From the NCBI RefSeq assembly GCF_030684315.1, contig NC_081396.1, forward strand, positions 5,332,001-5,396,000: a stretch of 64,000 nucleotides of DNA. Direction: 5' to 3'. The stretch comes from Stegostoma tigrinum. Taxonomy: Eukaryota. The notes under the pieces are model-generated. The model had not been told where the DNA came from and did no database searches. It was given only the letters and a program-made list of their open reading frames with translations. This document shows, in pieces, positions 1 to 64,000 of this stretch. A program made the translations under genes and the position numbers. Every line of letters starts with the position of its first letter. Position 1 is the first letter of the stretch.

Positions 1-1500
1 TGCCTGCAAGTTTTCATTGCAGAGGCATAGGAATGATTTAGATGTTTCTTTATGCATGGCTGTGTCTTTCATTTCTGTTTCTATGTTTACTCGTTTCTTA
101 TGTGAACGAAGAATGCACAGGAGATTAGAGACGTTTTACACGTTTCACTGTGCTCCTGAATTCCTGTGCTCGAGAATACGTGACTGTAAAATCTAAATCC
201 AAAAATTGAAATCTCATCATAATGAGTGCAGCGCATTTGACATACAGCATCTAAATTCCTCTCATCATAAATTTTGCCCTAAAATTGCACAAAGATGAAA
301 ACTCAAAAGCTGGTTGAAGCTATCTACGAATCACCTTGCTTTCTTCCCCATAATGACATTTGCAATATACCAGTTGTCTCCCAATCATCTTGAAGCTCCA
401 TATTAAGCAAGCTTCCAGAACAATCTCCACCAGCAGTATTCTTTGCAACGAGGTGTTACAAAAAATGGCTGTTTAAAATAGATCAGTTGTGACAAGTTCC
501 ATGTGTCAAATGGCAGGCTTTGGTGTACCATGGAGAAAGTAATTTTTTTTATGGTTTCAGCACCAACCAGGGTGCCTGCACAAAAGATTCGCCACTGTTA
601 CCTCTGCATATATCCATAGTACATTTGTGGAAAAACATCCACAGTGCTACACATGACTGGAGAGTGCCCCGTTTACAGATTATGCTGTTGAATATCCACC
701 TTTAACTCAGAAATTTAGATCATCACTTGCATCTAGTACCATTATTTGTAAAACAAAAAAAAAACATGCATTAATTGTGCCTTAAAGAGCTTTGGTCCCT
801 GAAAACAAACTAACAATGGTGCTGAAGATTTGTGCTCTTATATTAGTTGCACCACCAACCCATGTTTTCAATTCATTTATAACGCATACATCTGACCACC
901 AAGCGTAGTGTATTCAAAGCATAAATGATCAACTTTACGCTAGAGTGATATTTGAAAAAAAAATAGGCATAGCTCTTCCTGCATCATTAGGCTCTTCAGA
1001 TCATGAGCCTGTTCTACGGTGTATGATAGGAAGCCAGAAATCAATCGATGGACACTGCGTGTGAACTGTCAACTCTGGGGAAGAAAGACCCAGAGATGGG
1101 TAAAATGACGCAGAGAGTTTATGCTTTGTGGATTCTGTTCATTTTTGCCAGTGGATTGATGAATCACTGAGCCAAAGAGCTCGTCTTCAGATCAGGCGCC
1201 ACCCAATAAAACTCTATTGATGGACCTCCCGCCTCAGTCCTGTGGAGGAAATTAAGGCAGCGGCCTTCACTGACTTGACATGACCCTCCCCAATGCTGTG
1301 CACAGCAAACGAACATGGAAGCCATATTCACACCAGTTTCACAGGATGCTGCATGATCTCAGAGAAGCTATCCCAAGGAGATCTGCTTGCTCATTTTGAA
1401 CATTGCAGTCCGGCTGTGAGGTCGAGTCTCCCCGAGCCGTTCATCTATTTCAGCCCTCAGTTTCCCGTCGTATAAACCATCAGCTCCAGGTGGTGGAAAA

Positions 1501-1543
1501 CGGAGAATCCTTGTTATTTTCGCCCTTTGCGTCTGGCTGCGCC
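1501..1543 (+). pseudogene. Leader exon of NAR-TCR V pseudogene (cassette 1); start codon and splice donor lost
   Basis: 43-nt exon reading xRILVIFALCVWLR, collinear with the intact leader METLIVLILCVCLP at 60823-60865. The ATG position reads CGG and the donor GTGAGT reads ATGAGC. The upstream flank (cagtttcccgtcgtataaaccatc) matches cagttacccgtcctctgaaccatt at about 60780. Confidence 0.75.
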
Positions 1544-1688
1544 ATGAGCACCAATTAAACAAATGGGCTTTGCTTTGTTTCAATGTAATCCATTACCACA
1601 CTATTTGCGAACAGTGCCACTGGGTTGGAACTGTTTGCCGTTTTGCTTTGTTTGCTTATCCATTAACCTCACTCTGATAAATTTCCAG

Positions 1689-1972
1689 GCTCTTTCAGAG
1701 AGCCAGTGACAAAGACCCCAGCAGTGGCGAGCAAAAAGGAGTGTCAGACTCTCACCATCAATTAGGCTTACGGTGGTCACAACTGGAATTGTCATTTCAA
1801 AGATGGATATTTGCTCAGACAAACCCACACCAGGAATGGATCTCTAGTGGACGGAGATTTATTGTACGTAACAACAAAGATGGAAAGACATTTTTGCCGG
1901 AGGTTCAGGAAGTAAGAATTGAAAATATCGACACTTATTATGTAAAGCACAATACATTACAACTACGATAGA
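1689..1972 (+). pseudogene. NAR-TCR V exon pseudogene (IgNAR-like V, cassette 1)
   Basis: After the acceptor tttccag: SFREPVTKTPAVASKKECQTLTIN*AYGGHNWNCHFKDGYLLRQT / EWISSGRRFIVRNNKDGKTFLPEVQEVRIENIDTY(Y)CKAQY. It is collinear with the intact V at 60997-61292. Canonical Cys23 is TAG (1763-1765), there are two frameshifts, and the FR1 KECQ cysteine is kept. Confidence 0.9.
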
Positions 1973-2010
1973 CACAGTGATGGTCCAATACATCATGCAA
2001 TACAAAAGTT
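1973..2010 (+). other. Recombination signal sequence (22-bp spacer) of cassette-1 V
   Basis: CACAGTG (1973-1979), 22 nt, ACAAAAGTT (2002-2010). Confidence 0.88.
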
Positions 2011-2328
2011 CTCCCTCCAGATTTTACACAGAAATAAATGAAAAACTGGATTTACTCTACTCATTGAAAAAAGAAAACACATCGTTACATTCTGATACAT
2101 TCTGTTTTCTAATGTTACTGTCATATTGCTGTTAATGTCTGCAATTTCGAACAATCCAATTTTGTGTTGATTTTTTTTTCTTGAGATTGGAGTCTGTATG
2201 TAAATGTGGGGAATGATGAACGCCATTAAGAATCATGAACACAAATTGGGATCTAATTCTGGCAGCTGGAACCTGGCTACGTAGTCTCCTCTGTTTAATT
2301 ATTGTCTTCAAATCTCACCAATGCCTGA

Positions 2329-2399
2329 GGTTTCAATGTCGATTTGAAACAGCGATCAATTCTTGGGAATCTACAGTGCGGAAGACCGAAACAATTACC
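2329..2399 (+). pseudogene. Degenerate NAR-TCR D segment with 12-bp RSSs (core about 2357-2371)
   Basis: 3' RSS TACAGTG (2372-2378)-12-ACAATTACC (2391-2399). 5' RSS is decayed: GGTTTCAAT-12-CAGCGAT. It has a similar distance from V and the same upstream caaatctcacc landmark as the D at 61676-61691. Confidence 0.65.
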
Positions 2400-2699
2400 A
2401 TTGTGCCGTCCCAGATTGTGAAATACATTCTTCAGATTCCGTTTAATTTATGCAATTTTCTTTAGTTTGCAATTTTTGATCCTTTTCCAGTGATATTTTC
2501 CTCCATTGTCGTAAACCATCCATCTGTGATCTGTGTTCTTGAGTTACTTTGTTAAGATCTCAGACCCTCATAAATAACAGCCTGAGTCAACAGATCTGAG
2601 AAATATGGAATTAATTGATTGAAATATTTGTAATAATTAGAGGTAGAGCCGAAGAGTCGAGTGTCTTGCCACACGAGGCTGGCAAATTAAAATCTAAGT

Positions 2700-2792
2700 G
2701 GTTCTTTTTACTGGAGTGACTGACAGCGGTGCAATTTTGTCACAAATATGACATTGTGGGCACGTCAGGGACTGTGGTGTCTGTCATAGAAC
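2700..2792 (+). pseudogene. Degenerate NAR-TCR J segment (cassette 1) with RSS
   Basis: About 2740-2792 reads HKYDIVGTSGTVVSVIE, then a phase-1 donor GTACAT; compare YYDYVDGSGTVVTVTA at 62069. Nonamer GGTTCTTTT at 2700-2708; the heptamer is decayed. Confidence 0.7.
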
Positions 2793-2899
2793 GTACATAA
2801 CTGCAAACAGTCCATGTTGCAGACTCTCGCAGTTGATATTCACCATCAGTTTATTTTTGAGACTTATGACAGTTCATTATTAATGTCGGATGTCAGGGA

Positions 2900-3410
2900 G
2901 ATGATCCGAGGCGTGGACGCGTTGGATCACAGTCTGTGATGGGAAAGGAGGGAGAAAATTATTGGAGACATAGCCCAAACGTTTACTTTCTTTCTGGCCA
3001 CAGAATAGGTGTTAGAAGACAGGATGACAGCTAATTTGGTTACATTTCTCAAGAAAGATCATGGGATAAATCAGGAAGATGCAGACCAGTATATCTCACC
3101 ACAGTGGCAGGGAAAAGACTGGAGAATATTCTGAGAGATGGAATTACTCTCCACGTACGTAGGCAAGATTTCATCAGGGATTATCAGCATGGTTTTCTCT
3201 TAAGCAGCTCATTTTTAACCGATTTTTTGAGGAGGTGCTCAGGCGTGTAGATGCCAATGTGCAATTAATGTAGTTTGTATTGCTTTCAGCTAAGCTTTTG
3301 ATAAACTCCCTCACGGGGCACTGATAAAGAAGGGACAAGCGTATGACATCTAGGATAAGGAGACAGTGAGTTCTGCAGATGTCGAAATCCAGCGTGAATA
3401 AATGTGAATA
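2900..3410 (+). mobile_element. Degenerate CR1-clade LINE fragment
   Basis: Decayed match to the RT N-terminal region (DxxxANxVxFxKKD...RPVxLT...SQHGF...SKAFDKLPH), the same region that is well preserved at 19.2-19.5 kb. Confidence 0.7.
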
Positions 3411-3414
3411 GAGG

Positions 3415-3830
3415 GGGAAAAAACCTGCAGATGCTAAAACCATTTGCCATAATTGGGAAGGGGGAACAGAGTACAGAAAGAAATAGACGGAGGGTGTGGT
3501 GTTGGGACTACGTTAGGTATGAGGCAGACCGATGAATGCAGGTAGGTGGTTATTGTGCTTTCTCAGAGGGAAGAGTAGAACTGATGGGTGAGTTAGAAAA
3601 TGGACGTGTTGGTGGTGGATAGAATTTGAAGCTGGTGAAGTCAGTATTTAGGAGATTGGGCTGTATGCCCCTCAGATGAAATGTCAGGTGTTCCTCCTCC
3701 AGTTTACGTTTGGTCTAACTGTGATAGTGGAGGAATCTAGAGATGGACATATAACCAAGGGAGTTCAAGGGTTAGTTAAAGTGGATGACAACCATAAGTA
3801 GGGATTGGTTGGTCCATGCAGAGCTACGAC
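3415..3830 (-). mobile_element. Penelope-like element 3' fragment
   Basis: The reverse complement resembles the GIY-YIG C-terminus and pyrimidine-rich tail of the element at 11545-13078. Confidence 0.55.
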
Positions 3831-4632
3831 AGCAGGCCAGAGGTTTGGAATTATGGAGTGATTAGCTCATTCATTTTCCTCCTACTGCCTGTCCACCACC
3901 CATTATCGGCAAGGCAGAAGTCAATAAGGTGATAGAACATAGTTCACTTTGGTGATGGGTCTAGCTCCAGCAGGACTCAAGAAGCCTGACACTGTTCAAA
4001 ATGAGGAATCCTAGTGATTGGTTCCCATCTACAATCTCCAATATTCACTAAAAACACCACTGATGCACTTTAGGAGCAGGGTGTTACAACTACAAAGTGC
4101 ATTCCAAGAACTCAGGAGGCCCCTTGAACAACATCTTCCCCTCCTGCGAACTCCATTGATCAGAAGGGCTCAGGCAGCCATACATATGAAGACAAACATA
4201 TCCAACCTCTCCTCCAAGTCACAGATCATCGTGGCTTAAAGCGGTTTTGTTCTTCACTGCTGCGGGGTCAGAAATTCTGAAATTCTGCTCCTGGCAGCTC
4301 TTTGGGTATCTTATGGGCATCATCAGTTAAAGAGGGCAGCTCGAGCAACTGCCTTCTTCATGGAAATAATTGCTAGCCTAAACAGTAGTAGCCAAATTCC
4401 GTGTTGTTCAGTTAATAAATTGGGAAAACTATCGGTTTTTATTTCAAATATGCATGCAGTAGTCTTCTGTTGCCTCTGCATCTTTAACTATGGTGACGCA
4501 GGATGAATGATCCTTTGAAGTCGTCATAAGCCAGTGGTGCCAGTTTTGTTTGTTTTTTTCATTCCATTTCACTGATTTAGTGAGAATAAAATTGGTGATC
4601 GATGCAAAAAGGCAGGCAGTTAATTATTGTGT

Positions 4633-4773
4633 CAGAGATAATGAGAACTGCAGATGGTGGAGAATCCGATTTAACAAAGTGTGGAGCTGGATGAACACAG
4701 CAGGCCCAAGCAGATTTTGTGCTCCTCAGATGCTGCTTGGCCTCCTGTGTTCATCCAGCTCAACACTTTGTTA
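4633..4773. mobile_element. Hairpin (inverted) Penelope-terminus element
   Basis: taacaaagtgtggagctggatgaacacagcaggcc...ggcctcctgtgttcatccagctcaacactttgtta is self-complementary and is the same sequence as the terminus at 13000-13078. Confidence 0.8.
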
Positions 4774-5202
4774 CTATGGAAGTTTATTTTTGGAGTTTTG
4801 TGCAATAATCTCTTCAATTCTGAACCCATTCCCCCTTTGAGGTGCTCTCTTAATAGTGTAATAAATCAGAGCAGGAGCACGTATTTCTGTTCATTCAGTC
4901 TATATTTTTTTATATATGAAAATGACCCATGTTGTTTATATTCTATGAATTTCTATCTTAGAATTTCTGAATGATTGATTTATCACAGTTTACTAATGTT
5001 GAAGTTTCCAGACTCAAAATTTTAACGAGACATTTTATCTTATCACATGACAAATAACCTTTGCCTTAAATTATAATATTTATTTGCACAGTTTGCAGGC
5101 AGTCTGGTAGTTTTACAGTGTCTATATTGCATAGCCCAACAGAATGGTTGCGTGCATTATTGAGAAAACTGCCAACTGAAAACGTCAGAAACTACAGGCT
5201 CG

Positions 5203-5550
5203 TTCTACACCATCTATGTTTATTTCTCGTTGTGAACTGCTTATCTTATACAATGCCTTTGCGTATATCAGAAGACAGATTTCAAAACAAAATGTAAAGT
5301 GATCTAATTGCATCCTCTTCTGTGCTCAGTTTTCAGTTACCTGGATTCAGTCAATCTAATACTTACAAAAATGCAGTGTGCATATAATGCAATGAATTCT
5401 AGTCCATGATTGGGGTGCTACAGACCGCTTCTACAGAACTGAACACTCCTCAATCGAATGTAATACTGCAATACTAACACTGGCACTATCACATAAAAAG
5501 GGGATCCTTCACAGGTATCGGCTGTCCACAGAGAGAAATATGAAGTCAGA
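5203..5550 (+). pseudogene. Probable relic TCR alpha/delta V (leader-like exon plus 5' half), truncated by a LINE
   Basis: Hydrophobic LHHLCLFLVVNCLS at about 5203-5248. After the acceptor ctcag (5329) it reads FSYLDSVNL..MQCAYNAMNSSP*LGCYR, resembling DSVxQ...CxY....SSPxLxWYR. No FR3 or RSS found. Confidence 0.4.
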
Positions 5551-5552
5551 AG

Positions 5553-7260
5553 TACAGAAACATGGAACATAGCTTCAGGATGAGGCCATTCTGCCCTGAT
5601 AACCTGCTGTACCAGTCATCAAAATCGTTCAACTCATCAGCATAATCCTGCTTTCTCCCCATAAGCTTTGGTCCCATTTGCTCCGAGTGCTATATCTAGC
5701 CTCCTCTGGAGTGCATTCATGTTTAGGCATCAACTACTTCCTGTGATAATGAATTCCACAGGCTCACCACTCTTTGAGTGAAGAAATTTCTGCTCATGTC
5801 CATCGTAGAGGGTCTACCCCAGATCCTGAGATTGTGAACTCAGTTCTTGATACTTGCACAATCAGAAACATCCTCCCTGCATGTATCCTGTCTCGTCCAG
5901 TAGAATTGTATATGCCTCAATGATATTCCTCCACCCCACCCCCTGCAACATTCAGCTGAATTACAGAAAGACAATCTTTGCCCAGTCAATCCTTCCTCAT
6001 AAGTCAGTCTAGCAATCACCGGAATTAGCCTGGTAAACCTGCACTGCACTCCCTCGGGCGCAAGAACGTCCTTCCTCAGAAAAGGTAACTGCAAATGCAC
6101 ACAATATTCTACGTCTAGCCTCATAAATGCCCTGTAAAACTACAACAACACATCCCTGCTCCAGTACTCGAATCGTCTGGCAATGAAGGCCAACATACCA
6201 TTTACCTCCTTTACAGCCTGCTGCACCTGCACGCTTACCTTCAACGGCTGCTGCTCAAGGACACCCAAGTACGCCTGCTCACTCTCCTCCAATTTTACTG
6301 CCTTTCAAATAGTACTCTGCCTTCTTCTTTTTGCCTTGAAAATGAATAGCCTCACATTTAAACGAATTATACCATATGTGCCATTGATTTGTCCACTGAC
6401 GCAGCCTGTCCACAAAGTGCTGAAGGATCTCTGTATCGTCATCATAGTTCATCCTCCCACCCACCATTGCATCATCTACAAAATTTGGAATGCTTCGCTT
6501 TGTTCCCTCATCCAAATCAGTGTTGTGAATACCTGGGGTCCCAACACCAATCCACTTGTCACTACACGAGCTGTTGACTGTCACTTTGAAAACTGACTCA
6601 TTAATTCCAACTCTTTGTTTCCTCTCTGTCATTAAGATTTCTATCGGCCTCAGTACATTTCCCCCATGCTACTGTTATTTAGCTTGACACAATAATCTAT
6701 TATGTGCCATTTTGTGAAAAGCTTTCTGAAAGACAAATATACCACATCGAGTGGCTCCCCGTTGTCAACTCTACTGTTACATTTTCATAGAATTGTAAGA
6801 GTTTTGTCAAGCATGATTAACCTTCATTTTTCCATGCTGGCTCTTTCCAATCCTGATACTGATCCCTAAATGCTCCCCGACAAAATCCTGAGCAAAAGAT
6901 TCCTGATGTTAGGCTTACTGATCTATAATTCCCCGTCTTCTCTCGACATCCCTCTTTGCATATTGGAGTGGTATTAGCTATCCTCCAATCTGAAGCGACT
7001 GTCCCAGAGTCTGTAGAGTGCCAGAAGATGACCAACAATGCATCCACTATTTTTACAGCCACTTCCTTACGTACTCTGTGACGTAGATTACCAGCCCCAG
7101 GTGATTTATCCAACTTCAATCGCAACAGTTCTCCTCACATCATTTCCCTTCAAATATTGCTCTCCCTCAATTGTTTCTTTTCATTAAATCATGCATGCTC
7201 CAACATTTCTGCTATCTGATTTCTGTTCTTTTTTGTGAATCTGTCGTAAATACAATTCAT
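5553..7260 (-). mobile_element. CR1-clade LINE, 5'-truncated, decayed RT
   Basis: Minus-strand ORFs LKLDKSPG...DWRIANTTPICKEGCREKTGNYRSVSLTS, NFVDDAMVGG and LDVEYCVHLQLPFLRKDVLAPEGVQCRFTRLIP. Confidence 0.9.
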
Positions 7261-7994
7261 TTGTTGCATAATCTTTGAATAGAAAAATGCAGAATGAGTT
7301 CTAGTTTGATCCAAGAAGTGATGCTTAATGTTCACCGCAAAGGTCTTGCCAGAATCATCCAGTTCTAAACTGCATTGAAGTTCTTTTTTAAGAGAGGTGT
7401 CAAAAAGAAATAATTTTCGGAGATGAAGTGAAAGGAACTGCTCACATTTGAGCTGATTGCTCTTAAGTTAAATACATCTTTGTTCCCGCGTGTCAGAAAA
7501 AAAAAAGTCAGTGGATACGAAGAGGCAAGTAATGTACTGAAGATTCATACTAGCTACAAATTAAGATTGTTCCTATTGTTTTGGAAAATCACCTCAGAGC
7601 CCAAAAAGTCGCTTCAGGTCTTCATCTTGTTGACAGATGGACTTCGCTATAATTTAAGTGGGAATGTTAAAGTCTTGGGGTCATAAATGAGAAATTTCAC
7701 TTGTATCATGGAAGCACAAAACTGTTATTGCTTCACACTGAACCATTCCCCTGTTGGCATCCACGGGCAATTTTATCATCCACATCCCAGAAGTCAGATA
7801 CTGGAGTTAACATTTGACAAAGATTAATCCGAGTTCTGTAAGTGAATACAAGATCATCTCCGCCAAAGTGGAAGCTGCACAATCTCTTGTGCTTATCTAA
7901 GGCACTGATACCTCAATTCCTTTCATTCCACAAATAAAAACATGGTGCAAACAGAATCAAAGGCAAGTAGGAAGTGGGAGGAATCGGAAGAGAG

Positions 7995-8318
7995 GTTGTT
8001 GAGGGTGAGGACGAGTTCTTCCTCACACCCATCCCTTCCTCCCCCATCAAGCTGCACCTCCATTTCCTACCTACCACCTCATCCCGCCTCCTTGACCTGT
8101 CCATCTTCCCTGGACTGACCTATCCCCTCCCTACCTCCCCACCTATACTCTCCTCTCTACCTATCTTGTTTTCTCTCCAACTTTGGTCCGCCTCCCCCCT
8201 CTCCCTATTTATTCCAGTTCCCTCTCCCCATCCCCTGTCTCGGCCCGAAACGTCAGCTTTTGTGCTCCTGAGATGCTGTTTGGCCTGCTGTGTTCATCCA
8301 GCTCCACACTTTGTTATC
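7995..8318 (+). mobile_element. Penelope-like element 3' tail/terminus fragment
   Basis: Pyrimidine-rich tail plus the terminus ggcccgaaacgtcagcttttgtgctcctgagatgct..., near-identical to 12730-13078. Confidence 0.85.
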
Positions 8319-8903
8319 CAGCAATAATACTGTTTGGCTGTCACTTCACCGTGTTTGCAAATGAAATCCTGCGCAGACTTATTGAAGGCAACTAAGAGGT
8401 TGAATTTGATACTCGTTACCCCTGTCAGTCTCAGACCCAGCGTGCTTATCAGAATGATTAAAGACCGAGACACTCTTTCAACGGCGATTTTATCACGTCA
8501 TTGCAATGAATAGTTCACTGCAAGACTGGATAATTCAAAATCACGAGACCAATTAAACCAAACAGGGAATTCCAGTAGCCAACTCGAAGATGTATTAGCA
8601 TATGAAGCAATGTTCCTTTCGGATTTGTACAGAAAGGATTAACTGAAATTGACATCTCGTTTTTAGGTTTTGTTTATTTATAAATCTGGAATAAATTGAC
8701 AAAAGGAAAAATTTAAAAACAATGATAATGAACTGTTTGTCGCATGTTATAAAAGCGGATTAGTATCGCTTATTGTAAATGACCTTTAAAATTTTGCTTT
8801 GGTCAAACAGTAGGAGAAGCTAATTATATTTGGGCTGCAACAGGGAATGAGTAAAAATTGAGATTCAACAGACGGCACGTTGTTGAACGGTTTGTAAAAC
8901 GTT

Positions 8904-9036
8904 GATAACAAGGTGAAGAGCTGGATGAACACAGCAGGCCAAGCAGCATCATAGGAGATGTTGCTTGGCCTGCTGTGTTCAACAGCTCTTCACCTTGTTA
9001 TCTCGGATTCTCCAGCATCTGCAGGTGCTACTATCT
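8904..9036. mobile_element. Hairpin Penelope-terminus element
   Basis: Near-perfect inverted arms 8904-8950 and 8957-9002 around the loop ATAGGA. Confidence 0.85.
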
Positions 9037-11544
9037 TGGACCAGGGTGACTAGTTGTCAGTGACAAAAGCCAATGGCAGTTGAACAATCACGACATTTGT
9101 TCTTGGACAGCTCATCGTCTTATTAATGCGATGACATTGACAGCAAGTAAGTGACTTTCTTCCTTCTCGTTCTTTCTATCCTAGGTATAAGTCAAAAGAC
9201 TGAAAACGACAGTTTATTGTCTCTTAGCAGTAAATATGAGTTTGCCGTTTTAACCAGAAATGAGGAGATTTTGCACATTGTGAGCCAAATGCTTCATGCC
9301 TCCCACAGTGTCAAGTACCCAGACAATCGAAATCGAAGTACAGCAAGCCCCCACACTCAAGAGGATCATCTTAGTAAATGCGATCGCCAGGAGCATTGAA
9401 CTGAATTTCCTTTCTTGCTTCCACACATAATGTCATTTTTGTTTTGTATATGCTTGCCTTCTTGTGTGTGTGCAGGAAGCTTTACAAAAGCTTTAGCGTT
9501 CTAAGTATTAGAGTTATAAGTCGGCAGTCTATTGTTGTTCATCTGCAACTAGAATTATTTTGTTCGCAAGCAATTATTATTCACACTAAATGTAGCCATC
9601 TGGTTATGTTTTCGGTTAGTCTGGTCTAAACAACAGGTAAATCGGTAATTTTACACGCTTAGGTCATGATTTGGACTTTGTTATGACTCGAGGAAGAATT
9701 AAGCTTGAATTCCAATGTTTCAACTCTTGAGGCATCTCACATGAAGAGCTCTTACGTCTGGAGTTGCTGGTGGATTCGTATGCATTGCCTCACACTGTTG
9801 TTTAGAAAATAGGGAGTCAATGTTAGACAAATGTGTTCTTTAAATTACCTATCTGGCATGTTGCCCGAGATAAGATAATCAATTGTATGAGGGAACATAA
9901 AGCGAGGCAATGAATTAAATGTTGCCACAGACATATCGAGGACGTAGACAGAAATAATTCCAACAGTATATCTCAACCGTATGCAATCGGGAAATGCTTC
10001 TGTGTAAAGACACTGAAGGTTTTTTTTCTCAACTCGTGGAAGCAAAAATGAATTTAAGGAAACGGTGCTTCAGCATTTAATGCAAAGCAACTAACATGCA
10101 GTAGTCCTCACTACACAAAATGTGCAGAGCCGTGATGAAACCATACACACACGGTATCCAGTACAGTTTCAATACATTTCCCTTGGGAACAAGAGACTGC
10201 AACGAAAATAGGCTGAATTCTACAAGAGATAAGACCAGCATAGTCTAGAATTTAGATAAATACGAGGTGATATCTTTGAGATACTTGAAATCACAAAGAG
10301 ATCGAAAAGGTGGGTGTAGGAAGGATTATTCCTTTTCTGTGAATAGCGAAGCAGGAAATCAGTGACAAAATGAGGGTGAGGTGATATCAAGTGAGATGTG
10401 GGGAAATTTGTTTAGTCAGGGAGTGACACATCTATGAAATTCTCAATGGCGGATGGTTATAGAGACTGAATCACAAAGTACATGCAAGACGCAACTCGAC
10501 AAATAAACATAGAAAACTTTAGAGAAGTTCAGCAGGCCTGACAGACTTTGTGAAGATGAGAACTGAGTTCACATTTTGTCTCTGATACGACGCAATATAT
10601 TCATGTTGGACTCTTACCGTTGATACAATTTATCTCACTATAAATGTGTGGTATTCTAAGAAGTTTTTCTCGATTCCATGCTTTAATTTCAAATTTTCAG
10701 CACCCGCAGGACTTTACCATGTGAAATCGATAGATGTCTATTTACAGAAGGCATTCAGGGATTTGGGAATAGCACCACAAAAGGCCATTGAGGCCGGTGA
10801 AGAGAGATGATGTAGCAGAACTGTAAAGAAATTTGATGAGTGGAATAGAACACTTATTATGTTATTTCCAGCGTTGCTCAAAACTTGTGTTACAACAGCT
10901 GGACATGCCTCTGACGCTATTTCAGCAAAATTGTTGTCTGTAAAGTCGCCCTTCAAAGATAATGGTCTAACGTTAAAGAGAGACAACATTAATTCTGTAG
11001 TCACCTTTGCATTTCTAGGGGAAAATGTGAAAACTCAGTGAGTTGACTCAGCTTTGTCCAAAGACAGAAATAACAAAGTTGACAACTTCAACATAGTAAT
11101 TTGTTGTAAATCAAAGATTTGACACATTTGGTACAATAAATCAAACCAGTAACATACTGAATGGGGATGAAGGCAAGGAGGAAAATGGTCGAGTCAGTAT
11201 CCCTACATTTGTGTTCCAGACATTGCGTGTGATGAACTGTGACAGGTTCTTCTAGAGAAAAGGGTGCAGAGATAGGAAAGACGAACGTCTAAGGCATCAC
11301 CTGCAAAGACAGGCATCTGTTAATTCAGAGTTCTAGAGGCACATTAGATGCACCAACGATGATTGGACCCACTGTTGATGTTTTGCCATGGTGTGGCCGA
11401 TGCCCAATACAGCGACAAATCAGAAGTAACTTTGGACAACTGAGCACTGTTCTGGAATGGCGAAACACTGATCAACCATTCTGACCACCGTCAAGTTCCC
11501 CTTTATGTAGTTACTACCCCTATCCAGATGAACTCATAAACCTG

Positions 11545-13078
11545 TTTCAGAGATAGCAGGAACTGTAGATGCTGGAGTTGCTTACATGGAACAATCCCTC
11601 TTCCACCTCCACACTGGCCCTAAACACCACCTCTTCCTGTTACATTGATGACTGTATTGGCGCAACCTCGTGCTCCAAACGAGGATCTCGAACAGTTCAT
11701 CCACTTTACCAACACCTTCCACCCCAAGCTTAATTTCACCTGGACCATCTCCAATACCTCTCTCTCCTTCCTGGAGCTCTCGGTTTCCATCTCCAGCAAC
11801 CAACTAGAAACTGATATTCATTTCAAGCCCACTGACTCCTACAGATACCTAGAATATGCCTCCTTCCACCCACCTTCCTGCAAAAATTGCATCCCCTATT
11901 CCCAATTCCTTCACGACCGCCGGATGCGCTCCCAGGATGAGGCATTCCACTCCCGTACATCTCAATGTCCTCGTTTTTTGAAGAGCGCAACTTCCCCCAC
12001 TCAGTAGTGGAGAATGCCCTCGACCGTGTCTCCCACATTTCCTGCAACTCAGCCCTCATACCCCCTCCTCACAATAGAAAACCAAAACAGAATCCCCCAG
12101 TCCTCACGTACCACCCCACCAACCTCCAGATCCAACGCATCATCCTCTGACACTTCAACCATCTGCAACCTGACCCGAACACAAAACACATTTTTCCCTC
12201 TTCACCCTTATCTGCCTTCTGGTGGGACCACTCTCTCCATCATTCCCTTGTCCATTCCACACTCTCCTCCAAAGCCAACACAACCAGCACTTTTCCCTTC
12301 AACCGTACGAAGATCTGCACCTGCCCCTACACTTCCCCCCTCACCCCCACCCCAGGCTCAAAGAACACTTTCCACATCAAACAGATGTTCACCTGCACAT
12401 CTGCTAATGTGGTATACTGCACCCGTTGCGGTCTCGCCTACCTTGGGGAAACCAAGCAGAGGCGTGGGGATCACTTTGCAGAACACCTACGCTCGATTTG
12501 CACTAAACAACTGCACCTCCCAGTTGTGAACTATTTCAACTCCCCCTCCAATTCCGCAGATAATATATCCAACCTGGGCCTCCTGCAGTGTCGCAATGAT
12601 GCTACCCGAAGGTTGCAGGAACAGCAACTCATATTCCTCTTGGAAATCCTGCACCTAATGGTATCAATGTGGATTTCAGAAGCTTCAAAATCTCCCCTCC
12701 CCCGACCACATCCCAAAAACAGTCCAGCTCGTCCCACCCCCCTAACCTGTTTTTCCTCCCACCTCAATCCCATCCACATCTCCTACCTACCAATCTCATC
12801 CCGCCACCTTGACCTGCCCATCCTCCCTGGACTGCCCTGGCTCCTCCCTACCTTCCCACTTACATGCACCTTTAATGGCTCAATCCCTACCTCTTTGACC
12901 CGTCTGTCTCCTCTCCACCTGTATTCTCCTCTATCCATCTTCTATCTGTCTCTCCCTATTTATTTCAGAACTTCTGCCCCCTCTCCCATTTCTGAAAAAG
13001 GGTCTACGCCCGAAATGTCGGCTTTTCTGCTCCTATGATGCTGCTTGGCAGATTGTGTTCATCCAGCTCTTCACCTTG
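11545..13078 (+). mobile_element. Penelope-like retroelement (RT C-terminus plus GIY-YIG endonuclease), 5'-truncated, with 16-bp target-site duplication
   Basis: RT: YIDDCIG..FIHFTNTFHPKLNFTWTIS..LSFLELSVS..TDIHFKPTDS. Endonuclease: FTCTSANVVYCTRCGLAYLGETKQRRGDHFAEH. TGAACTCATAAACCTG flanks both ends (11529-11544 and 13079-13094). A short inverted terminus piece sits at the 5' end. Confidence 0.92.
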
Positions 13079-13169
13079 TGAACTCATAAACCTGCCTGTT
13101 TTGTACTGACGACAGCTCAATTTCAGCTTATTACTGTAGGAATTTTGAAATTGGCATAAAATTTCAAAA

Positions 13170-16100
13170 CCATAAGATCATTAGCTGTAGAAAAAAGAAC
13201 TTAAGACTTGGGCCCTTCAAGTCTTCTCCACTGTTGTTTGAATTCCAAAGTGTTCATCAGCTCATTCTCTTTCCTTTTCCCAGTAATCTTTGATTCTCTT
13301 GTTCAACAAAAACCTATCTATCTCTGTTTTAAACTTATCGAATGACTTGGCCTCCACAGCATTCTCCAACAGTGTGTTCCACATATTCACTACCCATTCT
13401 GAATGAATATATTCTTCCTGATCTCACTTCTGAAAAGTCGGGCCTTCAATAAGAGTCAATGCTGTCGGGTCTGAGGAACTCCAAATATTGGAAGATCCTC
13501 TTCACAGTCACACTATCCAGGTCTTTCAGTAATCGCTAAGTTTAAGGTAGATCTCACTTCATTCTTCGCAACTCTACTGATTACAGAATAAACACCGAAA
13601 GAACGGAAGATGTTGCAAATTAGGAACACAAACAAAGTTGCTGGAAAAGCTCAACAGGTATGGCAGTTTCTGTGAAGCAGAAAACAGAGTTAATGTTTCG
13701 GATCTGGGGACCTTTCTAAGGAAACTTTAATGTTCTGAGGAGACTAAACTTGAACTCTGCTTTCTCCTTCACAGATGCTGCCAGCCCTGCTGAGCTTTTT
13801 CAGCAACTTTGGTTTTGCTCTTCTGTATATTGATTACAGATCCACCATCCTCAACATGAAAAGCACTTTGTCTCCATGATCATTCCTGTAAACTTCCTCT
13901 GCATCCTTCCAAGACGAACACACACATCTTTATTTATGGGGCCCAAAACTGCTCACAATATTCTAAATGGGGTCTGAGCAGAGCCTTATAAAACATTTGC
14001 CGTAAACCCTTGTTCTTGTATTTCAGCTCTTGAAATGAATGCTAACATTGAAGTTACCTTCAACACTGACAACCGAACATGCATCTCAGCTTAAGGAGAT
14101 TCCTGAGCCTTGGCGCATTGGACCCTTGTGATTCAATTTCCAAAGCAATTTTATTTTTTATAAAATAGTGTTCTCCTCTATTCTTTGTACCAAAGTGCAT
14201 AACATCACGTTACCCCATGTTATATCCCATTTGACACTGCTATTCCCACTTTCCTAGCCTGTTGAAATCTTTCTACAGTCTCCCAGCAAAAACACTTAAG
14301 AGCACTCCCTATCCCAAAACTTTTCTTTGCATCACCTACAGGCTTCACAGTCATGAAATCAATTCCTACGTCCGGAGTATTAAAATATAACTTGAGCAGT
14401 TGTGGCCCCAGCTCTGACCCCTGTAGAATTCACTGGTCATCAGCTTCCATCAGGAAAGCGTTACTTTTATTATCACTTTCTGCCTTTTTCCAGTTGTCCA
14501 ATCAGATATGTATGCCTGTGCCTTGCCCGAGCCCCACTGGTCTTAATGGTGAAAGACGCCATTGGCATAACAGAACTTCAAGATAGTCAGGGCTGAAGTG
14601 ATTATGGTGGCCATCACCAAAGTGAACGTGCTGGAGATACTCAATTCAACTTCAATTATTCTGCCATTTTTTTTGTTCCCCGTGATGAATTGTACATTTC
14701 ATTTTCTCGTATTCCAATGTCCACTGTTGATCTCTCCTATTTGTTTAATATATCTAAACCAAAAAAAACTCTTTTATATCACCTACCAGCTTACGTTTTA
14801 ACTTCATCTTCTCCCCCTATTGATTTTTATTAAATTGAATTTATTTCGCAGCTCCTGTTCAGCAACATGTCAAAAGTTTTCTGGACATGCAAATTGATCA
14901 TATCATTCCTTTTTCTAAATTTCTCATTACCTTCTCAATGAATTCTGACAGATTTTTCAGGCATCACCTCCACTTGATGAAAGCGTGTTGGCGCAGCCCT
15001 ATTTTACCATGCACTTCTAAGTACTCCCCAGATCATAATAACGGACTCTAAAATCTTTCCAATGACTGAAGTCAAGATAACCAGCCCATAATTGCCCGTC
15101 TTTCCACTCCCACTCTTCTCAAAGAGGGGTGTTACGTTAGCCATTTTCCAAACCTCTGGGAATCTCCATGACTCAAGCAAGTCCTGAAAGATCAACAGAA
15201 ATGCCAACACTTTCAGACCCCTGGGATGTGATCTATTCATTCTGGGTGATGTATCCACCTTCAGAACTTTGAGTATCTCCAGCATGTTCACTTTGGTGAT
15301 GGCCACCATAATCACTTCAGCCCTGACTATCTTGAAGTTCTGTTATGCCAATGGTGTCTTTCACCATTAAGACCGATGTAAAGTACCTATTTAATTATTC
15401 TGCCATTTCTTTGTTCTCCGTGATGAATTGTACATTTCTTTTTCACGTATTCCAATGTCAACTGTTGATCTCTCCTATTTGTTTCATATATCTAAACAAA
15501 AAAACTCTTTTATATCACCTACCAGCTTACGTTTTTACTTCATCTTCTTCCCCTATTGATTTTTTAAAAATTGTCCTCAGAGAGTTTTTTAAAGGCATCA
15601 CAATCCTGTGCTTTCCATTAATATTCATAACACTGTTCACATTCAGCATTTTCTGATTTGTTTTTGTGCTGTCTCTGACATTCCTTGTCAGCCATAGTTG
15701 TCTCATCTTCCCCTCAACGTGGTTTCTCTTCCTCCGAATAAATTTCTCTTGTGCCTCCCGAATTACCCCAACGAAACTTATGCCTCTGTTACACTATCGT
15801 GTTCCCTGCTACACTCCACCTAAGATCAGCTCTGGCCAAGACCTCCTTCATAAAATAATTACACCAAATTTCAGCTCTTTTATCTTAAATGGTAAAGTAG
15901 TTTTTTTTACATATTATGGTTCCTGTTTCCTAGGCTTTCCGTCATTTTAAGCTCCCTTTCGAGTCTGCTTCATTACACATCGCCATTTGCAGAACTCCCT
16001 GTTCCCGACCACAAGCAGCTCTTAAAAGCCATTTTGTAGATATTCTACGTATTCCATTCCTTGGGAACCAATAACAAACTAATTTCACCAGTCAATTTGT

Positions 16101-16690
16101 GTATTGAATTTCCCCATGATTGCTGAAAAAGTGTCTTTCTTGCATGCACTTTCTAACTCTTGATTAATTTTTTACTCTCTGGTGAGGTCTTTCCATAAAT
16201 CTCGACATGGCCTTTTTATTTCCTTTGTTGTTTCTCAACTCTATCACACACATTTTACACCTTCTCGCCCGATATCACTTTTTTTTTCTCTTCACTTAAG
16301 TTAATTTCTTACGAAAAGGTAAACCCACCACTTTTCCCATTTGCATGTCCTTTCCAAAGCCTGTGTATTACTGGATATTTTGATTCAGCCCTGATCCTCC
16401 TGCAACCAAGTGCTTGTGATGTCCACAAAATCATACCTTCAACCTGTGCTACAAACTCATGTACATCATTTTGTATTCTGATCCTATTTAAATACAACAC
16501 ACTCAGCTCTGCATTGAAAGCATACCACTCATAAATGTCTGCTGCATCTGAAGTTAGATTTCAGGCACTTTCAAAAATTTCTTTTCCATTACATGTTTTG
16601 GTATCCTGATTAATCTCGTCTGACCCTTTTCATTTTTTTCACTTTTTCCTTAGCTTTCCTCACAATTGAACCTACCCACCCCTTATCAAT
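13170..16690 (-). mobile_element. Rearranged, decayed CR1-clade LINE with nested hairpin element
   Basis: Minus-strand ORF 15004-15315 (LKVDTSPRMNRSHPRGLK...WKMANVTPLFEKSGSGKTGNYGLVILTSVIGKILES); 3' end near 13170. A hairpin element at 13588-13830 is flanked by the duplicated TGATTACAGA. Confidence 0.8.
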
Positions 16691-16778
16691 ATGTTCAGGC
16701 TGCATTCAACCCAAAAGTAGAGGAAAAATTATCCATTACTGAATCTACAGTATGATGTGTTTTGTCAGTGTATTTTAT

Positions 16779-16891
16779 GATAAGATATGATTTGATATGA
16801 TACGATGCAATACGATACGATGCAATACGACAATGATACGACACGATTTTGATACGATACGATACGATACGATATGATATGATATGATATG
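16779..16891 (+). repeat. (GATAC/GATAT)n pentanucleotide microsatellite
   Basis: Directly visible tandem repeat. Confidence 0.95.
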
Positions 16892-17322
16892 CTGGAACGT
16901 GTACTAAGTATACTTGTGAAGAAAGCAGTAGTTTAACACAGGCAACGGCAACCACACTCTCTACCACACGAAACGGCAACCTCCTGGAAGCAATACACAA
17001 ACTGCCATTCAAAGCCCACGCAATCTGGATATGGTAACAAACTAGCAAGTTCCTTAGAGAAAGCAGCTTTTCAAATGAAATGAAAGCAATGAAAATATCT
17101 TTTCATTATCCAGCAACCAGTATTTCATTTAGATTCTTCTCCACTTTTAAGAAGTGAGCATCTGCCTCCAGTGTTCTTGTGCCATGTGCCAAATGGTCAG
17201 GAGATGAGCTGGAAACAAAAGAAACTAGGACACAGAAAATGCTGGCTACCTTTCCGAAATCTCCTTTAAAAAAAACTGTTCAAACTGTGCGCTGATGATT
17301 TCTCATCTCTTTTCAGGTTACA

Positions 17323-17411
17323 ATGTTTATTTAACAGGAGACTGAGAGGAGTAACATTGTGTAATGATTACTATACGGATGAATGCAGAACGTTGGTGAC
17401 TGTCGAAGCTG
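17323..17411 (+). pseudogene. NAR-TCR J segment (cassette 2), degenerate; coding 17362-17411
   Basis: Heptamer CATTGTG (17355-17361), 22/23-nt spacer, weak nonamer (A)TGTTTATT(T). Reads NDYYTDECRTLVTVEA followed by G|GTAAGT, so the DGSGT motif has become DECRT. Both flanks align with the J at 62069-62118. Confidence 0.85.
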
Positions 17412-18612
17412 GTAAGTGACTCCACACAGCACCTTATTGTCTGCCATCTCATATAACTTTGCATTGAGTATTAGAATCTTTAGTTGCAAAGAAACTTCAA
17501 CAAACCTCTTCTGAGTTATCTTCTCTGTCACAGTTTCTGAATTATTAGCAGATCAGGAGAGTCAAGGTCTGATTTGATCAGAGGAAAGTATGTATCAGAC
17601 CTAGCCCTGAGCCTGTGGTTTCACATTAGCTGGGTCATTATTAATTTACAGGTCAATAGTGGGCCACCATGAATAGTGGAGAACACAGACCCCAGGAACA
17701 CGAATGACACTTTGTGTCAGTCAGAGACTGTCTTCCTGTAGGATTGCCTCAGAGAGAGAAGGAGGGTGAGCGTCGCCATATTTTGAGAACATTGCTTAAA
17801 AAGGAGAAGGCTTTTATTTTGACACTCACATTCTCATTTTTAAAACGTCAGACCTAAGTATAGAACTGACAACATTTTTCTACGTCAATGTAGATGCATT
17901 TTGGATGTCACTAAAACAGTGACTGGTTTGTGGAAATTAAGCTGCTACAGGATACAATTCAAACGGGGTTTTATCGGAGAATGGGTAGAATGCTCATTCA
18001 GAACCTGCAAAAAAACAAATGTGACAATTTCTGGAGCATTGTCGAAAGTACATCGCATCACCACAAAGTTTGGTGGGCTATGTGGAGGGAAGAGCATGAG
18101 CCGTTTACAGCGTAGAATGGAGGGTAAAAGTTTGCTCTCTTGACTTGATGACAAATCGATTTTTTTTGGAGCAAGTCCTGTTAAGATTCATTCGGCAGTC
18201 TCCTGAAAAGTTTTTTTTTCTCCTTTGTGAAGTGATTGTTCAATCTGAGCTGCATTGATTCGAGTTTAGAAGAAGGAAAATGATCTAATTTAAAGATATG
18301 GAACTGTTCAGGGATAGATATTGGGTGGAATTTAATCTATGCTAAATAGGCTACACAGGGATCACAGTTTGAGATTAAGAGATCGGCAATAAGAGCTGCA
18401 AAGATTTGTAATAATTCAGTCAAACTGTTATCTTGAATCTGCAACACTCTCGAACTGAAAAATATAGCTGAAGCTGATAGCCCAAATATTTTCGCTTGGT
18501 CTCTCTTCTCTGAGGACTAGAGAAGCTCGATGAGATTTCGTGGCAATATTGCATACAATGGGCTAGTCAATGGGGTGAATGAGACAGACCCAAAAACAAT
18601 GGAATATCAATG

Positions 18613-20640
18613 GAATAAATGGACACATTAGAAATGTGGAGCTTATTCAAGGAAAAGCCCCTGTGTGTCCTAGATAAGATAAGGCAGGGAGGAAGCTGTA
18701 AAGCTCGGGAGCCGTGTTTTACGAAGGGGTGGAATCTCTGGTCAAGAGGAAGAAGAAGGCTTATGTTAGGATGAGATGTGAAGGCTCAGTTAGGGCGCTT
18801 GAGGGCTACGCGGTAGCCAGGAAAGACCGAAAGAGAGAGCTCAGAACAGTCAGGAGGAGACTCGAGAAGTTGTTGGCGGATAGGATCACGGTAAACCCTA
18901 AGGCTTTCTATAGGTATTTAAGGAGTAAAAGAATGATGAAAGTAAGATTAGGGCCAATCAATGATAGTTGTGCTACGTTGTGTGTGGAGTGAGAGGAGAT
19001 AGGGGAAGCACTAAATGAATATTTTTCAACAGTATTCACTCTAGAAAACGACAATGTTGTCAAGGAGAATACTGAGATACAGGCTACTAGACTAGGTGGG
19101 ATTGAGGTTCACAAGGAAGAGGTATTAGAAATCCTACACAGGGTTAAATGCCTTTGGCATTGATCTTTAACTCGTCATTGTCTACAGGAATAGTGCCAGA
19201 TGACTGGAGGATAGCAAATGTGGTTCCCCTGTTCAAGAAGGGGAGTAGAGACAACCCCGGTAATTATAGACCAGTGAGCCTTACCTCAGTTGTTGGTAAA
19301 GTGTTGGAAAAGGTTATAAGGGATAGGATTTATCATCATCTAGAAAAGATTAAATTGATTAGGGAAAGTCAGCACGATTTTGTGAGGGGAAGGTTGTGCC
19401 TCACAAGCCTTATTGAGTTCTTCGAGAAGGTGACCAAACAGGTAGATGAGAGTAAACCGGTTGATGTGGTGTATATGGATTTCACCAAGGCGTTCGATAA
19501 GGTTCCCCACAGTAGGCAATTGTACAAAATGCGGAGGAATGGAATTGTGGGAGATATAGCAGTTTGGATCAGAAATTGGCTTGCTGAAAGAAGACAGAGT
19601 GTGGTAGTTGATGGGAAATGTTCATCCTGGAGACCAGTTACTAGTAGTGTACCGCAAGGGTCGGTGTTGGGTCCACTGCTGTTTGTCATTTTTATGAATG
19701 ACCTGGATGAGGACATAGAAGGATGGGTTAGTAAATTTGCAGACGACACTAAGGTCGGTGGAGTTATGGATAGTGATGAATGATGCTGTAGGTTGTAGAG
19801 AGACATAGATAAGCTGCAGACCTGGGCTGAGAGGTGGCAAATGGAGTTTAATGTAAACAAGTGTGAGGTGATGCACTTTGGTAGGAGTAACCAGAAGGAA
19901 AAGTACAGGGCTAATGGTAAGATTCTTAGTCGTGTAGATGAGCAGAGAGATCTCGGTGTCCATGTACACAGATCCTTGAAAGTTGCCACCCAGGTTGACA
20001 GGGCTGTTGAGAAGGCATACAGTGTTTTAGCTTTTATTAATAGAGGGATCGAGTTCTGGAACCAAGAGGTTATGGTGAAGCTGTACAAAACTCTGGTGCG
20101 GCCGCACTTGGAGTATTGTGTACAGTTCTGGTCACCGCATTATAAGAAGGATGTGGAAGCTTTGGAAAGGGTGCACAGGAGATTTACTAGGATGTTGCCT
20201 GGTATGGAGGGAAGGTCTTACGAGGAAAGTGGCTGAGGGACTTGAGGCTGCTTTCATTAGAGAGAAGAAGGTTGAGGGGTGACTTAATTGAAACACATAA
20301 AATAATCAGAGGGTTGGATAGGGTGGATGGGGGGAGCCTTTTTCCTAGGATGGTGACAACGAGCACGAGGGGGCATAGCTTTAAATTGAGGGGTGAAAAA
20401 TATAGGACAGATGTCAGAGATGGTTTCTTTACTCAGAGAGTAGTAAGGGAATGGAAGGCTTTGCCTGCAACGGTAGTAGATTCGCCAACTTTAGGTACAT
20501 TTTATTCGCCATTGGATAAGCATATGGGCGTACATGGAATAATGTCAGTTAAACGGGCTTGAGATCGGTATGACAGCTTGGCACAACATCGAGGGCCGAA
20601 GGGCCTGTACTGTGCCGTAATGTTCTATGTCTATGTCTAT
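18613..20640 (+). mobile_element. Young 5'-truncated CR1 LINE (ORF2 reverse transcriptase) with TATCAATG target-site duplication
   Basis: ORFs 19148-19783, 19841-20236 and 20242-20562 carry [40 protein letters not shown] and LVRPHLEYCVQFW. It ends in a (TCTATG)n tail. TATCAATG occurs at 18605-18612 and 20638-20645. Confidence 0.97.
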
Positions 20641-22120
20641 CAATGTATCATGCTCAATGTTACAACAATTCAAGTCATGAAGGTGGAGAAATTCAGAAAC
20701 TGTCGTGGTGAAATGAGGAACACGTTACCAGAGTGATTAGAGCACATTGTATTGAGTCATTCATGGAAAGATTTGACAACACAGAGATGAGAACAGAATA
20801 GACATACACAGTGTGCTGGATAGACAATTTAAATTAGGTTTCGTTCGAGGTCAGGCGTATTAATATATGCACGAGCATATCAGTTGGGATGAATAACCTG
20901 ATTCCTAACTTGATACTTCATGCAAACTTAAAAAGAAAAAGCCCACTCCCAGTGCACAGAAGTAAACGAATTGATTCAGAAATTGAAATTTAGGGAGAAC
21001 TGAAGGAGAGTTCCCAATCAGTAACAACAGTTCGACACCACCAACTCCCCCGCCCCCGACTCATCCCTCAAGAAATATTACAGGTTGAACACAATCTATG
21101 ACTGAGCTATGCTGGCGCAGATTACCAAGTCTGCAAAGAAAGAAAAAATGCACAAAGGAAAAGCAGAAAAGAAAACGATGTTACTCGGAAATATTTCACG
21201 TTGGTGGTAATCAGGAAAGAGACTCGATTTGGAAATGAAACATAATGTAGATGAAAAATCTGTTAGCATCTCCTTCAAAAACAAAAATGTAAATAAATGT
21301 ATATAGTTAAGTTAATGGTACTGCTCAAACACAGCATTTATTTTGGATTTTGCTGAGCACATTGATGCAACACAGTTAGATTACGATTGGGCAGTTATTT
21401 ATGGAAATTGATTATAAAGTGATAGATCCATGCGGCATGGAAACATGGCATTTCATCCAAATGGTCAGGGTAGACAAGGGATCGTAAACTGAAGTAGTCC
21501 CATTTCCCTGAGTTTGGCCCATATCCCTTGAAATATTTCTTATTTCTGTATTTGTCTAAATGTCTTTTAAATGTTTTAACTGTACCTGTATCTAATACGT
21601 CCTCCAGCAATTCATTTCATATCTCTTTCCCGTTTCACCGTAAGTCTGTGCTTTTCAGCTTTCAAAGTTAGTATAATGTGTTCCCTCGGATTTGTCTATC
21701 AACAGAATAAATAGAAACAGAAATAAAACTTACATCACAGAGCATACATGATAGCATTCAGTGCCACGTGTGGTTACTGTTCTCTTCAGGGTTCTTTGCA
21801 ACTATTCCCATGGTACATGTCTTCTCCCCAGAACGCTGTATTTTCTGCTTGATTCTGCTGCCGTTGATTACCTATTTGAAATTACTGCTGAAACAGTTTC
21901 GACCATCAGTTTTGACAATGTATTCCACATTTTAAGAAATAAAAACATAAAAGAAAATGTCACTTCAGTGCCTCATTGGTTCATATTTCAATAAGAGAAA
22001 ATAGATTCAAATTGACTACTAACAATTTGAATTGTCTCAAAACAGAACAGTTTTGGTGATTTACAATTTCTCCATGTAACAGAGGCTGGATAAGTAATAA
22101 TGTTGCATATCATCTCACAG

Positions 22121-22431
22121 ATTCCAATTCACTGGGGTCCCAGACTCCACCTCTACAAACCTCTGCTGCGGGTGACACCAATACTTTAAGCTGTGATTAT
22201 CCATGGTTCTGTCAGTAAACAATTTACTGGTACAGTCAGTCATCAGGACAAGCTCCGAAATACCTCCTTCAAAGAAACACATCAGAAAGAGCAGAGTGAA
22301 GAGACTGCTTCTGGAGTACGAGCTTCTGCTTCTATTGATCCTTGGACTGAAATAGATCAGTTAATTATCTCTCGAATACCAGTCAGTGATTCTGCTGTTT
22401 ATTACTGTGCACGGAGTCGGCGCTCAGCACA
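22121..22431 (+). pseudogene. Supporting TCR-delta V (leaderless partner V of NAR-TCR), pseudogene
   Basis: After the acceptor ctcacag, phase 1: DSNSLGSQTPPLQTSAAGDTNTLSCDYPWFCQ*TIYWYSQSSGQAPKYLLQRNTS / EQSEETASGVRASASIDPWTEIDQLIISRIPVSDSAVYYCARSRRSA. It has the diagnostic extra Cys in CDR1, a TAA at 22216-22218 and a +1 frameshift near 22285. No leader exon was seen upstream, and its phase matches the J donor at 17412. Confidence 0.92.
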
Positions 22432-22592
22432 CTCAGTGATACAGTGCACGGAGAGAAATATACAAAAACCTGAACATGGTGGGGATTACCAACACGGCGA
22501 TACAGAGCTGGAATTCAGCTGTACAAAAACCAAAACACGGTGGGGAATACTGACACCGTGATACAGAGCTGGGGAAAAGCTGGTTAAAAAAA
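22432..22592 (+). repeat. Three tandem 23-RSSs at a 61-bp period with D-delta-like inter-RSS cores
   Basis: CTCAGTG(22432)-23-ACAAAAACC(22462); CACGGCG(22493)-23-ACAAAAACC(22523); CACCGTG(22554)-23-TTAAAAAAA(22584). The 22-nt linkers are tgaacatggtggggattaccaa and aaaacacggtggggaatactga. Confidence 0.85.
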
Positions 22593-22596
22593 AACT

Positions 22597-22805
22597 TCAG
22601 AGATAGTAGGAACTGCAGCTGCTGGAGAATCTGAGAAAACGAAATGTAGAGCTGGATAAACACAGCAGACCAAGCAGCATCAGAGGAACAGGAAAGCTGA
22701 CGTTTCGGGCCTAGACCCTTCTTCAGAAATGGGGGGTGGGAAGGGGATTCTGAAATAAATAGGGAGAGAGGGGGACGTGGATAGAAAACGGATAAAGGAG
22801 AGAGA
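22597..22805 (-). mobile_element. Penelope-like element terminus
   Basis: gagatagtaggaactgcagctgctggagaatc...gctgacgtttcgggcctagacccttc is the reverse complement of the family terminus at 12950-13078. It begins immediately after the third RSS. Confidence 0.85.
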
Positions 22806-25584
22806 ATTTACAGCAAAAAGAAAGAGGGCCCGACGCATGTTAAACTGATAAAATCTTATGTAACATAATTATTGCTAAAATCAAGTCAATTATTAACATT
22901 GACGGGGTTTGGTGCAATATTTAACATTAGTATTCAATTAATATAAAGTCTGGCATAATGGGAAAAATAATATGGCCCCATGCTATAATAGCTGTGGTTT
23001 GGTGCATTTGTACAGAAGCAGAAACAGCAACTATCACAATAATATTTGAGACATTACTGATTTTTAAAAGATAGATACGATTCATGGAGTTCAAACTGGA
23101 ATGCTGTGCATGGAATTCATCAAGGAATCTCGGACCTTTACAAAAATATTCAGATGGATGCACGTAAAATTACACTGTTAGACTTTTGAATAAGTTCATG
23201 AATCGGAAGGTGAGGAGAGATATGGGCCAAGAACAAACAGATGAGTGTTTAATTTGAAAACATGTTCTGTGTGAACTGGTTGGGCCTAAGGATCTGTTTC
23301 CATGCTGTCTGATCTATGAACACAAAGTGATATTGGCTCTTGTGCGATAATCAATAAAGACAGTCAAGTAGAATTATGCTGAAGATAGAACTTGAACAGA
23401 CTTAGCAATATTTACAGAGTGTAAGCTTACTGTGACAATCAATGACGTAGGGACGTTTAAAAATATAACGTGTTCTTTGATGAATACAATCCGAACCACA
23501 GGCATATTCATAATGCATGGGGGCAGGGGTAGAGGGCAGTATTGTTCAGATTCTTTCAACAAAAAGTTGTCGAAAGACCGACACAGGACGATGCTAAATT
23601 GATAATTAAGGAGAAAGATTAGTGAAATAATTATCAGGTTGACGATCACGGGCACAACCACACCTCCAAATCAAAAGGTAAAGAATAGTTAAATAATAAT
23701 GGGTACCTTGTAGAGCCCTGATAGAATTATGGCTTGCTGAAATAATTGCACGGTCCAGAACTTGTACAGTGTCATCAGAGCCAGTTAATAAACAAGCAAA
23801 GAGAGAATATCCTCTATAAATCTCAGATACTAAGGATTGCATAATGATAATCACGGCCTAGTGAAAAATTAACGCAGGCAGAATGCAGGGAATTCGTCCA
23901 ATTAAATCAATGACAATCTCAATATTAATGAGGGCCCTAATTTTATTACCAAGTTAAATCACGTCAGTTTAGGATCAAAATGGATCTAAAAGTTGTGATC
24001 CATTTTCTCGTACATTCCATACTGATTATAAATAGCTCAGATGGGGATAAGTTACTTAAGATGTGAAAATTGCAGCCCTTTATTAAACAGGCATGAATCA
24101 CTGGTTAATCGTGTGCAATCTGGTGACTATTGGGAAGCTGGAGGAAGGGTCCCTGTATACAAAAATGGAGGAGGCCAAAAAATCAGTGCTGAAGGCAAGT
24201 CTGAACTGTTTGCTACCTATTTACTCAGAAGTACTGAGTGGACAATCGTCTTAGTTTTCTCCTGCGGTCCCAACATTAGATTAAGGCTGCATATTACATC
24301 AGCAAAATATCTTTCCCATTATCATCAATTCATCATGCAATGATGTCTGATCTTTGACCTGTTGACCTAAATACTTCCTTCACTTGCGTGAAAGCTGGTA
24401 GCGACTCGTGAACAAGGAGCCCAAGATCTGTCAAAAGACTGGCACATCACATACTTCACCATTTGAGAAACACTGTGCCTTCTACATTTCCAACCAATGC
24501 GGATAACGTCACAATTTGACATATTATCTACCGTCTGCCATATTCATTCCCGTAGAGTTAGCTCGCTTCAGCCGAATTGAATTCTCCCTGTAGCTAACAT
24601 ATAACACTAGTTATATGGCATCAGAAATTTTAGAAATATTATGATTAATATGACCATTTTAGAGACTGTCGAGCTCTGTAGCCCCAATACAAACTCTTGA
24701 GGCTTTCCCATTACTAACAGTCGGCTATCCTGGGTATAATTCAATTCTTTCTATTGCTTGATTTCTACGTGCTTATTCATCACAGCAGATTAACATCAAC
24801 ATGTTGCTCTCTAAAGGTACTTGCAGTCTTTCTGTGTAGGGTCTTATCAATAACTTTCAAATGTCAGAATACAGCACACCCACTGGATCTCCTTCATCGG
24901 TGCTGCAATCAAAATCCACAAAACAAATTCCAGTGAATTTGTCAAAATTTATTTTCCTTTTCTGAGTCGATTTTGACTCAGTGCAGCACGGTATTGTTTT
25001 CTAAGCGTCCACTTGTCATATCCCTTATCATATCACCTGAAATGCGCTTATTTCTGACACTGAACAGTCTGTGGTTCCAATTTTCTAATACTCCCCTTTT
25101 TAAATAGTCGGGTTGCTTTACATTTTTTTTAATCCCCAAGAATCTTTCTGGAATTTATCAAGTTTCGAACGACAGCCATCAATGCACTCATTGTCTTTCC
25201 ACCCACTTCATTCAAGACTCTGCGGCGCTGCCCATTTGGCCCAGGGATTTATCAACCTGTAGTGCAAGAAGTATTCTATTCTCACGTAACAACGGATTTG
25301 TATGCATTAGCCTGTCCCTCGTGTGTCATGTTATATTGGTGAAACGTAACTTCAAATGGTTGATCTTTAAACAGAGATGAATGTTAAGATAACCATTGAA
25401 TGAAAATCTTTAAATCAGCTAATACCTAAAGGCACGAGGTAAGGATTCTCTACAAAGCAGAGAATGACTGAGACAGCCATCTATTTAGACATACTGCCTG
25501 AATTCGTATTTTGTTGTCTGGACTCCAGGTAAAGAGATGGCAAAACACATGGAAGGTGATTTCAGAACTTTAAAACGAAAAATC

Positions 25585-25845
25585 CCTGCTGTGTGGAAAC
25601 AGGCCATTGGGCCCAAAAAATATCCACCGACGTTCCAAGGAACATCACACTCGACTAATTCCCCTAACCCTGCATACCCCATGGCTAATCCACCTAACAC
25701 ACAGATCCCTGGACACCAGGGACTATTTACCATAACCTGTTCACCTAAATGGCACATTTTTTGACTAAAGGAGAAAGTAAAACCTCCAAAAAGAGCCGCC
25801 TGAGGCTAGGATTGAACCCCACTTGCTAAATTCTGTGAGGCAGCA
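25585..25845 (-). mobile_element. tRNA-derived SINE (HE1/V-SINE-like)
   Basis: Matches the copies at 43620-43908 and 48013-48316 (gctaatccacctaac..., tgaggctaggattgaaccc B-box). Confidence 0.7.
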
Positions 25846-28800
25846 GATATACAGACAGAAACCGTTCTTGCAGGTAACTGTTTTCATTCAAAGAAGTGCA
25901 TGTAATTGTGCTCTTTTCTAAAGTAGCAAATAGAAAGCATGAAACAGTGAATTATTCTGTTTCTTCACTGAACTGAAACTAAGGTACATGTTTGAACTTA
26001 ATTGACGCTCTCAAGACCCTGATGTGAAATAAAAGGGATACGTTTCACTTGTGTCAAGCAGCTGAAATGAGGAGTTTCAAGCATTTCATTAGTTTATAAT
26101 AAGTGATGGATGGCCCAGCACATAGCCCTTTCCATTTATTATCCAACTCTTGCTATTATTGGCGTCCTTGGCAAGATGAAAGATTCCAAATGTTTATTTT
26201 TAAGTGCACCAAAATCTTTTCCGCTCCATTTTAAAAGTGTTTGATTTTTTCTGGTATTCTCAACTGAATAAAATTCAACTGATGTTCCGATATATAAATA
26301 TGCATACGTTATATGATACTCGATTGTGCTGACTTGCAAAATGCAGCAAGATTATAATCAAACTGCTATTCTAAGCAAATTTAGAAGAATTGCTAATTGG
26401 ATTATTAACACGTGAATCATAATCTATGGGCATTGCCTAAATTCTATGCAATGCTGGAAACTACAAACTAATATTTTTGCTGTTACATAGAATAATCACT
26501 GTCATAATGTTCAATACTTTTACGCAGCGATTACATGTTATTTTCGACGAAAGGCATTAAAGATCCGTCGTTATTTTAAACAATCAAAGTATATCTAGTC
26601 ATTACTCAAGAGTGTTCAATAATATTTCCCGCAGCCAATTTGTTAGCGATCGTCATTTTATTACAATCATCATTGCTGGCTCTCTAGATTAACAGTCCAG
26701 CAATAATACCACGAGGCCATCTCCTCCACCCTGCCCTCTCCATTCCCAGATGAAGGCCAATCCTGGGAGGCAGGAGGGCGAGCATGGAATAACAGCTGAT
26801 TTAATTCGGACACAAACGGCCTCTTCAGTCAATAAATTAATCAGATATTTTAGAGATGAATATGAGCGAAGGGCGGTGGCGCCAAAAGCTACGGATGGAC
26901 GACTTTCAACATTGAAAACCCATCAACCTCATCAATAAGACTCATCTGAAACATTCAAAGCGAAGATTTTTTCCCTTAGGAGATGCTGTGTAATATCAAA
27001 ACCAGCATAAATTGGCCAAATACATCTCTGTGTGCCATTGTGCCAGTGAAAATTTGTTAATTTTCAAACAGTGTACACGGAGACTACTGAAACTCCCCAA
27101 TGTTTTCTTCTTTTTTTGCCTTAACTCTGAGTTTTTATTTTGACTGTTGGGCAATAATTTGAAAGGTTATACAAAAGAGAGTTGGAGAAGGATAAGTAAA
27201 TTTGCGTAAATTTCAAGTTATTTGAAAAGAGCTGGCATAGACAGGATGGGCAGAATGATCTCCTAATGTGCTGTGCTTTTTCACTGCTTCATTGTATATC
27301 AGTTTTCTACCAGAATTCCTGACGACTCCAGCCAAATTCTATTTCGTCGAACAAAAGTGCTGTCTAACTGCACTGATTAAAGGCCTAACTAGGGCCCCTT
27401 TTCTGCTCCCTTTAGTGAAGTGTTTCTGTAATGCAGTATTTATCATATTCACCTCATAGGCAAAAACTAAGGCATTTCAAATTGGACATTAAAACAACTT
27501 AACACTATTGCTAACAACGTTTAAGTCAGTACATGCACCTTTGCCTTCCATGACCGTGTGGCTCTTGACGGCCATCAAAACTGAATACTTTTGGAAATCT
27601 TTTCTCCGTTTTCAGCCACTACTTCTGTTATCTGATAGCCATTGAGGACTGGCTGACTCGGTGGTCTGTCCAGCAGTCATTAACAACAATTATCATTTTG
27701 TTATGTACATCCTTTTCATCCAGACAATCCCTCCAAGGCCACTGAGCCCAACGAGTCCAATCTAATCCTTTCCAAAATCTCAGCTGGCAACGTATTAGGA
27801 TGCCTGAGCTCTCAATACCAAAGTGAATCATCATTGCCCAGTTCAAGGAACGTCCTTGAATGTCAGATGGGGGAAACGCCTTCCATTAAGAAATCAATGT
27901 ACATGTCAATACGTGGGAGAGCCTCATTCAGGAGAAACCAGCCCGAATCGTACTTTTTTCGAACTGATACAACATTTTGAAGGACCCGCCTCCAAGTCAA
28001 AGGAGGGAGAGGAGCCCGAGAAAGACATACAAACAATTTCATGGCCAAGGACCAATTCCACCACCAAAGCATCTTGCAATTGCTTGATTATAATTGTGGA
28101 TCTTAAATCTGGCTCATCAGCCACACAAGAACCCGTATAAAACGTGATATGGAACCTCTTAGGTAGAAAACCAAATCTGTGAACGAAGATTTTGAGAAGA
28201 AAGACCAGTTTAAACATGTTGCATACTGGACTCTGGCGAGGTAGGAGACTAATTTAAAACCTGCGGAATAGTAGTCAGATGTGCTTTCCATTGAACCACT
28301 TGTCCATTCAGAGCTTTAACTTACGTCGTGCAGGATTATGGCATTAATAGGACCATGAGCGGGAACGTTAAATTCCACAATGTGAACAACCAATTAAGGT
28401 AATAACCATAACTGTCTCAACACAACTACCAAATGTGTTGCATTTTTTCTGGAAACCAAAGCATCGTTGTCCTCAGGTGGGTATTTCTGGTTTGCCTCTT
28501 TCTATGATGGAACTTTCTATCATTTCATTCATAGTCATTCCTTCTTTTATTATTCGTTCCAGCAGAATGTATTTCATGCCGAGTAAAAGGTCTTTTGGAG
28601 TCAAAATCTTGAAAATATTCAACGAGAAGCTTCTGGCCATTTCTACTCCAGGATGATGAATCAGATGAGTTTAACAACGCCTGTTATTTGCATTGCCCAT
28701 TTACTACAGCTCAGCCCCTCAAAGCAGTCCTCTGTTAGCAGTAACCTGCCTAGTCCCTTCTTGCAGTACATCCACTGAACAGATTATCACAGGTCCACTT

Positions 28801-30903
28801 TCTGCACATTGAAACACACGGCGTTATTATAAACTGTTTCAAACTTTATTGCTGTGCACAATATTGAAAGGTGATTGTTACTGGAAATAATTGGCACTGC
28901 ACATTTCTGCAGTCAGTGTCTGGGCGAATCAGATTGATGAACTCCTGGTGTGTCTTTAAGAAGATGTATACAAACGCATCACAACTCAATACCTTTTGTC
29001 TTAACTTCCGTGGTCCTGCTTTACAGGCTCTCACTGAGAAATATTGGAACAAAATAATACGAGCCATTTTGATCAAGTGATTAATGCAAAGGATGGAATG
29101 AGGTGCACACCTCTGTGGTGGCGGGGCTCAGTTTGTTAAAGTAAACAGGAAATCTTGCCTTGAAATCACAGCAGTTCGAGTACATCCTTTAAAGATCCAA
29201 CCATGGATTTGATGATGCCTGAGATAAAATTGTCCCAGTACACCCAAGCGAGGAGTGAATATAATGTCACTGAAATTGGCCATCAGATTGGGATGGAGAA
29301 TGTTGGTTCAGAAGTAACTGTTCTACGGTGGAATATTGACCTTCCAAAAGAATGAGGGCACTTATCCACAGTATACTGGAAAATATAGTCAACAGTAATA
29401 GCAGACTCTTAAGAAAATGATTTGTGACTGACAACAAAGACATCATAGTGAGGAAGAATGATTTTAGTAAGGGGTTAAACTAACCACGTTTAAGTCAGGA
29501 ACTTAAAGACAATTTTCTTTGCTTTAAAATGTACATGCAGAGACATACAATACCAGGAAGTGGGCTAGGAAAGAATTTTCTTTTTTAAAAAGAAAAAGAA
29601 TGGTGTAAGTATACTGCAAAACAAAACAAAACTCCGTCTACTTGTTTAACAAGGCAGTAGCTTCCAGTGTGCACTTAACAGGTTGAATAATGGAAGATGG
29701 AGAGAGAGAGGCGCCAAACCGGTAATGCTGTTTTCATTCCAGGTTCAATGCCACAATTAAAACAGCAGAACAATGATTATGAGAGCTCTACACAGCCAAC
29801 AAATACACAACCTGGTTCCTGAGGGATCTGAACGTAAAAATGAAATATCTGAATGTCACTTTTCAATGAATACAAAACAAATGGAGGGGAATGGCTTTAT
29901 TGTTGGACAAACTCGTGCTCAAGGGTAACATGAGTTCAGTGATAATCAGGTGAAGTAATCATCAGAATTATTCACATAACACTTATTTTTGCAGATAACG
30001 GAGAGCGTAAATTATTTTTTATTTATCTGAACTCTAGGCTTCCATGTCAATTCAATTCTTATAGTTTTACTGTTTCAATACATTCGCTCAACGTCTCCTT
30101 CAGCAGTGCCATCAAAAACTACAAAGCCTCCTAACTGTAAGAAAAGTTAAAAAAAACTATTTCACTACCAGACGCTGCAATTTCCTCTCCAAAGCACACC
30201 CCAACATATTTGAACTTTATCACGTTCTTGACCAGTAGCCAGGTCAAAATCATAGTGTTTTTTTTCCCAAAAACGTTGGGGTGTACTTTCGCCAGACTGG
30301 CAGTTGTTGACATTGTGGTAACGTCACTGGCTTCACAATTCAAGTTATCAGATTAAGTGTTAGAGTTCATGGATCCCATCATTTCATATGCAGCGGTTTG
30401 GCCTGATATTCGCAAAATATTGAGTCAAAGCTAAATGTGTAGAAATGACCATGAAAGTCTCATTGGTATGCTTAAATAATGCCTTACGCAACTGCAGCGA
30501 ATTCCTTGAACCATTAGTCAAAGTACCTAACAATGAAGGCAATGTTGCCAATATGTTACCTCATCCAAATATATGAATGGTGAATATCTAGGGTTGCTAA
30601 ATTTCTAAACGAACCATTTCCCTAACATTTTACCGAGTTAGACAGATATTTAATCAAAAAGACAGTCAAGGATCATGTTAGCAAGGCAATAAGATGGATT
30701 TCAAGATCTTCAAATCATCTGTAATCCTGTTGAAAAACAGAGTCTAGATGGACTAAATGGCCAATTTCTGTTCGTACATCTACACTCTCTTGCGCTCTGA
30801 TGATTATTGATGAAATTCTACTCGTCATGAATTGTCATGAAAATTTAACTCTCTGTGTGCCTTCAGAGTTGCTCCTGCTGCTTGTTCGTATTTCATGCTA
30901 TCA

Positions 30904-30917
30904 CCGCCCTCTGGTGG
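30904..30917 (-). promoter_or_regulatory. CTCF-binding motif
   Basis: Minus strand CCACCAGAGGGCGG matches the CCASYAGRKGGCRS core and is outside recognisable repeats. Confidence 0.65.
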
Positions 30918-30964
30918 CAGCCGGTTATAATTAATTTTTACCACATTCAGAGAAAATTGGCAAC

Positions 30965-31470
30965 TTAGAGCCATAAAGTCACAGAAATGTGCAGCAAGGA
31001 AAGAGTCCATTTGGCCCAATTCGCCCATAATGATTCGATATCCGAAACAAATCTAGGCCCATTTGAAAACATTTGGCCCATATTTAAGACAGTCAATCCT
31101 ATTCACATACCCATCAAAATGCACTTTTAATGTTGTAATTGTACCAGCCTCCACCACTTCACATCACAGCTCACATATAAGCCCAGTCACCTGCTTTAAA
31201 ATTTGCCCTCAAGGTCCCTTTTAATTCTTTCCTCTTTCAAATTAAACCTATGTCCTCTAGTTTTTGACTCCCCCATCGTGGGGAAACAGTCTTCTGTATT
31301 CACACTATCCATGCTCTCATGATTTTATAAACTTCTATAAGGTCACCTGTCACGCTCCGACGCTACATGGAAGACCGTCTCAGCCAATTCAGCCTCTTAA
31401 TCGAGCTCATCTATTCAATTCTGGCAACATCCTCATGAATCTTTTGACAATGTGTTCTGCTTTAATACCG
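30965..31470 (-). mobile_element. CR1 LINE 3' end fragment
   Basis: Reverse complement of the CR1 3' region (compare 20200-20640). Confidence 0.7.
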
Positions 31471-32412
31471 TAGTCATTTACTATACGGGCATGCATTTAC
31501 TAAGCAATTGCTTTGTGATGGAATTCATATCCTTTCGGCATTTTAAATGAATTCAACAGACAAAGTGTAATGCACAAAGTGGAGAGAATGTCTGTGGTAG
31601 AGTTCAGCTGACGGCAATTATTGAAAAGAATTTCATTGTCACATAGTCAGCACAATATGATGGGTCGAACGGCCTGCTTCTGTGCTGTACAGTTCCGTGA
31701 CTGACAACAACTGCAGGTTCAATTTCTTGACTGAATCAACAAGAAATTATGATGTTATTGGCATCGGTCCAGATGTGAACTGCTGGCAAAGAATGAACTA
31801 ATTTCCATAGATGTATAAAAATGCACATTAAAAATCAGCCTAACAGCAGAAGCCTCCTGTGATAGAGACGTTTACTGGTGGCACTGACTCATTAATTAGT
31901 CGACATGAAATGTCTTTAATTGCTTAGTATTGTTCAAATGTGAATTACTCCACAATTTCTTATAAAATTTTAACCATGTCTGCATGATCCTGGACTACCA
32001 AATCGATCACTCACCATTCTGGGCCTACAAATATGAAGGTAGCGAGGCACTATTCAATAACCCCACCAAGTGTTTGACATTGTTCGAGCTGAACCACTGT
32101 TTCATTATTAAAATCATGTCACTGTCTCTCAAACGTGTGTTTAATCTAAATTGGTTGCTACAATTTCTACACCATATCAACACTGAAAATTTGAAACATT
32201 TTGGGACACTTAAAAAAGTATTATATATACTTTGTTTTTTACATTCTCTGAACTGATGGTATTAGTTTATTTTAGTAACAGGTTATTAATGATCAAAGGT
32301 TTGTGTTCGAATGAGAGGCATGAGGTATCAGCCTGAATTCGGGAACTACTTCAGATCCGGCTGTGCCCTCCATGTATTCTTAACGCACTGTCATGTTCAC
32401 TGGCTCACTGAC

Positions 32413-32451
32413 AGTTTTTGAATGGGGTCAGCCCAGTTCTGAATCTCTGTG
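32413..32451 (-). other. 23-RSS of the minus-strand TCR alpha/delta V
   Basis: Minus strand CACAGAG-23-TCAAAAACT. Confidence 0.9.
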
Positions 32452-32758
32452 GGGTTCAGTGCACAGTGATACATCGCGGAGTCTGTAAGTTCTGTGTTCA
32501 ACACTTTCAGGTGGATAGTCCGGTTCACATGATCAAACTCTGAGGAAAACCTGTCTCCTGGATGTCTCTCTGTTTCCTTGATATATTGGTTTCTCTTCAG
32601 CACATACTCCATGGAGCCACTGGAATGCTTCCGGTACCAGAACAAGTAAGCACTGCTGCTTGATGTAGTTGTGTAATTACAGAATAACACGACATCTTCC
32701 CCTTCATTCACTGTGATTGCAGCCGGTGTTTGTGAGACAGAATCTGCACGACAAAGTC
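32452..32758 (-). CDS. TCR alpha/delta variable segment, V exon (open frame, apparently functional)
   Basis: After the acceptor ttacag, phase 1: GLCRADSVSQTPAAITVNEGEDVVLFCNYTTTSSSAYLFWYRKHSSGSMEYVLKRNQYIKETERHPGDRFSSEFDHVNRTIHLKVLNTELTDSAMYHCALNP. Cys23, Trp41 and Cys104 are present and a 23-RSS follows. Confidence 0.95.
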
Positions 32759-33177
32759 CTGTAACAATCAGGAGAGACAGTAAATTTGAAAAGTCACCTC
32801 ATTATTCTTATCTCCCAGAATCAGTCCATTTATCTTGAACAAAAACCTGTGAAATAACGTACAAAAAGCTAAACAAGAATCTATTTCATATAACTTAGCG
32901 ACTGGGACCCGGAAGGGCTTCTACAGGTGAGATAAAATGTCCACTGATACACAGGCCACAACTTGTAACGAGGTGAATTTCCATTTCACCTCCAAATTTG
33001 AAGGTAAAAAAATGAAAACACATGCGGACCTCAAAAGCACAGCCCTTACCACGGCGTCTCAGCGGCCTGAGTCCCGTCTGGATTCAAGCCAAACTCTTCC
33101 ACTGTCATTCATTCTGGTATGTTCGCTAATTTCTGCCTGACTATTAAGGACAACTTAAGACCCAGATTCCTCCCCCT

Positions 33178-33510
33178 TTATTCACTGAGGGAACAAGGGT
33201 GTTGCTCACTAGGCAGAATTACCCCGGGTCAGTTTAAAATCAACCATATTGCTGTGGCTCTGGAGTCATGTATAGGCTAGACCAGTTAAGGATGACAGTT
33301 TCACTCCCTAAAGGACATCAGTGAATCAGATTTTTTTTTCTCCCCAAAAGTCGACAAGAGATGCATGGCCATCATCAAATTCTGAACTCCATGTCTTGTA
33401 TGAGCTCAAATTCCACTATCTGCTGTGACGGGATTTGAACCCAGGTCGTGGATATTTTCTGGGTGCCTTGAATTAACAGTCAAATAATAATACATCTAAG
33501 CCATTGCTCC
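33178..33510 (-). mobile_element. tRNA-derived SINE (second family) in the leader-V intron
   Basis: Same sequence family as 38548-38872 (caaccatattgctgtgg..ggagtca..., gggatttgaacccagg). Confidence 0.75.
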
Positions 33511-33650
33511 CCGCCCACTCCCCACGAACCCCCTCCCCCCGTTGTCATCAACAGAGAATATGTTGCTGCCTCTGTTTTCTATCATTGCCTGAGTAAATGT
33601 AATTCCTGGCAAAGATCTGAAGTAGAAAGTTCCACAAGTTGTGAACCTAC

Positions 33651-33702
33651 CAGCTAAAAGAGTTGCAGATGTGAGGAATAAACACACAGTTCCAGCCGAC
33701 AT
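33651..33702 (-). CDS. Leader exon of the V at 32452-32758
   Basis: 52-nt exon ATG...GCT G|GTAGGT = MSAGTVCLFLTSATLLA. It is phase 1 and splices in frame to give MSAGTVCLFLTSATLLAGLCRA-DSVSQ, across an 892-bp intron. Confidence 0.82.
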
Positions 33703-34412
33703 GCTTGCAGAGAGATCACGGTGAACTTGTGCTGAACTGATCGAAGCTAAAAGGTTTTTTTGTCAAGAATTCAGAACAGGTTGGGTAATTTCCGGATCTT
33801 ATTGGTTCATTGTTGGAAAACACATCAGATGACAGCCAATGAAGTTCAAGCTCCTTTACTCTTAAATTTGAGGAAGCAGTTTCAAGCTGCTATGAGCCAC
33901 ACTTCAAATCCTAGCTGTTGTGAGAAAGGAACAAAGCTCTGAAAAAAAGGATCCCTGGACCTGAAACTTTGACTCTGCTTTCTCTACACACATAATGCCA
34001 GATCTGCTGAGTTTCTCCAGTAATTTTCGTTTTTGTTTAAGATTTCCAGCAGCTGCAGTTCTTCACTTGTTGTTTAAAGATCAAAGTGAATTTGTTCAAA
34101 CGACAGCAGGGTCATGGACAGCATTTAAACAAACTGTTGCCTCTTAAGGGTTATTATTTCTGTAGGCAAAGCCAGAGAGGAAAAGTAGTTCATGTTGTTC
34201 AAGTATCATAACTGGAGTTCCCTATTTAATAGCGCTTCTCTCTGATTATGAGAAGTCCTTGCAAATGATGTGGAGGGTCAGGGAGTCTGAGAGGTTTCAA
34301 TAAAATAATTAGGTAAATAATGAAATAAATGAATGAATAAGCAGAGTTTCAATGAATGTTCCGCTCGATTCGATCGTTCCTTCCACTGCATTTGCTGGTA
34401 AGTTTCATTAGG

Positions 34413-34668
34413 GGGCATGGGGACTCCATGGTTAACACCGCTGCCACACTGTACAAGGAATGCAGGTTTGGTTCCACACTCAGGCGGCTACATCTATGGA
34501 TTTTGCGCTCTCTTTCTCTGCCGTAGGTATTCTAGTATTTGTCCACAGGTCAAAGATGTGTAGCCTCGGTGGATGAGACGTGGAAAACGCCAAGGCAAAA
34601 GATAGCGTGGGATACTTTTTGGAGGGTTTTTGTAGACTGGACCGGCTGTAGAAATTCTACATTCTACA
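34413..34668 (+). mobile_element. Decayed HE1/V-SINE-like element
   Basis: tRNA-like head (ggcatggggactccatggttaacaccgctgccacac...caggtttggttcc) and body cacaggtcaaagatgtgtag. Confidence 0.6.
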
Positions 34669-35533
34669 TTGCCAAAAGCTGTTTTTTTTTAATTAATATT
34701 GCATCATAGTAAATGCAGATCATGCCTCTCTATGATGCAAAAACTTGGCTCACCATCACATTTCCATGCACTACTGGAGAAGAATGTCACCAATGATTGT
34801 AGGACCCAATCATGGACAACAGATCTATCATAGAAAATAAAAGACATTGAGGAAAAATGTCCCTTGTCTGAATGGGAATGCTGAGACATCGGAGATTTAT
34901 GGTAACATATCATGGAAATCCTGGCTGAAGGATTTACAGGTGAAGCAAAATATAAGGGGGAAGGCAAGTGTGAGAGTGACACAAAGAACCTCTGAGTAGA
35001 CAATAATATAGACTATTTTAGTGACTGCGATTGTCACACCCTGTAGCCAGACGTCTAGGAGTTTTTGCTGCCAGGAAATTAACAATTTATGGATGTGCAA
35101 TACCACAGAATGAATTTTAATGAAGCGTTCTTGAAATGATTAGACTGTGTGACTACTGATGTTGAAGGTAAGTCCACTAGCCTTCCTTCTTGTTTTATTT
35201 AACTGTAATTTAACCTGAACTTTAACCTCTGTGCATCATGCTTTTTTTCACTTTTTTGACTTTGTCCTTCAACAGTTTCTGAACATTCTGACCTCTACAG
35301 TTTTTATACTGTTTTTCTCCGCTCTCTCTTGTCTCCTTCAACGTTTCCAGCCTGCAAATCTATTGTTACTACGCCTCCATCCACATATTCAACTATCTTC
35401 ACTTATGACCAACTTTAGTTGTTCCATATTTTCTGTTGTATTTTGCTCTGTTTGACTTACCTCAGATTTTTGAGTCTGGAGTGAGTAACACTGATACTTC
35501 AAAATCATCACAGCGGAATTCCCACACTGTGCA

Positions 35534-35846
35534 GGTTTTGGTACGAAACCTCTCTTTGTTTGTGGCACTGACAGTTCATTGGTGCAGAGGTAGGTGGCGT
35601 TTGTCATCAATTCTGCTATCTTTCACAGTCAAGGAACTGAATTTGTAGCCTCCACTGATTGAAGTGATTATCCACTCTAGCTGATCGGCTTCTCTTTATG
35701 TTATCACCAAATGCTGGGGGAGCTGATTCGGGAGCTGACTGTAGCAATGCATAATGGTAGATTTAGTGGTGATCAAGCAATTCAAAAACACAATTTCCAC
35801 TTCGTGGACAACGATCCGTGGAGGAAGTTGCATTCTCCAGTCACAT
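35534..35846 (-). pseudogene. TCR alpha/delta V pseudogene (exon 35573-35846) with broken 23-RSS
   Basis: Minus strand QLPPRIVVHEVEIVFLNCLITTKSTIMHCYSQLPNQLPQHLVIT*READQLEWIITSISGGYKFSSLTVKDSRIDD/NATYLCTNE. Trp41 is Cys, with a stop and frameshifts. RSS is GTCAGTG-23-ACCAAAACC. Confidence 0.88.
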
Positions 35847-36719
35847 CTAAAGAGTTCAGAGTGGAAAACAACGAGAGGGCTCTAAATTTGGAACATTATC
35901 AGTTTATAAGAACGGTCAATGAAAACAATTTTACACAGACCTCTGTTGATGACCCGGAGATAGATACCATATTTATAAGAGTAAACAGCTTGAGTAATGA
36001 CCCCTTCATGTCTAAATCACAGCCGCCTTCTTGTTGAAGTTGCATAAGGGCCATAGTTATGACATTTATTTCTGTAACAAGCCTCTCACACTGACAACTG
36101 CTCACACTGTCCGCGAGGTCACTCTTCCTCAAGCCTGTATCTTTAATATTTATTACTGGTTCGCATTGGCATCTAGAAACTTAGAGAAATAATTACAATG
36201 TCCAAATTCTCACACAAATTGCAATTCACTGGATACTTCCCAATGAAAAAAGTTGTGTCCTCCTTCCCGGTATAACACCGTGAACGTGTGAGACTCAGCA
36301 TTTCAACTTCATTTGCCCCATCCAATGATTTTAGATATTTGTACCATATTGTAATCAAACCTGTAGTCCACCCTGTGATCACTGTCAGGCTCATGATAGA
36401 AACGTCTCCACATAAATCGAAAAACATCAATTTGTACTTTAAAACTGTGTGAATCCTCAGAAAGAATTGAATATTTATTTCATTGTGAATAGTTATTTCT
36501 GTAATGAACAACATTCCCATGGGAAGAGCAAAACAGTAAATCATTCTGTGGGACCTGTATGAATTCACTTTCTTTCTCTGCCCCTCTATTTTTCACACAC
36601 AAACATAGACTCAGTAATTTCCTTCGACTAATGAGTATAATACATTCTTTATAGTGATGACGATAAGCAAGTAAAATCGAACAAATTTGGTGTAGAGTTG
36701 GAGGAATGAATTAGAATAC

Positions 36720-37352
36720 AGTAAGACGATAATATATAGGAGAAGACTTGGGCCATTCGGGTTATCGAGTCTGTTTCGCTATTTGATCCTGGCCGATATG
36801 TTTCTCGGCCCCATTCACTTGCCATCTCCTCTTAACACTTCATTCATTTACTGGCCAATAACAAATCTCTTTCTGTCCTAAATATACTAAATGTCTTGGC
36901 CCCCACAACCTTTTGTAGCAATGAGTTCCGCAGATTCACAACTGACTGGCTGGAGAAATTCTCCTTCATCTCAGTTCTAACGGATTGTCCCTTTAGCCCG
37001 AGGCTGTCCCCACGGGTCCCTGTCTCTTCTGCTATTGGAAACATTTTCTCCACGTCCACTTTATCCAAGACACTCAGAAAGCTGTAAGTTTCAATTACAT
37101 CCCCATTATCCTTCTAAACAACATTGCTTTTAGACCGAGAGGCCTGAAGCACCCTTCATAATTCTTGCATCCCTGGGATCATTCGTGTAAATGCCCTCTC
37201 AGGCCAAGACATCCTTCTATCGACACGGGGCCGAAAATGTTTAGAATATTCCACTCGCTCTCTGACTGGATCCTTACACTGACTCGTGAATGCATCCCTG
37301 TTCTTGCATTCTCGTCCTTTTAAAACGAATGCTAACATTGATATTGCCTTCC
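36720..37352 (-). mobile_element. CR1 LINE 3' fragment
   Basis: Minus-strand ORFs MLAFVLKGRECKNRD..., FTRMIPGMQEL and DKVDVEKMFPIAEETGTRGDSLGLKG. Confidence 0.85.
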
Positions 37353-38547
37353 AAGCTGCTGTATCATGAAAGTGAAAAGATTAATTCTTGTGCCTCATTT
37401 TCTGTGCTTCTTTTTGACTTTGTATCTGTATAATTCTATGTGTGAGATATTCTCTTTGTATTTCTGTCTGTGTTTGTGTTCTTTCTACTAGTTATGTCGA
37501 GATATATGTGTCTTGGTGTATGCACCTATTTATGCATTGCGGCCTGTGCGTATGATTCTGTCTGTGTCTGTGCATTCTATGTACGTCTATTGTTGTGTAT
37601 TTCTGTCTGAGTACATATGCATGCGTGAGTGTTTATTTCTGCACGCACAAGGAGATACTTGGGTGGAGGTTGAATGAATCAATAACAAAATGTGCCTCCC
37701 TGTTGCTTTCTTCTGATTAAAATAAGATAATATGACCAACTGCTGGAAAATCAATGCTACTGCGCAAGCGACTGTTTTTTGAGTAGGCATCATTTTATTT
37801 TGAGGGATGTTCATGGGATTTTTACTGTGTACTGCTTTCTGATTTTCAGGGAATTCTAAAACTAAGAAGCATTGCTTAAAAATATGAAGTCAACATTGAA
37901 GACAGCGTTGTGGGTAACAAATCTCTCAGGGCGCTGTGCATCATTGGAACTCACTTTTTCAAAAGGTTCCAGTTGAGCCAAGGCATCCACTCATTCCAAA
38001 TGAGATCATAGCAACTGAAGGATAGGTATGTGTAAAGCACTTTTGCTGATTGATGATATCCCAATGTGCTTTCCAGGAATGGAACTTTTTTTTTAAAGTT
38101 TAGACAGGCTTGTTTATGAAAAGGGAAAGCTGAGTTCAATGTCAGAGTTAAACATGCAGAGTTAGAGAGAGATCTCTTATGACAGTTGGCTTTCGAGGAT
38201 AATCTCAAAAGTTAAATACCTCTTCAAAATACTGTGAATCCCCCAGTTTAACAGACTTTTACATGCACGTTAACAGAAAGCGTGGGCCAGTTTTCTGCAC
38301 TTAACAAGAATCAGCATTTGTTACAAATGAGTATAATTGAGCAGAAACACATGATACGCTCTGTGAGATTTCTTCCTATCTGGCGTTCTTGTATAAAAAT
38401 TCACCACACTAAATTTCCTTTCGAATTGATATTGGCCGCTTCACCTTGTCTTTGAAGGTTCATCCACCACTGGGAGTAATACTTACCTTCACAAGCATAA
38501 TTACTCACTATTGATTCCCTGTCAGCTTCCTATTCTATCGTGCTCTT

Positions 38548-38872
38548 TTTTAATCATTCAGAGGAGGAGGGCGTCGCTGGTTAGGTAGCATTTATTGCCC
38601 ATCCCTAATTCCCCAGAGAGCAGTTAAGAGCCAACCACATTACTGTGGGTCTGCATTCACATGTAGGCGAAACAAGGTAAGAATGACAATTCCCTTCCCC
38701 AAAGGACATTCGTCAACCAGATGAGTTTTTCCTGACAATCGACAAAGGATCCACAGTCATTGTTAGATAGTTAATTTCAGATGTATATTGAATTCAAATT
38801 CCACCATCTGCCGTGGCAGGATTCGAACCCAGGTCCCCAGAACATGGTCTGAGTCGTTGGATTAACAATCAC
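38548..38872 (-). mobile_element. tRNA-derived SINE (second family)
   Basis: B-box-like ggattcgaacccagg on +. The body matches 33178-33510 and 44195-44400. Confidence 0.78.
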
Positions 38873-39699
38873 CTCCCTGGTGTTATATTACATTCAAATG
38901 CTGTCCAGCCAAATAATCTCCTCTATTTAGTACTTCCACTAAAATTTGACCAGCTGTCCAAACTTGTGTTCTCTGAATACTGACTTAACAATTCCTCATA
39001 AATTAATGTCAGTTGTCCTCTCAACTCACGCTCACAACCTAATTAAAATGGATTGCATTTATTTGATTCATTAGGTGAATCCCAAATTGCAAAAGACTCA
39101 AATAACTTGTATTGTCTTGAAAAATAAGCCCTCAACATGACATTTAGAGTTAAAAGCCCCTGTTCTAATGCTGTCTGTGACTCTGAATTGTACACATTGA
39201 AATGAACAATTTCATTCCTAAGCTATCCATAATGTTACTGAATAATTTTGATCCGAATGCATCTTTGTGGGTGGGCTATATCCACTTAAATAAAATGAAT
39301 AACTTTTCCACAATCTTTCTAGTCATGATATTGCATAATGAAATGCTCATCGGAAATCTAATATCGATCTCCATTATGGCCAACAGATATGGATTCCCAT
39401 TTCATATTTTTTTTCGGTAGGGGTGCTATGCAATCAATTAAGGGTTTTGTAAAAGTTTCCTCAGAAGCAAGAATGCATATTAAGGGTGTTGGTTTTATCA
39501 CTGCACGAGTTTTTCCAAATACCTGACATGTATAACATGTCTAGCAGCGTTCACCCACATCCTTATGCAGTCCAGGCCAATAAAAAAAATTGCATTTTGG
39601 CTTGATTTTATCTTACTCTCAAATGGCCACCTACTACCAATTCGTGTGTCATCTTCAACGCCTCCTTTCAATAACTTACAAGTAAACCACTTGATGAGC

Positions 39700-42600
39700 T
39701 CCTGTTCATGCATCATCTGCTTGGATATGTAATTGCCACCATTTCCCTATGAACATGTCATCTTTACAGCAGTAACATTCTAGAATACACTTAGATTCTT
39801 CTTCTTTATACACTTTGTGTTACAACTATTTTAGATTTTCATGTTTCTGTTGTAATTCAACGAATTTCTGTGAACTAAAAATACCTGTTTTGTCCTCCAA
39901 CTGATCTTGTTTTCTCAAACATTTGATCAAGTATAATCTCTGATAAGTCAGCTTCAACTTCCTTATCTTTACTCTTTGATTTCTCCACCTGCTTCGATAT
40001 GTTGGATGATGACCTTGTTACCAAACTCTCAGGAAGACTCCTCGGGCATGTAACTCCACAGCTTCCTGATTTTCCACTGGCTTTTCAATCACAGTAGGTG
40101 TCAATCCACTCTGTGATTAACTGATATCTTTACTGACTATAAATTGTGTTACTTGAAAAGGGAATTTCCCGACTATTCACATCACAACTTCATCACATTT
40201 CACTGAATTATCTGACTTCAATTGCGCTTGACCCTCTTGCCATTAATTTCAAATATCACCACTCTCTTTTCTGGATATACTCCTGAATTTTAAGCTCCAC
40301 ATCTCCCACCCTCAAAGACAGACTTGCGCACATATATCTTAAAATCCTAATTGCTTCACCTACTCCACATGATCTCCATGAGTAAACCCTACCAGCGTAA
40401 GTAAGCTCCTTAAAAGAGATCTGGAACTTCGTTTTCAACCAACCCTGTACATGTTGCAGATTTCTTCCAACTTTTTACCTTCTACTATGTTCCACTTCAA
40501 CAAAACTGCTGGTTCATCCTGACTTCACGCATCCGTCTTCCCAATTGTTTCCATAAACCACCAACACTGCAGCTTCACGTTGCCTACTTTAATACAGTGT
40601 AAACAACTGAGCATTTTGCTTCTTTTTCTCCATAATATTTTCTTTTACTCTGGAATAAACTGTCCTCACTATCTTCAATGACTTCTCCTTTTTTGCTTAC
40701 CACTCGAGGATTTCCCCTCCTCCAAATTTTGCATCCCTCACAGATTGAAATTGAAGTCAGAAGCCAAACTTTAGACAAATTAATAACCATCTGTCATTTC
40801 TGTTGCTAATCTTTCAGTCTTAAATCTCTGCCCTTCTCTGCCCTTTTCATAATAGCTCTCAGCACTGCAAAAATGAAATGAATCTTTGAGCTTGTACAAA
40901 ATACTCGCGGCATCTTTGTCTCTCTAAACGCATTGTTTGTTTGATCAATTTTCAATGTCCCTATCTACCAATCAAAATTATTTTGCTTGATCCATTCTAA
41001 CTCTATGTACATTCAAACAGGTTCCCTCCTTAGATTCCAAAAAACTTTGTCTGTAGGCTCCTGGTATGCACATATACAAAGCAAAGCGGGCTGTTTAGCC
41101 TCGTCAGACTCCCCATGTATCCCCTCTGATAATATTGCAAATACAGTTCTCGCTTTACCGAGGAACATTGCTTGGATCAATAACACCCACATTGTCACCT
41201 GCCATTTAATTTGTTTAACCACTTTCTCAATAAAATGAAAAGGTCTTCCACATCCTTCGTGCCAAACCTTGGCAACACTTGGGCATATTTGAACGGATCT
41301 CCACCAAGGCGTTATTGAAGGTAGAATTGCTGTCTATATCTATCTTCATTGCTATTCCTACACGTCAGATGGACCTCTGCTATTTTAGGCCTACTTTGAG
41401 TCCACAGTTCCAACTCTGGAGTTCAAAAACCTTTCTCTTGCCCCTTTTCTTCTGTGAGAGATATTCCGTGTTTCTGTCCTTCCTCTGCTACAGCACTTCT
41501 CTTTCTGCTCTCCTTCCTCAACAACATCCCATACAGGAACAAAAACAAAGTTGCTGGAAAATCTCAGCAGATCTGGCAGCATCTGTGGATGAGAAAACTG
41601 AGTTAATGTTTTGGGCCCGGTGACCCTTCCTCAGTTCCGAGGAAGGGTCACCGGACCCGAAACATTAACTCTGTTTTCTCCTCCACAGATGCTGCCAGAA
41701 CTGCTGAGATTTTACCGCAACTGTGTTTTTGTTCCTGATTTACAACATCTGCAGTTCTTAAGGTTTTATTTAGCATCTTGTACAACTTCACATGATGTCC
41801 CAATTCCCATACTAAAAGTCTGAGGAATAAGGGCAAGCATGCTAAATGTCTTCTGAATCAACCTGTGTATGGGTGATGCAATTTTCAAAGAACGCCAAGG
41901 TATCATTACTCAAAAACAGCACCCAGGGTCCTGCAATTAACCAAATAAATTCCGGCCTTGTTTGCTATACCAAAATGCAATACCTCAGATTAATCCAAAT
42001 TGATCTAGCTCTACCATTCCTCAGCTAATGCACCCAATTTCTCGAGAAGTTTTAAAAATAATCTTAGTTTATCCTCTTCACTGTCCACTATGCAACTAAT
42101 GTTGGTGTCATCCACAAACTTACCAATCATACCTTCTACATTCTCAACTAAATCATTTAAATAAATGATAAACCCAAGGTGCCTCATCACCACAGAACGG
42201 TGAGATGTAAATTGGGAGCTTGGCTGTAGGGAGAGTTCCACTGCCTCTGTTTAATTTATCCTTCCAGATGACAGATATCGTAGGAAGTAGAGATGCTGCT
42301 GGAGGGCACTTGGTGAGTAACCGCAGTGAATTTTGTGGATTGTGCATATTGCTGTCAACAGTGCATCAGTTCTGAATGTTGCAGGAGGAAGATGGAATGT
42401 CTGCTAATCAGGATACTTAGCCATTGATATTGTCGAGCTTCATTGTTCCAGATAGGTGGAAAGTATTTCATCACACTCCAGACTTTTACTTTCGAGCTAT
42501 AGTACAGGCATGGAGAAGACAGGGAATGAGCCACTTGGCACAGTGAACATAGCTTCTCAAATATCAATGGAGATACAATATTTATATCATGAACGAAGTT

Positions 42601-43400
42601 ATGCTAATGCCTGAGGTTGTGGGCAGTCAGAGATTCAGCAATGTTAACGTCATTGAAACTCTAGACGCAATGATGAAAGCATTTGTTGTTCAAAATGGTC
42701 GCTGCATGGAACTTGGCTGATGCAAATGTTAGTTTCACTTATCAGTTAAGTTTGTGTATTGTCCAGATCTTCCACATCATCATGAAGACGAACTATTGCA
42801 ATACCTGAGGAGTGGCGACTGGTTCAGAACATTGTGCAATCATCATCAATTAATCCCACTTTTGACATTATGAGGCCATTGATGAAGCATATGCAGATTG
42901 TTGGAACAAGAATATTGATTTGAAGAACTCCTGAAGTTTCCGCAGGCATAGAAGCCTGACTCACGGCAAAAAATATCATCTTCCTTTATGTTAGACAGCA
43001 TAAAGTTGTTCTCCAGAATGTTATCAATTGTATTTTAGATAGGGATCCTTGACACTATGTTCGTCAAATGCTGCCTACATGTCATGAGCAGTCTCTCTCC
43101 TCTCTTACCTGGAGTTCGTTTCTTGTTTCAATGTTTGAACTAAGGCTGTAATTTCATCAGAACCTGAGTGATCCTAGCAGCACCCAATATGTGTCAATGA
43201 TCTGCGTGAGCACAGCCTGATGGCGCTGTCAACAAGATCATCCAACTCCTTGCTGGTGATAGAGAGTGGACTGATGGGTCATGAATTGGTCAGATTGGAT
43301 TTGCCCTTATTTTGTGTACAAAACGTATTTGGGTAATTTTACATGTTTTCAGATAGATGTCATTGTTGATGCTGAAATTGAACTACTTGGCTAAGGAAAC
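39700..43400 (-). mobile_element. Mosaic of old LINE (CR1/L2-clade) fragments
   Basis: Remnant motifs such as FIIYLNDLVENVEGMIGKFVDDTNI (42011-42241) plus L2-like decayed RT sequence. Boundaries are uncertain. Confidence 0.55.
41534..41770. mobile_element. Long hairpin element (about 99-bp inverted arms), Penelope-terminus type
   Basis: Arms 41534-41632 and 41639-41737 around the loop AGTTCC. Relatives at 13588-13830, 33950-34070, 48937-49127, 57000-57135 and 59470-59640. Confidence 0.88.
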
Positions 43401-43619
43401 TAATAGCTTGAATTACACATATTGGAAACATAATCCAGAGCACATTCTGATAATTGCGCATCTCAGCTCGTGCTCAAACTGCTTTTCAACCTGGATTTAT
43501 CAACAGGGACGTTCTGAGAAATGAGGGTAAGGCTTGTCAGCAAAATAAATCTTACTTTTTCCTTGATGCCAGTGAAGATCATGGGTATTCGAGTCAATCT
43601 GAGGAATCTAGGGCAACAC

Positions 43620-43908
43620 GTAGAATCCCTAAAGTGTGGAAGCAGGATATTCTGCCCATCAAGTCCACACCACCCCTCCAAAGGGTATCCCACTGAGACT
43701 CACTGTATCCCTCCATTTCCCACTGTAGACACTACTGGCAATTTACACAATCCACCTAACATGCACAAATTTGGACTGTGAGAGGAAACCACAGCAATTT
43801 CAGGAAACTCGCCCACATGCGGGGAGAATGAGCAAACTCCACACAGACAGTTGCCTGTGGCTGGAATGAAACCCAGGTCCTCGTGATGTAGCACTGCTGG
43901 CCACTGAA
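43620..43908 (-). mobile_element. HE1/V-SINE-like element
   Basis: ggagaatgagcaaactccacacagacagttgcctgtggctggaatgaaacccagg head, with a CR1-derived tail. Confidence 0.82.
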
Positions 43909-45860
43909 TTCAGAAGCCACTCAACAGATTTTCGATTCTGTTCTGATACGCCTAATGAGATGTAGCCAGGGATGATTATGATGGAGATATCAGGGTCATT
44001 CTCTAATAGATATGATTCAATGTGTTTGACAATGTCAGGCTATTGTTTGTTTTATTTTTGGGTTATCTTTTGCAATTTTGGCACCAGCTCCCAAATGATT
44101 GTAACGAGGATTTCCAGGGCCGACCTGACTAGGTTTCCATCATCAGGCTTGTTTTGATTTAACTAAATGATTTGTGACGCCATTTCAAAGGAAAACTAAT
44201 GGCCAATGCATTACTGGTGATTCTGGAGTCACACGCTGGTTATACTAAGTTTAAATGGCCGATTTCATTCTCTAAAGCACGTTTGTGAGCCAGTTTGAGG
44301 TTTAATAGTGACTACATTACTCAAAAATTTAAATCGATGTTTACTGAATTCAAATTCACCATCTTTTGTGGTGGAATTTAATTACTATTAATGGCACTGA
44401 TAGCACTGCTGTACTCCCTCTGCTGCCTGAAGTAGTGTTACTCTCGGCACTTGTTATCTTAATATTAACGGCTGCCTCACTGGCGTGTATCTCTTGATTC
44501 AGCAAGTTCTAAGTATTGTCGTCCATGTCTAAAGTGTTTTCTTCAGTGTAAAGATCCCATGCAAATATTAACTGAAGATAATCCTCCACACTATTCTAAA
44601 ACAATTCACGGAACATCATTTATTACAACAGCAGCTCACATATTCATGCATGCAATATAATGCCCTTTTACAGCTCTCAGGGCACAAATCCATGTCCTTT
44701 TTCTCTTATTATAGACTTTTGGTCACTATGTATTTCATAAAGCTATGTAATGAATTATCATTAATTAAGTTTGGTACTGTTTATAATGCACTAATTACAA
44801 TCCTTCACTATGCTGCAGTTGATTTGCACGCTGTAATTTTAGATGAGGTCAGTTTAGTGTGCATTAAGCTTGACTATGTGTATGCTTATATGCCACCAGG
44901 CCAAATCTCGTTTGTTACTGCAGTGAACGACTTATTAAACTGGAGTAGACTGACATGTATGAGTTGGGCAGAAGGACACATTTCTCTGCATATGACACTC
45001 AGTCTAAGTCTTGAGACTCTTGCTCTGTTGCCACTGGCCTGCTCAAGGTCATGCCCAATAAATACTTGGCATTACGATGTTAATATTTGTATTGAGTGAG
45101 GCCTGAATTCAGTTTGCATTTCACGAGGCCATTATCATGCCCCTGTTAGACTGCATGTTAAATACTACCTTTGGCCTTTATTGTACGTACATTTAAATGT
45201 GAATAAAAGGGCTGTTGTCAGTATTGGAGTCAATGCTGGTGAGTAGAAGAAATATTGGTGCATGGATCAGGTTCTATCATGATGGTTAATGCATGAGACT
45301 TTCTTGATTATTCCTATCAAATTTCTCCTATCACTGTTCCTTTATATAGTCTGTATCTCTCGTTGTCTTTGGTGCTATATTTCTAATCTAGATAGAAGTT
45401 GCTATTTCAACTGGACACGTCCTTACTTTTAACGTCGCAGACCATTCCCCAATAATTAGAGCATTTGAAATTCTGAAGCAGAAGTCGAAAAATTGAATAC
45501 CTGCCTGCATTTCTGGACCACCAAGAGAAACGAAGCATTCCGTACTTTTGCAGTGTGAAGAATTTACATGTCACATGAACTTAGATGCGCCCCCATTGTT
45601 GGTGATTTTAAATAGTTCAACTGTTCAGGCCACGTCAAGGCATAAAGGAAGATAGCCCTGATTAACAAATTAAACAAGACAACCGATCTGAAAGGTAGTA
45701 TGAAAAATAATATTTGAAAAGTAAAACCGATAATAAAGATCAATTTTAGATGTCATAATTTGGCAAGAGGACATGTAGGTAGATAGAAAACCATGGTTTG
45801 TGTGGAGGAGAACGGCAGACATTTATATGAGGAATTTGTCCGTCCAAGAGACGACTGTGC

Positions 45861-46418
45861 CTGCATTGCCAATGTTACAAATGGAAGGCATGAAACCAGA
45901 AGTTAATTTGTTTCTTTGCAAAGTAGTAACTGAGGTGCATGACCCAAATTAATTGTTTCTCTGAAACGCTAAATAATAATAAATCTAGCACTCTTTGGAC
46001 GTGTGGCAGAGCTTAGTTTTTTTTTTCAATTGCTTTCATTCCTGAAAAACGATGTGTGGACCTGCAAAAGGATTCTTCTTTGGAATTGCCTACTTCGTTA
46101 TCGCTGTTATTTTTGGCCCTGATAGGAATTCGCCCATCTAAGAGATGTCAGCAGCTGCATTGCCAACGTTACAATGGAAAGCATCAAACCAGGAGTTAAT
46201 CTGTTTGTTCATAGAGTTGTAACTGAGGTGCATGATCCAACTTATTTTTTTTTCTCTGAAACTCTAAATAATAATAAATCTGGCACTCTTTGGATGTGTG
46301 GCAGGGCTTACTTTTTTTCAACTGCTTTAGTTCTTGAAAAATAAAAACTATGCGTGGGCCAGCAAAAGGACTCTTCTTCAGAATTGCCTACTTCATTATC
46401 GCTGTTATTGTTGACGCT
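45861..46418 (+). repeat. Tandem duplication, two units of about 260 bp
   Basis: 45861-46120 and 46155-46418 both run ctgcattgccaa.gttaca...gaattgcctacttc.ttatcgctgttatt. Confidence 0.92.
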
Positions 46419-46954
46419 AGTAAATAATAGATGACACATGGATAATGCTGATTTATATTCTGTAAATCGTTGGAATCTGTGCCTTTCAGGTCAAAGCTGA
46501 TATTTTGTTTCCAGAATTCGGCGCTTTTTGAGTTTTAGGTAGATCAACTAGGCAACAATATTTTGAGCTGTCACTTTATGCACGAATGTGTTATCGAACT
46601 TTAAAATATATTGGTCAATTTGTTGCATGGGAATGTTAAAATTGTATAATTAACTTGCGCGCTGAAATATGAATTTTAATGGTTGACATTGCTTGAACAT
46701 TAGTCTGTTATATATCTGATTACTAGATTTTGTTATAATGTCGCAAAGTAAACTCAAAGGACTTAGTGACACATCAGTAAATATGAGTCACGATGTAGGT
46801 CGGGTCGTTCCATTTAATTTCAGATGGATGCAAATGGATAAATTATTGTAGTTACAAATAGGAAGTGAGATTAATCAAAATGAGGTGCTGCTAGGTAGGG
46901 AGCCATTTTATGCTCAATGTGTACCTAGACATGTTATGAACTGGACACTGTATG

Positions 46955-47260
46955 AACACTGGAGACCCGATTTCGAATTCAGCCTTAGGTGGCTGCCTCT
47001 GTCGAGTTTGCACATTGTCCCCGCATCTGCATAGATTTCTGCCTCGTGCTCCGGTTTCCTCCCACAGTCCAAAGATATTCAGGTTAGGTGGATTAGCCAA
47101 GCTGAATTCCGCCATATCATCCAGGTGATATGGAGGCTGGGTGGGTTATCCATGGCAAATGCAGAGGTATGAAAACAGGATGAGAATGGATGAGATGCTC
47201 ATCGAGTTTTGGCAAAGACCCGATGTGACAAATTGCCTCTTTCCACACAGTAATGATTCC
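46955..47260 (+). mobile_element. HE1/V-SINE-like element
   Basis: gtgctccggtttcctcccacagtccaaagat..caggttaggtggattagcca core. Confidence 0.8.
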
Positions 47261-47762
47261 ATATTTATATACTTTCTGAATGGTTAAGTGGATATTACCA
47301 AAATGTAGAAATTTCAGTGAGACGAATGTAAATAACTCCAGTATTTCCAAATGATATATCCACCAATGAATTTATGATTTTAGAGGAGGCATTATCTGCA
47401 AGTGACTGGGAATTCTTTAGATGATATCAATGACAGGCTGGACAAGACAATAGCTGGCATTTGGAATCACAGCAATAGCATCTCTCTGTTTTGACTTCTT
47501 CCAGCCAACTTGGCGGCACTCATGATCCTATCCTGAGGATGGTGCGGAGTCACACGTTGCATCATCTACTATCTGATGGCGAAAGACGTCGTTGACTTTC
47601 TTGTTATTATAACTGGGTGCATTCTGAATTGGTTCAGCTCGTTTTACCGAAGTTAAACTGCCCTGTCTACTACCTCAGTGTGTGCATTTAGTGCAGCTTT
47701 GGTTTACATCAGCCAAGATTGATCAGTCTGGCTGACAGAGCCCTTCACTAATGATCATTTTG

Positions 47763-47776
47763 TTGCCATCTGCTGG
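47763..47776 (-). promoter_or_regulatory. CTCF-binding motif
   Basis: Minus strand CCAGCAGATGGCAA; same orientation as the 30904 motif. Confidence 0.55.
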
Positions 47777-48012
47777 CAGAGCCTGAATATCAGCTACTGC
47801 ACCAAAAAGAATGCTTCGCCTGTCACAGGAATAATCTGTACCATGTTTTGCATCAAAAACCTACCTTTGCATTTTGTTTCTAAACCCTTACTTGCACTGG
47901 ACAGGATGCCTTTGTTCTGTAGCATAAAAAGACACCTTCTACACCTTACCTGCTTGGTAGGCTAACCACTAGCTTGAGCGAATTTTAACCCAATTTTTCC
48001 CGTTCTATCCAA

Positions 48013-48316
48013 GTGGAAAACGATAGCTCAGTGATTAGCACAGCTGCCTCACAGCGTCAGGAACCCAAATACTATTCCACCCTCGAGTGACTGTCTATTT
48101 GGGGTTTGTACATTGTCTCTGTATCTTCATGTGTTTCCTCCAGGTGTTCTGGTTTCCTCCCACAGTCCAGGTTAGCTGAATTGGCCATGCTAAATTGCCT
48201 TAGTGCTCAGGGATGCATAGATTATGCGGCTTATAGTGGTGTGGGTTGCTCTGATTGTCGGTGTGGACTGGTTGGACCAAAGGGCCTGTTTCCACACCGC
48301 AGGGGTTCTATGAATC
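48013..48316 (+). mobile_element. HE1/V-SINE-like element
   Basis: tRNA head gctcagtgattagcacagctgcctcacagcgtcaggaaccc; core ggtttcctcccacagtcc; tail gggcctgtttccacac..ttctatga. Confidence 0.85.
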
Positions 48317-50274
48317 AATGTCATCCTACTGATCAACTTTCTCACCACAGCCGTATCGTAGAAGTCAGCAGAGCACGAAAAAGACTCTGTGACTTTAGAA
48401 ATGTTGAAGACTATATGGTGGCCAAGTGTAAGATGTTCATTTCTGCTATTCACCATCCCTCTCAGCTTTCTCCACCTGAGGGGCACATAGGTTGGACGAT
48501 TCTCCTACATTCAGGTTACAGGAAACGATTACTTTGGTGGTCTGGATTTCAACGACCGACAATGCATCATCTCAGAGATGTCAAATATGCTCCAGTTAGT
48601 CAGTTACTGCAACCATGCCTTCTTTTATATGTCAGAACAAGTTCCGAGAGGAAAGGAAGGAGTTGCTGATGTGTCCTCTTGACACAATTGCCTGTTACTT
48701 TTAAAAGACAACTTTTTTCTCATTGTTTCTCAGTCGGTTACGATATATTACAAATAATGTGTGTTTAAGCTCCTGAACTCGCGATATAAAGGACTCATCT
48801 TGGGCTCTCGCTGTTACCAATAATTACAGAATACAGAATAATTGAAGGTGCAGCATTTCCGGGTGAGATGGAAAACGACAGTCGAAATCTACGATAACTA
48901 TTAAGAATTTCTGAGAGAGATGGAAGAAATTATTCATGGGCCAAAAACAAAGTTGCTAGATAAGCTCAGCAGGTCTGGCAGTATCTCAGAACAGAGGAAG
49001 GGGTCACCAGCCCAGAAACATTAACTCTGATTTCTCCTGCACAGATACTGCCAGACCTGATGAGCTGTTTCAACGACTTTATTTTTGTTCCCGATTGACC
49101 GCATCTGCCGTTCTTTCGATTTTTATTGAAATTATTCACGGAATTTCCCTAAAGATGAGGAAACTCAATAACGTCTGAAGATTGGAGAAGTTGTTCCCAC
49201 TTGCCTGGGAGAAGAAAAAGAAAAATAATTGAATGCATATCGGGTAGAGGTATTGAAAATTAAAAGGAGCTTGCGCATACTGGAGGAGGGTAGCAGTTCC
49301 CATTTATATAACGATTGTCATACAGAGAATAATACACATCTTCTGTAATTGGGAAACCAAGGAACAAATGACGTGATAGTTTTGGTAAGTACCGTGAAAA
49401 TTTAGGATTTATGGTACACAAACTGAGAATCTGTTTGAGGCAGGATCCACAGAGACTTTTAAAATGTAGAGGTGCATAAACTGAAAAGTTGAAAAATGTC
49501 TGGTCTATGGAAGGCGATTGGCCCTAGATAATTTGTTCTTTCAGAGGACACTCAAAAGATGAATAGTTGCTGTTTGTGTTCCCATCTTTCTAGAAGCCTA
49601 TGATTACTATTAGCAACAGAAACTCAAATCTACTTTTCATAGCAACTCTGTCCTGTGGATGGCAGTGAAGTGACGATTACGGAGACTAAGTGAAGCTGGT
49701 GTTGCTTAAAAACTGAACCTTGCTGTACTCTGTTTCTGTTTATATAACACTAAGCAAGACCAGTTACTACATCGGAACATATGTCATAGGGCTCGCATAG
49801 TTTTCCATTTGATCATGCTTCAATAATCAACAGGACCATGTCTAGTCTGGTTGTTCTTTCACTTTCAGTTGTACGTCTTCGTCCATTAACTGTTGGTTTC
49901 CTTGTCAATCAAAAATGCACCGAACTAGACTTGCATAAATTTAAAGCCACAGCCAAAAGTATCATTTACAAAAAAACACTTTAGTGTAACAATGACTCTC
50001 TGCAGGATGTGAAAGTAATTTTAAAACATGGTGTTAAGTTTCCTTTTTATGTACTTTCAAGCAATGTTCTGCTTTAAAAAAATGTAGCCTTTTGCATTAC
50101 TATTCCAGTTCATTCTCTGCGTTTCAAATTTTGATTTAAGCGTTAATTTTCTAGATCAGGATTGTAACAAATTGTACTTCGTCTATAATTCGAAAATCAA
50201 AGATTCGAATATTTGTGCTGAAATTTCCTCTGAACTTTACTGACAATATTTCATGGCGAACTTTTCTAATTGCG

Positions 50275-50436
50275 NNNNNNNNNNNNNNNNNNNNNNNNNN
50301 NNNNNNNNNNNNNNNNNNNNNNNNNNNNNNNNNNNNNNNNNNNNNNNNNNNNNNNNNNNNNNNNNNNNNNNNNNNNNNNNNNNNNNNNNNNNNNNNNNNN
50401 NNNNNNNNNNNNNNNNNNNNNNNNNNNNNNNNNNNN
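50275..50436. other. Assembly gap
   Basis: Run of N. Confidence 1.
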
Positions 50437-50594
50437 TGCTCTACACAATGTTACAAATGGAATGTAAATTCAGTTCATGCACAACCTGGAATTAGTCAGT
50501 TCCAGTAATGGTGGACGTGAAATGGTAATCAATTGGTATGTTTAATTGAAAATATATTTCTCTATCATTTAGAGAAAACATGTGCCAAAGTTAC

Positions 50595-50823
50595 CTGGCA
50601 CTGCAGTTAATTCTCAGTTGACCTCTGAATATATTTTGCAACACACTCAGTTCAAGGGTATTTAAGAAAGTGTAATAAACGCTGACTTTGGAGTGACAAC
50701 AGGGTGAATTTTCTAGATTTATCTTCCTCGGAGTTTGGTCATATAAACCACTCCCTCAAGCTGAAACTGTTGCAGCAGAACTGACAGACTCTGCAGTGTA
50801 TTACTTCTTTCAGAGCCCCAGAG
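50595..50823 (+). pseudogene. TCR alpha/delta V pseudogene fragment, same family as 32452-32758 but in opposite orientation
   Basis: W...EYILQHTQFK, then an insertion, then RF.SSEFGHINHSLKLKLL.AELTDSAVYYFFQS, versus EYVLKRNQYIK..RFSSEFDHVNRTIHLKVLNTELTDSAMYHCALNP. Cys104 is lost. The heptamer is CCCAGAG (50817-50823) and the nonamer is decayed. Confidence 0.8.
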
Positions 50824-51455
50824 ACTCAAAACTGAAATGGTCTCCAAATTCGTACTGATACATCGTACTTTTCATTGTAACACAAAGCTTTGATCATATG
50901 TAAATATATCCCTGAAATGAACAATTGTCATCAGTTTAATGAATGGAATAAAATTGAAGTCGTGCCATTCTCAGAAGTCTAAAGGTGTTTCACTGATACA
51001 ACGATGGAGTGTTTCAGAAAATGCAGCAGTTGATTTAGGCCCAGTAAAATCCTCCAGTTTGAGAGACATTGAACTATCACATGATTCTACTAATGGAACA
51101 CTGGAACAATCTGAACACAGGCAGACAGAAAGCAGTAGTGTGGGGAAGTCAACAGAGAAGGGCATTGTTTCACGTTGAAAACAGGAAGATCAGGCAGGCA
51201 GACAGCAAGAGAGAGGTCGAGCCTTCTGTTCATCACTACAAGAGAGACAGACAAAGAGGGAGAGATTGTATTGCCCATTTCTTTGGTTCAACATCTAAAA
51301 CCTCAGAGACTCGATTGTACAGAGGTACAGACACAGGGATATACACAAACATAGAAACACACATCAATACATACGAAACGCACAGAGGCATACTTACAAA
51401 CACACAAAAATATTTAGTAGTCAGGCATAGAGAGACAGACACAAACAGTTACAGA

Positions 51456-51593
51456 NNNNNNNNNNNNNNNNNNNNNNNNNNNNNNNNNNNNNNNNNNNNN
51501 NNNNNNNNNNNNNNNNNNNNNNNNNNNNNNNNNNNNNNNNNNNNNNNNNNNNNNNNNNNNNNNNNNNNNNNNNNNNNNNNNNNNNNNNNNNNN
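51456..51593. other. Assembly gap
   Basis: Run of N next to a CA/GA-rich tract. Confidence 1.
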
Positions 51594-51945
51594 AATCCAC
51601 ATTTTTGAAAAGGCGAAGGTCAGAGACAGGTCGAGAATAGAGCTGCTAAGAGGATTTCCCTCTGAGCTGGACTGTCTAGAACTGAGCTCACATTCTCTGG
51701 ATAATATTTCCATCTTTTAGGACTTACGTGAAGAGATATTTCTTCCCACAAAGGATTGTGAAAGCTTAGAAATCGAAATGGAATTTCTAATACATCAGCT
51801 AAATAATTCCACTACAATTACAACTTGTAAATTAACATCGGTAAACTTGGTGTGAAATTAATGAATGGTAACTGCAGAGAAAGAGAGTACTTTGTCCATT
51901 CTGGCTATGCCGTTCCCATAACATTCAGTGGTCACTCTACAGGTT

Positions 51946-52066
51946 TTAAAACTAGTCCCGAAACGTCAGCTTTTGTGCTCCTGAGATGCTGCTTGGCCTG
52001 CTGTGTTCATCCAGCCTCACATTTTATTATCTTGGATTCTCCAGCATCTGCAGTTCCTATTATATC
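51946..52066 (+). mobile_element. Penelope-terminus insertion with 14-bp target-site duplication
   Basis: TCACTCTACAGGTT at 51932-51945 and 52067-52080. Confidence 0.88.
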
Positions 52067-53338
52067 TCACTCTACAGGTTATCCTGTCTTTCCTCATTAT
52101 TCCTATCGAACTTGAAATGAACGCGTGAGAATAAGAGAAGTAGAAATATTCACAGAAAATGGAAAGTAATTCTTGAGCCAATTAAGCATTAAATTTAAAA
52201 ACAAAAAAAAGCAGCTGTACCCTATGAGGGTCATATTCGGGTGATAGGTTTGGGAACATCCACTAATTACATATTTTGTTCAATCACAGGTCAACTGGAC
52301 AAACAATAACTGCTTCTGGACATGAAGTTAACAGTGAAGGGAATAGCGCCAAATGCAACCAATTGACAACTCTCAATTTTCAACAACCTCGAGCACTTTC
52401 AATGTGAATATAGATTCACTATACGTACTGTTTGCAGAAGTATACCTAGACCTTCCTGTGTAAGCTAAATAGAGCTTCGTACAGCAGCAGCAAACCTTTC
52501 CCTCTTTGCTTTCACAGCCTGTACAACAGGCCGCACTATGTGGGAAATTACATTGAAGATAGACTGCTAAAAATGAAGGCATATTTGATGTGAAAAAGTT
52601 TATACTGGACATCAAATTTGAAATCATCTATATAAAAAAGAATAGATTCATCGAGTTATAGAGCATAAAAACAGGCCCTTCAGCTCAATTCGGTTATGCA
52701 GACTATGTATCAAAAACTGATTAAGCCCCTTTTAACAGCAGTTGAACCATATCCCGTTAATCCCTTCCCATTCATGTTACCATCCAAATGGCTTTTAAAT
52801 GTTGTGATTGTACACGCCTCCACCATTTTCTCTGACAACTCATTCCTTTCATGCATCATTCACCCAACGTTATTATCTTATATTTTATTATTTCAGAAAC
52901 AGTACCAAAGTGCAAGACTACAAGCCTTGATTTTAATCGATATGGATTCGCTGTTCATTAACACTAATTCTGCGTCTGCACTGCAAGAACTCCTGTCCAT
53001 GCCCGGATCTTTAGCGATAGGATCATGAACAGTGCATTCTTGACTTGACTATGCACCATAGGTATTGAGAGGGGCGCATGCACAATGGGGTTGCACCACC
53101 TACAGGATTGTGGTAATTTGGTCCCAGTCAACTATGAAAGAAAGCAAAACGTACGAGGGTCGTTGGAGTTGGCAGAGTGAGTGGGGAGATTTCCTCAACA
53201 ACGACTGCAGTACAAAAACCCAGAATTAGGCACTCATATCCGGCATTGTGAGTCAATTAGACAGAAACTGCGAGGCTGCATGTCTTGGTGCCAAGCCGAA
53301 GTAAGGGTTGCTATCTTTGTTGGAGCATGAGGGGACAG

Positions 53339-53350
53339 GGCGCATGCGCC
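53339..53350. promoter_or_regulatory. NRF1-type palindrome, probable promoter remnant of the zinc-finger gene
   Basis: Perfect GGCGCATGCGCC, with a second partial site GCGCATGCAC at 53074-53083, about 1 kb upstream of the zinc-finger array. Confidence 0.5.
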
Positions 53351-54339
53351 ATTAATCTCGGTAGGAAGAGGAAACATGCAAATATTTCTCAAGGATGGAT
53401 TGAGGTCGAGTTTATAAAATCTTTTTTTGCTGGGGATTTTGTCACAGGAAATTCAAACCAACAGGAATGTTAAAGGAAGGCAAGCAGTGTGAAAATATGC
53501 AAGTCTGGCGACATGTTCAGAGGGAAAAATAATGAAGAAGAGTGGCTGAACTTGAAATATTAATTCGGATTTACTCTCCACAAATGCTGCTGGACCTGCT
53601 AAGTTTCTCCTTCATTTTCCCTTTCCATTTAGGATCTCCAGCATTGCAGTGTTAAACATTTACTCAACGGGAATACTTATCTCTTCTGAATGTCTCGTCT
53701 GAACCGGTGTTAAAGATTTCTGTCAATTTTTTTCGACAGTGTATTAGAAGCATAAATTTGACAGCTCAGAAGGTGAGGTCATATGTCACGTCAAGATCTG
53801 ACAGAGTAACTTAAAACATCGATATCTCAAATGCATTTTGTTCTCAATTTGGAAGACAAATATTTGTTTCTTCTCTCTGTCGGCAAAGACTGCGGCTCAT
53901 AAGAAAAGTAGTAATTATCGGAAGCCAACTTTAACAGGTGTGATTGGCTCTGACACAGATAAGTTGAAATACAAATGACAAGTTAACACTGTATTGTTTT
54001 TTAAGCAGAAATATTTCGAACGCTATCAAGGTATATTCTGATGAAGGCTGAAGACAGTGTTTGCAAGTCCAAAACTACCTCAACGCCAAAGTGGAGAAAG
54101 AAATTAACATAGAAAAGGAAAATGCATTTTTGACAAACGTGATGTTGATAGTTCAATGCTAACGGGGCTGAATTTGAAGTGTTGTCAGAGAGTTGATTTA
54201 GCGAATATAAGAAGCACAACAAAAGTATAGAAAGAAGGCAGAAGCAAGCATAGACATGAATCAAAATCTCTGCAATTGGCACATCACCATTAAAAGTGGA
54301 ATAAAACGAACATGTGTCGTGTTTTCAGAAGCCTCAACA

Positions 54340-55180
54340 GGAGCTCCAATCCGCAGAAATTCAATTTCACCAGTCCCACTGAGACACCATGCAAATTTGG
54401 AGATTGTGGGAAAGGGATCAAATACCAGTCAGAGTTGGAAATTCATCTATGTAGTCAAACTGAGGTGAGGCCATTCATTTGTTCCAAGCGTGGAAAGGGA
54501 TTCACTGAGTCATCACACCTGCTGACACATCCATGCGTTCGCACAAAGAAGAGATCCTTTAAACGTTTAAACTGCAAGAAGTTTAATAAAATTTCCAGGG
54601 AAGTGATGGGTCATCAGCATGTTCACTCTGATGAGAAATGTTTTGTGTACTCTTACTGTTGGACTGGGTTCAAGAGATTATCTAATCTAGCTGTTCACCA
54701 GCGTATTCACCCGGGAGAGAATCCGTTCTCCTTTCCATAACGGAGGAAGGGATTTGGCCATTCAGCTAATCCTGTTAAAGCATCAGTTGGTTCACATTGA
54801 GCAGTGATGTTTAAAATGTCCAAACTGCAAGAATTTCCAGATTCGTTGTCAACGTGCTCATGATGACTGTTTTTGTGCTCTCACAATGGCACATTAGTTC
54901 AAACCATCATTTGACCACACAGTGGCGACACGCAATTCCCCTGCCCTGGCTATGGGAAAAGACCTACCATTTCTTCTAGCCTTTTGACACACCAGCGACT
55001 CGTTTAGTCAATAGATCACTCTCCTGTCTTGAGTGGGGGAAGAGATTCACTAAATCATCTGCTCTGCTGATACACCAGCGAGTTCACGCGGGAATGAAGG
55101 TCGTAGCCTTCCCTGAATGGTGGGAAAGGTTTGATTTAGTCATCCACCCTGGTCATACACCGACAAATTCACATATGACA
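54340..55180 (+). pseudogene. C2H2 (Kruppel-type) zinc-finger pseudogene
   Basis: Tandem decayed fingers with TGE(K/R)PF-type linkers: DCGKGIKYQSELEIH..TEVRPFICSKRGKGFTESSHLLTH..CWTGFKRLSNLAVHQRIHPGENPF. Many Cys/His residues are lost, and stops and frameshifts follow 54740. Confidence 0.9.
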
Positions 55181-56018
55181 TCTCTTTCATATCTCATGTC
55201 GCATTGTCGTCGGTCATACGGCAGACAATGAATCAAATAATTCGCACCACGGACTAATTTGAAGGTCTATTTTCAGATTGGTCATGTATTAACATCGCGA
55301 TGGTGATCACAGAGGCGTCTAAACTGTCAAAAAGATACCACACGTTCGACTGCTGCACACAACGACTCACAATGTCGTTGCTTGAGAGTTGTAACCAGGG
55401 AAGATTTTCCACCTTATTTGATTTGATTTGAATAAATTTGTTTTGAAATTAGTTGATTTTACTACACGTATAGATCATCACGGGACACATTTATTGGTAG
55501 GAGGCTGGAGTTTGAGGGGGTTATGAGGGGGAAAAAAATCAAGGAACCTAGGAATCTCCAATTCAGAGCTTTTCAGGATGGTAGAATCTGAAACCAACAA
55601 AAATGTTTAAGAAGAATTTCGAAGTTCAATTGCATTGTCGATAAATTTCCATAAAATCAATGATCGTGAAGGTATCCTCATAATTCCGTTTGTTTTAGTT
55701 TATTTTACATAGACCGTAAATGTATATGTGCATGCCCAAAACTATAAGCGTTCTGGGTTCGGAAGCTTCTCCATTTTAAAATTCATATTCTTGTCTTCAG
55801 CCACAATTATAATTATTCCTGTCTTTGTAATATCCTGCTGAATCAGAACCTTCTAAATTTTTTGCACTCATCTTATTCAGGCCTCTTATGCATTCCTGAT
55901 TTAAATTACTTCGCGATTGGTGGCCATTCTTTTGTTTGCATGTCATAGTAGCTCTAGAATTTCCTCCTTAAGCTGTTCATGCTCTCTATACCGGTTTCCT
56001 TCTTAAAGTCAAGGACGT

Positions 56019-56366
56019 TCAGTCTTGGATCTTCGGTAAACTTTCTCCAAGGCAGAAGTCATGATACACAGCAACGCAGAGTCGCCAAATCAAGGCTGAT
56101 AGCCGAGTTTGGGAATCATGAGGACGAGTCTGAGCCGGGATCTTGAATTTATGTCGCACTGCAGGTGGCCGCTCCACGCTAAACACTCTCTCACACAAAC
56201 ACATTCACACACGCAAACTCTCATGCAGATCCTCTCTATTGCATTCACTGTCTATTTTCATAAACACAGTCTGTTTCTCTCCCTCTCTCACACTTAAAAA
56301 CACTGCGTTGATCCTCGCAATTGCACACATTGTATTTCAAGCACACTCTCTCTCTCTTGCTCATAG

Positions 56367-56432
<66 letters not shown>

Positions 56433-56925
56433 ACCTATGGGGTGAACTTTTATTTGCAGATGCATTCTATTTTTGTCAATAAGCACAGAATTTATAGTCA
56501 GTCAGACTATGTGGCATTTTATAATTTGCTACTTTAGAAGTAAGACCAGTCTTACTCCAACCAAATCACAAACAGATTATAAACAAATTCTCACACTTAA
56601 CATGTATTGCCTCATCTAAAGTATCATCTCTTGTTTACACTGATAAAAGCTTTACTCCTCATAGCACAGGGTCTTCAATGGAATTCAGAGATTTTCATAC
56701 ACATATTAACCAGTTAAAATCATCTGGCTAATTAAAGAATCAACACTTTGGGTTTGTTTAGTGCATTCCCATCAATGGTGTGACAATTTGATCTTTTAAT
56801 CTTAAATTCTAAGTCTGATACGACCTCTCGCACTTACATCTCAAGAAGAAGTGAGGCTCCAAAAGTTTGTGTTTTGAGGCAAATCTGTTAGACTATAACC
56901 TGGTGTCGTGTGATTCCTGACCTTA
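56019..56925 (+). mobile_element. Penelope-like element 3' part (second family) containing a (CA)n tract
   Basis: DLRVNFLQG..HDTQQRRVA..RLIAEFGNHEDxLSRDLEFMSH resembles a GIY-YIG C-terminus. The terminus reads gactataacctggtgtcgtgtgatt. Confidence 0.7.
56369..56427 (+). repeat. (AC)n microsatellite
   Basis: Directly visible. Confidence 0.98.
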
Positions 56926-59900
56926 CTCCTTAAAGATAATCCTGGAAACATTCGTCTCTGACCAACCATTATGTCACCTGCTCTCATATCTCCTGTACAC
57001 AAAAGCAAAATATTGCAGATGTTGAAGTCCCAAAATCAAAACAGAAAGTGCTGTAAATAACTCAGTATGTCCAGCAGTGTCTGTGAAATAGAAACGTATC
57101 TAATCCAAAACTATTGTTCTTCAGTTCTGAAGAAAGGTAGACGATTGACGGTGTTTAGACTGTAAAGGAGGGTCGATGAACAACTTCTTCCCGGATTTAA
57201 CTCGCTGATGTTTCAGCAAGATGGATGACTAAGTGAATCTTTTCCCACAGTCTGACCAGATGAACAGCGGTTTCCTGTTTGCCATTACCAATGTGTTTTC
57301 TGCTCAGAATGGTAATTCAGTCCCAATTTACATACTTCACCATTTTCCACATTTGGAATGCATTTCAGAATAGAATATCGTTTAATGTCTGTTCTGACAG
57401 ATCAGAAGTTTGGCTGAAGCTTTGCCCACACAAGGAACACATTCATAGTTTCTCTCCATTGTGAAGGAGACATTTCCATTCATTTTCCAAAAACGATCAT
57501 CGTCAAACAATAATAAATTGAACAGCTTCACCTGATTCTGATGAAATATTTTGCTCAATTTTCCATCGATTGGTAAGTTCTCAGTCTTCCCCTTCTCATT
57601 GCCTGTCCAAATGCTTTTAAACAGAAAAATAAAATCTGAGAGGGAGCATTCAAATCACAAAGGCCGATTGTCAAATTGAGTTGAAGGAATCTGATCATTT
57701 CTAGGGATAATGCGGAGAAAGTATGCCCATGAAAATCTGTCATATTATAATTGAATCACGACTCGATCACTAAATATTCTTCAGGGAAGAGGATCTGCTA
57801 CTCAGAAGAATCTGCACAGTACTCTGGCCCCTATCGAAGGAAAAATAGAGATAGGAGAGGCAGACCAAAAATGAGAGAGGTTTTATATTTCTACAATAGC
57901 ATCAGAAATTCGATAGAATCTCCCAAACCCTCCAAATCCATCACCTGGAAGGACCAGAGCAGCAGGTGTCACAGCAGGTTTCCCTCCAACTCAAGTACTG
58001 CCCTTTATTTCTAACGTCCAGTGCCAGAGAAGGAGAAACTTTCTCTACATAAAATTTGAACAAGAAGCAGCCAGGAATATCTGAACAACAGTCACTTCAC
58101 TTGGAACATTACCTCTGTTTTCGCTCCACAGAGACTGCCAGAGCTATTGAGTTTCATAGCTTCAGCATCTGTAGCTCTTTGTTTTATTTTGTGAAAAGTT
58201 TTATTTATGTTGATGATTTAGCGGGAGTGGAGGAGTGAGCAGATAGGTGAAGCTGGAGCCTGGGAAGAGACAGAAATAAAATGAGGCAGATCAACGATTG
58301 TTGATTGTGAGCCAGAACGGAAAATAAGTTAATTGGGTGATCTGGTGAAATGTGTTAGCGAAATGTTCTGACGGCTGATTATGGCCTTGTCCAGACACAC
58401 AACAGGGGCACAGTTTCGCTCTACTGTGGGTGTTTTGTTTTACTTCCATAGTCAAAATCTAATCACATTCCATTTGTGATATATTGGGTGACTCCATTAC
58501 ACCGTAAATCCCGATTTGCTGATCAAATCAAATCTACCAGCACGAGCGCCAAATCCCAACTCGTAGACCACCAGGAAAAAAATGAAGAGGGTGTGCCTTT
58601 TCGCAATGACATTGTTGTTGTCTCACTTTTTTTTCTATTTTAGGTTATGTTAACCACAGAGACACTAGTCTGACAGAATAGATGTTAGAGCAAGCTTTTT
58701 CCAGCACGTTCAATGTTTCAATTCCAGTGGTCCTTCTTCAGAACTATGTCTGAATCTGTTTTGGGAGAGAGAACACCTTCACCACACAGTCATGTTTACA
58801 GGCTCCAAACAGTACGTAAAATTCTTCTTCCAAAACTACAGTTTGGTCACAGTAATGAAAGGGAGCATTAGATAACTGCCCTGTTCTTGATTAGTCCTCC
58901 ATTGCTTACACTTCACACCTCAGATTCTTCTGTCTCATCTCTCTCTTCAACAAGACTATTGTTTCATGACCTTGACAACAGGGATAATACAATGGATCCA
59001 ATGGCTCTTAGCTCTGCAATGATACGAAGAGAAGACAGTTACCCAATACAGACAGCAGGGATAACACAGCGGATTCAGTGCTCACTTCTTCCTTGCTCTG
59101 TTATAACAAGCTGCCTCTTGGCAGTGACACTCGAACAGACTGTTTCACTCAGTCAGTAATCAGATCTCACTGAATATCAACAATTTAAAGACTGGAGTGT
59201 AAACATAGCAAAGTGCCTCGGAGTTTCACAGGAACTTAAAGTGTATTAAACTACATGATCAAAAGCTTGATGAAAGTGACCGCGAACGAGGAGTGTTTGC
59301 AAGTACGAAAAGGAAGTAAAAAATGCTTCAAATGTTTCAGGTGGAAATTCCAGATTTAAGGTTCCAAGCAGCTAAAGGCACAGTTTGCAACGGTAGAGTA
59401 TTTAAAATCAGTGATAAATTGTGTATGGAAATGGTGTTCTTTATGCATGGGTCCATAGCCCAAAATAATGTGGCACTGCAGATCTGAAATAACGACATTA
59501 AAGTGTTGCAGAAATTTATCATTTCTAGCAGATCTGTCGAACACATTTCAAAAGAGAGTAAATAGAATTGGAGTATTAACATATTCCATCTCTGTGGATG
59601 CTGCCAGTGCAGCTGAGTTTTTCCAGCACTTCCTTTTTTAATAAAAGTCTTGAAAGTATCTTGTCTATAGATCTGATACAAACTGAGTGCCAGTATAATC
59701 CTCCTGTGTAGTGGATAGGGAGTTAACTTGAACAGACTTGAAATCGTCTGGATCTCAGTGTTGCATCCAGAAAAAAGTTTCAGCTAAGGAAGAAAAGAAG
59801 AAAAAATCAGTTACATTATAAACTTAGAAGAGCAGACATGGGGACATTCACAGCATGTTGCACATCTTTAGTTCGTGATAACCTCTTAGGTGAGACTCCT

Positions 59901-60822
59901 TCTGAACACACACTTCCCAGCACCAGCACTAACCCCGATGACAGAGGGAGAGTGACAATGATTCATCAGACTAATTGTTCGAATGGTCAGATTGTCCTAC
60001 AGAAGGCTCAGACTATATTTTGCACAATTTTGAAGAATGGGCGATAAAATGTTTAAAACATAGAATTTTTTTCAGGGTTGGATAATAACAACAGTCAGAA
60101 ATGGCCATTGTAGAAACTGTTTGTTTAAGTGGGTGAGAATGTAAATTAGGTGTATTCACCACAACATTCTTACAGGGCTGTATCATCTTGTAAACTGCTC
60201 CTCAGTTGCAAAACTGGGTGAAACCATTGGCTTTGAGGTTCAGTTTTCCTGAACAGATATTTGACCGAGTTCTTGCTGACCTGCTCAGCATTGAATAATC
60301 ACCACTACTGATGAATTGCCATGAGGTTGGGGCAGGGCGGGCAGGGATTAAGAGAAAGTGGTGGTGAGGATATTGGAATGCAGAATGCTATTTTTGGGTC
60401 CTTCCAGCATCACAGCTCCCCATTCTTTGATCAACGCATACCACATAATAGAAACACAGGCTGGGTGCCCAACTCATTACTGCAGGATCAAGGAGGACTT
60501 CAGCGATTTCTGACAGATATAGCCCCACCTTCAGCCCCACCCCACCCCTGTCCAATTGGCGACAGTGGGAGGGCATTTCCTAACCAGCTTACAATGTTGG
60601 TGAAGTGACATACCACTGCAGACTCCCAGTTTAAACCTACTTATTCAGATAAAGCACATCCACAGACCCTGGATCCATTTGGTCTGTCAGTCACCTCACG
60701 GAAGCTTCTGCCTGCAAATAACTCGATCCCTCTGAAATGTTTCAGCCCAGCTCACAGCCCAGGCTCCCAGAGTAGTCTGCAGTTACCCGTCCTCTGAACC
60801 ATTATCTCTGGATAAGTGAACG

Positions 60823-60865
60823 ATGGAAACCCTTATTGTTTTAATCCTGTGCGTCTGTTTACCCT
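60823..60865 (+). CDS. Leader exon of NAR-TCR V (cassette 3)
   Basis: ATG...CCC T|GTGAGT = METLIVLILCVCLP, phase 1, then a 131-bp intron to ttacag at 60996. Confidence 0.92.
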
Positions 60866-60996
60866 GTGAGTACCGATCATAGAAATCAACATTGTGTGGA
60901 TTTAAAACTATACTGCTGCCCGAGTTCATCAGAATTTTAATCGCGTTGTGTGGGTCATTGATAATACCCACTCACCTCTCTCTGTTTAATTTACAG

Positions 60997-61292
60997 GTTC
61001 ATTCAGTCAGTCAGTGACACAAAGTCCAACAAGAGTGACAAGGAAGGAATGTCAATCTCTCACAATCACCTGTGTTTTTAATGATTACCATTTTTTTTAT
61101 ACCTATCATTTTGAGAGTGGTCAATTCTTCAGACAAATACAGGGAATGAAGGAATGGGAGCGGATCTCCGGCAGTGGGAGATTTATTATGTCCACAAATA
61201 AAGCAGAAAAGACATTTTCGTTGGAAATTCGGGACGTCACGGTTAAAGACGCCGCGACCTATTACTGTAAAGCTCGGTACTGGTATGACATA
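60997..61292 (+). CDS. NAR-TCR V exon (IgNAR-like V domain), open frame
   Basis: SFSQSVTQSPTRVTRKECQSLTITCVFNDYHFFYTYHFESGQFFRQIQGMKEWERISGSGRFIMSTNKAEKTFSLEIRDVTVKDAATYYCKARYWYDI. It is a short V lacking CDR2 (NAR-type ExISxxGRF..KxFSLxIxDxTVxD) with an extra FR1 Cys. Confidence 0.95.
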
Positions 61293-61330
61293 CACAGTGA
61301 TAGGCTTTAGCTTCTCGCTGTTCAAAAAAC
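61293..61330 (+). other. RSS (22/23-bp spacer) of cassette-3 V
   Basis: CACAGTG (61293-61299), 22 nt, TCAAAAAAC; or 23 nt, CAAAAAACT. Confidence 0.9.
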
Positions 61331-61647
61331 TCTCTCTGGAGATTACTACAGAAACAAATTGAAAACCGAGTGAATCTGCTGGAAGTGCACATAGTTCTGC
61401 TTCACAGCTTCTGACTCACAGTCCAGTTTGTAAGTCGACAGCATTATTGTCAACAATATCTTGATTTTCACAGATGACGAGTGTGTTCAGATGGTGATGT
61501 CTTTTTCAAGATTGACATGGGCGAATGGAAGATCAGAAAGACTGATCAAAGTTAAAGGACATTGATGCGAGTTGTGATCCTGTTCCGCAAAATGAAATTT
61601 GGAAGTTCAGTCCATCTGTGAAGTCCCAAATCTCACCTAGTCCAGGG

Positions 61648-61719
61648 ATGTTTTACACATACTTGTAATGCTGTGTAATTTGGAGACAAGGCACAGTTAA
61701 AGGACCCCTACCAAATACC
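61648..61719 (+). other. NAR-TCR D segment (core 61676-61691 TAATTTGGAGACAAGG) with 12-bp RSSs
   Basis: 5' ATGTTTTAC-12-TGCTGTG; 3' CACAGTT-12-CCAAATACC. It lies midway between V and J. Confidence 0.8.
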
Positions 61720-62029
61720 TCTGCCAAATAAAATATAAGATCTCCAGCCCAATAGCCAATAGCCAGCTTGGAGTTCCCTTCGCTGCAGCATGGGTTGATC
61801 TTTTGACTATCCAACAGCCATTAATTTCATTGACTGATTTTTCTCCCCTTATATGAAGTGAAAGTCGGCACCCCCGTGCTCTGTCATCATTTGACATTAA
61901 AAAATCAGTGGTGAACTTGACACAAAGAAAACGTGGAGACAGCGAATGTTGATACTTATATAAGTATCCTGAATAATTGGATTGATAAAGCAGTGTGTTA
62001 ATGATTTCTCAACACTTTGACATCCCATT

Positions 62030-62118
62030 GGTTCTTGTTCAGGGGAAGCTGAGAGGAGCACTACTGTGATATTATGACTATGTAGATGGATCCGGAACGG
62101 TGGTGACTGTCACAGCTG
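62030..62118 (+). other. NAR-TCR J segment (coding 62069-62118) with 23-RSS
   Basis: GGTTCTTGT-23-TACTGTG, then YYDYVDGSGTVVTVTA followed by a G|GTAAGT phase-1 donor. Confidence 0.93.
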
Positions 62119-63929
62119 GTAAGTGAATCTTCACTCCACCTTGTTATAAACTGTGTCAGTTAATGTTCAGTTTATTATTATGACCCTCACTTACAAAGCA
62201 ACTGAAACAGAACTTTTGGAAGTAATCCACTCTATGATAGTGTCCAAATAGTTTGCAGAATAAGGGAGTCGAGTCCTGGTTTTTCCCGAAGAAAGTATAT
62301 GTAATGCCGGGCTCAGGGTCGGCAGTGGCAATGTACCTGGGGCATTCTTTACCGGTCAGTAGTGTGATCCCATCAATATGGTGGAGAGTGCTGACACTAG
62401 GAATATGAATGACACTAGGTAATTCCAGACTTTACCTGTGACTGAGGGCCACTTAGGTCACGGGAAAAGGCACACAAAGTTCTGGACCAAGCAAATCTTG
62501 AAGTCTGGATGAGGTCCATGAATTGAAAAGTTACAAAAAGAAATGTCTCACCGGAAATTTGGAAGCATCATTAATCGAAAGTCAGACGTAACAGATCCGT
62601 TTGCATGCCTTGATGAAGTTGCCTTTTAGGGGAACTGGTGATAAGAATGATTGGCTTGACATTTCTTTGCACAACGTTCATATATGTCTTAATATAACAA
62701 ACTATTTTCATACTTTTCCAACCTCAGAACTAAACGTGCAATTGTAAGCATTCTTTCAAAAAAAGTAGATGCTTTGAAATATCAATTTGTTGTAATGTAA
62801 CTTCTCACTGGAAACGATGCAAACTGGGAGAATGTCCATTTATAACCGGCAAGACGTAATAAATCAAAAGGGAGAGGAATATGTGACAATTTCTGGGGCA
62901 TTGTCGAAGAGACAATCCTCACCACTGTGAGCTTTCTGTAGAGAAACAAATGGTGGGTAAACGTTTCCTCTCCAATCGATTTATTTTGGAATAAGTGCAG
63001 CTATGATTCATCAGGCAATCTCCTGAGATAAAGTTGCTGTCCTTTGTGAAGCAGTTGTGAAGTCTAACGTACATCACGTAGAGCTTAAAAGGAAAAGTGA
63101 TCTAATTTGAACGTATACAATTATTAAAGGATAAGCATTTGGGGCAATATACTCTGAGCTAAAACGTCTGTACAATGGTCACAATTTGAGATTAAGGCTT
63201 AGGACCTGGTACTGCAATGAGAAGAGATATTTCAGCCAAACCATTGTTTTGAATCTGTGGCATTCTGGACCTCAGAAAGCGGTGGGTGCTCAAAAGTTGG
63301 CTGTTTTGCCGGACAAACAGAGAAGCACCAAGTGACCTCATAGAAATCCCATGTACTGTGCTCCAGTGACTGGGATGGATGAGACTGATCCACGAGAAAA
63401 GGGCAATTAAAATATCACGTTCACTAACGAAACAAATCAACTCAAGAACTTGAAAAAGTGAACAATAAACGGTGGTGGAATGTGGAATTTGCCACAAAAC
63501 AGAATAATTTTGGTGCAATGCATTCAGTCATTTAAAGAGTCTTCAGAAAACTGCAAAATGCATCTACTCAACGCACTGAATAGATAACGTTAATTAGATT
63601 TCGGTGAGAGTGGACGTTGAGGTATATACACAGTCATAAATCGGTTGGATAGAATGAACTATCCTTACCTTCAACTTCACTAGAAAACTGTAAAAATCTC
63701 CATCCAGAATACCCAGAAGGCAATAAATCGATGCAAGGAATTGTAAGTGAGAGAGAGCTGGAAGTTGATTCCCAATAAGCAACAAAAAAAACAGACAATT
63801 AGTGCAGACTGATCCTAAGACTCATCCGGGATAGGTATCTACGATCGCCAGAAAAGCAAAGTGGCAAAAAAAGCAAAAATAAATAATACTAAATCAAAAA
63901 AATTACCTTCAGAAGAAACCATAAAACAA

Positions 63930-64000
63930 TTGGAGATAACAAGGTGTAGATCTGGATGAACACAATAGGCCAAGCAGCATCAGAGGAGCAGGAAGGCTGA
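63930..64000 (-). mobile_element. Penelope-like terminus running off the window
   Basis: gagataacaaggtgtagatctggatgaacacaataggccaagcagcatcagaggagcaggaaggctga, as at 22630-22700. Confidence 0.85.

Follow-up and report, generated by a model that had tools for sequence, protein, structure and literature searches.

In the 64-kb window of zebra shark (Stegostoma tigrinum) DNA analyzed here, a supporting V-delta pseudogene of a NAR-TCR (22120..22431, + strand) is followed directly by an array of 23-RSSs. The V exon is preceded by the splice acceptor tctcacag (22113..22119, +) and the boundary reads cag|GAT TCC at 22119/22120, no leader part being present in the exon, and its CDR1 contains an additional cysteine (SCDYPWFCQ*TIYWY). 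Lack of a leader and a cysteine in CDR1 are hallmarks of supporting V-delta segments (PMC1845163). Kinship with this V class was also evident from matches to about 60 NAR-TCR models of a dozen species: the three pieces of the V showed 80-96% identity to P0006 (LOC109920193) of Rhincodon (whale shark), a gene model that joins NAR V-J by splicing to a supporting V. In this model, splicing places DSNSL, identical to the first residues here, immediately after the end of the NAR J. The exon ends with YYCARSRRSAH, the coding end being CARSRRSAH. About 60 supporting-V models share this conserved long coding end (C-A-L/R-S-R-R-S/T-A) and, therefore, SRRSAH is germline V sequence and the first heptamer is correctly placed; a germline-joined D as the source of SRRSAH was rejected on the same ground. 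As originally predicted, this V copy is a pseudogene: CDR1 contains a stop (TAA at 22216-22218), and a surplus A in the run 22286-22288 shifts the frame by +1 before FR3. One paralogous contig lacks one base at 22289, and the whale-shark counterpart is in a single frame throughout.

The supporting-V coding end was found to be 4 nt longer in orectolobiforms (P0006, P0008, P0037), with the heptamer at nt 26 from the Cys codon as compared to nt 22 elsewhere (P0014, P0017, P0028 and about 30 others). Outside the orectolobiforms the heptamer is read CAG TGA, i.e., as a stop, whereas in orectolobiforms it is read ACA GTG and the frame runs on into the array.

The supporting V lies downstream, and on the same strand, of the remnant of a NAR-TCR cassette (1691..2790, +) consisting of a broken V and a J-like segment. 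The NAR V pseudogene (about 1691-1972) carries in-frame stops and is followed by CACAGTG at 1973 with a 22-nt spacer (22/23-RSS); the J-like sequence GTSGTVVSV is found near 2750-2790. This cassette, 19 kb upstream, is presumed to have been paired with the dead supporting V. The gap between the two holds retroelement DNA, namely a decayed element with reverse-transcriptase ORFs at 19148-20562 (+; Pfam RVT_1, E 2e-27) that are split over three frames. An apparently intact NAR-TCR leader-V-D-J cassette with a V-set domain is located at 60823-62118 (+), and its supporting V, together with any array that follows it, must lie beyond the end of the window. A conventional TCR alpha/delta-type V at 32463-32681 (- strand), ending in MYHCALNP, is followed by an RSS at 32451 (CACAGAG..TCAAAAACT). 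Behind this V there is a single 23-RSS, and behind each of the two NAR Vs a single RSS; the conventional V served as a control within the window, and no second unit was present behind 32681 (-). N runs are present at 50275-50436 and 51456-51593.

On its distal side the array is bordered by a dispersed repeat (about 22596..22781, strand not assigned), which starts 4 nt after the third nonamer and the end of which is given by the extent matched by other copies. Ten further partial copies occur in the window on both strands, e.g., at 4632-4713, 8237-8321, 12949-13070, 51952-52067 and 63933-64000. A Penelope terminus had been proposed to abut the third RSS; a dispersed repeat is indeed present there, but its identity as Penelope was not supported, and two Rfam searches, the wider of which spanned the first 5' repeat copy, detected neither a hammerhead nor any other Rfam family.

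Structure of the 23-RSS Array

The array consists of three head-to-tail 23-RSS units on the + strand, with starts at 22432, 22493 and 22554 and thus a spacing of exactly 61 nt. RSS1 (22432..22470, +) is the V's own 23-RSS and is composed of the heptamer CTCAGTG, a 23-nt spacer beginning with ATACAG and the nonamer ACAAAAACC at 22462-22470. It is followed by linker 1 (22471..22492, +), which comprises TGAA, the heptamer-like CATGGTG and the 11-nt core GGGATTACCAA. RSS2 (22493..22531, +) has the heptamer CACGGCG (5/7, CAC kept), again a 23-nt spacer from ATACAG, and ACAAAAACC at 22523-22531, and is followed by linker 2 (22532..22553, +) with AAAA, CACGGTG and the 11-nt core GGGAATACTGA. RSS3 (22554..22592, +), with the heptamer CACCGTG (6/7), a 23-nt spacer from ATACAG and the nonamer TTAAAAAAA at 22584-22592, has no linker 3' of it. 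The 61-nt unit is hence a 23-RSS (7 + 23 + 9 nt) plus a 22-nt flank with CAYGGTG and a G-rich core. The CACGGTG of linker 2 is the exact inverted repeat of the RSS3 heptamer CACCGTG, and CAYGGTGGGGAWTAC occurs only twice in the 64 kb, in the two linkers. The heptamers, spacers, nonamers and linker elements listed in the original prediction, as well as the broken V-proximal heptamer and the CAC retained in RSS2 and RSS3, were all found in the sequence.

The periodicity was supported by Tandem Repeats Finder (22461-22582, period 61, 2.0 copies, 78% matches, score 153) and by self-comparison at a lag of 61, in which 48/61 positions were identical as compared to a maximum of 33 in 200 shuffles (binomial P about 3e-16). 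Furthermore, a 517-nt contig of a public run is identical to 22101-22600 with zero differences, and the array is therefore not an assembly slip; this contig may derive from the sample that was used for the assembly.

With respect to function, all three spacers are 23 nt long, within the 23 ± 1 nt of functional 23-RSSs, and A-rich nonamers near ACAAAAACC are present, with scores of 9/9, 9/9 and 5/9 for RSS1, RSS2 and RSS3, respectively. The first three letters of the heptamer, CAC, are the part needed for RAG cleavage. They are absent from RSS1 (position 2, A>T) and present in RSS2 and RSS3. Since two paralogous contigs have A at 22433, and thus CACAGTG, the CTC is a lesion of this copy, in which the RSS1 heptamer is dead. 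A D-delta segment is made up of a 5' 12-RSS, a short G-rich core and a 3' 23-RSS. RSS2 and RSS3 indeed lie directly 3' of the two cores, but no 5' nonamer was detected for the D-like cores, the best match to GGTTTTTGT at a spacing of 11-13 or 22-24 nt being 3/9. The frame from the Cys codon at 22406, which had been predicted to remain open through both repeats, is open until a TGA at 22559-22561.

The V end TACTGTGCACGGAG (22403-22416) recurs with 13/14 identical positions within the RSS1 spacer (22440-22453). Local duplication was considered as the source of this likeness and rejected: the spacer motif ATACAG(T/A)GCAYGGAGA is common to this copy, one paralogue and an ENA contig that resembles Mustelus, as described below. 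The spacer of this supporting V class is therefore conserved, and it is oddly similar to the V's own end.

Recurrence in Paralogues and Other Species

Two paralogous contigs could be aligned at 85-89% identity from the V end via RSS1 and linker 1 into RSS2, up to 22507 and 22511, respectively. Moreover, a paralogous loose end at 22432 contains RSS1 with the spacer motif of this copy, and another at 22489 contains a D-like core followed by a further heptamer-like CAGAGTG.

Across species the evidence is at the peptide level, where the tails of gene models represent the translation of the DNA behind the V until the first stop. The models were found by a HMMER search of the whole protein library with the FR3 and array frame, followed by a word search with P0006; a word-based search for protein homologues with the FR3 and array frame of this copy gave no candidate. 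Tails were scored by the fewest mismatches of any back-translation to CACAGTG, ACAAAAACC and the linker motif CATGGTGGGGAT, so that the mismatch counts are lower bounds. In shuffle nulls, a heptamer with at most one mismatch was obtained in 10.6%, a nonamer with at most one mismatch in 1.3% and the linker motif with at most two mismatches in 0.6% of cases.

In Rhincodon, RSS-compatible offsets of 26 and 87 nt from the Cys codon were found; RSS1 can be back-translated to a perfect heptamer and nonamer, and the nonamer of unit 2 has 0 mismatches. The whale-shark tail ends in PTQ-stop at the position matching RSS3, as would be expected if a third heptamer were read ..CAG TGA in the way it is in this copy. 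The three-heptamer geometry of this dead copy matches that of its whale-shark counterpart. Several paralogues of Hemiscyllium (epaulette shark) showed offsets of 26/87/146 and 26/86, and offsets of 26 and 89 were found in Stegostoma itself, while the Chiloscyllium models end within unit 1, with RSS1 alone visible. Outside the orectolobiforms, one unit and a second heptamer were found in Pristiophorus (sawshark; offsets 22 and 85, linker motif with 0 mismatches) and in Pristis (sawfish; offsets 22 and 83), both models ending before the second nonamer; the sawfish case is weaker and only probable. The longest array was detected in an ENA contig, the V of which is 90% identical to that of Mustelus (hereafter the Mustelus-like contig): five units at offsets 22/83/144/205/266, with an exact 61-nt period, 0 heptamer mismatches and 0-1 nonamer mismatches by back-translation. 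In Rhincodon, Hemiscyllium, Pristiophorus and the Mustelus-like contig, the tails were compatible with the linker motif CATGGTGGGGAT at 0-2 mismatches.

Lamniform, heterodontiform and most carcharhiniform models end at the first heptamer (GCA CAG TGA) and are uninformative on arrays. The white-shark models P0036 and P0066 pass the heptamer and show no RSS-compatible period; the scan missed even their first signal. Two metagenome scans, one for a double perfect RSS and one for an RSS with linker, yielded no matches. P0013, an 813-aa ORF of a 34-kb ENA contig, was tried as a candidate and rejected, as it holds an unrelated tandem repeat of 59 aa (177 nt) with no nonamer-compatible sites. Its translation mimics the CTER..PEHGG.Y.H of the array frame.

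Taken together, a head-to-tail unit that recurs every 61 nt (every 60 nt in one copy), linker included, is found behind supporting Vs of several shark orders, and the array is present behind the supporting Vs of many sharks and, probably, of a sawfish. Since it occurs in paralogous contigs and in other species, it is not private to this copy; uniqueness to the dead copy was an outcome that the original prediction had named as speaking against itself. It had likewise named stops in the read-through frame of functional paralogues; the frame closes early in most paralogues, and only 4 of the 18 orectolobiform models are open to RSS3.

Distal Signals, Reading Frame and Expressed Chains

The V-proximal signal is the copy that stays near consensus. 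A perfect heptamer is possible for RSS1 in 8/13 orectolobiform models, and at most one mismatch is found in 13/13, whereas the second heptamer has at least one mismatch in all models but one. In 7/8 orectolobiform gene models the second heptamer falls on a Gln or Tyr codon with which CAC is impossible; RSS2 of the window keeps CAC.

In 30/39 non-orectolobiform germline models the V frame is closed by a stop in the first heptamer (GCA CAG TGA), and among the 18 orectolobiform models it stops within unit 1 in eight. Besides the Mustelus-like contig, five long non-orectolobiform tails were found, which read into sequence that is not part of an array. In the Mustelus-like contig no stop interrupts the frame over five units, and in the whale-shark counterpart and here it is open over two; these examples were noticed because they are open, and the window and the whale shark represent one orthologous case. 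The extra cysteine of each unit is replaced by serine at both positions in the whale-shark counterpart.

The few expressed chains that are visible join at the V-proximal RSS. The cDNA-type NAR-TCR proteins P0050 and P0085, old UniParc entries with adjacent numbers that are probably the original nurse-shark clones, join right behind the germline V end and have CDR3s of ordinary length, and the transcript-like V-J-C models P0052, P0067, P0082 and P0092 likewise join there and have ordinary CDR3s. No public run catalogued as RNA contains the stretch, and three small contig sets gave no alignment to it, which does not point to silence of the locus. The D-like core was found in the CDR3s of 0/6 expressed or V-J-C sequences, a very small sample, and the expressed set is a handful of chains, none of them from a repertoire data set. 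No protein combining V, array, J and C was among the matches of the whole-library search.

Origin and Possible Role of the Array

We consider it probable, with moderate confidence, that the array of the window is a decayed and shortened member of an old RSS minisatellite that lies behind the NAR-TCR supporting V-delta in elasmobranchs, the distal units of which hitch-hike. The array comprises at least two head-to-tail 23-RSS units with a period of about 61 nt, the first being the V's own signal, and it recurs with a matching linker. Such arrays would arise and be renewed by tandem duplication or unequal exchange of the 61-nt unit; RSS1 alone would be under selection as the working signal, and the distal copies would ride along, drift and often lose the CAC needed by RAG. 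A duplication of the V's signal together with its 22-nt flank fits the resemblance of the distal spacers to the V's own spacer, which is seen also in the Mustelus-like contig. Nothing functional is left in this window: a stop and a frameshift interrupt the V, the RSS1 heptamer begins with CTC, and the partner NAR V is broken as well. As a counterpoint, selection, instead of slow neutral drift and homogenization, could account for a unit that is conserved across shark orders and, probably, in batoids. The Mustelus-like array retains five consensus-compatible signals, and a TGA after the nonamer is missing where it would be in frame (here, in the whale shark and in the Mustelus-like contig), all three having been noticed as open. 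The conserved linker of different orders and the five clean units of a single species thus allow for a selected role, and the hitch-hiking reading is an inference.

The hitch-hiking explanation has to be weighed against readings in which the repeated signals are used. RAG might use the distal 23-RSSs in living cassettes as spare signals, either as additional sites of attachment, by which the supporting V is captured more readily, or by cutting the distal signals first, so that the proximal RSSs are kept and the V can be re-joined to a downstream D/J; re-joining would be useful since the NAR-TCR chain needs two productive joins in cis. This is unlikely in our view. The array is confined to the supporting V among the Vs of this window, is old and widespread, and reaches five consensus-compatible units in the Mustelus-like contig; its distal nonamers are often intact where the heptamers are not (9/9 in RSS2, 0 mismatches in unit 2 of Rhincodon), and all units are oriented as the V's own signal, so that the 12/23 rule would permit pairing with the 12-RSS of D-delta or J-delta. 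Against such use, CAC is lost from the distal heptamers in most orectolobiform copies, RSS-derived residues were seen in none of the expressed sequences, the whole-library matches included no protein with V, array, J and C, and distal cuts would mostly yield joints that contain stops. That the tandem 23-RSSs of intact cassettes are a selected multi-signal device appears quite unlikely. In such a device RAG would come from the D-J side and encounter the distal signals before the proximal ones, so that a V joined there could be joined again, or the additional nonamers would improve RAG capture; if true, NAR-TCR chains, for which two in-frame joins on a single chromosome are required, would be obtained at a higher yield. 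The proposal from which this analysis started, in which RAG chooses among stacked signals and the retained units are translated, so that about 0, 20 or 40 germline residues are added to the CDR3, is very improbable. It would gain from the open frame, which extends over two units in this copy and its whale-shark counterpart and over five in the Mustelus-like contig, but these examples came to notice through being open, and the proposal is disfavored by the stop at the first heptamer in 30/39 non-orectolobiform models or within unit 1 in 8/18 orectolobiform models, by the extra cysteine that is not conserved, and by the expressed chains, which join at RSS1 and have ordinary CDR3s.

Two further readings concern the source of the array. 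The linker and the next RSS may descend from a D-delta-like segment that lost its 5' spacer and nonamer, an improbable origin that would be compatible with hitch-hiking of the distal units. Each core lies between inverted heptamers, with CACGGTG and CACCGTG as exact inverted repeats, the linker is conserved across orders, and the core GGTGGGGA(T/A)TAC appears similar to GGGATAC, the core of vertebrate D-delta. Conversely, a 5' nonamer is found at neither 12 nor 23 nt, the preceding nonamer being just 4 nt upstream, the core is present in no CDR3 of the expressed chains seen, and the distal spacers resemble the spacer of the V's own RSS, in paralogues and in the Mustelus-like contig, which fits duplication of signal and flank. 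The related suggestion of V-private D segments devoid of their 5' nonamers was correct as to anatomy (best nonamer 3/9), but the 12/23 rule bars units of this kind, which have no 5' spacer and nonamer, from functioning as D segments. Finally, one might suspect an artefact of the assembly, or a neutral duplication that occurs in this dead copy alone, given that the V is a pseudogene and that a dispersed repeat begins 4 nt past the array; yet the identical public-run contig, the whale-shark counterpart with its matching three-heptamer geometry and the arrays in paralogues and other species make this next to impossible.

A V class with signal arrays across sharks and, probably, rays amounts to a natural experiment on how RAG chooses among adjacent signals of like orientation, and on the speed at which an unused signal decays. 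Used distal signals would constitute a new way for one V to obtain several rearrangement tries; unused ones would serve as an internal neutral reference against which selection on heptamer, spacer and nonamer can be measured. The copy in this window stands at the dead end of such a series, with the V, RSS1 and the partner NAR V all broken and 4 nt separating the array from a dispersed repeat.

Comparison With Known Systems

To our knowledge, RSSs are normally single and their number per segment is not treated as a variable, and we know of no such tandem-RSS arrangement for other V classes. No description of tandem RSSs behind a V was found in the literature searched; this search was incomplete and the novelty is therefore provisional. 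The canonical 23-RSS of a V resembles RSS1 in that it directly adjoins the V coding end, faces D/J and consists of a heptamer, a 23-nt spacer and an A-rich nonamer, but it is single, whereas here the signal and its 22-nt flank are repeated (three units, and at least five in another shark). The array resembles TCR D-delta in having a 23-RSS behind a short G-rich core that is enclosed by inverted heptamers; the array units, however, have no 5' spacer and nonamer and begin 4 nt behind the previous nonamer. Cryptic or embedded RSSs, as in VH replacement and receptor editing, likewise place extra RAG signals near a V and in principle allow a second try, but they are single, heptamer-only sites inside the V coding end, in contrast to the full tandem copies outside the V described here, the use of which is putative. 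An ordinary minisatellite shares with the array the head-to-tail arrangement, the fixed period, a copy number that varies between paralogues and decay away from the selected copy; the array differs from it in that its unit is a signal of a functional class and in its association with a single class of V in different orders. Thus, none of these known systems combines full tandem signals with a tie to a single V class.
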